Shown here in pieces: positions 1-64,000 of a DNA stretch of 64,000 nt. The stretch's first letter is position 1. Each line of letters starts with the position of its first letter. Made by a program: the position numbers and the translations under genes. Origin of the DNA: Octopus vulgaris (taxonomy: Eukaryota); NCBI GenBank assembly GCA_951406725.2, contig OX597831.1, forward strand, positions 30,194,001 through 30,258,000, read 5' to 3'. A model generated the notes under the pieces. That model was not told the origin of the DNA, did no database searches, and worked only from the letters and a program-made list of their open reading frames with translations.

Positions 1-869
1 TTCTCAGTTTTTATTTCTCAAGATTGTTTATGATCAATATTATTCTTATTATTATCATTTCTCTTTTATTCTTCCAAAATTTATCTAACATTCTTTGATG
101 AACTGTGCACATATATCTGGCTTCATCTGTCGTTAGAACTCTGATCTAAGCAAATATCATTGCACTGCGATATACACAGAAAATACACCGGCGCCAAAAT
201 TTCTTTGTTCCTTTGCAATAAAAGCCCGGAAGCTTATTCAACATCCTTTACAACTCATGCAGTTATTGGTCTCAGCTGCTTTTATTCACAGTTTTATTTG
301 ATGATGCTGTCATCCCAAGCCTATTTCAACACAAACCCACCTTATTTTATTTTATTATATTTTTTTAATTATAATTTTCTATCCAAATATCCAACACAAT
401 TTGTTTTTGTTTTTTTTTTCTTCTTCATATTTTGAAAATATATTTCAGTTTATTGAATTTATTAGAAAAAGATTATTTTGGGAATCGAATTAGTAAAAGC
501 AGTCATGTTCTTCATATTTGAACATTATTCGAAGATTCCAATTTAGGAAAAAAAATTCAGGAAGGAATATAAATAAAAGAAAAAATATTCTCTGTTAAAA
601 TATAAACGTTTTACATATACTCGAAAATTTACCATAAAACAAAAATACAGTTTTTCAGTAAACAACTTGACCGGACAGTTACAATGTGGGCAACTCGATT
701 GTAAATCATGTGACATTCTTTTCTCATTCCTCAAACAGTTTATTATCATTTTTTTTAAAATAATGATTTGGGAGAGAAAAATACGCAAGAGTCAGGGTTT
801 CACGTGCAAGTGGGCAAAAGTATTATTTATCACGCTTTGATAGTCTTTTTACGAATTAGCATCGTTAAA

Positions 870-1204
870 AATTATCATCATCATCATCATCATCATCATT
901 ATCATCATCATCGTCGTCGTCGTCGTCTTCGTCATCATCATCATCATCATCATCATCGTCATCGTCGTCATCATCATCAGCAGCATTGTCGTCGTCGTAA
1001 TCGTCATCATCATCATTATATTTATCGTTATCATTATCACCATCACCAGCACATCATCGTCGTCATCGTCATCGTCATCATCATCATCGTCATCATCAGC
1101 ATCATTGTCATCCTCCTCACCATCATCATCATCATCGTCATCATTGTTTTGATATTATTGAAAAGATTATTATTATTGTTATTATTATACTTATAATTCT
1201 CCTC

Positions 1205-1235
<31 letters not shown>

Positions 1236-1330
1236 CATCATCATCGTCATCACTATCGTCGTCGTCGTCACCATCATCATCATCGTCATCATTGTCATCA
1301 TCGCCGCCGTCGTCGTCATCGTTAATGTCG
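870..1330. repeat. Compound (CAT/CGT/TAT)n trinucleotide microsatellite
   Basis: Direct inspection; source of the poly-His/Ile ORFs. Confidence 0.95.
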
Positions 1331-2194
1331 TCATGAGGATTGCGAGGGCGTAGGTGGCGGAGAGCCGGACTAAGTGCTTTATCGTATCGTGTTCAGCAGC
1401 ACATTTCTTAAGTAATATCAGACCGGAGACGACTTTGTCTCTAACCCCTTCCGAGATCAACACTGTCTTGAATCACTTCCCAGTTGCATAAATAAAAAAT
1501 ATATTGCTTTAAGCTGATTAAACACATTATATCCCATTACAAATACACCACACACACACACACACACACACATACACACTCACACACGCACACACACACT
1601 CACACACTTGTACATACACTTACATACACATACTTCTATCAGCCAAAGTCAACCTCCCTCCTCCTTATCATGCTACCTTTTATTATCATCGAACATTCTT
1701 CTCCGGAGAAAAATCCCATTAAATGTGGCGGCTATACCAATTAAAGTTTGGGCTGACTCCCAATTTAAAAATGCAAAATAAAATAAGGAAGCGTTTCAGA
1801 AGTAGAGGTTGTTACGGTGTTCTGTTGTTTAAAGACACGTCTGGGTGTAGAAATTATATCCACGTAAAGGATTAAAAACTATTTATGAAACATAATCTTA
1901 TAAGACCAAGTAAAACTAAACATTATTGTTTGGACTTTACATTAGTTTTAGTAAAGTTAACCGTATTGTTATAATCCTTCGACAAGTTAATCCCTTCGTC
2001 GAAATATGCACCATGCGTAAAGCGGGTGTGATATAAATTTCTTACTTAATACGAGCTAGTTCTAGTATTTCCAGGAAAAAAAAATCTCATCATATGAAAG
2101 CTCTTCTCTGGTTAGGTGAACTGAGACAGTGTAGACAATTTGAGTGTCCTGTCTAGGAAAAAAAAAACGAAAATGCTTAGGTCCAGCTGGCCGT

Positions 2195-2310
2195 AGGAAA
2201 CTGTATATGACAACGATATGGTTCTCATTACCGAATCTCTCAAGGATTGGAACTGAAATTTCAAGCTTGGAAGCAAAGAAGCCTTAAAGTAAACTTAACA
2301 AACACAAAAA
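2195..2310 (+). pseudogene. Possible decayed RTE-type RT fragment
   Basis: LYDNDMVLITESL..LKFQAWK..LKVNL resembles the YADDLVL region; short and frameshifted. Confidence 0.4.
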
Positions 2311-2756
2311 GATTATTTTTAACAGAAAGAAAAAAAAAAACAGGACAGGACTTTGTTGCAACATGAATATATTTTCCTGGCCTATTAACTGATCGATAAT
2401 TCGATAACGTAATCACTATGTCATTTCATATCTTCAAATGATGAAATATTATCTTTATTGCAATGTATTAGAGGATAAAAGCAATAAAGCCGATTGTGAC
2501 ATCAGAAGTCGTTTTAGCACCAGCCTTCGTTTCCCTATATTCTTAAAAAATATTTTATGAGTTTTATCTTCTGTATTATTCAACGTATTTTTCTTGTATA
2601 ATTGTAATAAAACTAGAACTATACTCTTTATCGATTTAAAACAGTTTCTTCTAAATATCAAAGTGATAGAGGGAGATATACTCTTAAGATGGCTAAAAAC
2701 AACCCTTAGTTCTAAATATTGGCTAAGCTGCCGGCAGTGAAGATATGCCCCAAAAA

Positions 2757-2810
<54 letters not shown>

Positions 2811-2899
2811 TGAATATTTATATATATATATATATATATATTATGAATATTTTTTTATATATATATATATATATATATATTTATGAATATTTTTGTGTC

Positions 2900-2939
<40 letters not shown>

Positions 2940-3198
2940 GGTGTCTGCGTATATGTGTGTGTGTGTATGTGTGTGTGTATGTGATATATGCAGGAAGAAA
3001 GAGATAGATAGAGACAGGATAGGAAGGGAGGGAGTGAAATTGGTAGATTCTACTGTTTATCTACCCATATACCATCAACATATTAGTATGTCTGTGTATC
3101 TTTATGTGCTTGTGCATATGAATATAAATATGTGTATAAATGTGTACGTACATATATATATATATATATATATTATATAAAAATATATGTATGTATAC

Positions 3199-3271
<73 letters not shown>

Positions 3272-4491
3272 CACGTGTGTGTATGCTTATGGATGGATGT
3301 AAGTTGATACATATGTGTGCATCTGTGCCTATTTCTATGTATGTACTTATACGTATGACCATATTTATATGAATCTGTGTGTAATTCTGGTAATATTTCT
3401 TCTCTGTTTTTAATAGATTTCATTTTCTCAATTCCTGCAGGCAGTACGCAAATCTTTTTGAATTCTTTAAACGAATGTAAAGTTGGTTTATAAATAGTTA
3501 AGGAATTCTTCAACTTATTAGCAAAGATTAAAGCGAAATATCTTCAAGCTATTCTTTTTATAAATTACTCGAAAATCTTTCACCACCCTCTCATCTCCAC
3601 TCTAATCCATTTCCCCTCTATAACTCTCTACACCACTGTCTCTTTCAATTCACCATTTCCTTGTGGCAACCTCTTTTATCTCCTCGTCCAGTATCTTTCT
3701 TCCTCTCAAACGCCGAACTTATCTGCTCCATCTATTGAGTAGAGGATGTAGCAAACTCGGCTACTAGAAAATTACTTACATAGTGCCCATTTGGGACATT
3801 ATAGGTACTTCTACTTGGCGCTAACATCGGTTATAATTCCGCGAATAAATATTTATTCTCTGCATGTAAAAATTTATATTATTTCCATGTCTGTGGGATA
3901 ACATACCCGTATCTACAGTATCATTACTATATCTCTAATACCTGTAAAATACTTGTGCTTCCTTAATTTTTACATTGCCTATATTTTATGATCACTCAAC
4001 AATCTTTATCTGAGATCTTAAATCTATTCTGTCTCTCTATCGTTGTCTAGAAATCACATATCTGTAACTGTTACTAATCTTGTCATTTCTAGTAGTCTTT
4101 AATTATCATAGCTCTCGGTCGCCGACTTTGAATGCGTGAGAACAGACGAATCTTTGTTGTCCATCTTGCTCCAATCAAAATATGGAGAAAACGTTCTCAT
4201 GTTGTCGTCACATTTGTTTCTATAATCAAAGCCTCGTTCATCTGTCAATTTTGGTCACGGGGGTATTAGATCCCTTTTATCCATTCATCACTTATTTATT
4301 CTCCTCCACTTCTTCTTATTATTAAAACAAACAAAACCATAGAAAAGCAAAGCGTATTTAAAGGGAGAAGCAAAGTGCTTTTTTTTTTTTTTTTTTTGTA
4401 AGAAAGGAATCTCCCAACCCTATCCTTATCCCAATCAGCCCACCCCTCCAGAAAATCAGAAATAATAATTTTTTTAAAAAATGATGGTGAT

Positions 4492-7400
4492 TCAAACGTT
4501 AGTTATCTTTTTGTGAGTCGGAAGCGGAAGTGGTATGTTAAGGCTGTAGCTGTCACTGACTGTTACGTTCTCTATATTGATGTCATCGAACAAATCTACG
4601 TCACTCATGGCATCAGAGACAAAGAACTCCTCATCGCTGACCAGACCGGGTCGGTAGTTGTCGTATTCAGACTCATAGGCTGTTGAAGCGGAGTCGAAAT
4701 TAAGAGTCGGGTCACTTTTCGACATCTCACTGCTGCTTGCAAACGACGATATGCTGATATTGTCGATGGCCATGGGTTTGCGACCACCACCGAAATATGG
4801 TATTAAATAAGTGTGTTTTATATGAGGACTTCCGGTCGCAGAGGAAGCGTTAGACGACACGTGATCTTCCTTGTCGCTGGGGATGTAATCTAAGCTACGG
4901 CAATATCGTGGAGGCATACTGAATATGGGCCTTCGTTTCACTTGAAACGGGTTCACCGCGATCCGTTGCTGGAGGCTATTGTTGTTGTTGGTATTGTTGG
5001 TATTGCTGCAATGATTAATATTATTGTTGTTATTGTTGTTATTGTTAGTGACACCAGTGCTTGTTTCAGCACCGACACGAGAAATTGCCCCTCCACCACC
5101 AGCACCATTAGCAGAACCGCTAGCACCTGCTCCAGCTGTATCAGCCCCACCAGAAGGGCGTTGTTTAGCGTTTGAGCTCACTGTGGGAGGTGAACGGTGC
5201 CTGGGTTGCCATGCGAAAGATGTTTTGGTCTTCTGAGGATTAACAGAAACACCCACTCGTTCCTCATCACTTTCTTCCACAGAGTTCTCCCGACGTTTTT
5301 TCTTTATATTACTGACCACAGCAGTCGGCAACCGTGAATGCTTTACTGGTTCTAGCAGTACTCTCGGCTTTGCACCAAAGTTTCCGCTCCTACCGTTTAC
5401 ACAAGCCTTGCTCCGATCATTTGCCGGTCCCGGCATTCTCATGTTAGTTACTCCTACAGGGGGTTTACTAGATATGTTGCTCCTGTTGTAAGAGGATTTC
5501 TGTCCTATTGGGGCCACAACAGCAGTGGCTGGCTTCAATGGAGAAGTGACTTTTGCAACAGTCGGAGTAACACACAGCTTCGGTATTCCTGTAGGAGCTC
5601 TTAATTTGCGTTGCTTTAAATCTTCAGATGGAACTGGTTCTTTTTTGACTGGATTTTCAGTGTGATGTTCTTCATCGTCATCATCACCGTCATCATCATC
5701 ATTAACATCTCGCTCGAGGTCGTGCAACAAGCGATTCAGTTGAGTATTGTCACTGTGTAAGCGGATAGGGAACTTTGGTGTCGATGGTGAAGAATAAGGG
5801 CAGCTACTGAGTGTATCACTTGATTTAGAATGACAGACGGAGTTATCTACCCTTGCATTCCTTACAGACGTAGGGGGAGTTTCAGGGCACGAAACCTGTC
5901 GTGTAAATGGTTGTCTAATACCAGATTTGACCTTCAGTTCTATTGGTTTCAGTAGTACAACTGAAGACTGGTTGGAAGAGACAGATTCTAATTCATCGTC
6001 TGAAGTTGTATTTAGAAAACATGGTTCTGTCTGGGACTGAACAACCACTGGGTTACAAACTCCTACAGACGGAATCTTTTTTACATTGCTATCAGCAGTG
6101 TTCAAACTCGGAATGGTACCATCAGACTTTCTTCTTTTATCTGAAGGACCATTGGATTCTGGTTTCCCCCGTGTCTTCTCTGACGGGGAACGCATTAGGC
6201 TAATCTTTTGGTTTTCTTCGTTATCTACTTTTACAACTGCAGCCGGTAATATAGACATATTTTTACCGTCAATACTCGCAAGAATGGACGAAGCTTTAGG
6301 TAAATTAGAAGGTGCTAATTTGGATCTTGTTGAGGATGTTCGACGACTATCACATATCAGTGGTTTCGGTTTTTGTATCAACGGTATGGAATCCAATGAC
6401 ATCGGCTGCGGAGTCACTGTGTTTTTATCCAGTCTTGCTGGAGGGGATTTGGCGCCAGATGGGATCTGTTGTTTCCTTGTATTTTTGTCATATTCAGGAC
6501 TTTGAGGACTTTGGAGGTGACCGCCAGATTGTTTATTATTTTTCGCTAATGAACGTTGAGATTGCTTTCTTTTATTGTCTCTACCGTTCTGTGTCTCATC
6601 TACGACCTCTCCCAGTTCCTTTAACATACAATTCATTGCCAAAATTTCGCTTTCTGGTATTTCCTCTAATATTGGTCCTGTTTCGTAATAGTCTTCCGTC
6701 TGAGTTGGTGATGTCGACGTACGAAGACATTTCCGAATGGCTGACGATCCTGTTACAGCAGGCAATGATGTTGCTTGTGGCATATTAGAGGATCTGGAGG
6801 GAGATGGTATCTTTGACACTTTGTCTCTTGGATGTGGCGGCGCTGATTTACTGGTGCTGCTCTTTGCACTTTCAGGAGACAAATTTTGTCGCGGACAGCT
6901 TCGATGCTGCACTGATCGTTCGACCAGTTCTGGTTCTGTATTAGATTTAAGTTGGTCAAACATTTCGTTTTGAATTGTTGGACTATGAACATTGTCTATA
7001 TTTGCATTGCCGTTGTTCTGCATCTTAACGTTCATATAATGCACTGTTGGTAGTTCAGGAGAATCGACGCAACCGTAAGACACATCAGCGGTTATACAAC
7101 TCGTCAAAGACGAACTACTCAGTTTCCGCAATGGATTACGAACGGACGAATCTCTTGGACTCTCAGTGCTATTTTTTCTTTTCTTATTCAGGCTGCTCGT
7201 AGGAGTACCGTTCGGACCCCTTAGAGAATCTAAGCTTGGTTTTCGTTCAATATTAATTGAACCGTAAACGGATTGAGATTTTCCTTGTGATTTTTGAGAC
7301 CCTTGTCGGTCGAGGTCTTTGCTAACACTGAGACTTTGTGGTACAAGTGGCGCGTTCTCCTTGAAATCTCTTGACGGGGATCTAGATTTGGATAAGCTTT

Positions 7401-7551
7401 CTGCAGTGCTACAGGGACTATACTTCGAAGCAGATCCTTTAAGTCCCATCACGAAATAGGTAACCATGTCACCTTTACCTTTGACTGTTATCCGACCGCG
7501 ACATTTGAAGTCATAGACATCTTTAAGGGCCATGTATACTTCTTCTGTGAC
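4492..7551 (-). CDS. rut: Adenylyl cyclase exon 13 (last coding exon): end of C2a (VTEEVY...CRGRITVKGKGDMVTYF) plus ~980-aa low-complexity C-terminal tail ending KKITNV*
   Basis: cttttacag|GTC acceptor at 7552-7553 extends the listed 1013-aa ORF by six codons; KGKG motif present; a very long C2b tail is typical of invertebrate rutabaga-type cyclases. Confidence 0.95.
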   Translation of the reverse strand, partial: VTEEVYMALKDVYDFKCRGRITVKGKGDMVTYFVMGLKGSASKYSPCSTAESLSKSRSPSRDFKENAPLVPQSLSVSKDLDRQGSQKSQGKSQSVYGSINIERKPSLDSLRGPNGTPTSSLNKKRKNSTESPRDSSVRNPLRKLSSSSLTSCITADVSYGCVDSPELPTVHYMNVKMQNNGNANIDNVHSPTIQNEMFDQLKSNTEPELVERSVQHRSCPRQNLSPESAKSSTSKSAPPHPRDKVSKIPSPSRSSNMPQATSLPAVTGSSAIRKCLRTSTSPTQTEDYYETGPILEEIPESEILAMNCMLKELGEVVDETQNGRDNKRKQSQRSLAKNNKQSGGHLQSPQSPEYDKNTRKQQIPSGAKSPPARLDKNTVTPQPMSLDSIPLIQKPKPLICDSRRTSSTRSKLAPSNLPKASSILASIDGKNMSILPAAVVKVDNEENQKISLMRSPSEKTRGKPESNGPSDKRRKSDGTIPSLNTADSNVKKIPSVGVCNPVVVQSQTEPCFLNTTSDDELESVSSNQSSVVLLKPIELKVKSGIRQPFTRQVSCPETPPTSVRNARVDNSVCHSKSSDTLSSCPYSSPSTPKFPIRLHSDNTQLNRLLHDLERDVNDDDDGDDDDEEHHTENPVKKEPVPSEDLKQRKLRAPTGIPKLCVTPTVAKVTSPLKPATAVVAPIGQKSSYNRSNISSKPPVGVTNMRMPGPANDRSKACVNGRSGNFGAKPRVLLEPVKHSRLPTAVVSNIKKKRRENSVEESDEERVGVSVNPQKTKTSFAWQPRHRSPPTVSSNAKQRPSGGADTAGAGASGSANGAGGGGAISRVGAETSTGVTNNNNNNNNNINHCSNTNNTNNNNSLQQRIAVNPFQVKRRPIFSMPPRYCRSLDYIPSDKEDHVSSNASSATGSPHIKHTYLIPYFGGGRKPMAIDNISISSFASSSEMSKSDPTLNFDSASTAYESEYDNYRPGLVSDEEFFVSDAMSDVDLFDDINIENVTVSDSYSLNIPLPLPTHKKITNV

Positions 7552-7980
7552 CTGTAAAAGAGGAAATAAAATGAGAAATAATTAGCGAGTAAAGAATTAT
7601 AGTTCGTTCGAAAAGCACAAACACACATGCGATCCACTATTAAGGTGTGCTTGTTATTATAATCATACATAAGGCGGACAAAATGCTTAGCAATATTTTG
7701 TCCGTCTTTACGGTCGAAGTTTAAATTCCGCCGAGGTCGACTTTGCCTTTCATCTTTTTGCTGTCGCTAAAATTAGCTCCACTAGACCAAAGGGGTCGAT
7801 ATAATCGACTTACCCCTCCCCCTAACTTGCTGACCTTGTGTGAACGTTTGAAACTATTGTAATTGTACATAAATGATTCAAACAGGAATGCAAACGTTTT
7901 TTAGTAGGTATATAAAGAATATTTTGTCATTTTACGAAGGAGAGCTGACTGAGACTTCGAAGTTTTTTTGTTTTTAGACA

Positions 7981-8200
7981 TACTCTTTACTCTCTCTTTT
8001 ACTCTCTTACTTGTTTCAGTTATGTGACTGTAGCCATGCTGGAGCATCACCTTTAGTCGAGCAAATCGACCCCAAATCTTTGTAAGCCTTGTACTTATTC
8101 TATCGGTCTCTTTTACCGAACCGCTAAGTTACGGGGACGTAAACACACCAGCATCTGTTGTCAAGCGATGTTGGGGGCGGGGACAAACATAGACACACAA

Positions 8201-8260
<60 letters not shown>

Positions 8261-8485
8261 GTGATCTTTCAACATGTGATCTCTTGAGCACCACCAGCAA
8301 AACTATTTTTTTCTCTGTCTTCCCTTCTTGGGATCTTTCCTTCTCCTTGTTTCCGACGAAGAGCTCCGCTCGAAACGTTAAACCCTCCTTCCCTTCTTTC
8401 CTGAGCGTCAATAATACTTTAATTGTTCCACGTCCTCGCGTTGCTGTGTTTTTTTCTCTTTTTTTCTGTGTTTTCTTGTTTGGAT

Positions 8486-8525
<40 letters not shown>

Positions 8526-8691
8526 TACGACGGGCTTCTTTCAGTTTCCGTCTACCAAATCCACTCACACGGTTTTAGTCGGCCCGAGGCTATAGTAGAA
8601 GACACTTGCCCAAGGTGCCACGCAGTGGGACTGAACCCGGAACCATGTGGTTTGTAAACAAGCTACTTACCACACAGCCACTCCTACGCCT
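7981..8691 (-). mobile_element. tRNA-derived SINE family A (CORE-like), with nested insertion
   Basis: Head ggcgtaggagtggctgtgtggtaag (A box) and gggttcagtcc (B box), ccttgggcaagt core-like segment, internal TA/CA microsatellite, gagtaa-type tail; multicopy in the window. Confidence 0.85.
8259..8490 (+). mobile_element. Short hammerhead-bearing repeat (Penelope pLTR/retrozyme-like), nested in the (TA)n of a SINE
   Basis: gttt CCGACGA a gagc tcc gctc GAAAC GTT aaac at 8349-8383; shared cctgagcgt..taatac segment and T-rich tail ending in (TA)n. Confidence 0.6.
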
Positions 8692-9496
8692 ATATAGTTA
8701 GAATACTGCAGCATCTGGTTTAGTTTTTAACTGAGCAACATAGGACTTTCTATAGGACAATGAAGCAGATGAGATTTTATTTACTGAACATGGAATCACG
8801 AATGCCAAAAATCCGTATGTGGTTCTGTTATATAACCCAAGGAATGATATTAAGATTTTTTTTTACAGTCTGCGAAAGATATTCGAGCTCAAAACAACAT
8901 CTGAGTAAGAGTGAATCGTTGAACGAAGACAGAAAATCGGAGTTTAACTTCTGACACAATGAAATGGTTTATATTATAACACCGATGCGTTCATGGGAAT
9001 AGGTTATTCAAATATTTGCTTTGTTGAAAATTGAAACAGAGGCAACACACTCGTTTATACAAGGCAAAAGCATGCGAAACGGGACATTCCATAAAAGTTT
9101 CGCATGCTTTTTGGATGGTTTTAGAGATTTTTATTGACGTAAGGATTAAATCTTTTGTATGTGACTTCTTCTCCATTAAATATATTAGTAATTTCCATAT
9201 TTAGAGAAATCATCGATATTATTAGATGGATTAGTGCTGTTCAGCGAAATCTGGAATACGAGAAAAGAGGTGATTGGCTGCGATAGCATGATTTTATCCA
9301 CAGGAAAGTTTGTACGGGAGTTCAGTTTGTGAATCTGAACTTTTTACTACAAAGACTAGTATGTGAAGTTTTCATATTTTCGTACTTTGTCAGATTTTCA
9401 CCCTTCATCATTTCATGTTCATTGAATGTAACTTCAACACCATTTGGAAACTCAATATTGCAACCAGAATCTTTCATTGTTACCGTTTACTCTTTA

Positions 9497-9904
9497 TTAT
9501 TTACTCTTTTGCTTGTTTCAGTCATTTGACTGCGGCCATGCTGGAGCACCACCTTAGTCGAGCAAATCGACCTCAGGACTTATTCTTTGTAAGCCTAGTA
9601 CTTATTCTATCGGTCTCTCTTGCCGAACCGCTAAGTGACAGGGACATAAGCACACCAGCATCGGTTGTCAAGCAATGCTAGGGGGACAAACACAGACACA
9701 TAAACATACACACGCACATATATATATATATACTTATATACTTCGGGCTTCTTTCAGTTTCCATCTACCAAATCCACTCACAAGGCTTTGGTCGGCCCGA
9801 GGCTATAGTAGAAGACACTTGCCCAAGATGCCACGCAATGGGACTGAACCCGGAACCATATGGTTGGTAAGCAAGCTACTTACCACACAGCCACTCCTGC
9901 GCCT
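9497..9904 (-). mobile_element. SINE family A
   Basis: Closely similar to the 7981-8691 copy without the nested insert. Confidence 0.85.
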
Positions 9905-10169
9905 ATTGTTCACTAATTTCGCGAAAATGAAGCAAGAAACCAGCCCAGTTAAGATGTTTTCGTTTCTCCAGCTTCATATTCATAGTAAGCTGTAGTTATG
10001 TGACTCCATTTCAAAATGAAGAAAGCACCCGCGACAAGCTCTGTCAGCTTTCTTTAACAGAGTGAACGTTTGTTGGAAATTGACAAGAAGCTCCATATTC
10101 CCGCCATCACAAGGAAAATTAGTATGCGACAGATCGCGAAATGAGTGATGAATTATTTCTTAGTATTTC

Positions 10170-10585
10170 TTATGTCTTTATTGCCCACAAGGGGCTAAAC
10201 ATACAGTGAGCAAAGAAAGACAGACAAAGGTATTAACTCGATTACATCGATCCCAGTGCGTAACTGGTACTTAATTTATCGATCCTAAAAGGTGAAAGGC
10301 AAAGTCGACCTCGGCGGAATTTGAACTCAGAACGTAACGACAGACGAAATACCTATTTCTTTTCTACCCACAAGGGGCTAAACACAGAGAGGACAAACAA
10401 GTACAGACAAAGGGATTAAGTCGATTATATCGACCCCAGTGCGTAACTGGTACTTAATTTATCGATCCCGAAAGGCTGAAAGGCAAAGTCGACCTCGGCA
10501 AATTTGAACTCAGAACGTAACGACAGACGAAATACCGCTAGGCATTTCGCCCAGCGTGCTAACGTTTCTGCCAGCTCGCCGCCTT
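10170..10585 (-). mobile_element. SINE family B, partial head-to-tail dimer with 14-bp target-site duplication
   Basis: Head ggcggcgagctggcagaaacgttag and gagttcaaattcc-type B box; TSD tttcttagtatttc at 10156-10169 and 10586-10599. Confidence 0.85.
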
Positions 10586-11044
10586 TTTCTTAGTATTTCA
10601 TCCCTTCAGAGGAAACGACCATGTCGACTGTTTTTGCTAGTTTACTGTTTACATTGAAGCTGCAAATATAACTGATGTCAATTGAATTTGGAATATGAAA
10701 AGACGAATGAGTTGCAAAATAATTTATTTAGAATAATGCAACTTTGAGATAGCGATTGTGGCAAAGACTGTGCTAATAATACTTGAGAATGGTCTCCAAT
10801 AGTTTTGGTCTTTCCGCGGAAACAATGTAGAAACAACCACATTGAAGTCATCTACTCGTATAATAGTTTGTTGTTCCCAAATTATCAATAAATATTCCTG
10901 CGAAAGATCTCTGTTCTTGGAATTAAATTTAGTAAATTTTTAGCGAACTCTTCAGTTTACGGTCAGTGATAGCGAGGGCATATAATGGAATATTTAGATG
11001 ATGTATTAGAAATTACAAAGTTAAGATAGAACCAATCAACTTAC

Positions 11045-11169
11045 CTGAATATGGTCTGGACGGCCGGTACTTTCCATTCGGCTGGCAACATTTACAGTAT
11101 TACCCCAAATATCATACTGGGGTTTTCTGGCGCCGATTACACCCGCTACAACAGGGCCCACATTGACTC
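11045..11169 (-). CDS. rut: Adenylyl cyclase exon 12, C2a core ([42 protein letters not shown])
   Basis: atattag| acceptor, CAG|gtaagt donor; 125 nt; ATP-selecting Asp (YDIWG) and catalytic Asn/Arg (NVASR) intact. Confidence 0.98.
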
Positions 11170-11404
11170 CTAATATTAAAAAAAAAATAATTATAACAGT
11201 AAGAGTAAATATAACAGAACATCTATCGAACAACTATCCTAATAGTATGAATTATGTTTTAATAAAATTTTGTCGCCTTTTTTGTCATGAGTACCCATTT
11301 GCTTATTGTAATGATGTGTTACAAAGAGGTCAGGGGGTAGTGCTATGGTACTCAGGAAGTTGTCTAAAATCAGGTTGAGAAAGAGAGGAATGTTACAAAC
11401 TATA

Positions 11405-11648
11405 TTAAGGTATATTCGCCATGATAGATCGTTAGCCACTAACTCACTTCCTGAGTACCATAGCACTACACACATTTTTTTTCTCTCCTTGTTTCTCTCC
11501 TTGTTTTTTCTGTGTCCCTTTCTGTAGAAGAGCGTAGGCTCGAAACGTAAAAGACTTTTTCTATTCCTGAGCGTTATACTAATACATCTGTTTGTTTTGT
11601 ACACCACCTGTCTTCGTCTTTTGTTTTTTTCGTAAACTCTCCTTATAT
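11405..11648 (+). mobile_element. Short hammerhead-bearing repeat, copy 2
   Basis: cttt CTGTAGA a gagc gtag gctc GAAAC GTA aaag at 11518-11553; homologous to 41041-41340. Confidence 0.65.
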
Positions 11649-12206
11649 ATTAAAAGTTTAGATAAAAATACAAATAACTATTGATAAAAATACATAGAAA
11701 AATATATGTAAACAAAAGAGAAGACATCGCTTTTTTTTTTTTAGATCAGGACCCACCCAATATCTCCCAGTCATGATAAAGAAAAGGATACCAAACGGGT
11801 TCATTCTTTCAGTTGTTTCATTAGTTCTTCGTTGGTTATTTAAAGAACAATACCCTTTATGCAGTCTCGTGGAAAAGTTGGTCCCTCTTTATATGTCTTA
11901 CCTGCCTTTGGTTTGAGATAACTTTTTCCCCTTGGATTTTCGCTTTCTATTTTCTCGCACACAACCTAAATATTTATCTCCACTTTAAACGTGGATAAAG
12001 TTCGTACCGATTTATAGTAGCTTACCTTTCGAATTATTTTAGAACATGGTAGAGTCCATAAAATAGGATGTGACTACACCTCTATTTAGAGCACAGTTTA
12101 AGCTATCTTTTCGTGGAAGAAGGTTTATGTTGCTATAACCCGTGTTTATTCTGTAACCCTTTAAAATGGAAGATAAGAAAGTTCATTTTCGGCACTTGAT
12201 GCTGTG

Positions 12207-12543
12207 GGAACTAGACAAAAATTGCTGCGGCTTGGCTGGAATGTGTTACCCCACCCTCCATATTCACCAGATATTGCTGATTCCACTTATTCAGGTCTCT
12301 GCAGAATAGTCTTAATGGTAAAAATTTCAATTACTTGGATGATGTAAAAAGATATCTTGATGAATTCTTTGCTATGAAACCACCCCAATTCTGGGAAGAG
12401 GGTATTTTCAAGTTAAGGAAAGATGGAGAAGTATTGTGCAACAAAATAGTTCATATTTGATTGATTAAAAATGTAATGGCAAGTATTTATTGACCTTCTT
12501 CTTTCTTTTAAAAATCGGCACGAACTTTCCGGACAACCCAATA
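12207..12543 (+). mobile_element. Mariner transposon 3' remnant
   Basis: Translates TRQKLLRLGWNVLPHPPYSPDIA..HLFRSLQNSLNGKNF with frameshifts; ends in TIR-like ...cggacaacccaata. Confidence 0.85.
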
Positions 12544-12669
12544 GTTTGGTCTAATGGAACACGTTTAAAGTAGGGATAAATATTAACCCTTGGTTAAAAA
12601 TACTGCCTCGGTCGCTAATATATATTTTTTAACATAAATATAAATATTTCCACATAATTAACAACTTAC

Positions 12670-12787
12670 CGATTTTCAGCATGAAATTATTGTAAGAATT
12701 TTCGTTGATGTTCTTCAGTTTTTCTTTCATACCCATTATAAATTCGATCAAAATGGATAAGTAGTGTGTAACAGAAGCGTCTGTATC
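12670..12787 (-). CDS. rut: Adenylyl cyclase exon 11, C2a (DTDASVTHYLSILIEFIMGMKEKLKNINENSYNNFMLKI+G)
   Basis: tacccag| acceptor, G|gtaagt donor; 118 nt, phase 0 to 1; INxxSYNNFMLxIG motif. Confidence 0.95.
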
Positions 12788-13189
12788 CTGGGTAAGTTAT
12801 AGAAACATAAAAAGTTTATTAACATCAAATAATTCAAGGTGCAAACACAGAAGAATGCAAGCATACTCGTGCTGTTACTAATTTTGGTTTCCTAATTTAA
12901 ATGTATAGGGAATGGCGAAATCATAAAATAAAGAGAACTATGCTTAACATCAAGTGTAGATATTTGCACATTGTAACAAACTTCATATTGAAATATGAAT
13001 CGGAAAAAGAAACAAATATGATTCAGTGTTTACAGTAATACTAACAAAGAGACAAAACTCTCATACAATTAGAGTTATCTCTTTTCGCAGAGACACGTAA
13101 TATGTAAATACAGAACGGAATTTATTATAAGACTGGATATATTACTAAATTATAAAACTTCGAGTATTTTCCCCCATTAGTTTATACAG

Positions 13190-13585
13190 CATATGACCTT
13201 CCACAAGAGGTCCAGTTAGAATTCTACTCAATCCGAGTAGCCCATGCCGCTAAGAAGGTCCCTAATAAGGTTTGTTTAAAGACGATGAACGAAACACTTA
13301 TGTTTTGAGGGGTGAATTATTCAAACCCTAAAGAATCATTCACAACACATGTCTATGATGCCCGCCACTACTTCTGCTTGTGATCAGAGATGCACGTATC
13401 GTCAGCCGCTAAGGGACATGCTCAACTGGTTAAGGTCAAACAACTGACAAGCAAATCTGTGGTATTGAGCAGAATATTTGCTGTAGTCCATCTTTTATAC
13501 TAAGACAAAACAATGTACATGATAACACTTCCAATCAGTTAAGATCAGAAGTCACGAGAACCACTGTCTGGTACTGCATCAAGGC
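13190..13585 (+). mobile_element. Probable retroposon 3' portion ending in an (ATT)n tail
   Basis: Non-coding block running directly into (att)n; single copy in the window, family not established. Confidence 0.4.
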
Positions 13586-13648
<63 letters not shown>

Positions 13649-14050
13649 TTTTTTTTCTTCTTTCAAATTTGCTTCCATTTCTTGCCGAGTGTCTTCCCGA
13701 CTCCTAGGGCAAAGAAACTCATAGTATACATTGGTAGGCCATTAAACCAAACTCAATAGTTCGTTCATTTTTTTTTTTTTAAGTTATATTAAAATACATG
13801 AACAGCAACAGTTCTCACATCGACAATGCTCTTCTCAATACGTGTGATGTACCAGTTAAGACAATCTTTTGCACTTCTTGCAGGGATGGTAAGCCAGGGA
13901 TCATTCTCATATAATTTTCGGTTCCCTTCTTGATCATTCCTAGTGCTCCTACGATCACTGGTATTGTAACCGCCTTGAGATGCCACATTTTCTCAATTTC
14001 AATGAGTAGGTCTTTATATTTTCTGAGCTTGTCAAACTCTTTCGCTGAGA

Positions 14051-14052
<2 letters not shown>
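13649..14052 (-). mobile_element. R4/Dong-like non-LTR retrotransposon, 5'-truncated 3' end (restriction-like endonuclease C-terminus plus 3' UTR)
   Basis: ISAKEFDKLRKYKDLLIEIEKMWHLKAVTIPVIVGALGMI...LRRALSM*; flanked on both sides by (TAA)n. Confidence 0.85.
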
Positions 14053-14143
<91 letters not shown>

Positions 14144-15164
14144 CATTTCATATTGGATAACAAAATTACGTGACCATACAAAAAAATCCTTTGCCCTATT
14201 TAGTTATTTCACTTCAGTGGGTAGTGTAGCAATACTGGAAGATAGTTTTAGCATTATCATTCCTGTTCAGTTTTAGCATTATCATTTCTGTTCTTCCTCC
14301 TCCTCATCATCGACATCATCATCGCTTTAAAAAGACACCAAGTCAATTATCATTATAATCAACAACATCACGTTTACATGACTATCTTGAGGAATACAGT
14401 ATTTTTATCACATTTTAACAGAAAATTAATCAACAAATCTATTTAGATATCATACATTCAGATCGTATTATGATATTTTCAAGAATTATCATTCCTTAAT
14501 CTGGAAGATTATAGAACTACTGTCGCTATTTTAATTACGTTTGTGTATTTGCGTAACGATCATTCCCTGTAGACATCCAATTCCATTTTTCTTTGTTTTA
14601 CACCTGGGGTTTCAATGTTTAATCCGGAATGCACCTCCAACCATTAGTTTGGAAATGTCCGAGTCAAAGAAAAGAAGAGAGATTGAGAGAGAGAGAGAAG
14701 GAGAGAGAGAGAAGGAGAGAGCGAGAAGGAGAGAGAGAGAAGGAGAGAGAGAGGAAGAGAGAGAGAGAGAGACAGATAAAGAAAGGGAGAGAAAGAAAGG
14801 AGGGGAGAGAGAGACGGAGAGGGGGAGAGATAGGATTACAATCTTTATTTAATGCTTTCAATTAATTTCACAAACTAATTTATTTTGTTTAAGTCGATGA
14901 TTACAAGAAATCCACAAGTTTGTTAAGAAAAATGATTGAATTACATGTTAAACAATACATGGGTCTCCTTACACCACCTTTCTTACTTTTTCTCTCTGCA
15001 TACATACTTACGCACGCATAACACAAATATATACACTTTGGACACGCTCTCATGTATATATTAAGGAATTGTAGAAATTTTGCTTTGTTAATTTGTATAC
15101 GCACACACATAAACACAGATAATTGTGCATATGTATGCACTGCACATACACCCACACACACACT

Positions 15165-15550
15165 TCAAACACACACACATACACACCAAACACACACACA
15201 CACCGAATACACACACTTACACACATCGAATATATATACACACACACACACCGCGAAAACACACACACACAGAGCGAACACACACACATACACACCGAAA
15301 ACACACACTTACACACATCGAATATATATACACACACACACACCGCGAAAACACACACACACAGAGCGAACACACACACATACACACCGAAAACACACAC
15401 TTACACACATCGAATATATATACACACACACACCGCGAAAACACACACACACCGAAAACACACACACACCGAAAACACACACACACCGAAAACACACACT
15501 TACACATATCGGATATATATACACACACACCGCGAAAACACACACACACA
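15165..15550. repeat. Higher-order CA-rich minisatellite (~85-bp unit)
   Basis: Repeated cacaccgaaaacacacacttacacacatcgaatatatata...accgcgaaaac. Confidence 0.9.
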
Positions 15551-16091
15551 ACTTTTATCTTTATTTTTTTCCTTGTTTCACTCTTTGAATGCGGCCATCC
15601 TGGAGTACCGCCTTAAAGGGTTTATTCAAACAATCAGCCACAGTACTTAATTTTTTTAAAAGATTGGTATTTGCCTTCTCGGGCCTTTATGCTGAACCGC
15701 TAAGTTACGGTGACGTATTCAAGCCAACACTGCTTGTAGAGCGGTGTCGGAGAACACAAATGCCAAGACACACACACACACAGAGACACACACAAACGCG
15801 CACACACACTCACACATATCTACGTGTATATACGTGTATATGTAAATATTCACACATAAACATATCATGTGTTGTGTATTCATTAAATTAGGATAATTTT
15901 GAATCCCTTTATATTAGATGAGCAGCACTGAGAACATCCTTTTCATTTCGTGGTACGAAAGTTTAATGGGCCAACTCGATTCAACCATCCTTCTACCGAT
16001 TGGAGGATCCCAAATTCACAGAAGGAAACACAACAGGGACTCCAACACGTAGCTCTGAGGAGGTATTGAACTCAAAACTCTAGACATATTG

Positions 16092-16915
16092 ATTTCAAAT
16101 TTTGGCACAAGGCCAGTTGAGTTTTCAACTGGTATTTACTTTTTCGACCCCGACGGATGAAAGGCAAAGTCGACCTCGGCGGAATTTGAACTTAGAACGT
16201 AAAGACGGGCGAAGTAACGTTAAGCAATTTTCCCGGCAGGTTAAAGATTCTTTTCTTCTCTAAGCACAAGGGCCCAAATTTAGGGGGAAGGACACTAGTC
16301 GATTAAATCAACTCTCATAAGCAACAAGTACTTAATTTATCGACCCGTAAATGATGAAGTCGACCATGGCGGAATTTGAACTCAGAACATAAAGACAGAG
16401 GAAATGCCGTTAAGCATTTCGCCCGACGTGCTAACGTTTTTGCCAGCTCGCCGCCTTATTTCTTTACTACCCACAAGGGGCTAAACATAGAGGGGACAAA
16501 CAAGGATAGACAAAGAGATTAAGACGATTATATCGACTCCAGTGCGTAACTGGTACTTAATTTATCGACCCCGAAAGGATGAAAGCAAAGTCGACCTCGG
16601 CGGAATTTGAACTCAGAACGTAAAGACAGACGAAATACAGCCAAGCATTTTGCGCAGGGTGCTAACGTTTCTGCCAGCTCGCCATCTTGGCATGCTAAAG
16701 GTTCTGCCAGTTCGCCACCGTTAAAGAACCTGAAATATTGGTTTCGTATTTTGGCACAAAACGCGCAAGTTAGAGCAGTGGTGGAGGTGGGCGGGTGGCT
16801 GGTCGGTTACATCGACCCCAGTACTCAACTGCTATTTATTTTATCGAATCTGAGAAGATGAAAGACAAAGTCGGAATTTCAACTCAGAAGGTAAAAACGG
16901 TCGAATTGCCACTTA
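16092..16915 (-). mobile_element. Cluster of about four nested or tandem SINE family B copies
   Basis: Recurrent aaagtcgacctcggcggaatttgaactcagaacgt. Other family B copies near 7671-7853 (+), 32220-32425 (-), 52095-52268 (+) and 60340-60535 (-). Confidence 0.8.
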
Positions 16916-16983
16916 GTAACAGACGATGACAATGCTACCGAAACATATAAACGCAAGCACGCGAATTCACAACATGCACACAT

Positions 16984-17512
16984 ACTCTTTTACTTGTTTC
17001 AGTCATTTGACTGCGGCCATGCTGGAGCACCGCCTTTAGTCGAGCAAATCGACCCCAGGACTAATTCTTTGTAAGCCTAGTACTTATTCTATCGGTCTCT
17101 TTTGCCAAACCGCTAGGTTACGGGGACGTAAACACACCAGCAACGGTTGTCGACTTTGCTTTCATCCTTTCGGGGTCGATAAATTAAGTACCAGTTACGC
17201 ACTGGAGTCAATGTAATCGTCTTAATCTCTTTGCCTATCTTTGTCTGTTTAATGATATATGCTTACCTCAATCAAGCGGTGTTGGGGGAACAAGCACAGA
17301 CACACAAACATATATACACACATACATATATATATATATATACATACATATATACGACGGGCTTCTTTCAGTTTCCGTCCACCAAATCCACTCATAAGGC
17401 TTTGGTCGGCCCGAGGCTAGTAGAAGACACTTGCCCAAGGTGCCACGCAGTGGGACTGAACCCGGAACCATGTGGTTGGTAAGCAAGCTACTTACCACAC
17501 AGCCACTCCTAC
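16984..17512 (-). mobile_element. SINE family A with a ~120-bp templated insertion
   Basis: Family A sequence interrupted at ttgtc|aagcg by 17152-17274. Confidence 0.85.
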
Positions 17513-17636
17513 GCTCATATTACTTACCGCACAGTCACTCCTACACATACCGTCTCAAACACACAGAGATATACACACAGATCTACACACACACACACAC
17601 AAATAAAGGAGGACATGTTTAATGATATATGCTTAC

Positions 17637-17735
17637 CTCAATCATTAATGTAGGCATTAGACCAACGGCACCCATATAAATACTCCCGATCGTTTTGATT
17701 TTATCGATGGCGCAAAACCGGGATTCAGTAAGGAG
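17637..17735 (-). CDS. rut: Adenylyl cyclase exon 10, C2a (LLTESRFCAIDKIKTIGSIYMGAVGLMPTLMIE)
   Basis: ttttacag| acceptor, GAG|gtaagc donor; 99 nt; KIKTIG motif with the ATP-selecting Lys. Confidence 0.97.
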
Positions 17736-18613
17736 CTGTAAAACAATATTTAAAAACACAATGTTATAATTCATAAAATAATAAAAGCATAACACGAATA
17801 AAAAGACGGGAGAGAAGGTGGCATATGGAATAGCTAGCTGCATTTGCATCTTTTATCTTTTACTTGTTTCAGTCATTGGACTACGGCCATGCTGGTGCAC
17901 CGACTTGAAGCCTTGTATTTCCTCCATCGGTCTCTGAAGCCGAAACGCTAGCTGACGGGAACATAGAAAAAGAAACTAACACTGACTGTCAAGCGGTGGT
18001 GAAAAGAAAATACAAAGGTCCATACACATAGATACACACACAGACACCCTCCACACAAACACACGTGTGCATGTGAATGTATTCATGTGATTCAGTAGTA
18101 CTCGTAAAAAATGCTCCTTAATGTATCATTCTATAAAACACGTAGTACAATACAAGAGAAAACGTGAGGAATGTACAAAGTTATAAATAATAGAGAAATG
18201 ATTTGTTGGAGTTTTATTTAACAATGAAAAAGTTTTAATATCACAACAAATTGTTTCGTAACTTAAACATGTAAATATTTTTTATTATTATATTTAATAG
18301 CAAATATATTATTTACTTGTCTGCATTAATGTCAAATGAAAAACATCTTTCACAATAATGCAGAATCTAAGCTACGTTCTCAAGTGTTTTCCTCCCACCA
18401 CACTTTTTATGCCCCCCCCCCGAGTGTGTGTGTCTGTAGCCGCCGGTGTGGATGTATGGTAAGGAATTTGCTTCTCAACCACAAGGTTCCAGGTACAATT
18501 CCACTGCGTAGCACGTTGGGCAAGTATCTTCTTCTATAGCCTAGAGTCAACTAAAGTCTTGCGAGGGGATTTAGTTCACGAAAACTGAACAAAATCTGTC
18601 GCGTGCGCGCATG

Positions 18614-18669
<56 letters not shown>

Positions 18670-18926
18670 GGACAACTGATGAAGGGGAATATTCTTTATG
18701 TTGCATGTCTCGTATCTCAGTTTTTTTTTTTCGTTGTTCGCAAAAAAAAGTTCGTTTTCTATGTTTTTGTCTTTATGTTTTCGTTTCTCACTGTGTTCTA
18801 CATTTTTTTGATGTCCTGTACCCATATATACACGTATATATACATATATATGTAGGGATGTACATATATGTATGTATATATGCATATATATATATACATA
18901 TATATATATATATGTATGTATGTATG

Positions 18927-18970
<44 letters not shown>

Positions 18971-19869
18971 TAAAAGGAATTCCAACCTTGTCTGATTTTC
19001 ACGTTTTATTTACAATCTTATAATGATATATTATAAGATAATATATTATAATAAAATAAAATAAAATAAAATAGTAGAATGTTAAATGTTCATTCTGATT
19101 GAACTAGTACTTTCATGCATTAAATTCTGCAATCTTCGGGTTCACGTAGTAGTGGTGACAGTCATGCTTCACAATTTTAGATAGATAGGTAGGTAGGCTT
19201 TTTTAGATAGATAGGTAGGTAGGCTTTTATAGATATTATATTCAGATATAGATAAATGGTAGGATCCTTTCAGTTTCCATCTATCAAATTCACTCACAAA
19301 GCTTTGATGGGCCAAGGACAACAGTAGAACACACATGCCAAAAGTGGCACTCAATGATACTGAACCCGAACCATGTGGTTAAGAAGCAAGTTACTTTACT
19401 ACGCAACTAGAATATTAACTATGTGACATTAGATCCTACTGATATTTACTAGTACCAACCGAACACGTTTGGCTTCAGATAAGGCTATACGTTCGTTTCT
19501 GTTTAGCTGAAACAATAATTTAATCCGTGTTCCCCATAGAGTGCCAGCGGCGTATTTGAAAGGAAAGCCCTATATCTATCTTTCGATATTACCTTCTTAT
19601 TTCAGTATATAAATATTATCGCATCATAAGGAATAACAGCTCCTTATTATTTTCGCTGTTTGGTTCCTCTGGTTATCAGCGAATTTATACGGCAAAACCT
19701 CTGAGTACTTGTCTATCTTTATTGATATTAATATATTTATTTGTATGTATTCTATATTTCCCATAGAGTTCTGAATCGGATAATGTATATTCATTGTATA
19801 ACATACACCCATAAATGTTAAGCACACACAAGCAATGTCATATATATATATATATATATATACATACAT

Positions 19870-20095
19870 TTCTTCCCCTCTTTTCATCATTTGCAACCGT
19901 TAATCCCGACACCATTTTTTCTCTCTCCTCTCTCTTTCTCCATTATTTCTTTTTCTTCCTCTCATCACTTTCTGTCGAAGAGTGTAGGCTCGAAACGTCA
20001 CAGACTTTTCCATTATTCCTGAGCGTCAAACGAACTCATTTCCTTGTTGTTTCCTCACCTGTTTTTGTTTTTTGTTTTCTGTATAATTTGAACCC
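19870..20095 (+). mobile_element. Short hammerhead-bearing repeat, copy 3
   Basis: cttt CTGTCGA a gagt gtag gctc GAAAC GTC acag at 19968-20003; same downstream ttcctgagcgt and T-rich tail. Confidence 0.6.
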
Positions 20096-20154
20096 CCCTA
20101 CACACACACACTCACACACACAGAGAAAAGTGAGAGAGAAGCAGAGAGTGAGAG

Positions 20155-20206
<52 letters not shown>

Positions 20207-20390
20207 GTATGTATGTATGTATGTGACAGGCAGATTCTATAACAATGTATATCTTCTTGAAAACTTTGTAAATTCTATGCTGGAGTGAGTCAGCATGTTC
20301 TATGTCTATCTCCTTAACTTCTCGGAGATTTTAGGCATAATTTTACTAATGTGTCCATCTGTTCTAATTTAATTACATTCTATGTCTTTG

Positions 20391-20477
20391 TGCAGCTGAA
20401 GATTGCTCTGCACTTTAAATTGATGTAATAATTGCATTGTTCAATTAAATGGAGTTCCATGAAACGATCGTACTGCA
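20391..20477 (+). ncRNA. Type I hammerhead-like motif with long, imperfect stem II
   Basis: tgcag CTGAAGA [58 nt, partly self-complementary] GAAAC gatc GTA ctgca; perfect 5-bp stem I, palindromic stem III; base of stem II poorly paired. Confidence 0.6.
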
Positions 20478-20497
20478 TTACTTCTGGCTATCCTTCT

Positions 20498-20585
<88 letters not shown>

Positions 20586-21069
20586 TATTCTTGTATGAGA
20601 AACAACTGATATTATTCTGAATGGAATTTGTTCAATCTTTTCCCATACACGAACATTTGTACACACATATCCATCTAGGGGAAACTAACATCTTTGGTTT
20701 TGCACTGAAGCACTGGATATAACAGGGGAATTTGGATGGTAACATCTCTTTGAGATGATCTGATCAGTCGCTGGATCATTAATTTTTGGCCGCTAAGTGA
20801 CTTGGTGCAACGTGAAAAGAGTTTTATTCAAGGACATATCGCATACCCGGTGTAGAAATCGAAACCAGTATATTACGATCATGAGTGCAGGACTCTTCCC
20901 ACCAAACCACTTGCCTCCGCACAATCATGAGTACGTACGTACATAAGTACATACATACATACATGCATACACACACACACACACATATATATATATACAT
21001 ATATGTACATACATGGATTCTAACATACATACATACTACATACATGCATGCATGCATACATACACACAG

Positions 21070-21155
<86 letters not shown>

Positions 21156-21884
21156 GTACGTATATATATCTGTTTAAAGAGGTAATGGTTAAATTTGCGA
21201 GAGACTGGGCTATAATTTCTAGCTACTGGGTGTAACAAATACCATAACATATAGGTTTGTTCAATCAAAACTTGCTCGGATCTCTAGAACAACAACAACA
21301 ACAACTACAACAAGTGCAACAGCAGCAACAGTAGCAGCAGCAGCAGCAGCAGCAATACCACCAATAACAACATGAACTGCATTCTGTGTTAACAAAGCAG
21401 TGTCTGCTCGAATGGTTGACTTTGCTAACGATATCTCTCTCGAATCACATCCGTTTGCCTCCTTTAACAGCGATAAGCGAGATACCGGGTTAAGAAAGAA
21501 AATAAATCAACACATGACGATGCTGCTCTTCGCGGTGATTGCGACCGGAGATGTTGTTCTCGTAAGTAGTATTACTGGTGGTGGTGAGAGAGCATGTTCG
21601 TCTCTGGGGGTACAGCAGAGATTATCAACGAGGCAGCCGTTTCCAGTGGAACGCATTTCCTTAACTGCACTTGAAAGTAGTAGTAGTAGAGAAGAAAGAA
21701 TTCTCTAATCTAATCCGTTTAGAAGTCGCAGAAGTAATCGTTGGTTTATGAGATTTGCAAGAATTGCTGCGTTGCCAGAACCACTTACAGTTGAAATTGT
21801 CAAACAATCGCATTTGAAGAATTATAATCACAAGAATTCAACAAGACAAGTGTCTAGCACTCCCCCTCCTCACCTCTTTCCCTT

Positions 21885-21938
<54 letters not shown>

Positions 21939-22644
21939 TCCCTCTCTCTTTCTCCGAGTGTTTCTATGCTTGTTTATGAGACTCTGAAATGTTTTATGTC
22001 GCTTCGTATATTAGTGCGTGTGTATGCGCGCGTATGTGTGTGTGTGTGTGTTTATATGCGCTGTGCATTTGTTGCAAAGTCTGTGTGTCTGTTTGTAACT
22101 GTGCATGCGTGCGCATGTGTATGTATGCATATGTGTGAGTGTGTGTTTGCGTCTCTGTGCATCAGTCTATGTGTATTTACGGATGTGGTTATGCGTACGT
22201 ATTCTTATGCGTCTGTTTGTGCTTGTACGTGTAAGCGTTAATTATATTCTTAGTATTTATGGGCCTGATTGTATATATATTTGCATGTATCAGTATGTAT
22301 ATGTGTTCATGCGTGCATGCATGCTCGCGCGCGTCGTGTGTGTGTGTGTGTCTGTATCTGAAAGGGAGAGCGGGGAAGGAGTGAGATATGTTTGTATGCC
22401 GTGGGAATAAATCTTTAAACAATATCTTTACAGAATGAACGGAGATCAGCGACATAAGTCTATAAACAGGTATTTATTGTCGCCTCTTTCTTTTACAATG
22501 TGTATTTTATATCCCGCTGATGAAGGCTTTGTCTCGAATACGTTCACAGAGAGCAGATAGTAGTCGCCAACTCTCTCTCTCTCCCCTTTTTTCTGTCACT
22601 CCATACACACATACACTCACACCATACATACGTATACACATATT

Positions 22645-22675
<31 letters not shown>

Positions 22676-24676
22676 CTTTGTGCTTGTATTTGCCCCACCC
22701 CACTACCGCTTGAAGATCAGCGCTGGTGTGTTTACGTCACCGTGACTTAGAGGTTCGGTAAAAGATACCGATAAAATAAGTACTAGGCTTTAAAAAATAA
22801 ATACTAGGGGGTCTATGTATTCGACAAAAATTCTTCAAGGCGGTGCACCATCATGGCTGCTATCTAATGAGTGAAACAAGTAAAAAATAAAAGATAAAAT
22901 ATATATTGTCGTGATGAGTAGCTTAGTGGTTAGGCTGTTGCTCTCATGTTCGTAACATTTTAGTTTCCATTCCTGGACTGAACGTGTGTAGCTACATTGT
23001 TCAAGTGACCGGAAGTAGAGAGAGACCGATGGAACATATATATGTATATTTATGGAGTTTATCTCATACTCTGTTACTTCTGTTTGCCACGGATGAAGCT
23101 CTTATCAGAAACGTTGCAGAAAAGAGACAGTAATTTACAAATATATATTTCTGCAATGTCTCTTATCTGTTTCGAGAGGAAGGTTCCTCTGTCTGAAACA
23201 CAATGGCATAAGAGACACAAGTCTATAAATTTATACATTTATTAACGGTCTCTCTGCTTGTCCTTTGCTCTACATTTACTATGCAACGATAAAGAAGTTT
23301 TGTGTCACAAACGTTAACGTCGATTCATATATATTTATTGTCCGGGTCATGCAATCTTTTATTATAAGTGCCACTATTTAAGCCGATGTAGGTTCTCTTC
23401 TTCACAAATGTTAGTTAAAGTATTGTGTACATCGAACAATTAAGCAACCAGCTAAACTTTTGCGTTTGCTTTGCATGAAAATATTAATGATTAGCGAGAA
23501 ATTGTTCTGGACACATTAATTATAGCTGTCAGATTGTAAAAGGTTTTCCAGTTAAACATAACATCACCCTACCCTAAAAATGTAAAAAGAAAACGAAAAA
23601 TTAATAGTATGAATTTTCGCAGCAGTTTTAGAATAGAACAGAAAATGAAGGATATTACTATTGTAAAGGCATGAAGAAGAAAAACATTAAAGATGCAAAT
23701 AATTCAAAATAAAATAAATGTTATGAAATTCCAGTTGATTCCTAGAATTAATTAGAAGACATTAAGAAACATTAACAGATTTCTGTTCTGTTTCAGCATT
23801 GGAGAAAATAGAAGGAAAAAAGAACTTGTGTTGCATAATCTCTTCTGTTGTAGAATAGATTATGTATTTAGGTGTGTGCGCACGTGTGTGTATGTGTGCT
23901 CGGGCGTGTGTGTACGTGTGTGAGTCTGTGTTTGTGTGTGTAAGTAGGTATGTACTTTTTCTGTGTGTATGTATGTTGTGTGTGCTGTGCGAGTGTGTAT
24001 TTAGACATTTGTGTATAGACGTATGCATGTGTATGGATATGGGTATATAAAGTGATATATATATACATACATACATATATATATATTTATACATATGTAT
24101 ATATGTATATATATACATATATATTTATATATGTATGCATGTATACATACTTACATAAGTGTGTGTACGTGTATCCCTATATGTATGCATATACGTATTT
24201 ATGTATGAATGGAACCATATGTATGTAAGCTTACATATATGTGGAAATGTATATAAGTGTATGGAAGTTAATGAGTGTGTGTATGTGTGCAGTTATGTAC
24301 GTATGTATAAGTGTATATGTGTGAATATGTATGTACGGGTTACGTAAAGATACATGGGGAGGGTAATATATACATATGTTTGTGAATCTACATGTAGGTC
24401 TATTAGTATGAACACGTGCACATGTAGAGTCGCACGGCTTAGTGGTTAGGGTGTTGCACTCGTGATCGTAAAATTATAGTTTCGATTCCTGGATTGGGAG
24501 ATGCGTTCTTGAGCTCTCATCTGGCAAAAAGGAGTATTTCTGCGACAGATCGGCGTCAAGTCCAGCGAGTGGAATATTTACGCCACAGATTCCGGTAAAC
24601 CGGCCTTATGAGCCGATGGCTCGGGAAGGACCTTCATCCTTTTGCATGTATGTATGTATATGTATTAGTGAATGCA

Positions 24677-24750
<74 letters not shown>

Positions 24751-24870
24751 TGTGTAAGCTTGCTCCTGGTCTCTCCGTGTCAATGTTTAAATTCACGAGT
24801 GATTATGTGCATGCATATAAGTGCATGAATGGATGCACACACACACACAAACACACACAATGTGTGTATA

Positions 24871-25002
<132 letters not shown>

Positions 25003-25251
25003 CATAGAATCGTGTATGGATATATATGGAAGGGTATTTACTCGAGTGCAGCGGGTTAAATCCATCACTTGGATTTAAAACCACTTTGAAAGAGAGATAG
25101 TATTGTTCACTCTGAAGGAAGCCTTCAGATCAGACCGTGTCTCCGGCTTAAGAATAACCTCCTTTCCTCCTTCTAATCTCAATCTCGGAGATCCCGAAAG
25201 CCTGATGGGTGTTGCTCCCTGCAACGACGCAGTAAAATCGTGATATGTGAA

Positions 25252-25315
<64 letters not shown>

Positions 25316-25599
25316 CACACACACAAAGATCTATGCCTTCGAACGTGGAGTAGATGAAAGAGGGACAACTGAAGAAAGAGAATATTCTTTATATTGCATG
25401 TCTCGTTTCTGTGTTTGTTCTTTTTCGTAGTTCGGAAAAAGAGTACATTTCTATGTTTTTGTTTTTATGTTTTCGTTTCTCATTGTGTTCAACGGTTTTT
25501 TGATGTCCTGTACCCATATATACATATATATATATATATACATATATGTGTAGGTATGTACATATATGTATGTATATATGCATATGTTTATATATTATT

Positions 25600-25672
<73 letters not shown>

Positions 25673-26125
25673 AAGAGAGAGAAATACATACTATTCTCAA
25701 TCTCTTACACTCAATCCTTTCTGTCTACCCTTTCAATTTGCCATGCTCCATCGTTCACCCCTCTTGTTCTGCGTACCTCTCATTTATTTCCTTGCTCTTT
25801 CTAGCTTTATCTGCATTTCTTTCTATATGACTCCCTGTTCTCTATATTTTGCTTTCATTTCTACCTATTTACACGTACACACATACACACAACAAATATA
25901 GGGGTTTTGACGAATGAAACAGAGTTCACAGTAAGCTCTCCGCCTGGGGCGCGGCTATATTTATATATATATATATATGAGCGGATGGTGTAGCCACGTT
26001 GATGTAACCACACACGGATTTAAAGAAAAAACAGCTGTTAACAAATTAAATAAACATCTGTTTCGTCAGTTCTCTTATCTGGTCAATTTATATATGTATA
26101 TAATCTATCTATCTATATATATATG

Positions 26126-26180
<55 letters not shown>

Positions 26181-26455
26181 ATGCATATATATATATTCAT
26201 ATACATATGCAATCATATATATATATATATATACACATACATACATACAAATATGCATATTTTTATGTATGTATATATGTATGTGTATATATCTATCTAT
26301 ATATGTATATATATATATAATACCCCCCACACATATATATATGTATATATATGTACACACACACACACACACACTTATATATATTTCTTTTTCTTTTTTT
26401 TTTCCTTTTACTTGTTTCAGTCATTTGACTGCGGCCATGCTGGAGCACCATATAT

Positions 26456-26559
<104 letters not shown>

Positions 26560-27826
26560 CATACATATATATTTTTTACTTCTTTCAGTCATTAGAACCT
26601 GGCCATTCGGGAACTCCTCGTTGAAGTGTTTTAGTTAAGCGAATCGACCCATGTACATCATTTTGAAGTTTGCTTCTTGTTATACCGTTCTCTTATGCCA
26701 GACCGCTAAGTTCCGGTTTAAGGAACTGTTAGAGCGTAAACAAACCGACAACTCCTGTCAAGCGGTAGCGGGAGAAAATAAAAGACACACACACACACAC
26801 TGATGACCGGATTCTTTCGGTTTCCATCTATCAAGTCTACTTAGAAGGCTTTGGTCAGCCCAGGGCTATACTAGGGCATCTGAGTAAGCGTCCACGCTGT
26901 GAGACTGAATCTGGAACCCTGTGGATGGTAAGCAGAGTTCTTATCATACGAGAGGGAGAGAGAGCGATGAACCATAATATCACTAACCGAAATCCAGTAA
27001 AGTATATCTATATATCTATATTTGTGAAAGTGCATGGCCCAGTGGTTAGGACGTCGCACTCACGATCGGCGATTGTAGGTTCGATTCCTGGATGAGCAGC
27101 GCATTGTGTTCTTGAGCAAAACACTTCATTTCACGTTGCTGCAGTCTACTCAGCAGCAAATGCGTAACTCTGCAATGGATTTACCTTCAATCAGGTGAAT
27201 GTTGGCCTGCTCATCTAGCCACCGGGTGGTATCATTCGAAACCTAAAACGATGCAAAGTGCAGTGTGACCAGCGATGTGTAACAACATTCAATAGTCTGG
27301 TCGACCACGTGGTCTATCTATATCGATATTTCTCTCTAGATGCATACACGTATACATACATTTACACATGCCTCCATAGATGTTTATGTAGATCTACATG
27401 TATGCAAATACATATATATAAATAACAAGCATAAAAATAATGATCGTTACAGTAACACAATTTCCTTGTCTCCCTTTGTTAATTGTGCGATGAAAGAGAC
27501 AATTGCAAGATTGGATTTCACAGACAAAAAACTGCAATGTATAAATTTAGCCCGCAGCGATATCTAAAATAAGCAGAGTTAAATTATTGGAGTCATTTCA
27601 ATTGGCTACAACCCGTTCTCTAATTCCAACATGGTTTTATGTATAATCAAAAGGAAATATTATTTCGTATTCATTATGTCGCGTAACTGAAACTATTTTG
27701 TTTAGATTCAGTTGTGTCCCGTTCTTGGCAACAATGTCACTTAAAACCTTCCAAAAGAATATTCTTTAAATGAAGCTTAGATAACTCAGCAAGGCGTCAA
27801 CCCAGAAAAAAAAGCTTTATTGTTAC

Positions 27827-27973
27827 CTCATCAAAGTCAAAAATTATTTCGTTCAAAACGCGTAGGCATTCTACTCCTTGGTTGTTGGCATCAAGTTCCA
27901 TATAGAATTCAGAGAAATTAGACACCGATGCAAAAAACACGCCCACTCGGTTGTATTGCTGACTGTATAATTC
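27827..27973 (-). CDS. rut: Adenylyl cyclase exon 9, C2a ([49 protein letters not shown])
   Basis: cttgcag| acceptor, GAG|gtaac donor; 147 nt; close match to the cyclase consensus. Confidence 0.97.
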
Positions 27974-28655
27974 CTGCAAGAAAGAATGGCAAAAACAAAA
28001 AAATGAAAGAATGTTAGATTTGATCAAACCATTTATCTTAGAAAATAACGATTGGCTGAATGAAAATAAAATAAATATAAAGATTAAACAATAAAATTAA
28101 CTGGTTTTATAGCGAAGAACACTGAAGGCGGATTCTAGATTCTAGATTCCAGATTCAATTGTTTGTGTTATGAAAGGAAACAGATGTGAAAGAAAACAAA
28201 AATAAATAAGAAAATAACCGGACAGTTCAATTCTATCAGAGGCTTATATCATATATCGGCGTTATGAATGGTATTCATGAATGTATCTTTCATATTGTAG
28301 GTCGGTCTTTTAGTTTGATTCAATTGATATTGCGAAAAGTTTGCATTCTTCAATGTATTGTCCGGTTGTCTTATGGAAGGAATCGTCGATAGCAGCATGG
28401 TTAAGTGCGGTTAACGATAAAGTTTGGCAATGCGAATAACTACTCAAAAAAAAAAACGTCCAAAAAACAAGAAAACTGTTAGAAGTAGAAGGTAGGCTGC
28501 TGGTTATGTGTGTGTTCTGTGTCTGCATGGTTTTACGTCTCTCTGTTTCCTTATCAACAATATGTATGTCTGACATATGTCTCACTGTGTGTGTGTATGT
28601 ATGGTATGTATATATATACATATACACAAATGTGTATATATATACATATACACAA

Positions 28656-28705
<50 letters not shown>

Positions 28706-28785
28706 ATGTATATATATATATGTGTATATATAGTATATATGTGTATATATAGTATATATGTGTGTGTGTGAATGTGTGTGTGTGT

Positions 28786-29036
28786 ACAGGGGTTGGACAC
28801 AATAATGGAAACACCTAGCATTATTGCATCATAATTTTGAAATATCTATAAAAAACCGTCAAAAGCTTCTTTATTTTTATGTTCTTTAATTTATTATTAG
28901 TATTGCTCAATATGTTTTGCTAAAATTGCTGTTTCTTTTCAGATATCATCAGAAAAAGTAAAGTAACAGATTTATCGGACTTTCGAAGAGGTCAAATTGT
29001 TGGTGCTCGTATGGCAGGCGCTAGCGTAACAAAAAC
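28786..29036 (+). mobile_element. Tc1-like transposon 5' remnant
   Basis: ta|caggggttggac TIR-like start; DLSDFRRGQIVGARMAGASVTKT transposase N-terminus, truncated at the fold-back element. Confidence 0.8.
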
Positions 29037-29252
29037 TTCAGTGTTATTTATTTTTTACATTAATCTTAATCTTATTTCGGCTAGAGTTCTTTCATCATAC
29101 AATAGAAATACAAAATGGCTGACGGTTAGTAAGGAGAGACACAAATAAGAAAGCAGAAAATAATGGACCACTGATGCGGTCACAGGAGTGTGACGAAAGA
29201 ACTCTGGCCGAAATAAGATTAAGATTAATGTAAAAAATAAATAACACTGAAG
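29036..29252. repeat. Fold-back element, ~65-bp inverted arms, with hammerhead-like core
   Basis: Arms 29036-29100 and 29188-29252 are reverse complements with about 3 mismatches; HHR-like motif at 29168-29207 (+). Confidence 0.8.
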
Positions 29253-30186
29253 CAAAATAACACCAAATATATAGTGCGTGTGTTTTGATTGGCTAAACTG
29301 GCAATATGACCATTCCGAAATATAACAATATCTGTTTCAACACACGACTTCACATAAAAAATCTTGCACAACAAATATTTAAACGTATATATATATATAT
29401 ATATACGTATATATATATATGTATGTATGTTTGTGTATGTATGTATGTATATGTATAAGTGTATATATATTTACTTGTGCATTTGCTTATTTGTGCGTGC
29501 GTGTTGTTTATGTGGGTACGAATTTGGTCATGTATGCATTCTGTGTGTCATTATCTTCACAGCAAATTTTCAATTAGCACGGCCATCTGCAACTAAACGA
29601 TTAAAACATTTTAGCTAACACTCTCAGTCAATGGAGAATGTATGCCATTCAAATCCTACTCCTTCGCCACCCCCAGCAAACAACAATAATGTATAATACA
29701 ATGAAATATAGGAATACAAAATAAAGAAGAAAAATAACCGAATCACTGCAAATTATTTAAAAAAAAATTCACGACTCAGTTTCCTTAAACTCTCCAGACA
29801 ATTTGCCGAAAGCGTTTCAATGGAAAAGCCACATTACAATTTTTCGATGTTTTACCGATATTTTCAATGTTTTTTAAATATATTTTAAAATTTTCAACTG
29901 TTGTCCTACAGATTGTTCAGTATCCATTAGAAATGTCAATCATTTCCTCCGACTTGTTTTCTAGAGGACGCATGCAGATCTAACGGATGTCTACGTAAGA
30001 CTGTTTCAGGATCCGTGATATATATGCAGCCTGAAGATCGGAATTGAGAAATATGGATCAGGGGCTCACATAGTTTCACCCTTCAAAAATTTTTTTACCT
30101 TACTTTACACTATTGAATAGGTTCTCTTTTTCCTTCTTGTTTAAATGCATTCTATGCTAACATGAAGCCACTACATGTTTGTGTGA

Positions 30187-30234
<48 letters not shown>

Positions 30235-30540
30235 GGGGATAAGTTCAAAAAGAACAATTCAAAATTTTTGAAGAGAGAAAAAAGTCATTTCTAATAGATT
30301 CATCATATTCATAAAAACAACCACAGCAAGTAGTACGAATATGAAAATAACAGTTGATAAATATCGTTATAGGTATGAATATACCATGAATAAGTATAAA
30401 AAATGGAGGCGAAAAAGATGTTGAATCAAAATTAGATTTAATACAAAATTGGATTCAATACATACGTACGTTTCAAAAGACAATACAAATATGTAAGCAA
30501 CAAATTATAATCATAGTAATTATAATCAAATATATATATT

Positions 30541-30601
<61 letters not shown>

Positions 30602-30669
30602 CATATGTGTGTGTGTGTGTATGAACATATGTATATATATTTATATATACGTATGTATATATATATATG

Positions 30670-30764
<95 letters not shown>

Positions 30765-31473
30765 GCATATATATGTATGCGTGTGTATGTGTCTGTAAGA
30801 AAAATTAGGATTGATAGAAGTTTATATTATTAATTCCCACATACATTTCACCAATATACTGTTTGATGCTTAATCACAATGGTTCACCAGGGAACACTTT
30901 AGTGAGAATTGCATCCAGAACATTTGGTTACTGAGAATTGAATCCGGAACATGCAAAGCATTGTTACAAAAGAACCACATTGGTGAAACGTACGTATGAG
31001 CAAATAATTGAAACTTGTGATTATTATAATTTCTTCCCGACTTGGTTTGTATAAGAGAAATAAACACTCCTAAGTGCAGTAGTTACTCAACCCACTATAG
31101 TGGAAGCAGATTTGGACGATGACAATCTACATAGAGCTCTAAATTTAACATTAGCATTTGTGCATTACTTGGACACGCAAGATGCACTCAGTGTGTGTGG
31201 GTGCGCGTGCACGCGTGTGTAGTGAGTTTTAAATGTTTGTATGTGAAGTTTTATAGAAATGTAATTAAACAATTCGATGATGGAGAACAAGCCGAAGCTC
31301 CGAATTACGGTCAACCTTTACTTTGTAAAAATTAAAGTGTATGTATTTGTGTGTTTGTGTATGGGTGTACGTGTGTATGTACATGTGTACGTGTGTACCT
31401 GTACTCACCATATGTGTATTTGTGTATGTGTGTACGTGTGTATGTACCTGTGTACGTGTGTACCTGTACTCAC

Positions 31474-31593
31474 CATATGTGTATTATTTTGGTGATCAAT
31501 AAAATGGACTGCTACGTGAGCCGGTAAAAGGTTACATAGTATTTGACGGTTGTTAGTTTGTAGTTCTGTCATTTCTATTTTCTCCTCCGTTGC
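31474..31593 (-). CDS. rut: Adenylyl cyclase exon 8 (ATEEKIEMTELQTNNRQILCNLLPAHVAVHFIDHQNNTHM)
   Basis: tttctag| acceptor, ATG|gtgagt donor; 120 nt; NLLPAHVA motif preceding C2a. Confidence 0.95.
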
Positions 31594-33252
31594 CTAGAAA
31601 AACATGGAAACAGACACAAGATATCAGTAATGATAACAAACAAATATAAAATTTTGTATTTTTAGCTAATGATTTAATCAATAACATTTTTGGTAGATAG
31701 GCAGAGATTATACTTCCGCTTGAGATTCTTAAACAATTGTGAAACGTTCGGTTTCACTATTCTTGTCGATGATAAATGTATTTTCGCAACCCCAAACTAT
31801 TATCAATATAATTCTTCACTATACTTTTCCGTTTTAATTTTTGAAGCACTATTTTCTTTTTATCTCTTAAATACCGTTTACGAAGCAGTTGCTGTCTAAG
31901 AGCTTTTGAATATTTTAAACGTTATTTTCACTTTCCCTTTGTTTCTGTCTATCTTTCTCTTTCTCTCCCACTCTTTCCATCTTTCTCTGTCTCTCTGTTA
32001 ACAAATATACGACTCTATCTAGCAAATCTAATCAGGAGCACTCGGCAGATATGACCAAAATACATGGTCCCCGAAGATACTAAAGCAAGTTTAAAACTAC
32101 CGAAGTTTGTGTCTCATGCTTGTTAATGAAAAAACTACACCATTAACAGCGAATAGTTAATATTTTTCACAGTAAATTTCGTTTAATTTTATACGATGAA
32201 ATATCCTAAATATTATCTTCAAATTTTCAGCACATAACCAGAAATTTTGGGGGAGGTGCAAGTCGATTACATCGACTGAAGTGCTCAGCTAGTACTTATT
32301 TTATCGACCCCGAAACGATGAAAGTCGAAGTTGATCTCGGTGGAATTTGAACTCTGAATGTAAAGACAAGATAAGCCGCTAAGCATTTTTTCAGGCGTGT
32401 TAATGATTCTGCCAGCTCACCGCCTTAAGTATCCTAAATATTAAGAGAATTTCAGTAATTAAACAAATGTTGACAACCCTCATACCGATTGCTAAGTTAC
32501 AATGCTACATCTGCCATTTTTTATATTCTTTTACACAAGGCAACCCGATTGAAATGCAGGGAGTAGGAGGTGAGACATATATTAAAAGTGGGGTATTAAT
32601 GTACGCCTGCACGTATTTCTGCATGAGAACTGCAACAAGTTGAATTGATATAAATTCTGCTTACTGAGACTAGTGTTAACGATTCATGCATTCCGTCAAT
32701 GACTCCTTCCATATTCACGACACGTAGCGTTTACTAGCAAAGAACACTTAGTTTTCAATATCTATAAAAATGCGCCATTAAATGTACAGTCTAGCTTGAA
32801 ATAAATACTCTGGAAACTATCCTCCATTTAATCATAAATATTAGGCATGTTAATGTAGAAGTTCCCTACATTGCAATCCTGTCAGGTATGAATAGTTACT
32901 ATGAAGAAGTTTCATTCATTTCAATAACCTATAAATGAGACAGAAGAGTGTAAAATCTCTGGCAGGGAACAGATCTTTCAATGAACGTTCATATCTAAGA
33001 GTGCCTATGTCCTCGAAATATTTAATTTAAAGAGTAACGGCGTCCTTAACATATTTAAAGAAATGCAAATATCTTTAAAATTGTTATTATGTACTTCAGA
33101 ATATTCTAATATAGGAAATAAACCATTCTGAAGCAAACTAATTATATAAATAATGATCACAATAGATATGACGGTTGTCTGACATAGGCTGCATTGTTGA
33201 GGTTAATCTTACACTAAGTGTAGAAAGTATCAACAATAAACACAATTACAAC

Positions 33253-33638
33253 TGGAAGCACTCCGTCGGTTACGACGACGAGGGTTCCGGTTGATCCGAA
33301 TCAACGGAACAGCCTGCTCGTGAAATTAATGTGTAAGTGGCTGAGCACTCCACAGACACGTGTACCCTTAATGTAGTTCTCGGGGATATTCAGCGTGACA
33401 CAGAGAGTGACAAGGCCGGCCCTTTGAAATACAGGTACAAGAGAGACAGGAAGTAAGAGTGAGAGAAAGTTGTGGTGAAAGAGTACAGCAGGGATCACCA
33501 CCATCCCCTGCTGGAGCCTCGTGGAGCTTTTTTAGGTGTTTTCGCTCAATAAACACTCACAACGCCCGGTCTGGGAATCGAAACCGCGATCCTACGACCG
33601 CGAGTCCGCTGCCCTAACCACTGGGCCATTGCGCCTCC
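33253..33638 (-). mobile_element. tRNA-derived SINE family C, young copy with 13-bp TSD
   Basis: Head ggaggcgcaatggcccagtggttagggcagc...ggtttcgattccc; TSD acacaattacaac at 33240-33252 and 33639-33651. Confidence 0.9.
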
Positions 33639-33692
33639 ACACAATTACAACATTTAAAAGACGAAGTGGGAAGAAAATATAAAAGTCGTTAC

Positions 33693-33813
33693 TTGAGTTT
33701 TCCAGAGAAAATCTAGTCTGTACGTCCATTCTTGCTTTCTGCCATGTACATAAAAAGTGATGATGAAGATAATAAGGGCAACTATGCCAACTACATCCGT
33801 CGGAATCACCGAA
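33693..33813 (-). CDS. rut: Adenylyl cyclase exon 7, TM12 and helical linker (SVIPTDVVGIVALIIFIITFYVHGRKQEWTYRLDFLWKTQ)
   Basis: tacatag| acceptor, CAA|gtaacg donor; 121 nt, phase 2 to 0; hallmark RLDFLW motif. Confidence 0.95.
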
Positions 33814-33982
33814 CTATGTAAAAAAAAGACAATTTCTTTTATTTGCCATCAAGGCGAAAGATAAAGGGTCAATACAAAGAGACATAAAATGATGGGGTTA
33901 ACATACGATGAAATGATAAAATAAGTAGATTAATGAAAAGGAGTAATTATATACGGTATACAACCAAGAGATGTATATATAA

Positions 33983-34373
33983 CTAGCAGTATCGCTCGGC
34001 GTTGCTCGGGTTTGTAAGGGAAATAACTATATAAGCATTTTTAGAGAGTTATAGCCAAAAATTAGCAAAAAAATGCATTAAAAATGGAAAAAAAATGATG
34101 GTAAATTTTTTTAAAAATCGTTGACTCATCGTAGACATTTTTAGAGAGTTACTTCCCTTATATAATAGCGAAAAAATGCATTAAAATGGAAAAAAAATGA
34201 TGGTAAATTATTTTTAAAATCGTAGACTCATCGTAGACGCGCGCTAATACCCAGAAGGGCTCGATATATAAGATACCCGGTTTTGGTTAAACTGCACCGC
34301 AAAATGTGGGAGTAGTTAGGAATCTAAATCGTAGGAGACAGACAGCACACAACCTCACTTTTATATATAAAGA
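33983..34373 (-). mobile_element. Non-autonomous Helitron
   Basis: Minus strand A|TC...CTAG|T termini, GC-rich subterminal hairpin (33995-34010), no TSD, internal ~100-bp tandem duplication. Confidence 0.75.
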
Positions 34374-35037
34374 TATTTAAAGGTTAAAAAAAATGATGGT
34401 GATGTGGTCATCCTGAAACAGGAGAAACTCTAGGGATAATCGAGGATCCTCACCGTCCGAGATCTCCCTGAACACCAAGGGCAAGTACCCCCTCCTATCC
34501 TCTTTCTCCGACTCACAGGTCTACCTCAGAGCGGTACCACCCACTGTTGCCGTTTTCGCAACTTTCACCCACTTTTCAATAAATTCACAGCAAATTTTAG
34601 GTTGGTTAAAAAGTTTGTGATATATTGGATTTCTAAAGATAATTTAACTGCTGTTACCATGGAGAAAAAAAAAAAATTTCTTTTATGATGAAAGGGGTAA
34701 AATCACCATATCTACCCATTCTTGCTCCCTAACGGCACTATCGGATCAGCAGATCGAGAGAAATTCAGTAGTGTCAGTGCCAAGAAGTGTTTAGGCATAA
34801 GCAAACTTTAGTTCGTTTGTGACAAACTGTAGCTTCTAAACGCAAAATAGCAACAAACGCTGTCTAGGGATCCGATAGAAGCATTACTGGGCAGATATGG
34901 TAGTTTCTATCCACGGAAACTGGAGTGAATTTGCCTTTAAAAGCTGAAATATATTACTAACACATTTTAAGTAACCTAAAGTTCGCTTGCGCCTAAACAC
35001 AGCTTGGTGCTGATACCGCTGAATGATGATGATCATG

Positions 35038-35038
35038 A

Positions 35039-35094
<56 letters not shown>

Positions 35095-35396
35095 GTACTA
35101 CTACTACCACACCACCACCACCACCACTGCTGCTGCTGCTGCTACTACTACTACTACTACTACTACTACTAATACTACTACTACAAACACTACTACCATC
35201 ACCACCACCACCACCACCACCGGTGGTGCTGCTGCTACTACTACTACTACTACCACCACTACTACTACTACTACTTCTACTACTACTACTACTAATACTA
35301 CTACTAATACTACTACTACAAACACTACTACCATCACCACCACCACCACCACCACCACCACCACCACCACCACCACCACCGGTGCTGCTGCTGCTG

Positions 35397-35456
<60 letters not shown>

Positions 35457-35465
35457 AAAATAATG

Positions 35466-35500
<35 letters not shown>
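35038..35500. repeat. Compound (CTA/CCA/CTG/TAA)n microsatellite
   Basis: Direct inspection; internally duplicated blocks. Confidence 0.95.
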
Positions 35501-35501
<1 letters not shown>

Positions 35502-35639
35502 TACCAGACGTAAGGATGGGCATGGAAAAGCGAAGTTGCATACTAGTTGATCCATCATGACCGTTTGATTTCTGGACCGTAAAGAAAGAAGACGAAAAAC
35601 ACGAAAAAATACAATCTATATGAGTGACGGTCCACTTAC

Positions 35640-35923
35640 TGATGCAAATAGTCAAACTGCTGGAAAAGAGGTCTATGCGTGTATTCCATTAGGACAATGC
35701 ACACCGTGGCCATTGCTAACATCATGAAAAGTTTGAGCAAGGCCGAGAGTCGCAGAAATATAGACACGCAAATGAAGCTAATGATACAGCTCATATATAT
35801 GTATTGTGGTAGTTCGCATCTCAGGTGACTATCTCCAGTGAAGCTTGTGTTGTCTTCACTCAGCTGGAAGGCAGGTAATTTCGATAGTGTGTAGTTTAGG
35901 ATCAAACTCGGTTGGCAGCAAAA
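35640..35923 (-). CDS. rut: Adenylyl cyclase exon 6, extracellular loop plus TM10-TM11 (FCCQPS...CELPQYIYMSCIISFICVSIFLRLSALLKLFMM...FDYLH)
   Basis: cttttccag| acceptor, CA|gtaagt donor; 284 nt; CxxPxY and FLRLxxxxK motifs of the AC M2 domain; N-glycosylation sequons NYT and NTS. Confidence 0.93.
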
Positions 35924-35990
35924 CTGGAAAAGAGAGACATAAAATAAAAATAGTTAAATACGTTCACAATTAGACACATCGGTAAGTAAA

Positions 35991-36111
<121 letters not shown>

Positions 36112-36116
36112 GCCTG

Positions 36117-36180
<64 letters not shown>

Positions 36181-36288
36181 ACACCTACATTGCTAGAAAT
36201 AAGAGCTAAACCGTTCTAATACTGTAGTAAACGCACATTAATGAAATCATATTCACTAACAGGGACCATAATCTTCCGAAAAGTGCCG

Positions 36289-36357
36289 ATCGAGAATTCT
36301 TAATACTGACGTCAGTTTCGGCAATATCTGTTGCCTCATCAGCTAAGACCGCTCGAT
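36289..36357 (-). ncRNA. Canonical extended type I hammerhead ribozyme motif, intronic, sense to the cyclase pre-mRNA
   Basis: Minus strand: AUCGAG cgg UCUUAG CUGAUGA GGCAA cagaua UUGCC GAAACUG acgu CAGUA/ UUAAGA auu CUCGAU. All core nucleotides and three stems present; predicted cleavage between 36304 and 36303. Confidence 0.85.
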
Positions 36358-37131
36358 TGTTCTGTATTACAGGTTTATATTTATATTTTCGTCATCCAAA
36401 TTATTGGATGGTTTAGCGATTCGCTAATGTGTATATATAAAATTAATATAAATAACAGTTTGCAATGTTTCATCAAAAAACAGAATTATAATTGTCACTG
36501 AATATATATATGCATGTGCATGTCTGTGTATGTATGTGTTTGTGTGTAGGTGTTTAACCGCACAGCGCTAGAAAACTATCTATAATAGAATAAACAATTC
36601 TAAACTGATATAGTCCCTCACTGATTATTGATCGAAATTTAAATCTTCACACATGACGTTCGCTGAGAAGTCATCTGATTTTCAACTGAGCCAGTTCATC
36701 AAATTTCCGTGGTAAAATTGCATGTTACTATTATTACATTATGTCAATGAAATATTTCAAATGTTACACCTGGTTGCATGTAATAAACATTGTTAGTGGA
36801 GAGAAGCTTTTCCTTGGTTATCCACATACTGAGAGAATAATAAGAGGAAGTTAAGGCTTCAACAGATAGGATTAAAGGAGATGAAATAGAGGAGAGTTAC
36901 TAAAGGGACAGAAGTAGGAGACTAAGAAATAGAGATATGAAAGCAAGTATAATCACATAATATGCTGAGGCTGAGAGTGTCCATTGTTAGGTCAATAGTA
37001 AAACGGGAAACGATAGACAAGAAAGCACGAGAGAGTTAAGAGATAGTGATAGATGAATAAATAGATAGATAGATATGTTTCTTTATTATCCACACAGGGC
37101 TGCACACAGACAGAACAAATTACAAGGTAGA

Positions 37132-37182
<51 letters not shown>

Positions 37183-37183
<1 letters not shown>

Positions 37184-37344
37184 GCGTAAGAGTGGCTGTG
37201 TGGTAAGTAGTTTGCTTACCAACCACGTGGTTCCGGGTTCAGCCCCACTGCGTGGCACCTTGGGCAAGTGTCTTCTACTATAGCCTCGGGCCGATCAAAG
37301 CCTTGTGAGTGGATTTGGTAGACAGAAACTGAAAGAAGCCCGTC

Positions 37345-37428
<84 letters not shown>

Positions 37429-37660
37429 ATATGTTTGTGTGTTTGTGTTTGTCACCCCAACATCACTTGACAACCGATGTTAGTGTGTTTATGTCCCCGT
37501 AACTTAGCGGTTCGGCAAGAGAGACCGATAGAATAAGTACTAGGCTTACAAAGAATAAGTTCTGGGGGCGATTTGCTCGACTAAAGGCGGTGCTCCAGCA
37601 TGGCCGCAATCAAATGACTGAAACAAGTAAAAGAGCAAAAAGAGTAAAAGAAGTAAAGAG
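37183..37660 (+). mobile_element. SINE family A
   Basis: Full-length copy, opposite orientation. Confidence 0.85.
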
Positions 37661-38084
37661 AGAAAGAGAAGGAGAGATATATAAATTAGAGGCTGGGTGG
37701 AGTGTGTGTGAAAGAGTGAGAGGAAGAGTGAGAAAGGGAATAAATTTCGTAGTAAATAATTAAGTATTGATTTAGAATTGCTACATGGAAATGAGCATGG
37801 AAAGATAAAATGTTGGAAATATCAAAGATTGTACCGTCATAAAGTAGAGTGAGGTGATAATATCTTTGAGTGGGTTAAGATTTAAAAGGAGAATAAAGAC
37901 ACAGTGGTGAAATATATCGATAAATATTCATGATTTCGTCTGATGGGAATGTTCGTGCTGACCTTGCCGGGAGCAAGGACAAATAGCGGGAGAATGGATT
38001 GGTCTGCGGATGAGTGACCAGCGAGAGTTATGGACTATGCTTTATAGAGTGAGAAGAGGATATAGGTGAAGAAGTATTGCTGCG

Positions 38085-38391
38085 TTGGACGACGACGACG
38101 ACGACGACGACGACGATGGTGATGATGGTGGTGGTGGTGTTGGTGGTGGTGATGGTGATGACGGGGGTGCTAGTGTAGACGATGAAGCGAACGACGACGG
38201 CGATGACTGATGAAGATAAATGCAATGATGATGATAATGAATACCATCATGATGATAATTATGATGATGATGATGATGATGACGATGATGACGATGATGA
38301 CGATGACGATGATTAATAATGATGATGATGCGAACGTCGACGACGATGGCTAATGATGATATGTGCAATGATGATGATTATGAATACCACC

Positions 38392-38431
<40 letters not shown>

Positions 38432-38623
38432 CGATGACAATGATAATAATGATGATGATCATGATTATGATGATGATGGTGGTGGTGGTGATGATGATGA
38501 CAGTGCTGCTAATGTCGATGATGATGCGAACGACGATGATGATGACTGATGATGATGATGATAAATGCAATGATGATGATAATGAATACCACCATGATGC
38601 TGTTGGTGATGATGATGTTGAAA

Positions 38624-38657
<34 letters not shown>

Positions 38658-38846
38658 CGACGACGACGATGACGACAACAACGAAGTTGGCGATGACGGT
38701 GATGGTGATGGTGATAATGATAATGATAAATATAATGATGATAAGAATGACCACGATAGCGATATTTATGGTATTGATAACGATGGGGACTACGACGACG
38801 ACGGCGATAATGATGATGGTGATGATGATGATGATGATGATGATGC

Positions 38847-38879
<33 letters not shown>

Positions 38880-38885
38880 CGAATG
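38085..38885. repeat. (GAT/GAC)n microsatellite field with recurring 40-bp motif
   Basis: tgcaatgatgatga..atgaatacca.catgatg recurs three times. Confidence 0.95.
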
Positions 38886-39254
38886 AATGAAATAGATACA
38901 AATATTTAACTTCCTGTTCTGAATTTTATATGGAGCTGAGGAATTGTTAAGCGTTCGGGGAATTAATCTAATGTATAAACGCGCTGGTGTGATGTTGCAA
39001 AGAGGAAGTGACTGGCTAAAAGGGAGATGGAAGGGGGGAAAAAAAGGGATAGAACGAAAGAAGAGAGAGAGAACAAAGAAAGAAGGGGGGGAGAGAAAGA
39101 GAGTAAAGAAGGAAGGGATCGAAAGGCGAAAGGAAGAAGAAGAAGTATAAGGGAAAGAGTGATTAAAATATATGATACATGATTGGCTTTCAGCGACATC
39201 TAATTTGTAATGTTGCGGAAGAATACTAATGGATGTCCATGCAAAGTAAATGCA

Positions 39255-39262
39255 TATATTTA

Positions 39263-39354
<92 letters not shown>

Positions 39355-39376
39355 TATATATATATATATATATATA

Positions 39377-39414
<38 letters not shown>

Positions 39415-39645
39415 GTATGCATGTATGTATGTATATGTATATATATATTCATATATATATTTATATATATATATATATGTATGTATGTATATGTATATAT
39501 ATGTTCATATATATATTTATATATGTTCATATATATATTTATATATATATATATTTATATATGTTCATATATATATTTATATATATATATATGTATATAT
39601 GTTCATATATATTTATATATATTTATATATATATATGTCCATATA

Positions 39646-39723
<78 letters not shown>

Positions 39724-39750
39724 TATATATACATATATACATATACATAG
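39255..39750. repeat. Long (TA)n-derived tract
   Basis: One of many TA/CA/GA tracts in the window. Confidence 0.95.
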
Positions 39751-40990
39751 ATATTATAAGTTGGTGTGTATGCGGGTGACACTATTAACAATTGCATACA
39801 TAAACACAAAATTACATAAAAACATACACACGCGCGTGCGCATCTACATATATTTACTATATGTGTGTTTGTGTGTGTGCGTGTGTGTAAAGCATGTATG
39901 CGAATGTTTGGTTAGTTTGTGGAGCTGTGGATGTACACAAGGAAGTGGATTTTAGTATGCGTAATGAAAAGATAATACATTTCTACTAAACCATTAGAAT
40001 ATAATTGAACAAGATGTGTGCGTGTGTGTGTGAGAGAGAGAGAGTGTGTGCGTGAGTGTGTGTGCTTGTGTGTGTATGCGTATGGGTGTGTAAAGTCGGT
40101 CTGGCATGCTATAAACTGCATTCTTCTCTCACTACATCTTCAATATGGTCCTGGGAGCTTAATTGTAATGAAGAATCAACGCCAAAGTTGCATGACATCC
40201 ACTTCACGTGGATACATGTTGTGTGCACTACAGAGGAATTTGGATACATTCTTGTACAAATGATTTATGTTAAAAAAAATATTCAAATGTCTGATGATTC
40301 TGAAATTTGGTTAATTTGAAATAAATTTGTTCTAAAATCGAAGAATTGATCCCACTAATTTGATAATCCTTGAGTCTAAGACATCACTCACACTTTTGTC
40401 TATCGGAAAATATTTTTTCTCTATAGCAGGTGAAGAATTCTGAAGACATAACTGTGAGCAAATTTTCAACACAAGATTGAAATTATCCTGTATTGTTTGT
40501 TTTGCTGTCATGATGTTGATATATAAGTATACATACAAACATACGTACAATATCTATCTCTCAATCTATCTTTCTATCTATGTATCTCTCTCTCTCTCTC
40601 CCTATATATATGTATATATATATATATATGAATAAATAAATGGAGTTTAACGCAGGTGTAAGTCAAATATTTTTACTTTCGACACATGTTTCCACTGATA
40701 CTATTCAAAAGAATAAATGGTATATATATATGCAGAGAAATATATGCCATGTCTTTATTGACATTTACTAATTACGTCATCCTATGGAGGCGAAGACAAT
40801 TCTAAGAAACCAAGAATGTATGTCGCATGGTATTTGATATACCTGTATTTGTCTATGTTGATCAAATACACGCTACTGGTCACACTGAGTTCTCTTAAAT
40901 CGTGGCTGTGTGGTAAGAAGCTTATATGTATGTAAGGAGTTATATATGTATGTATACATATATATATACATACATACATACATATATATG

Positions 40991-41040
<50 letters not shown>

Positions 41041-41044
<4 letters not shown>

Positions 41045-41340
41045 AAGCTTTATGAAAATAGACAAAAGACGAAGGCAGGTGGAAAACAAACAAACAATTG
41101 TATTAGTATGGCGCTCAGGAAATATAAATAAAACAAGTCTTTAACGTTTCGAGCCTACGCTCTTCAACAGAAAGATACACAGAGAAAAAAAAACACAGAA
41201 AGAAGGAGAGAAAAAATTGTGCGTGCAGTAACTAACGAATCAACATGGCGATCTGATTTCGGCCAGAAGTCAAAGATCAAACATGAGACGCGAGAGCGAA
41301 ATTAGGGGAGATAATAGGGTTGAATGACCTACTCGAACAT
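41041..41340 (-). mobile_element. Short hammerhead-bearing repeat, copy 4 (sense to the host gene)
   Basis: Minus strand tcttt CTGTTGA a gagc gtag gctc GAAAC GTT aaaga at 41175-41138; abuts (TA)n. Confidence 0.65.
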
Positions 41341-41552
41341 AAGGGTGTGTGTGTGTGTGTGTGTGTATGAGAGAGTATTAGTGCGTATGAGAGGTCTGGA
41401 CGTGTGTATGTATATATGATGTGATGTGTAAAGTCGTGTGGTGTAGTGTGGAGATAGGAGAAGAGGGGGGAAAGAGGATGGGGGAGAAGAGGGGGAGGAG
41501 AGGAGGGGAGGGGGAGATAGGAGGGGGAGAAGGAAGGGGAGGAGGAAGGAGG

Positions 41553-41606
<54 letters not shown>

Positions 41607-42040
41607 GCATACACACACACACACACACACACACATAGACACATACGCACTCACACATCTTACGCTAAGGTATATGCGTCTATATCCATACTAAATTTGT
41701 GCTCTTATGCAAAAATTGTCTTTATTACAATTCATTGTTATTTTTTATTCGAATTCATTATCGTGATTATCATGGCTATTAACTCAATCTTTTTACATTA
41801 GTTACATATCAATACTTCCTTTCGGTCGAATCTACATTAGATGACTTATGGGAATTGCGTAATTTGTTGCACAGAGCGTTAAATGTAGTATAGATATAAA
41901 TATTGCTAATATTTATACAAAATGGTGATTAACAACTTAGGGAATTGTGGTTCGGCTGTGATGGATACGTCTCTAATAAAATGCATTCCAACCATGACTA
42001 TCGTGTATTTTTCTTAGACGTATTGCATTTAAGATTGCAT

Positions 42041-42980
42041 TACGAAGTTCGGATGAAAAGTTCGTAGGATGTCTATGAAGGAGTGACACTAGAGCTGTGA
42101 ATTCTTGCATGCATTAGTTTCATCACTTCTTATTAATAACTGCATTGCTTCTTTACAGATAAACTGACATCTTACTGTTCAAAGAAGACTTCAAAAGTAA
42201 CTAGTGGCAACTTCTCTTGAAAATAGACAAAATTTAGTACCGTGGTGTTATTAAGTGCCTGCAGAAGAAGGGTCCAGTCCCAAGCGACATTCATGCTGAC
42301 ACGGTTGCTACATTAGAGGATAGCTCTCCAGTTTTACCAACAGTGCAAAAGGAGGCAGCTGAATATGGGAGGTGAAGGGAGAGTGTTGAAGATGATTCAA
42401 GGCCTGGACGTCCTGCAATTTCCACCACCAACCAAAACATTGATCGTGTTCACCACATGATGATGGATTATATGCGTTTGAAATGAATGAAATAACGAAT
42501 GCTATAGGCACATCTCGTGAGAGAGCTGAGAATATTCTGCGTTACAAAGTTGGTGTGACAAAGGTTCTTTTTCTATTTTGTTTGATGGGTGTCTCGTCTT
42601 CTGACACATGATCAATAGCGCATCAGGCTGATCCCTTCACGGTAGAATCTGACATTGCTTGAGGCAGAATCAGTTAGTTTCTTTGAGCGTTTCCAAAGAC
42701 AGGTTAAGTGTTAGGTTCATCACCTTGAGCCAGAAACAATGAGACAAATCATGTAGTAGAAACACTCCTTCTCACCTCCAAAGAAAGCCAAAATGGTTTC
42801 ACCTGCAGGGAAAATAATGACTTTAAGGTTTTTGGGATGCAGAAGGCATTGCATTTATTGAATATCTTCAAAAGGGCCACACCATCGATGAAGAGTACTA
42901 GGCAACCTTGCTGAGGCAGTTACGAAAGGCTGTCAAGACCAAATGCCCAGGAAAACTGACGTAAGGGGGTCTTGTTGCAT
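42041..42980 (+). mobile_element. Degenerate mariner transposon
   Basis: tacgaag...gaaaagtt TIR-like start; broken frames give GRESVEDD..GRP, FWDAEGI and NLLRQLRKAVKTKCPGKL. Confidence 0.8.
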
Positions 42981-43518
42981 CCACCTACTCCAAAAACATC
43001 CGGTCATAACGCACCTGGCTTCCACTCACCACCAACACGGGTCATAACGTACCAGGCATTGCCAAAAGGGCCCGATAGAATCCACCAGTCCCTAACAAGG
43101 AACCGCCCGACATGTAAAAAAAAAACCCATACGAGACACATACAATGCTCCGTTCTTCCTTTCAATGGAAGCTGTGCATAGGCTGTGGCGTTGGACTGAT
43201 TGGTCACTCGTCTTAATTTCCTGATTAAATCGGCTGTTGATGAGTTTTTGACCAACAGGATGAAAGCTTTTTCACCAATGGGATCCAAATACACATACAC
43301 ACACATATACACGTATGCACACACACATACATATTTGCATCAAGCTTGGGTTTATCTGCATTGATACCTCCATACCAGTTCTGTTTTGATTATTTACGCT
43401 GTGGACTTTGTCTTGGGTGAAGAAGCCGGAATTAACTTCAAATTCATTCGAGCATTTCTATCTGTTTCTATACGGATCTTAGCTAGCTTTCAACTACTGA
43501 CTGTATATTTATACATAC

Positions 43519-43612
<94 letters not shown>

Positions 43613-44010
43613 CACACACACATATTTATATGTATATATACACGAATGGACAAACGAAAGAAAAGAAAACACAACACAGTAGGAGCTACATGTAATATTT
43701 AAAACAATTATTTTATTCGGATCCGTACTATTTCAAGTTTCGTACGCCCCTAACAGAAATCTGAAGCAGTCGAACTCCCGTGAGGGGCCTGGGAAACTTG
43801 AAGTAGCACGGAGCCGAATCAAACTGCTTTAAATAATATGTGTATGTATGTATGTATGTATGTATGTATGTATGTATGTATGTATGTATGTATGTACGTG
43901 TGTTTGTTTGAGTGTGTGATTGTTTATCCGTGTATGTTTTTGTGATTGTGGAAACCTTAGCGAGACTTGGTGTAAATAGATGTAAACTTAACAAAGTCTG
44001 AGCTACTCAC

Positions 44011-44106
44011 CACATTGACTTGAGCAGTTGCATAAATCAGTAGAACTGTTGTGATGATGGTGAACAAACGGAGGGTGGAGGACTTACGGATATCAAATGT
44101 CGTACA
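44011..44106 (-). CDS. rut: Adenylyl cyclase exon 5, TM9 (CTTFDIRKSSTLRLFTIITTVLLIYATAQVNV)
   Basis: tttatttcag| acceptor, GTG|gtgagt donor; 96 nt, phase 0 to 0; the AQVNV ending fits rutabaga-type ACs as I recall them. Confidence 0.9.
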
Positions 44107-44148
44107 CTGAAATAAAGACAAACAGTAATAAGTAATAGTATTAATAAT

Positions 44149-44217
<69 letters not shown>

Positions 44218-44218
<1 letters not shown>

Positions 44219-44460
44219 TTTGAATGGTGAAGTTCCAGAGGAGTGAGATGTGGTCATTTTCAAGAACTGGAGGTGGTTATTATTATTATTATTTAGTAGT
44301 TTTATTTTTATAGCGTGCTTTCACTTCAACAGAGAGCTGTGCTCGGTAGTGAAGTGAAAGCACGCTATAAAAATAAAACTACTGAATAATAATAATAATA
44401 ACCACCTCCAGTTCTTGAAAATGACCACATCTCACTCCTCTGGAACTTCACCATTCAAAC
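44218..44460. repeat. Near-perfect palindrome, 111-bp arms, 21-nt loop
   Basis: 44218-44328 is the reverse complement of 44350-44460 with one mismatch. Confidence 0.92.
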
Positions 44461-44983
44461 TGACAGAAAGATAGATGCAAATAGGCCAGACATCATATTG
44501 AAAGACTTCAGACAAAGAACATGCCTCCTCATTGATATGACTATCCCAATCGATATAAACGTATCTGTCAAGACCTACCAAAAACTGAGCAAATATAAAG
44601 ATCTTGAAATAGAAATCAACAAAATGTGGAACCTGAAGACTAAAACAATACTTGTTGTCATAGGTGCCCTGGGAATGATAGCAAAAGGGGCTGATCGCTA
44701 CCTAACTCAGATGCCAGGAAACCCCAAAATGGCAGAAATTCAAAAGATAGTGCTCATGGGAACTGCTCATATCCTACGCAAAATACTTTCTATGTAATCT
44801 CAAGGTTTAAAACAAACATAATTTTCGTGTTTTTTTCTTGACATTCACTAGTACAACACTAAATACAAAACCAAATATAAGGCATACTAGGCATAACAAC
44901 ATCACGAACTTCCAACCTGTTGTCTCTTGAGGTCTCTGGGTGAGACTTGGAGCCAACTTGTACAAATATAAAGCAAAAGTCAA

Positions 44984-44990
<7 letters not shown>
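44401..44990 (+). mobile_element. R4/Dong-like LINE 3' end (REL endonuclease plus 3' UTR)
   Basis: PPVLENDHISLLWNFTIQTDRKIDANRPDII...LIDMTIP...KYKDLEIEINKMW...VVIGALG; (TAA)n on both sides. Confidence 0.88.
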
Positions 44991-45063
<73 letters not shown>

Positions 45064-45065
<2 letters not shown>

Positions 45066-45730
45066 GGTTAAAAGTGCTTGTAAATGTACATTATAACAAA
45101 TACATTTTACTATCATCTTAGAGGAACACACAAAAGGCTGGCTGAGAAATGTAATAACATGCTAGCAGAATCAGAGACAATGCCTGAATGGCTCGCGAAA
45201 GGGAAAACCATCATAATTCCGAAATCCACTGAAACGGCAAACACACAAAATTACAGACCAACAACTTGTCTCCCTACAATTTACAAAGCCATTACTGCAA
45301 TAATATCGCAGAGAATGAGTAAGCATCTGAAAGAGAATAACCTGTTTCCAGAAGAGCAGAAGGGATGCTGCAAGGGTTCATACGGCTGTAAAGATCAACT
45401 AATGATCAATAAAGCGATAACTGAAGACAGCCTCAGAAAGAAGAAGGGTCTAAGGCCTGAATCAATTACCGAAAGGATTTTGATAGTATTCCCCACACAT
45501 GGATCCTAGAAACACTAGCCATGAACAAGGAAGCACCAATAATCATAAAATATATAAAACACACTATGAATAAATAGTAGACAGTGCTACAGCTCCAAAC
45601 AAAAGAGGGACTCATAAAAACCAAAGCCATCCCCATTAGAAGAGGAATGTTCCAGGGAGACACGGTCTCTCCACTCTTTTTCTGCTTGGCACTGACACCT
45701 TTATCTGACATGCTAAACAGAGCTGGATGC
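45064..45730 (+). pseudogene. R4/Dong-like reverse transcriptase fragment, frameshifted
   Basis: NYRPTTCLPTIYK, EQKGC..GSYGCKDQL, FDSIPHTWI and RGMFQGDTVSPLFFC motifs; internal stop and frameshift. Confidence 0.88.
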
Positions 45731-46068
45731 TTAATGCTAGGCATTAAGAACTTCCTAAACTCTATCTATATTCGTATTCTGTAGAGATTTACTTAAACCA
45801 GTAAATCGAAATGATCGTACATGCTACCCTCATTTCTGCTTCTTCCGTCTTTGTTACCTATTTAATTAAAGACATACCAGCGTAAACCACGAGTTTCCCA
45901 TTGTTATTTTATTCCTTTTCTTCTCCTATATAACCTAAACTCCGGTTTACCAACCGAATAACTTGCTAAAGACTGCACCTACCCTGCTAATAGCCAGGAG
46001 CAACTCTGGATCTAATTATCCCTTAGAGGCATTAAACCCCTCTAACTTGATACCTATATATATATATA

Positions 46069-46226
46069 TATCTGTAAAATAATATGTGACAATTATTCAA
46101 TAGCCAAGATAAAACTCTGAGTTTCGGATGCCGAGGTGGAAATCCACAACACCGTCCCTTCGGTTATCCGAAACTCAGAGTTTTATCTTGGCTGTTGAAT
46201 AATTGTCACATATTATTTTACAGATA
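46069..46226. repeat. Fold-back element, 61-bp inverted arms, with degenerate hammerhead core
   Basis: 46069-46129 vs 46166-46226, one mismatch; followed by a T-rich tail and TA repeats. Confidence 0.9.
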
Positions 46227-46431
46227 AATTTCCTCTATTTACATTATATTGAGGTATTTTTCTTTCTTTTGTTATCTTACCGTTTTTACCAATATAAATA
46301 TATATTAGTACTCGGCTTACAAAGAATAAGTCCTGGTGTCGATTTGCTCGACTAAATGCAGTGCTCCAGCATGACCACAGTCAAATGACTGAAACAAGTA
46401 AAAGACTATAACACAGAATAAAAGAATATAC

Positions 46432-46466
<35 letters not shown>

Positions 46467-46785
46467 CGCTAATATTCCTTATATATGACCACACATATTC
46501 GTCATATAAGTATGGTAATTCGCCCTCATATTTGTTTCTTTCTTTCTCTTTATCTGTTTTCCTTGGTCTTTAATGTCTCTCCCTGCCCAACGTTCATTAT
46601 GCAATGATCAAATGGTGATTATAGCCCTCCTATAGTTCTCTGCCTCAGTAGCTTCATCTAGGTGGCAGCAGCAGACAATAGATTGGGAAACTAGACAGAT
46701 AAAAATAATCAGACAATAAAACACACACACACACACACACACAAACATACACACACTGATAAACGTATATATGAACATACATATA

Positions 46786-46847
<62 letters not shown>

Positions 46848-47377
46848 CGTGCATATGTACATAAACACATATATGAACACACTAAAATGTAGATATTCAC
46901 GCACACAGGGGCGCTTTGTTAAATACACGTATGTTTATATGTATACGTGCATATGAATGTGTGTATCAGTATATATGTGTATATATATATATATATATGT
47001 GTATGTGTAAGTGTGCATGTGAATGTTTATATATGTGGATATATGCAAAGGGAGAGAGAGGAAGTGAGAGAAACTCAGACAGAGAAAGAGAATGAGAGAG
47101 AGAGAGAGTGAGAATGAGAAAGAGAGATAGCGAATGGAGCCAACTAAATATTTGCGACAGCAGCGTTTGTTTATTAAAACCGTAAATCTATAAAATAAAA
47201 CTTTGCTTGACCCTTTTATTTCTCTCATCTTTGGATTTATCTCTCTTTTATGTTTGAATGAGGAATTTTATATATGTATGTATGTATGTATGTGTATGCG
47301 TGTGTGTGTATGCGTGTGTGTGTACGTGCGTATGTATATCTACGTGTGTTTGTGTTCATAAGTGTATATTTGTATAC

Positions 47378-47496
<119 letters not shown>

Positions 47497-47543
47497 CACA
47501 TATATATATATATATACACATATATATATATATATATATACAT

Positions 47544-47600
<57 letters not shown>

Positions 47601-48409
47601 TCATACGTATATATATATGCACACATACATATACATATGTATGTCTGCTATCACTTTTAGATCGACATACGTACACTCGCTCTCACACACATAGTCTTAT
47701 ATATATATATATATACACATTTTCAAGCTTCATATACTTTTGCTATAGTAAACATCATTTGTGTAACCATGTGGAATGTTGCTGCTACTTTTCTCGTGAT
47801 TACACATCTGTGTTTTGTGGAAAGCACTACTTGAGGACAGCTTTGAGCATAGTTACTATACCATTATAACAAAATCAACGGACGAAATGCCACAGACTTT
47901 TAGCTCCTCCCGTTAAATTCAAATGTTGCATCGATGAACTTCGTCTTTTGTCCCTTTCAATTACATAAACGAAGCTGAACGATATATATATATCAAGCGC
48001 GATGATTAGAACATGGAACAAAACGACACGATACACTTGTTCCGGCACTTTGTGTTCTGAGTTCAAATTCGCCAGTCTATATCAGCCAAGTGAATGGAAT
48101 GAGATCCTACATTTAATAACATGATAAGTTATTCCCATCTTTTTTAATGCATTTTAAATTTTTCACCCTAAAATTAAATAATATGTACCATATTATTAAT
48201 TAACGACATTTATTAAATATGAATTACTTTCTGATCACTACCCACAAACTTTTAAGTCTATGAATAAACGATTAAAAGAAAATCTGATTCTTAAATGAGA
48301 TTGCAAGAATGAATGATGCAAACATCACGACTTTAACTGTTTTATTGACGAAACAGTTATGTCACTTCTGTTGGTAAACCCTGAATTTACAGGTAAATGT
48401 AAAAGTAAA

Positions 48410-48741
48410 GGCACTCTTCAGTCATGAATGACCATGGGATTGCACCTAGAAAGTTTCCCCCCGAGGCACAAGTCTAGGTAAGGCTGTTTATGCAGAACTA
48501 GTAGTCGCCCATGCATATCAGTCTCCCCTCTCCACGCCACCCTTGTTATCCAAAGGAACGTCAAAGCCAATACGGCTTGACACCAGTGACGTCGCAAGTC
48601 ATTTCCACAGCTGACTTAACTGGGGCAACGTGAAATAAAAGTGTTTTGTTAAAAAACACAACACACAGCCCGGTCCGGCAATCGAACACACTACCCCTGA
48701 TTGTGAGCCTGATGCTCTAACCACTGAGCCATGCGCCTTCC
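48410..48741 (-). mobile_element. tRNA-derived SINE family D
   Basis: Head gaaggcgcatggctcagtggttagagc; homologous to 61492-61827. Confidence 0.8.
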
Positions 48742-48947
48742 CTGAACGTACAAAAAAAAAAAAAAAAAATTTCAATGCACCACACTACACAAAACAAAAA
48801 AAAAAGAGAGTAAACCATAAATAGAAAGCATATCTCTAAAATATTCCAAAGAATATTTTATAGTAGAGACAATGATAATGAAAGCAATACTTCTGACATA
48901 AAGCAATTCTAAAAAATACACACTGATAAAATACACTAATCGCTTAT

Positions 48948-49362
48948 AGGCGTAGGAGTGGTTGTGTGGTAAGTAGTTTTCAGACGAACTACATGGTTTC
49001 GGGTTCAGTCCCACTGCGTGACACCTTGGGCAAGTGTCTTCTACTATAGCCTCGGGCCGACCAAAGCCTTGTGAGTGGATTTGGTAGACGGAAACTGAAA
49101 GAAGCCCGTCGTATATATGTATATATATGTGTATGTATGTGTGTGTATGTGTTTGTGTGTCTGTGTTTGTCCCGCTAACATCGCTTGACAACCGATGCTG
49201 GTGTGTTCATGTCCCCGTAACTTGGCGGTTCGGCAAAGGAGACCGATATAATAAGTACTAGGCTTACAAAAAATAAGCTCTGGGGTCGATTTGCTCAACT
49301 AAAAGGCGGTGCTCCAGCATGGCCACAGTCAAATGACTGAAACAAGTAAGAGAGTAAAGAGT
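48948..49362 (+). mobile_element. SINE family A
   Basis: Full-length copy. Diverged or partial copies also near 15570-15790, 17850-18000, 19265-19400, 22680-22890, 26575-26950, 46307-46410, 52315-52685 and 58430-58590. Confidence 0.85.
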
Positions 49363-49665
49363 AAACGGTAACAATGAAAGATTCAGGACGCATAAACTAA
49401 CTATGAAACATTTAAATTCCAATGGAAATGTTAACAATAGGCTCCGCCTATTATAAAATTGCAACAACGTACACCAACAGAGCTTCATCCAGAAGGTGAG
49501 ATCGAGAAAATTTGCTGATGAATTTAGAAACATAGTTGCAAAGAAACTGCATGAAAGTCATTTGAAAATATAAAAATAAGCTTGATAAAACGAAAATACA
49601 ACATATTTTTTAGTTGCAGCCTACACTCAAAAGCATGTGTATATATGTATATATGTGTGTGAGAG

Positions 49666-50049
49666 TGGAGCCGCAATGGCCCAGTGGTTAGGGCAGCGGA
49701 CTCGCGGTCATAGGATCGCGGTTTCGATTCCCAGACCGGGCGTTGTGAGTGTTTATTGAGCGAAAACACCTAAAGCTCCACGAGGCTCCGGCAGGGGATG
49801 GTGGTGATCCCTGCTGTACTCTTTCACCACAATTTTCTCTCACTCTTACTTCCTGTTTCTGTTGTACCTGTATTTCAAAGGGCCGGCCTTGTCACTCTCT
49901 GTGTCACGCTGAATATCTCCGAGAACTACGTTAAGGGTACACGTGTCTGTGGAGTGCTCAGCCACTTACACGTTAATTTCACGAGCAGGCTGTTCCGTTG
50001 ATTCGAATCAACCGGAATTCTCGTCGTCGTAACTGACGGAGTGCTTCCA
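49666..50049 (+). mobile_element. SINE family C
   Basis: Reverse complement of 33253-33638 with few substitutions. Confidence 0.9.
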
Positions 50050-50785
50050 TCCATATGTGTTTGTGTACGTCTATTGATTATGTGCGTGTGTATGTGTGTG
50101 TGGACGTTTGATAATGGTCGGTTGTATGCGGTTGTATTGTCTTTCTTTTTCCTACCTCTTTCCTATATTATTTTCCGTTCATCTCTCACTTTGTAAACGA
50201 AATACACACATAAACGCATACATTTAAATACATACACACACACTCACATACAAACGCATACACTTAAATACACATACACGCACAGATGCATGCATCCATC
50301 TGCATATATTTACGCAAACGCACCAGAATATATGTTTGTGAATGTATTTCTGTGTATTTCTTGTTAAGTCAATGTTCTGCCGTCTGTTTATTGGTAATCA
50401 TATAAGATCGTACACTCTATAACATGGATGCATATGTACAAGTGTGTTCACCTGTGTATGTATAAATATGTAATTGTCAAAGCACATACAGATATGTCTG
50501 TGTTCGTGTGCGTGCGTGCGTATGTACGTGTATGAGTCTTCAGTTATCTTTCGTGTGTGTACTTGAATGTGCATAATCTACTTTATTGCTTAACCCGAGG
50601 AGTTTAACTCTTTCTTTGAACCAAAAAAAAAAAAAAAAAAAAAAAGAAACAATGAAACAGCTCTTCTATTTTTATAAGAAATAATTTAGTTTTCCGAGAA
50701 TTTCGTTTCTGTACATTCTTAATAACTTGTAGGTCTGCGCATGCGTCAGTAAAAACACGCGTCCATGAGTGTGCACATACATACA

Positions 50786-50833
<48 letters not shown>

Positions 50834-50868
50834 CATGTATATACATACATGTATATACATACATGTAT

Positions 50869-50929
<61 letters not shown>

Positions 50930-51445
50930 TATAAATATATATATATATATATCTGTGTGTATGTTCGTGTTTGTAGAAATATATGTGCGATTGTATGTGC
51001 TCATTCCAATAAATGAATTGCTCAAAATATACACCAGAATCCATCGATATCTAAAATCGGATTTCTGCGATATTATTAAATTTCCTTTGATATGGACTAA
51101 GGAAATATGTTCATCTACCTGTTTATTTTATTCATTTCGTTTTTCGTTTGAACGTAGAATGTGGTCAAATTTTGTTCCAGGGTATGGCGTTTAATCGTTT
51201 GATAATCAGAACCTGATATAATACTGGTACTTATTAAATAAATAGTGAAGCCTGCAAGTTTGTGGAAGTTACTAAGCAGTGAAGTAAGAAGAAGTCTGGC
51301 GTTTTGGGACTAACTTTTGTTGCCTGACGGAGAAAATGTTTCCTCTTCTCTACCTAACGAAATGTCTCCCGCGAAACATCTGCTAAAGCTCATGTACACC
51401 GTTATATAAATTATATTTACCAGAGCAGACCACAACAACTCTGAT

Positions 51446-51481
<36 letters not shown>

Positions 51482-51784
51482 TATATATATATATATCATA
51501 TATATATATATATATATACATACAAACACACATATGCATACACATACATAAACATATATACATATATATATATACACACACATATATATATATATATATA
51601 TCATATATATATATATATATACATACAAACACACATATGCATACACATACATAAACATATATACATATATATATATATATACAATCATACACATAAATAT
51701 AAACATACATACATATACGTATATATACATAATACACATACACATATACATACACATACACACACACACACACATATTTATATA

Positions 51785-51891
51785 ATCCGAATTGAGGGAG
51801 TGGAACGGGTAAAAAGCAGGCTACATATGTTTCTTAGCTAGATGATTCTTTACAAACTGCATTTTACCCGTTTCACTCCCTCAGTTTGGAT
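51785..51891. repeat. Inverted repeat, 35-bp arms
   Basis: 51785-51819 vs 51857-51891; on the + strand 3 G-U pairs and one A-A mismatch. Confidence 0.8.
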
Positions 51892-52985
51892 TTTTATTTG
51901 CATTTATTGAAACTGTAATTGCTAACCGTGAGCTATACAAAGGCTTTCAACTTATTGAATTTCATCGTAATTCCTATATGGTAAAAAGTGTGTAACCTAA
52001 CCTCCGATGCCAATAAATTGTTATTGTTCTTGATTGTACTCTGACCACTTTCTTGTTCTCTGTTCCTGCCACGAACTGATTGAAGCTTACCAACTTTCTA
52101 GCGGCATTTCGTACGTTTTTATGTTCTGAGTTCAAATTCCACCGTGGTTGACTTTGCTTTTCCTTTTTTCAGAGCCGATTGATTAAGTACCAGTTGAGCA
52201 CTGGGGTCGATGTAATCTACTTGCCTACTTCTCCGAACTTGCTGGCCTTGTGCCAAAATTTGAAACCAACATAATATACTCATCTGTTTATAATGGACTT
52301 ATTAATTTTATCTTTTTAGGGTTTCAGTCATTGGACTGTGGCGATGCTGGGGAACTGCCCAGAAGTGCTTAGTCGAACAAAACCCAGGACCTATTCTATA
52401 ATGTGGTACTTATTCTATTTTACTTTTTCGACGAACTGCTAAGTTACGGGGACGTAAAAATATGCAAACACCTGTTGTCAAGCAGTATGTTGGGAACAAA
52501 CATAAATACACAGAAACACACACGCGAGCTTCCATCCAGTTTCCGTCCACGAAATTAACTCACAAGGCATTGGCCGGTCCGGGGCTGTATTAGAAGAACT
52601 TGCCCAAGACATCGAGGTGTAGGATTGAATCGGAAACCAAGTGGTTGAAAAGTGAGCATCTTAACAACCTATCATGCCTGCACCTAAATAATTTAACAGT
52701 ATATATATTTACTAGTTTCGGTTTGAGAGCTGTGGCCATGCTGGGGCACCGCCGTTGGAAACGAACCCGAGCCACCAGCGCGGTAGGCGAACATTCTACC
52801 GTCACTTTTATATAATTGATTTTACGCTTGAGATTCTTTGTCCACACGTGGCATACTTTTCCGGAGCTAAATCAATCTACATCAACGCTTTTAAAAGACT
52901 TCCTTTCTTTGACATTTAGAAACATTACTTTAAGATACTGGACAGTCAAGCTGTATGGTGAATATGTGAAATTAATCAATGTTAC

Positions 52986-53070
52986 CTTTAATTTAACGCT
53001 GAGAATCAGGATTAAGATAATAGCAATCCAAGAGAAAGCAGCCAAAAACAACAGTAACAGCAGAAATGTC
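52986..53070 (-). CDS. rut: Adenylyl cyclase exon 4, TM8 (TFLLLLLFLAAFSWIAIILILILSVKLK)
   Basis: cacag| acceptor, AAG|gtaac donor; 85 nt, phase 2 to 0. Confidence 0.9.
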
Positions 53071-53301
53071 CTGTGAAGAAAAGAAAAATATTTAATTGTG
53101 AACATGAAGTTATATAGCATTGGCAATATGTCACACAATTTTGAGAGGCTTTTATACAACAAGTACGTATTTTATTGACTTCGAGAAGTAAAAACGAAAA
53201 AGAAGGAAGAAAAAAGCAACGTCAAAAAGTTGTCATGATTGAAATGAAAACCAACAGTGGATCAAGAAACGTTATATCATTATATATATATATATATACT
53301 T

Positions 53302-53343
<42 letters not shown>

Positions 53344-53674
53344 AAGTAGATAAATGAATTATCTTATTACGGATAATTCAAATGATAACCGATACCTGGG
53401 TAGCAAAAATCACAACAGAAAAAGCACGGTTGAGGTTACGACCATGGGGCCTAAAATCCGTGCCTTAGTGCGGAAATTTGAAGTGAGCGTTTGTCAAAAA
53501 GCTTGCTGTGCATTTTGTTGGAGAATTAAGTTCCTGGATTTTCCTGAAGAGAAGGCTGCAAAATGGACTCCTTATTCAATCCGAATTAGGGACTTTGCAG
53601 CCTTTGAAACATATGTAGAAAATAATAAAAAGGAATTTTGTTAAATCTTCGTTCAGCTCCATTTCTTCCTACAC

Positions 53675-53726
<52 letters not shown>

Positions 53727-53838
53727 CACACACACACATATATATATATGTGTGTATGTATGTGTATGTGTGTGTATATGCATATGTATGCGTGTGTGTT
53801 TTTGTTAAATATATATACATGTGAGTTAATATGTACAT

Positions 53839-54030
53839 ATGCGAGGGGTATTGAAAAGTTGCTTTCTTTGGCTAAATACAGGAGGATCAGTTAATTATGA
53901 TTTTATTCAACATATTCCCCACTCAGATTCATATACTAATTGCAGTGGTCCTTCAGTTTTTCTAAACCCTGTAAAAGAACTCGGAAGATTGAAACTTCAA
54001 CCAGGCCTTTCGCGATAACATTAAAACCCG
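53839..54030 (-). mobile_element. Mariner 3' end remnant
   Basis: LQGLEKLKDHCN..NLSGEYVE* followed by a TIR-like end. Confidence 0.65.
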
Positions 54031-54074
54031 AAGCCCTTCACTTTTATATATACCTATATATGTGTGTATTTTTT

Positions 54075-54410
54075 TGGAAGCACTCCGTCGGTTACGACGA
54101 CGAGGGTTCCGGTTGGTCCGAATCAACGGAACAGCCTGCTCGTGAAATAAACGTGTAAGTGGCTGAGCACTCCACAGACACGTGTACCCTTAACGTAGTT
54201 CTCGGGGATATTCAGCGTGACACAGAGAGTGACAAGGCCGGCCCTTTGAAATACAGGTCAGCAGGGATCACCACCATCCCCTGCCGGAGCCTCGTGGAGC
54301 TTTTAGGTGTTTTCGCTCAATAAACACTCACAACGTCCGGTCTGGGAATCGATACCGCGATCCCATGACCGCGAGTCCACTGCCCTAACCACTGGGCCAT
54401 TGCACCTCCA
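54075..54410 (-). mobile_element. SINE family C with internal deletion
   Basis: Same sequence, lacking about 50 bp between tacaggt and cagcaggg. Confidence 0.9.
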
Positions 54411-54491
54411 GATATGTGTGTATATGCCTTCAGGGACTGTGTCTGTGTGAAAATGGGTTTGTGTACATAAACAAACAGCTCGTCTACTTAC

Positions 54492-54589
54492 CTTGGTAAA
54501 ACAATGACTTGTAATCCAGCCGTACAGACAAGCATCACCAAAGAACATATCATACTGCTATTGAATGCAATGTCATCTACCCCTTGATA
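54492..54589 (-). CDS. rut: Adenylyl cyclase exon 3, TM7 (YQGVDDIAFNSSMICSLVMLVCTAGLQVIVLP+R)
   Basis: gacag| acceptor, AG|gtaagt donor; 98 nt, phase 0 to 2; hydrophobic helix; not in the ORF track in this frame. Confidence 0.9.
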
Positions 54590-54864
54590 CTGTCATAGAA
54601 AGAAAGAGAATTGTTTATTGTTCCATAATAATGATAGTAAATTGAATTTTAATTGGCGCAGTGAACTATGGCCACGGCAAGAGAACAAAAGCGAAATAGA
54701 ACAGAAACAAATGACAGGAGTTATTTAGATTGAGTAAAAGTTTGAAATCAACGAGAAGGAGTGTATATTAATATATTATAAAACGATGAAAATCACTAAT
54801 AAAGTATAAAGAAAGAATTCCATAGTGGTGAAGCAACGAAACAGAGTGATATAGAGCATCACAC

Positions 54865-55004
54865 ACAGACAACACACATACACACATGAGAACACACACA
54901 CACACATGGGAATACACACACGCAGAGGAATGCACACATAGGCAAGGACACACAAACACACACTCACGAGCACACATACACGCAAACTACCAACACACAT
55001 ATGC

Positions 55005-55035
<31 letters not shown>

Positions 55036-55420
55036 TGGGAGCACACACACGCAGAGGAATGCACACATAAGCAAGGGCACACAAACACACACGCACGAGC
55101 ACACATACACGCGCACTACCAACACACATATGCACACGCACACACACACACACGCAGAGGAATGCACACATAGGCATAGACACATAAACACGCACGCACG
55201 AGCACACATACACGCAAACTACCAACACACATATGCACACGCACACACACACACACACACATGGGAGCACACACACGCAGAGGAATGCACACATAGGCAT
55301 AGACACACAAACACGCACGAGCACACACACATACGCGCACTAATACACACACATATGCACGCACACACACACACACACATACGGGTACATACATACACGC
55401 ACGCACACACTCACACACAC
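54865..55420. repeat. Higher-order CA-rich minisatellite (~110-130-bp unit)
   Basis: cacacgcagaggaatgcacacata recurs four times. Confidence 0.9.
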
Positions 55421-56592
55421 ATAAACATTTAAGTGTATTGATACGCTAAAAGCGTTTACTGCCACTTTGTCACCAATCTACGTCCACATCGTAGAAGTTG
55501 GCCGATCTAGCAACGTCGAATTTGCCAGCTTCAATTACCATTATGAAAACTTACCAGAAGCAAGCATTTCCTTCTCAATTCTCAACTCGTATTTTCAAGT
55601 GGTTTTGAGGAAGATGAAAGGAAAAACAAAAACCAGAAAATTTCCGTCCTCATACATTTCAAAAGCGTCTACCACACATGTTTTTAACCTTAACCACCAT
55701 CTACAGTACATGTTAGTATATATCTATTCGAAACGTTGTTACATCCCGATATCTGTTCAGTATCTAGTTACAATGAAACTCATTTGTCCTCTACATTATA
55801 AGACTTTATTGCTTCCTCCTGCTCCTCCTATTCATATGTGCCAGTGAGTACTTTCAGCTTCCATACATTACTTTCCCAGATTGTCTTGTCTTAGTTAATT
55901 CTTCTGGATCTTATCTGTTTAAGTTCAGTGAAACATAGTTACTACTATGTTAATACTGATTTAGTTAATACTATCGTATCCTTTTCTACTAGTTCTGCGT
56001 TTGCTCTCTGCCTGAGATTTATCAGCCTTTGCCTTTGTTAAATTCGTTGCAGCAGCTTGTTCCTTCCTGGGCAGCTTATTCTGAACAATAATTTACTAGT
56101 TATATCATTATCTAATTAATCCTTCTTTGCTTTGTCATCACCTCCATTAATATTGTTGTTCTTGTGATTTTCTACATACAGATATCATTAGCCCCGTAAC
56201 CATTCATGGAGTATACCATCGTTTGTATACCTTACGATTATACGGCCTCCTTGCGACGGATGGAGTAAAAAATATTATTTCTCTGAATTTTTTACATTCT
56301 CTGAATGTAAGAAGTATTATTTCTCTGAACTAAACACGAAAAAATGTTAAGGTGTTGCGACAGCTTACAAATGTGAAACTAATTACTTCACAAATCTTCT
56401 TAAAATTAGAACAATTCAGACACGGAAACGCATCGACGTCACAGACACAACATATAACTGGTAACATAATACGAACCCTTGTACGTTTGTCTGTTATTTT
56501 ATCCAAGAGATTTGTGTTTTCCATGTCATTTTGTATTAGAGACATATCAACAAACTCCGAGGAATTCGTCAGTTAGAGTTTCTATACATTAC

Positions 56593-56740
56593 CTTTTTTT
56601 CCTTGGCCGAGTTTTTGAATCTAAGTGTGGAGAAATGAACATGGTTAGCAGTCTCTTGCTCAATACTTCTTGCTGTTATAGCTTGTGCCAGATATTTGTT
56701 GACTCGGTCAAGTGGTTCCGGCGGTGGCACACTTGATAAG
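56593..56740 (-). CDS. rut: Adenylyl cyclase exon 2, C1b region (LSSVPPPEPLDRVNKYLAQAITARSIEQETANHVHFSTLRFKNSAKEKK)
   Basis: ttcag| acceptor, AAG|gtaatg donor; 148 nt; matches the AC C1b pattern VNxYLxxAIxARSI...TLxF. Confidence 0.92.
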
Positions 56741-56783
56741 CTGAAGCGACAGAAGATAAAGAGAAACACCACATATAATGCTT

Positions 56784-56815
<32 letters not shown>

Positions 56816-57030
56816 GAGAGAGTTTGAAGGGATGTAGAGATATTGTATATTTAGAATAATAAGGTAGTCAGAATGTTGAATGGTTATATATATATTTTTT
56901 ATTTATTTAGATCTTATTTGCCTTTTAGCGCTTTCATCTGTTAGCAGATTTATTGGAAAAAAGCACTAAAAATGTAAATAAGATGTAAATAGATAAAAAG
57001 ATATACACTCATCCAACATTCTGACTACCT

Positions 57031-57096
<66 letters not shown>

Positions 57097-57394
57097 GTAT
57101 AGTATAATGGTTTGTAGAATCCTGTGGTAACCATAGAAAAGCTCTTCAAGTGGATCCGGCTACATATCACATAATAATCTAATACGGCTTTCATCCTATG
57201 GATATCAACTGATGAAATGAATATATTCGCGTTTCTCACACCTCCTGTCTTTCGTTATGTTATACATACATACATACATACATACATACATACACCCCCC
57301 ACACATATATATATGTGTAGAAGGTTGAAAAGGAACACACAAGTTGATATTTATGAAAAAAAGTCATGGTAGCATTTTCTACGTTGACTTTTTT

Positions 57395-57456
<62 letters not shown>

Positions 57457-58306
57457 CTCTGGATATCCTTGTTGCTTATTTTGATTATAGTCACCCCATT
57501 TTGAAGTATATGGATAATACCATACTAAATTCTGGTGCCTTTAACAAGTACCATATTCAACTGAATCTAAATTTTTACTGAACTTATATATATATATATA
57601 TGTATACACACACACACGATAAGTGAAGAATAGAGATACTAGTATTTTATTCTTTCCGATGGTGATATTTTCCGTGTATTTAAATATTTCCCCAATTAAA
57701 TATGCACTTCATTTTAGAGGTTCCAAGGAAGCTATAGGTTAATACATAGCGATATATTTTATTTTGTCTATATCATTTTCCTTCTATTTCCATTTTTATT
57801 CTAATTCTTATTCTGATTTTGTTTTTGTTTTGCTTTTATCTTCTTCACTTTGTAGTTGTATCCCTTACTCTACAACTCCCTTGAAGAATTATAACCTAGC
57901 CTTAATAATGCAGATTTACCAATGATACCCTAGACTTATAATTTAAGATCTTATTTTAGTTGTAATCTTCTTGTTTCTTTACCTCTTATTGTAGTTAAAG
58001 TAACCTCGATTAATAAGAAAGAACCATAAACAAATATCTGAAACAGCTGTAAGCCTATAACAAATAAATAAATGCATATAACCCATAATTTCTGTCCATT
58101 TTATGCAACGCTCTGTAAAATCCATCTTAACTTGGAAATAAATTTACAAATTTGACGGATGATGGACTTTGATTTCGGATTATCTGTAGTACTATACACA
58201 TTACATATCAGATGACTTTTTTCTTAGCTTGATATACTTTTATCTGCAAACAGATTAAGAAGTATTTCGTCTGGATTACAAAGCGCCTAGCAATCTCTCT
58301 ATGCTT

Positions 58307-58391
<85 letters not shown>

Positions 58392-59142
58392 TTCATCCAC
58401 GATATATATATATATATATATCGTGGATGAACTTCCACACAGTTTCATTGTAGCAAATTCGTTCACAAGCTATTGGTTGACGCGTAGTTAAAGCGGAAGG
58501 CACTTTTCTCAGGGTACCCCGCTGTGTACATAACTTCAAACCACGTTGTTGCTTAGTGCGCTCCTCAGCTATACTGCCACACCCACGTCCATCTTTATAC
58601 TGTGTCCACGTCATTAACACCTCCTCCACCCTCATCGTTCCCACTACATTCAGTTTATTTATCCTTTAAAGCTAGTTGACATTTCTGCTTTCCCTGATGA
58701 AGAATATTTGCCTGAAGCGTTAAGCTTTCTCTTCATTCACATATTATAAATATATTCCACTGTTGGAATGACTTTTAATTACTCCATAGCCTTATGCAAA
58801 GCTGTTGGGGTTGATTTGAGCAGAGAGCAGGTGCTTTTGCTGAGACCACTGAACCAACCACTTAACCTTTGTCTTTGTCTTCCTGCCTTCTTTATCTCTT
58901 CCTCCTCCTCCTTCTTACCATCGTCGTTGTCATCGCAATCCTCCTTCTTTTTGTCATCCTCATTCCCATTGCTATCATCATCGTCGCCATCATCATGATG
59001 GTCGCAATCATCATCATCAACAACAACCTCTCGTTAATTTCACCGTCATTGAGATTTGTCATTTTGCTTCTTCCTCTCGTTCTTTTGCTTCTTCATCGTC
59101 ACTAGTTACCTAAACCACAAACGCACACGACAATAACTAAGG

Positions 59143-59190
<48 letters not shown>

Positions 59191-59202
59191 CGATGATAAT
59201 AA

Positions 59203-60140
59203 TATTAGGTTGTTTCACATGAAATGTCGTATTTGAAAGGCAACAATAAAATGTTTCAGAAGTGTTAGAAAACTGATTTATTTAATCAAAGTATGATCCA
59301 TCTTAATTTATGATGTTTACCCATCGTTTGTCTATGTCTATACTTCATCTTTAACAAAAAAATTCTTCTTTCGCTGTGACAAACTGTCCGAATGCTTTTA
59401 TTACCTCTTCTCTATTTAAGAATGCTTTATTGCTTATGAAAAGCTCAAAATGCTTAAATAAGTGATCAGTAGATAGGAAAGACGTTGCAAAATCTCATAA
59501 TTCAGGCTTTGAAAATTTTGGACCGTAGCTTGAAGAGTGAGAAGACGTTCATTGTCGTGGAGCAAAATTGGGCCATCTCTGTTGACTAGTCTGGGTTAAA
59601 TCTTTTTCAAATTCTCATGCAAACAGTCAATTTCCTGGCAATACGATGTTACTCTTACCGTTATTCCTTGTTGCAAAAATGAATAATGAATAACTATTCG
59701 CAGACTACCATACAATGACCACTAACATTTTAGGGTGCAATGGTGGGTTTTGGTAGTGTTTAGGTGACTCTCCTACTTCTAATCACTGTCTTGTTCTCGT
59801 ACTGTTGTTAAAGATTTTTCCAGTCGAGAAAGCAATATGGAGTACACTTCCAGGCGTCTGTTTTTTTTAAATCTCATTCAGTTGATGTAGAACAAACCTA
59901 TCCATTTTCTTGACTTTTCCAATTTTTTACAGGTGTCCAAAAACAGCTATGCGAGATGTTCGGTGTTCTGATGAAAGTTTTTGAACCTTTGTTCTCGGAT
60001 TTTCTTCAACCAAAGCATTTAATCCATCATGTCGAGTAACTGATTTTGGCCTACCCATTGGCTATCATCTCCTAAACGAGAGCTTTGTCACCTTCTCTGA
60101 ACGGTTCTAATGCCAACAAAGGCCCGCTTGATATTCCTTA
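59203..60140 (-). mobile_element. Highly degenerate mariner transposon
   Basis: tattaggttg TIR-like end; GPILLHDN and RWVNII..DGSYFD* fragments on the minus strand. Confidence 0.7.
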
Positions 60141-60543
60141 GAGCTTCTGCGGCAGAGTGACCCAGTCTGTACTCATACGAGAAAATGACTCAACATAGTT
60201 TGGTTGTTATCATTTTCATAAGGTCTGTGGGTACGAATTTTGTATACCAATATTGTTAGGAAAGAAAAATAATCAAGATTAAATGCAAGGTATACATAAT
60301 TAAAAATACGGCATTTCATGTGAAACAACCTAAGAATAGTTCTGTCTACTACAGGCAGAAGGCCTGAGATGTTCGGGGAGGGGACTAGTCGATTATGTCG
60401 ACCCCAGTGCTTCATGGGTACTTAATTTATCGATCCCGAAGGGTTGAATGACAAAGTCGAACTCGGAGGGATTTGAATTCAGAACGTATAGACAGACGAA
60501 ATGCCGCTAAACATGTTGTCCGTCTACGTTCTGAGTTATAAAG

Positions 60544-60634
<91 letters not shown>

Positions 60635-60670
60635 TAAATAATAATAATGATGATGATAATAATAATAATG

Positions 60671-60720
<50 letters not shown>

Positions 60721-61491
60721 CTTTATACTAATCTGCTTGATCGTTCGCCCTTTATACTTTAGTAAGTTAGAGAAGTGGAGGTGGAATTAGTCAGAGGTGG
60801 TGTACGCGTGGGAGAGAGAGTGAGGGAGGAGTTAAGAAAGAAGAGAGGAAGAAGTAGAGAAATGTGATTAATTTAATATACTTAGGCCAAATGCGTCACG
60901 TGGTCAGTTGAAGGTAGAGCCGAAGAACGAGAGAAAAAGATGGCGAGAGTAAAAAAGGACGAGAGAAGTGTTGACGACGTGCGTTGGGGTGGGGAAATAA
61001 TACTTATTACGTGCTTAAATGTTAGATGGGAAGGGTGAAGAAAAAGAGATATGTTTAGAATAGAATATTTAGCAGAGGGTGATGAAGTTAAAGAAAGGGT
61101 AGATAGAGATGGACAGAGGAGGAAGTTATAGTGATCATCACTTAACGCATATGCATAAGTACAATTATTTATCGTCTGTTCGCTTAAAATATTGATATTT
61201 TGGATTCACAAGAAACACGGTTGCAAACTACCCGAAGAAGGAATCGAATAATATAGAGCACAGATCAGAGAGGAATAGCGGGAACATATAAGAAAAAGAG
61301 GAAAAAGACAGCATGGACGGAGACGTGAGGAAAGGAATGGGGACGGACATCAAGTATACTTAAAGAAAGCTAAACTATGAATGCTTTAAAAATGCAAACC
61401 ATCCTTTCTTTCTCAAATAGGTCCCCTTAATGTTTTTTATTCCGTGGAATTTACATGGGTCCCACTAGTAGTAGTCGGGGTCGAGTCGGTG

Positions 61492-61827
61492 GACCCCCTT
61501 CGGTCATGACACTGACCATGGGATTGCACCTAGGAAGTTACTCTCCTAGTCACAAGACTGTGCAAGGTGGTTTATGGAAGACCAGCACTCGCCCATGCAT
61601 ACCGGCCTCCCGTCTCCACATCACCGATGTTATCCAAGGGAAAGGCAAAGGGGTCGATACAGCTTGGCACCTGTGACGTTGCAACTCATTTCTACAGCTG
61701 AGTGAACTGGAGCAACGTGAAATAAAGTGTCTTGCTCAAGAACACAACACGCAACTCGGTCAGGGATTCGAGCTCGCAACCTCACGATCGTAAGCTCGAC
61801 GCTCTAACCACTGAGCCATGCGCCTTC
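61492..61827 (-). mobile_element. SINE family D
   Basis: As above; related heads near 24428-24640 (+), 27027-27310 (+), 20815-20920 (-) and 22915-22990 (+). Confidence 0.8.
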
Positions 61828-63573
61828 ACACTATTAGTAGTAGTAGTAGTAATAATAATAATAATAATGATAATAATAATAATAATAACAATAATAATGT
61901 CATCATCATAGTCATCGTCGTAGTTATCCTCATCAGGATTAGTACTGTAACCGTTGTCAACGCTAATACTAGTGACTTAATACGCACAAAAAGTTCAGCT
62001 TCGTGAAGTGATGCATTAAATATAGAAGTAAGTTCCTTCCACCAATTTCTGTCTCACTTAACAACAGAACCGCTACTTTCACCCTTTTATTTCCATTCTT
62101 TTTGCCTGTATTTTATCGATAAGACATTAAGCCTATCGCTGAGGAACCAATTATTATCTTAATGCTTGTTTCTTAAATCTGACACAGGCAACCTCGCAGC
62201 AGCCGCCGAACGGGTACATTTGAGAGAAAAATGTACACGGCAATGACTTTTATCACACTAAGAGACACTAGTCATTTCCCCCACTTTTTACCGAAAAAGA
62301 AAGCCAAACAAATAACGTAAAATAATATAATACAAAATGAAAGTAAAACGCTGGTTATATAGGACGCGATTGCTTTTAACTGAAAAACCGTTTCTTGCTT
62401 TCAATACACAGCTATATACAGCAGTGATTGATTTTAATGTAGTATTTGCCAATTGATTTACGTATAAACCTGAAAATACAAGTGACTGCTTTTAGTATGA
62501 CAGTTATCAAATAATTTTAATGTTCGGCTGAGTGATGCCGATCAGCAGCGATTTAAGTAGACGACTTATGTGACGGAAGTAGTCTAAGAATTATTAAAAT
62601 AGTTGTCTTGTCTTTGTCTGTGTGCTTCTATTGATGAAACAATACAGAGTTTATTAAAAGTGATGTGTATTTACGCCAGTATAGAACAGGCTGCGTGTTT
62701 ATATAGGGAATGTTAAGTTAGTGCCTTCATATATAATATAGGAAAGGCTCAAATTAATCAATAACAGTTATGAAATGGAGAGACAACAATTAACTCAGTG
62801 ATTAATGTTATTTTAATCAGATATTGGCAAGTAAGGGCGACAACTTGGGACACGTTTCAGTCCTACTAGACGTTTTCAGGTAAGCAGTCTTCTCTAAACT
62901 AGTTAAATTAGTGATAAGGGAATACGTATCTTAAACTAAAATTATGTAGATAGGCTGTTGTTAAACATTGTTAAACAAGACGAAAAAATTTTACTAGAGA
63001 AAGATCTAACCAAGACGCAAGTATGAATACATTGAACTATACTTTGTTTTTATTAATTACATTATTATATGTGATTAATTAGTTATATAAAACTGTATTA
63101 TATTTCAGTCTTGTTGTTGCAGTTGCTACTGTTATTTAGCCCAAGGTCAACACTGATCGAGCAGAATTACCATCATTGGCGTTACAGCAGTGATCGCCCG
63201 TCTTTTATTTTCACGCTACGAATATTCATGGAAATATATTTATTCAGCGTATTCACACAGGTTAAAGAAAATATAGTTATTCTATGGAGATATCACAGCA
63301 CATTATGGAGATTAGTAGCACAAGCAACCATACGATCGTTTCCGCTTAAGTAGATTGTTTCTTTAGGCAAATTGTTTCTTTTGTTTCAATATTTCTATAA
63401 TACTTTAACAGATATATGTCCGAATCTGCCGCTAAGTGAGAATCAATGTTCCGAGTAACGACATTTACCCGCAAGAGACCTTACGATAATTATTTTAATA
63501 CAAATTCTACAAAGGTAAGCCACACTGTGAAAGCAACGGAAAATACATAATATAAAACAAAGTAAATACTTAC

Positions 63574-63614
63574 CGTCCTTGAAACGGCTTCCTAATGTCT
63601 GATACTAATTTACT
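63574..63614 (-). CDS. rut: Adenylyl cyclase (rutabaga/ADCY1-like), window exon 1: 41-nt micro-exon in C1b ([13 protein letters not shown]+R)
   Basis: tttctatttgcag|AGT...GGA CG|gtaagt; the phase-2 end joins the single leading C of the next exon to give CGC (Arg). Supported by splice signals and phase rather than a strong motif. Confidence 0.7.
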
Positions 63615-63651
63615 CTGCAAATAGAAATAGATATATGCATGTAAGACTGTG

Positions 63652-63724
<73 letters not shown>

Positions 63725-63844
63725 ATATATATATATGTATGTATATATATATATGTATGTATGTATATGTGTATATGTATGTATATGTATATATATGCAT
63801 GTAAGAACGTGCCAGTATATATATATACATATATATATACACAC

Positions 63845-63901
<57 letters not shown>

Positions 63902-64000
63902 TCTTCTGTCTTCGTTCCTTGCACCACATGGGACCGATTCCTTCTTCTTCATCTGACTCCCTCCTCTCCTCTTTTCATCTGACGCTTACTTCCTCTCTTT

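Follow-up and report, generated by a model that had tools for sequence, protein, structure and literature searches.

The window analysed here, a stretch of 64,000 nucleotides from Octopus vulgaris, carries on its minus strand the gene of a transmembrane adenylyl cyclase, onto which the protein P0003 could be mapped exon by exon. P0003 matches the window's last exon by 100% and bears the source name "adenylate cyclase type 1-like [Octopus vulgaris]"; Ca(2+)/calmodulin-responsive cyclase-like is the name attached to related proteins of molluscs. A PDB search with the cyclase gave AC5 as the best chains, followed by AC8, and no AC1 chain was among those listed, so that the subtype is not settled by the structure search. 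In a first-pass annotation of this DNA the enzyme had been termed "rutabaga-type". The assignment to the transmembrane adenylyl cyclases stands; for the subtype, this label and type 1-like reflect names given by the sources and not a subtype tree. Beyond the second catalytic domain, the last exon (4492-7557, minus strand) codes for a further tail of some 1000 residues, the last 180 of which share 55-62% identity with two gastropod proteins. A frame of 1029 amino acids at 4492-7581, considered as a retroelement, was rejected as such and represents this exon.

The intron of interest extends over positions 35924..44010 on the minus strand (8087 bp, GT-AG borders) and is followed by an exon at 35642..35923, which encodes residues 493-586 of P0003 within the second membrane cassette. 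This exon had been called exon 6. It is the sixth within the window and the number is not gene-wide, as no match to residues 1-336 of P0003 was found in the window or the adjoining 10 kb. A second, very high-copy repeat lies just upstream in the same intron (37040-37300), and a contig match of the related organism E ends at position 37039.

Sequence inspection and a descriptor scan revealed a type I hammerhead motif at 36357-36289 on the minus strand, which is the sense strand of the cyclase gene. The conserved core is present with CUGAUGA, GAA(A) and the cleavage triplet GUA, and is surrounded by three helices of which helix I is open. Stem I consists of six distal base pairs, a 3x3 internal loop and six proximal base pairs including one G-U, stem II of five base pairs with a 6-nt loop, and helix III of four base pairs embedded in a 12-nt palindrome (36305..36316, minus strand). 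The geometry for a contact between loop II and helix I, i.e., six base pairs followed by an internal loop, is present in this copy, and loop II departs from the family majority at two of its six positions. The predicted scissile bond lies between 36304 and 36303 on the minus strand, 380 nt upstream of the acceptor, which agrees with the distance of about 380 nt proposed earlier.

The scan of both strands of the window yielded this one strong match and one loose match. In 40 simulated windows of matched dinucleotide make-up no strong and four loose matches were obtained, and because none of the simulated windows contained an equally strong match the motif is real and beyond chance. The first-pass description of a full core, stems II and III and a bipartite stem I was thereby confirmed. 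The loose match at 53544 on the plus strand has a helix II region of 55 nt, is antisense to the gene and is of the kind that simulated windows also yield. The Rfam hammerhead models, which had been suggested as a check, found no match, whether applied to the window or, with the cutoff relaxed to E<=10, to 36150-36550, and four other loci of the repeat family described below were likewise without a match at E<=1; the models miss the whole family. Weak Rfam matches to snoRNAs and miRNAs were rejected, as their scores were far below the gathering scores.

The motif is part of a dispersed repeat. BLAST similarity to 29 other loci spans 36503-36180 and ends at both positions, and BLAST ends, alignment and unit profile together define a single incomplete copy at 36180..36503 (minus strand), which comprises 324 bp of a unit of about 355 nt. 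The match of the unit profile (36501-36178, E 2.5e-100) is the sole strong one, and no second copy of the unit was found within the window by this search. The copy lacks the last approximately 28 nt of the unit and also the terminal duplication which most copies have. At its 3' end it adjoins a tetranucleotide microsatellite (35991..36180, minus strand); when looked at for a target site duplication, both ends were found to adjoin simple repeats. Just 5' of the motif, at 36358..36385 on the minus strand, the alignment shows a private 14-nt deletion together with replaced sequence. This junction is unique in the own genome (one candidate), serves as a locus-specific marker, and removes the 5' arm of a 13-bp outer extension of helix I that is typical of the family. 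The earlier wording "intact extended" hammerhead thus holds for the 69 nt of the motif, and fails for the further extension, which is destroyed in this copy. An active retrozyme, as Li et al. (10.64898/2026.07.22.740005) use the term in the accessible part of their paper, consists of head-to-tail tandem copies with a hammerhead in each. The present locus is not an active retrozyme because it is a single incomplete unit.

When 251 bases containing the motif were used as a query against the own genome, 831 first-look candidates were obtained, the best 40 of which were scored and gave 55 matches; full-length matches among these best 40 are 78-84% alike. An exact pattern consisting of core and helix II was found 55 times, compared with zero for the reversed control, and the counts from both searches are lower bounds. 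A dimer DNA query returned 1527 candidates. The identical genomic copies considered in the first-pass annotation do not exist in this set, in which copies are 80-90% alike. The unit length follows from a direct self-repeat in 21 of 30 loci, with a period of 343-357 in 19 of these, and the G+C content of the family is 33-35%. Copies share a common 3' end about 70 nt into a further unit, and their 5' end is variable, often with an inverted piece. A microsatellite lies no more than 160 nt from where the unit ends in 21 of 30 family loci as compared to 7 of 30 control stretches. Longer copies continue head-to-tail into another unit and not into an ORF, the longest one seen among the scored candidates reaching about 2.1 units. 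Two core-intact motifs 338 nt apart were detected at one locus (L122) and a decayed dimer at another (L024); among the scored copies there was neither a long tandem array nor a dimer with two fully paired ribozymes. A diverged piece related to the 3' third of the unit was found at L091:4509-4620 (E 1.6e-7), which suggests that older related subfamilies exist. This piece lies near the element at L091, was considered as a partner link and was judged to be a separate insertion.

No reading frame belongs to the unit, as judged from 80 loci surveyed with 1.5 kb flanks, some of which overlap. A Penelope-like protein match was located near the unit in one of 60 loci and then in one of 20 further loci, with one additional weak match (E 0.009). 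The Penelope-like neighbors at L035 and L118 were rejected as the unit's own ORF; they are separate insertions, with an own terminal repeat and a TA run in between. Autonomous elements with reverse transcriptase (RT) and GIY-YIG domains are present in the own genome, some with whole frames of 781 amino acids. The unit forms the terminal repeat in none of 30 GIY-YIG loci and in none of 20 loci of a second element, and no sequence link was detected between the unit and any particular autonomous element examined.

These results bear on the alternative that the unit is not a retrozyme of its own and derives, as a solo pseudo-LTR, from an autonomous Penelope-like element, the ORF-bearing copies of which escaped the searches. 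The fixed 3' end with a tail, the 5' truncation and inversion and the microsatellite targets are Penelope-like traits (PMC8557442, accessible part), and each search scored its best 40 candidates. However, the longer copies run into a further unit and not into an ORF, the 30 GIY-YIG loci and the 20 loci of the second element do not use the unit as terminal repeat, and metazoan Penelope-like hammerheads are, in the available text of PMC4209133, usually minimal, whereas this one is canonical. We regard this alternative as improbable.

Two Penelope-like families came to light in the course of these searches. The sequence L092:2405-7200 (C16:20833001-20843000) is a complete element with a 781-aa RT and GIY-YIG frame, an upstream frame of 359 amino acids, short internal tandem repeats in its 3' region and a TA-run end. 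It was considered as autonomous partner and rejected, having no sequence link to the unit, and no hammerhead was detected in it by a descriptor requiring C3-G8. Because many loci show the identical frame length of 781 amino acids, this family is likely recent. The other Penelope-like family (L035:1140-1190; L096-L115, e.g., C23:45246331-45246929), which is separate and younger and contains remnants of RT/GIY-YIG, has 1913 first-look candidates, and its copies are 90-95% alike. Its terminal repeat includes what appears to be a minimal hammerhead-like motif in which A3-U8 replaces the C3-G8 core pair. Its helix II has two base pairs, its helix III is a palindrome of 6 nt, the site is GUC, and helix I shows an A-U/G-C change; the pattern fits 20 of 20 aligned copies. 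A U3-A8 core variant has already been published (PMC3088659, PMC4209133, both accessible in part), and no report of an A3-U8 variant was found in our literature search.

A tree of 66 non-redundant copies, each covering at least 250 model positions, is star-like with end branches of about 0.1 (0.094 for this copy) and a bootstrap that is not settled. The best pairwise identity among these copies is 90%, and no young copy was present among those scored. Because of the star-like tree and the limited likeness of the copies, the family and this copy look old. The remark in the first-pass annotation that the motif might be a young Penelope-derived remnant with no host function is hence right in part: the remnant reading fits best, and the copy is old.

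Decay is even along the copy. Relative to the column majority it differs at 3 of 69 positions in the ribozyme and at 14 of 216 outside (p=0.77), not counting 28 positions just 5' of the motif, where deletion and replaced sequence lie. The other copies differ by 12.4% in the ribozyme and by 11.4% outside, so that, relative to the family mean, 3/69 is a low value (p=0.022), which it is not relative to the copy's own flanks (p=0.34). In divergence this copy ranks near the bottom of the family, since outside the ribozyme just 2 of 64 others are equally close to a majority that is itself biased toward it, since the copy sets were picked by likeness to this copy. The core is kept in 36 of 65 other copies and the core with all 14 proximal pairs in 4 of 65; among copies found without the ribozyme as query (n=29) the respective values are 7 and 1. 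Covariation among 27 copies did not go beyond that of shuffles.

Contigs of related organisms, taken from 4 of 24 listed runs, carry the private junction in two cases. The contig of organism D covers 36313-36407 with one other letter and one gap, that of organism E 36335-36410 with four other letters and one gap, both at about single-copy depth. The upstream intron flanks differ at 17 of 536 positions in organism D and at 43 of 509 in organism E. Over 45 nt of the ribozyme no difference is listed for the organism D contig, and ribozyme conservation lies within the neutral flank expectation for both organisms (p=0.23 and 0.22, with little power). No listed contig of organism B has the junction, and none bridges the border between flank and element in organisms B, D or E, so that orthology is read from the private junction itself. 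Because organisms D and E have this junction, they probably share the insertion, which would then predate these splits. Absence from orthologous introns, which the first-pass annotation regarded as speaking against a host role, was therefore not observed.

Among the runs listed for this locus none is on record as RNA. In run X2, which can only be guessed to be RNA, a single contig spans 36287-37113 and ends 17 nt past the predicted cut site; there is no cover at 36254-36285 and, unlike in the DNA runs, no paralog depth over the ribozyme. The overhang of 17 nt is below the 31-letter bridging rule and comes from one study, and the contig is counted neither for nor against cleavage.

These observations allow an evaluation of the idea that a copy of the same origin has been exapted and cuts the nascent cyclase pre-mRNA, thereby tuning splicing or mRNA output as has been reported for the ribozyme in the Cpeb3 intron and proposed for the amniote hammerheads. 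Precedents exist (PMC10919898, PMC6155905, both accessible in part), and the sense orientation at 380 nt from the acceptor, the low divergence rank, the private junction found in two organisms with differing flanks and the intact core with all 14 proximal pairs, matched in so few other copies, are in accordance with it. Against this, conservation of the ribozyme exceeds neither that of the rest of the copy nor that of the flanks in organisms D and E, helix I has lost its outer part, and, given that candidates number in the hundreds and 4 of 65 copies are intact, several intact sense-intronic copies would be expected by chance. Together with the folding predictions, according to which the lone ribozyme would be inactive, and with the lack of a partner copy in the window, this makes an exapted function very unlikely.

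In these ViennaRNA predictions the hammerhead fold is not the minimum-energy fold of the single strand. The 3' half of the palindrome is predicted to engage the catalytic box and thereby to extend helix I through the core. Relative to the ensemble, the active monomer costs 4.9 kcal/mol in each of five contexts and 3.4-4.2 kcal/mol for three fully paired paralogs. The two-strand minimum, by contrast, is exactly the active double hammerhead (-50.5 versus -43.6 kcal/mol for two folded monomers), in which the palindrome at 36305..36316 forms a 12-bp duplex. The remark that the palindrome could also fold as a dimer was thus supported by the model. The two commonest forms of helix III in the family, with 12 and 14 nt, are both palindromes. 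The lone monomer is hence predicted to be inactive and the dimer to be active, and as the window is without a second copy the intronic copy would be mostly silent. The palindromic helix III and the dimer minimum are in line with published descriptions of type I hammerheads in repeats, which act as dimers such that multimers are cut and monomers spared (PMC4209133; PMC3088659, PMC6155905; available in part). Taken with the multi-copy nature of the repeat and the lack of excess conservation, the predicted inactivity of the monomer leaves the proposed coupling of nascent-transcript cleavage to splicing without support.

It is conceivable that the relic, although unselected, still cuts a small share of the transcripts, as a tolerated leak and not as a tuned function. 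ViennaRNA ignores tertiary contacts, and most invertebrate retrozyme hammerheads self-cleave efficiently according to the accessible text of PMC7229834, so that the monomer may cut better than predicted. For the hammerheads of cloned single retrozyme repeats, co-transcriptional cleavage rates of about 0.1 per min (mussel) and 0.8 per min (coral) are given there, and core and stems of the octopus copy are intact. On the other hand, a penalty of 4.9 kcal/mol is predicted for the active monomer, and only one of nine Xenopus retrozyme dimers is reported to be cleaved in vitro in the available part of Li, Clavereau and Pollet (2026, 10.64898/2026.07.22.740005). We consider such a leak rather unlikely, yet less so than the other alternatives; it differs from the explanation we favor by degree, and the two overlap.

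The favored explanation, which we hold to be quite probable, is that the motif belongs to a decayed copy of a repeat of about 355 nt, likely a non-LTR retrozyme (a non-coding, non-autonomous element dependent on Penelope-like retroelements), and that this copy likely is an old insertion in the intron and likely has no selected host role. The anatomy would fit a non-LTR retrozyme monomer on the features tested. We infer the class and the mobilizing element, as no long array, fully paired dimer or sequence link to an autonomous element was found. In a single strand the catalytic box would be concealed by base pairing with one half of the palindrome of helix III, and two ribozymes could pair via the palindrome to form an active double hammerhead. 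During the life cycle of the element, multimeric transcripts might cut themselves to unit length and then be circularized; a Penelope-like reverse transcriptase and endonuclease might convert the circles into more-than-unit cDNA that returns to the genome at microsatellites. Within a pre-mRNA, a lone copy would be expected to cut slowly or rarely. Because the motif is part of a decayed copy of a multi-copy repeat with poor predicted cleavage on its own, it likely represents an ordinary passenger and not a switch of the gene.

As read here, the locus adds one more mollusc retrozyme-like family and one intronic relic. The family is new for octopus in the literature searched, in which no published description of it was found (supplements and most subscription papers lie outside this search). 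A small mechanistic point is the predicted switch, with the monomer off and the dimer on, that would arise from a palindrome of 12 or 14 nt. The finding would gain far greater weight if the copy were cut in neurons and selectively conserved. In octopods, a single copy from an extinct family of retrozymes might then have been domesticated to cut co-transcriptionally in the intron of a Ca/calmodulin-type adenylyl cyclase, with the palindrome as an off switch that a partner RNA or protein could flip. This scenario is highly doubtful; if true, it would be an invertebrate parallel of the Cpeb3 ribozyme in a learning gene.

The comparison with known systems is based on the accessible parts of the cited papers. 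With the amniote intronic hammerheads of RECK and C10orf118 and the HDV-like ribozyme of Cpeb3 (PMC3088659, PMC6155905, PMC10919898) the octopus motif shares the position in an intron, the sense strand and a proposed origin from retroelements. Unlike it, these ribozymes are conserved across an animal class and have been shown to cleave, whereas the octopus motif, a putative ribozyme, is one of many copies and decays at the rate of its copy. The hammerheads of Penelope-like pseudo-LTRs (Cervera and De la Pena, 2014, PMC4209133; PMC8557442) resemble it in the palindromic helix III, which suits dimer cleavage, in direct and inverted partial copies, in the tail and in the microsatellite targets; they are mostly minimal and flank an RT-endonuclease ORF, whereas the octopus hammerhead is canonical and has no ORF attached. 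The closest system are the metazoan non-LTR retrozymes, e.g., the 350-390 bp repeats of Mytilus galloprovincialis (Cervera and De la Pena, 2020, PMC7229834; 10.64898/2026.07.22.740005). In contrast to these, the octopus copies seen are all decayed, reach at most about 2.1 units without long arrays, and none of them is young. Their helix III has four base pairs in a 12- or 14-nt palindrome instead of the usual one or two, helix I has a long outer extension, and the family is known from DNA and not from circular RNA. Common to both are a canonical type I hammerhead within a non-coding, multi-copy repeat of 150-450 bp and low GC content (<50%), the occurrence of monomers and dimers, and autonomous Penelope-like elements in the same genome. 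Many retrozyme copies are also intronic, like the octopus copy, with about 44% of those of X. tropicalis located in introns (Li et al., 10.64898/2026.07.22.740005).
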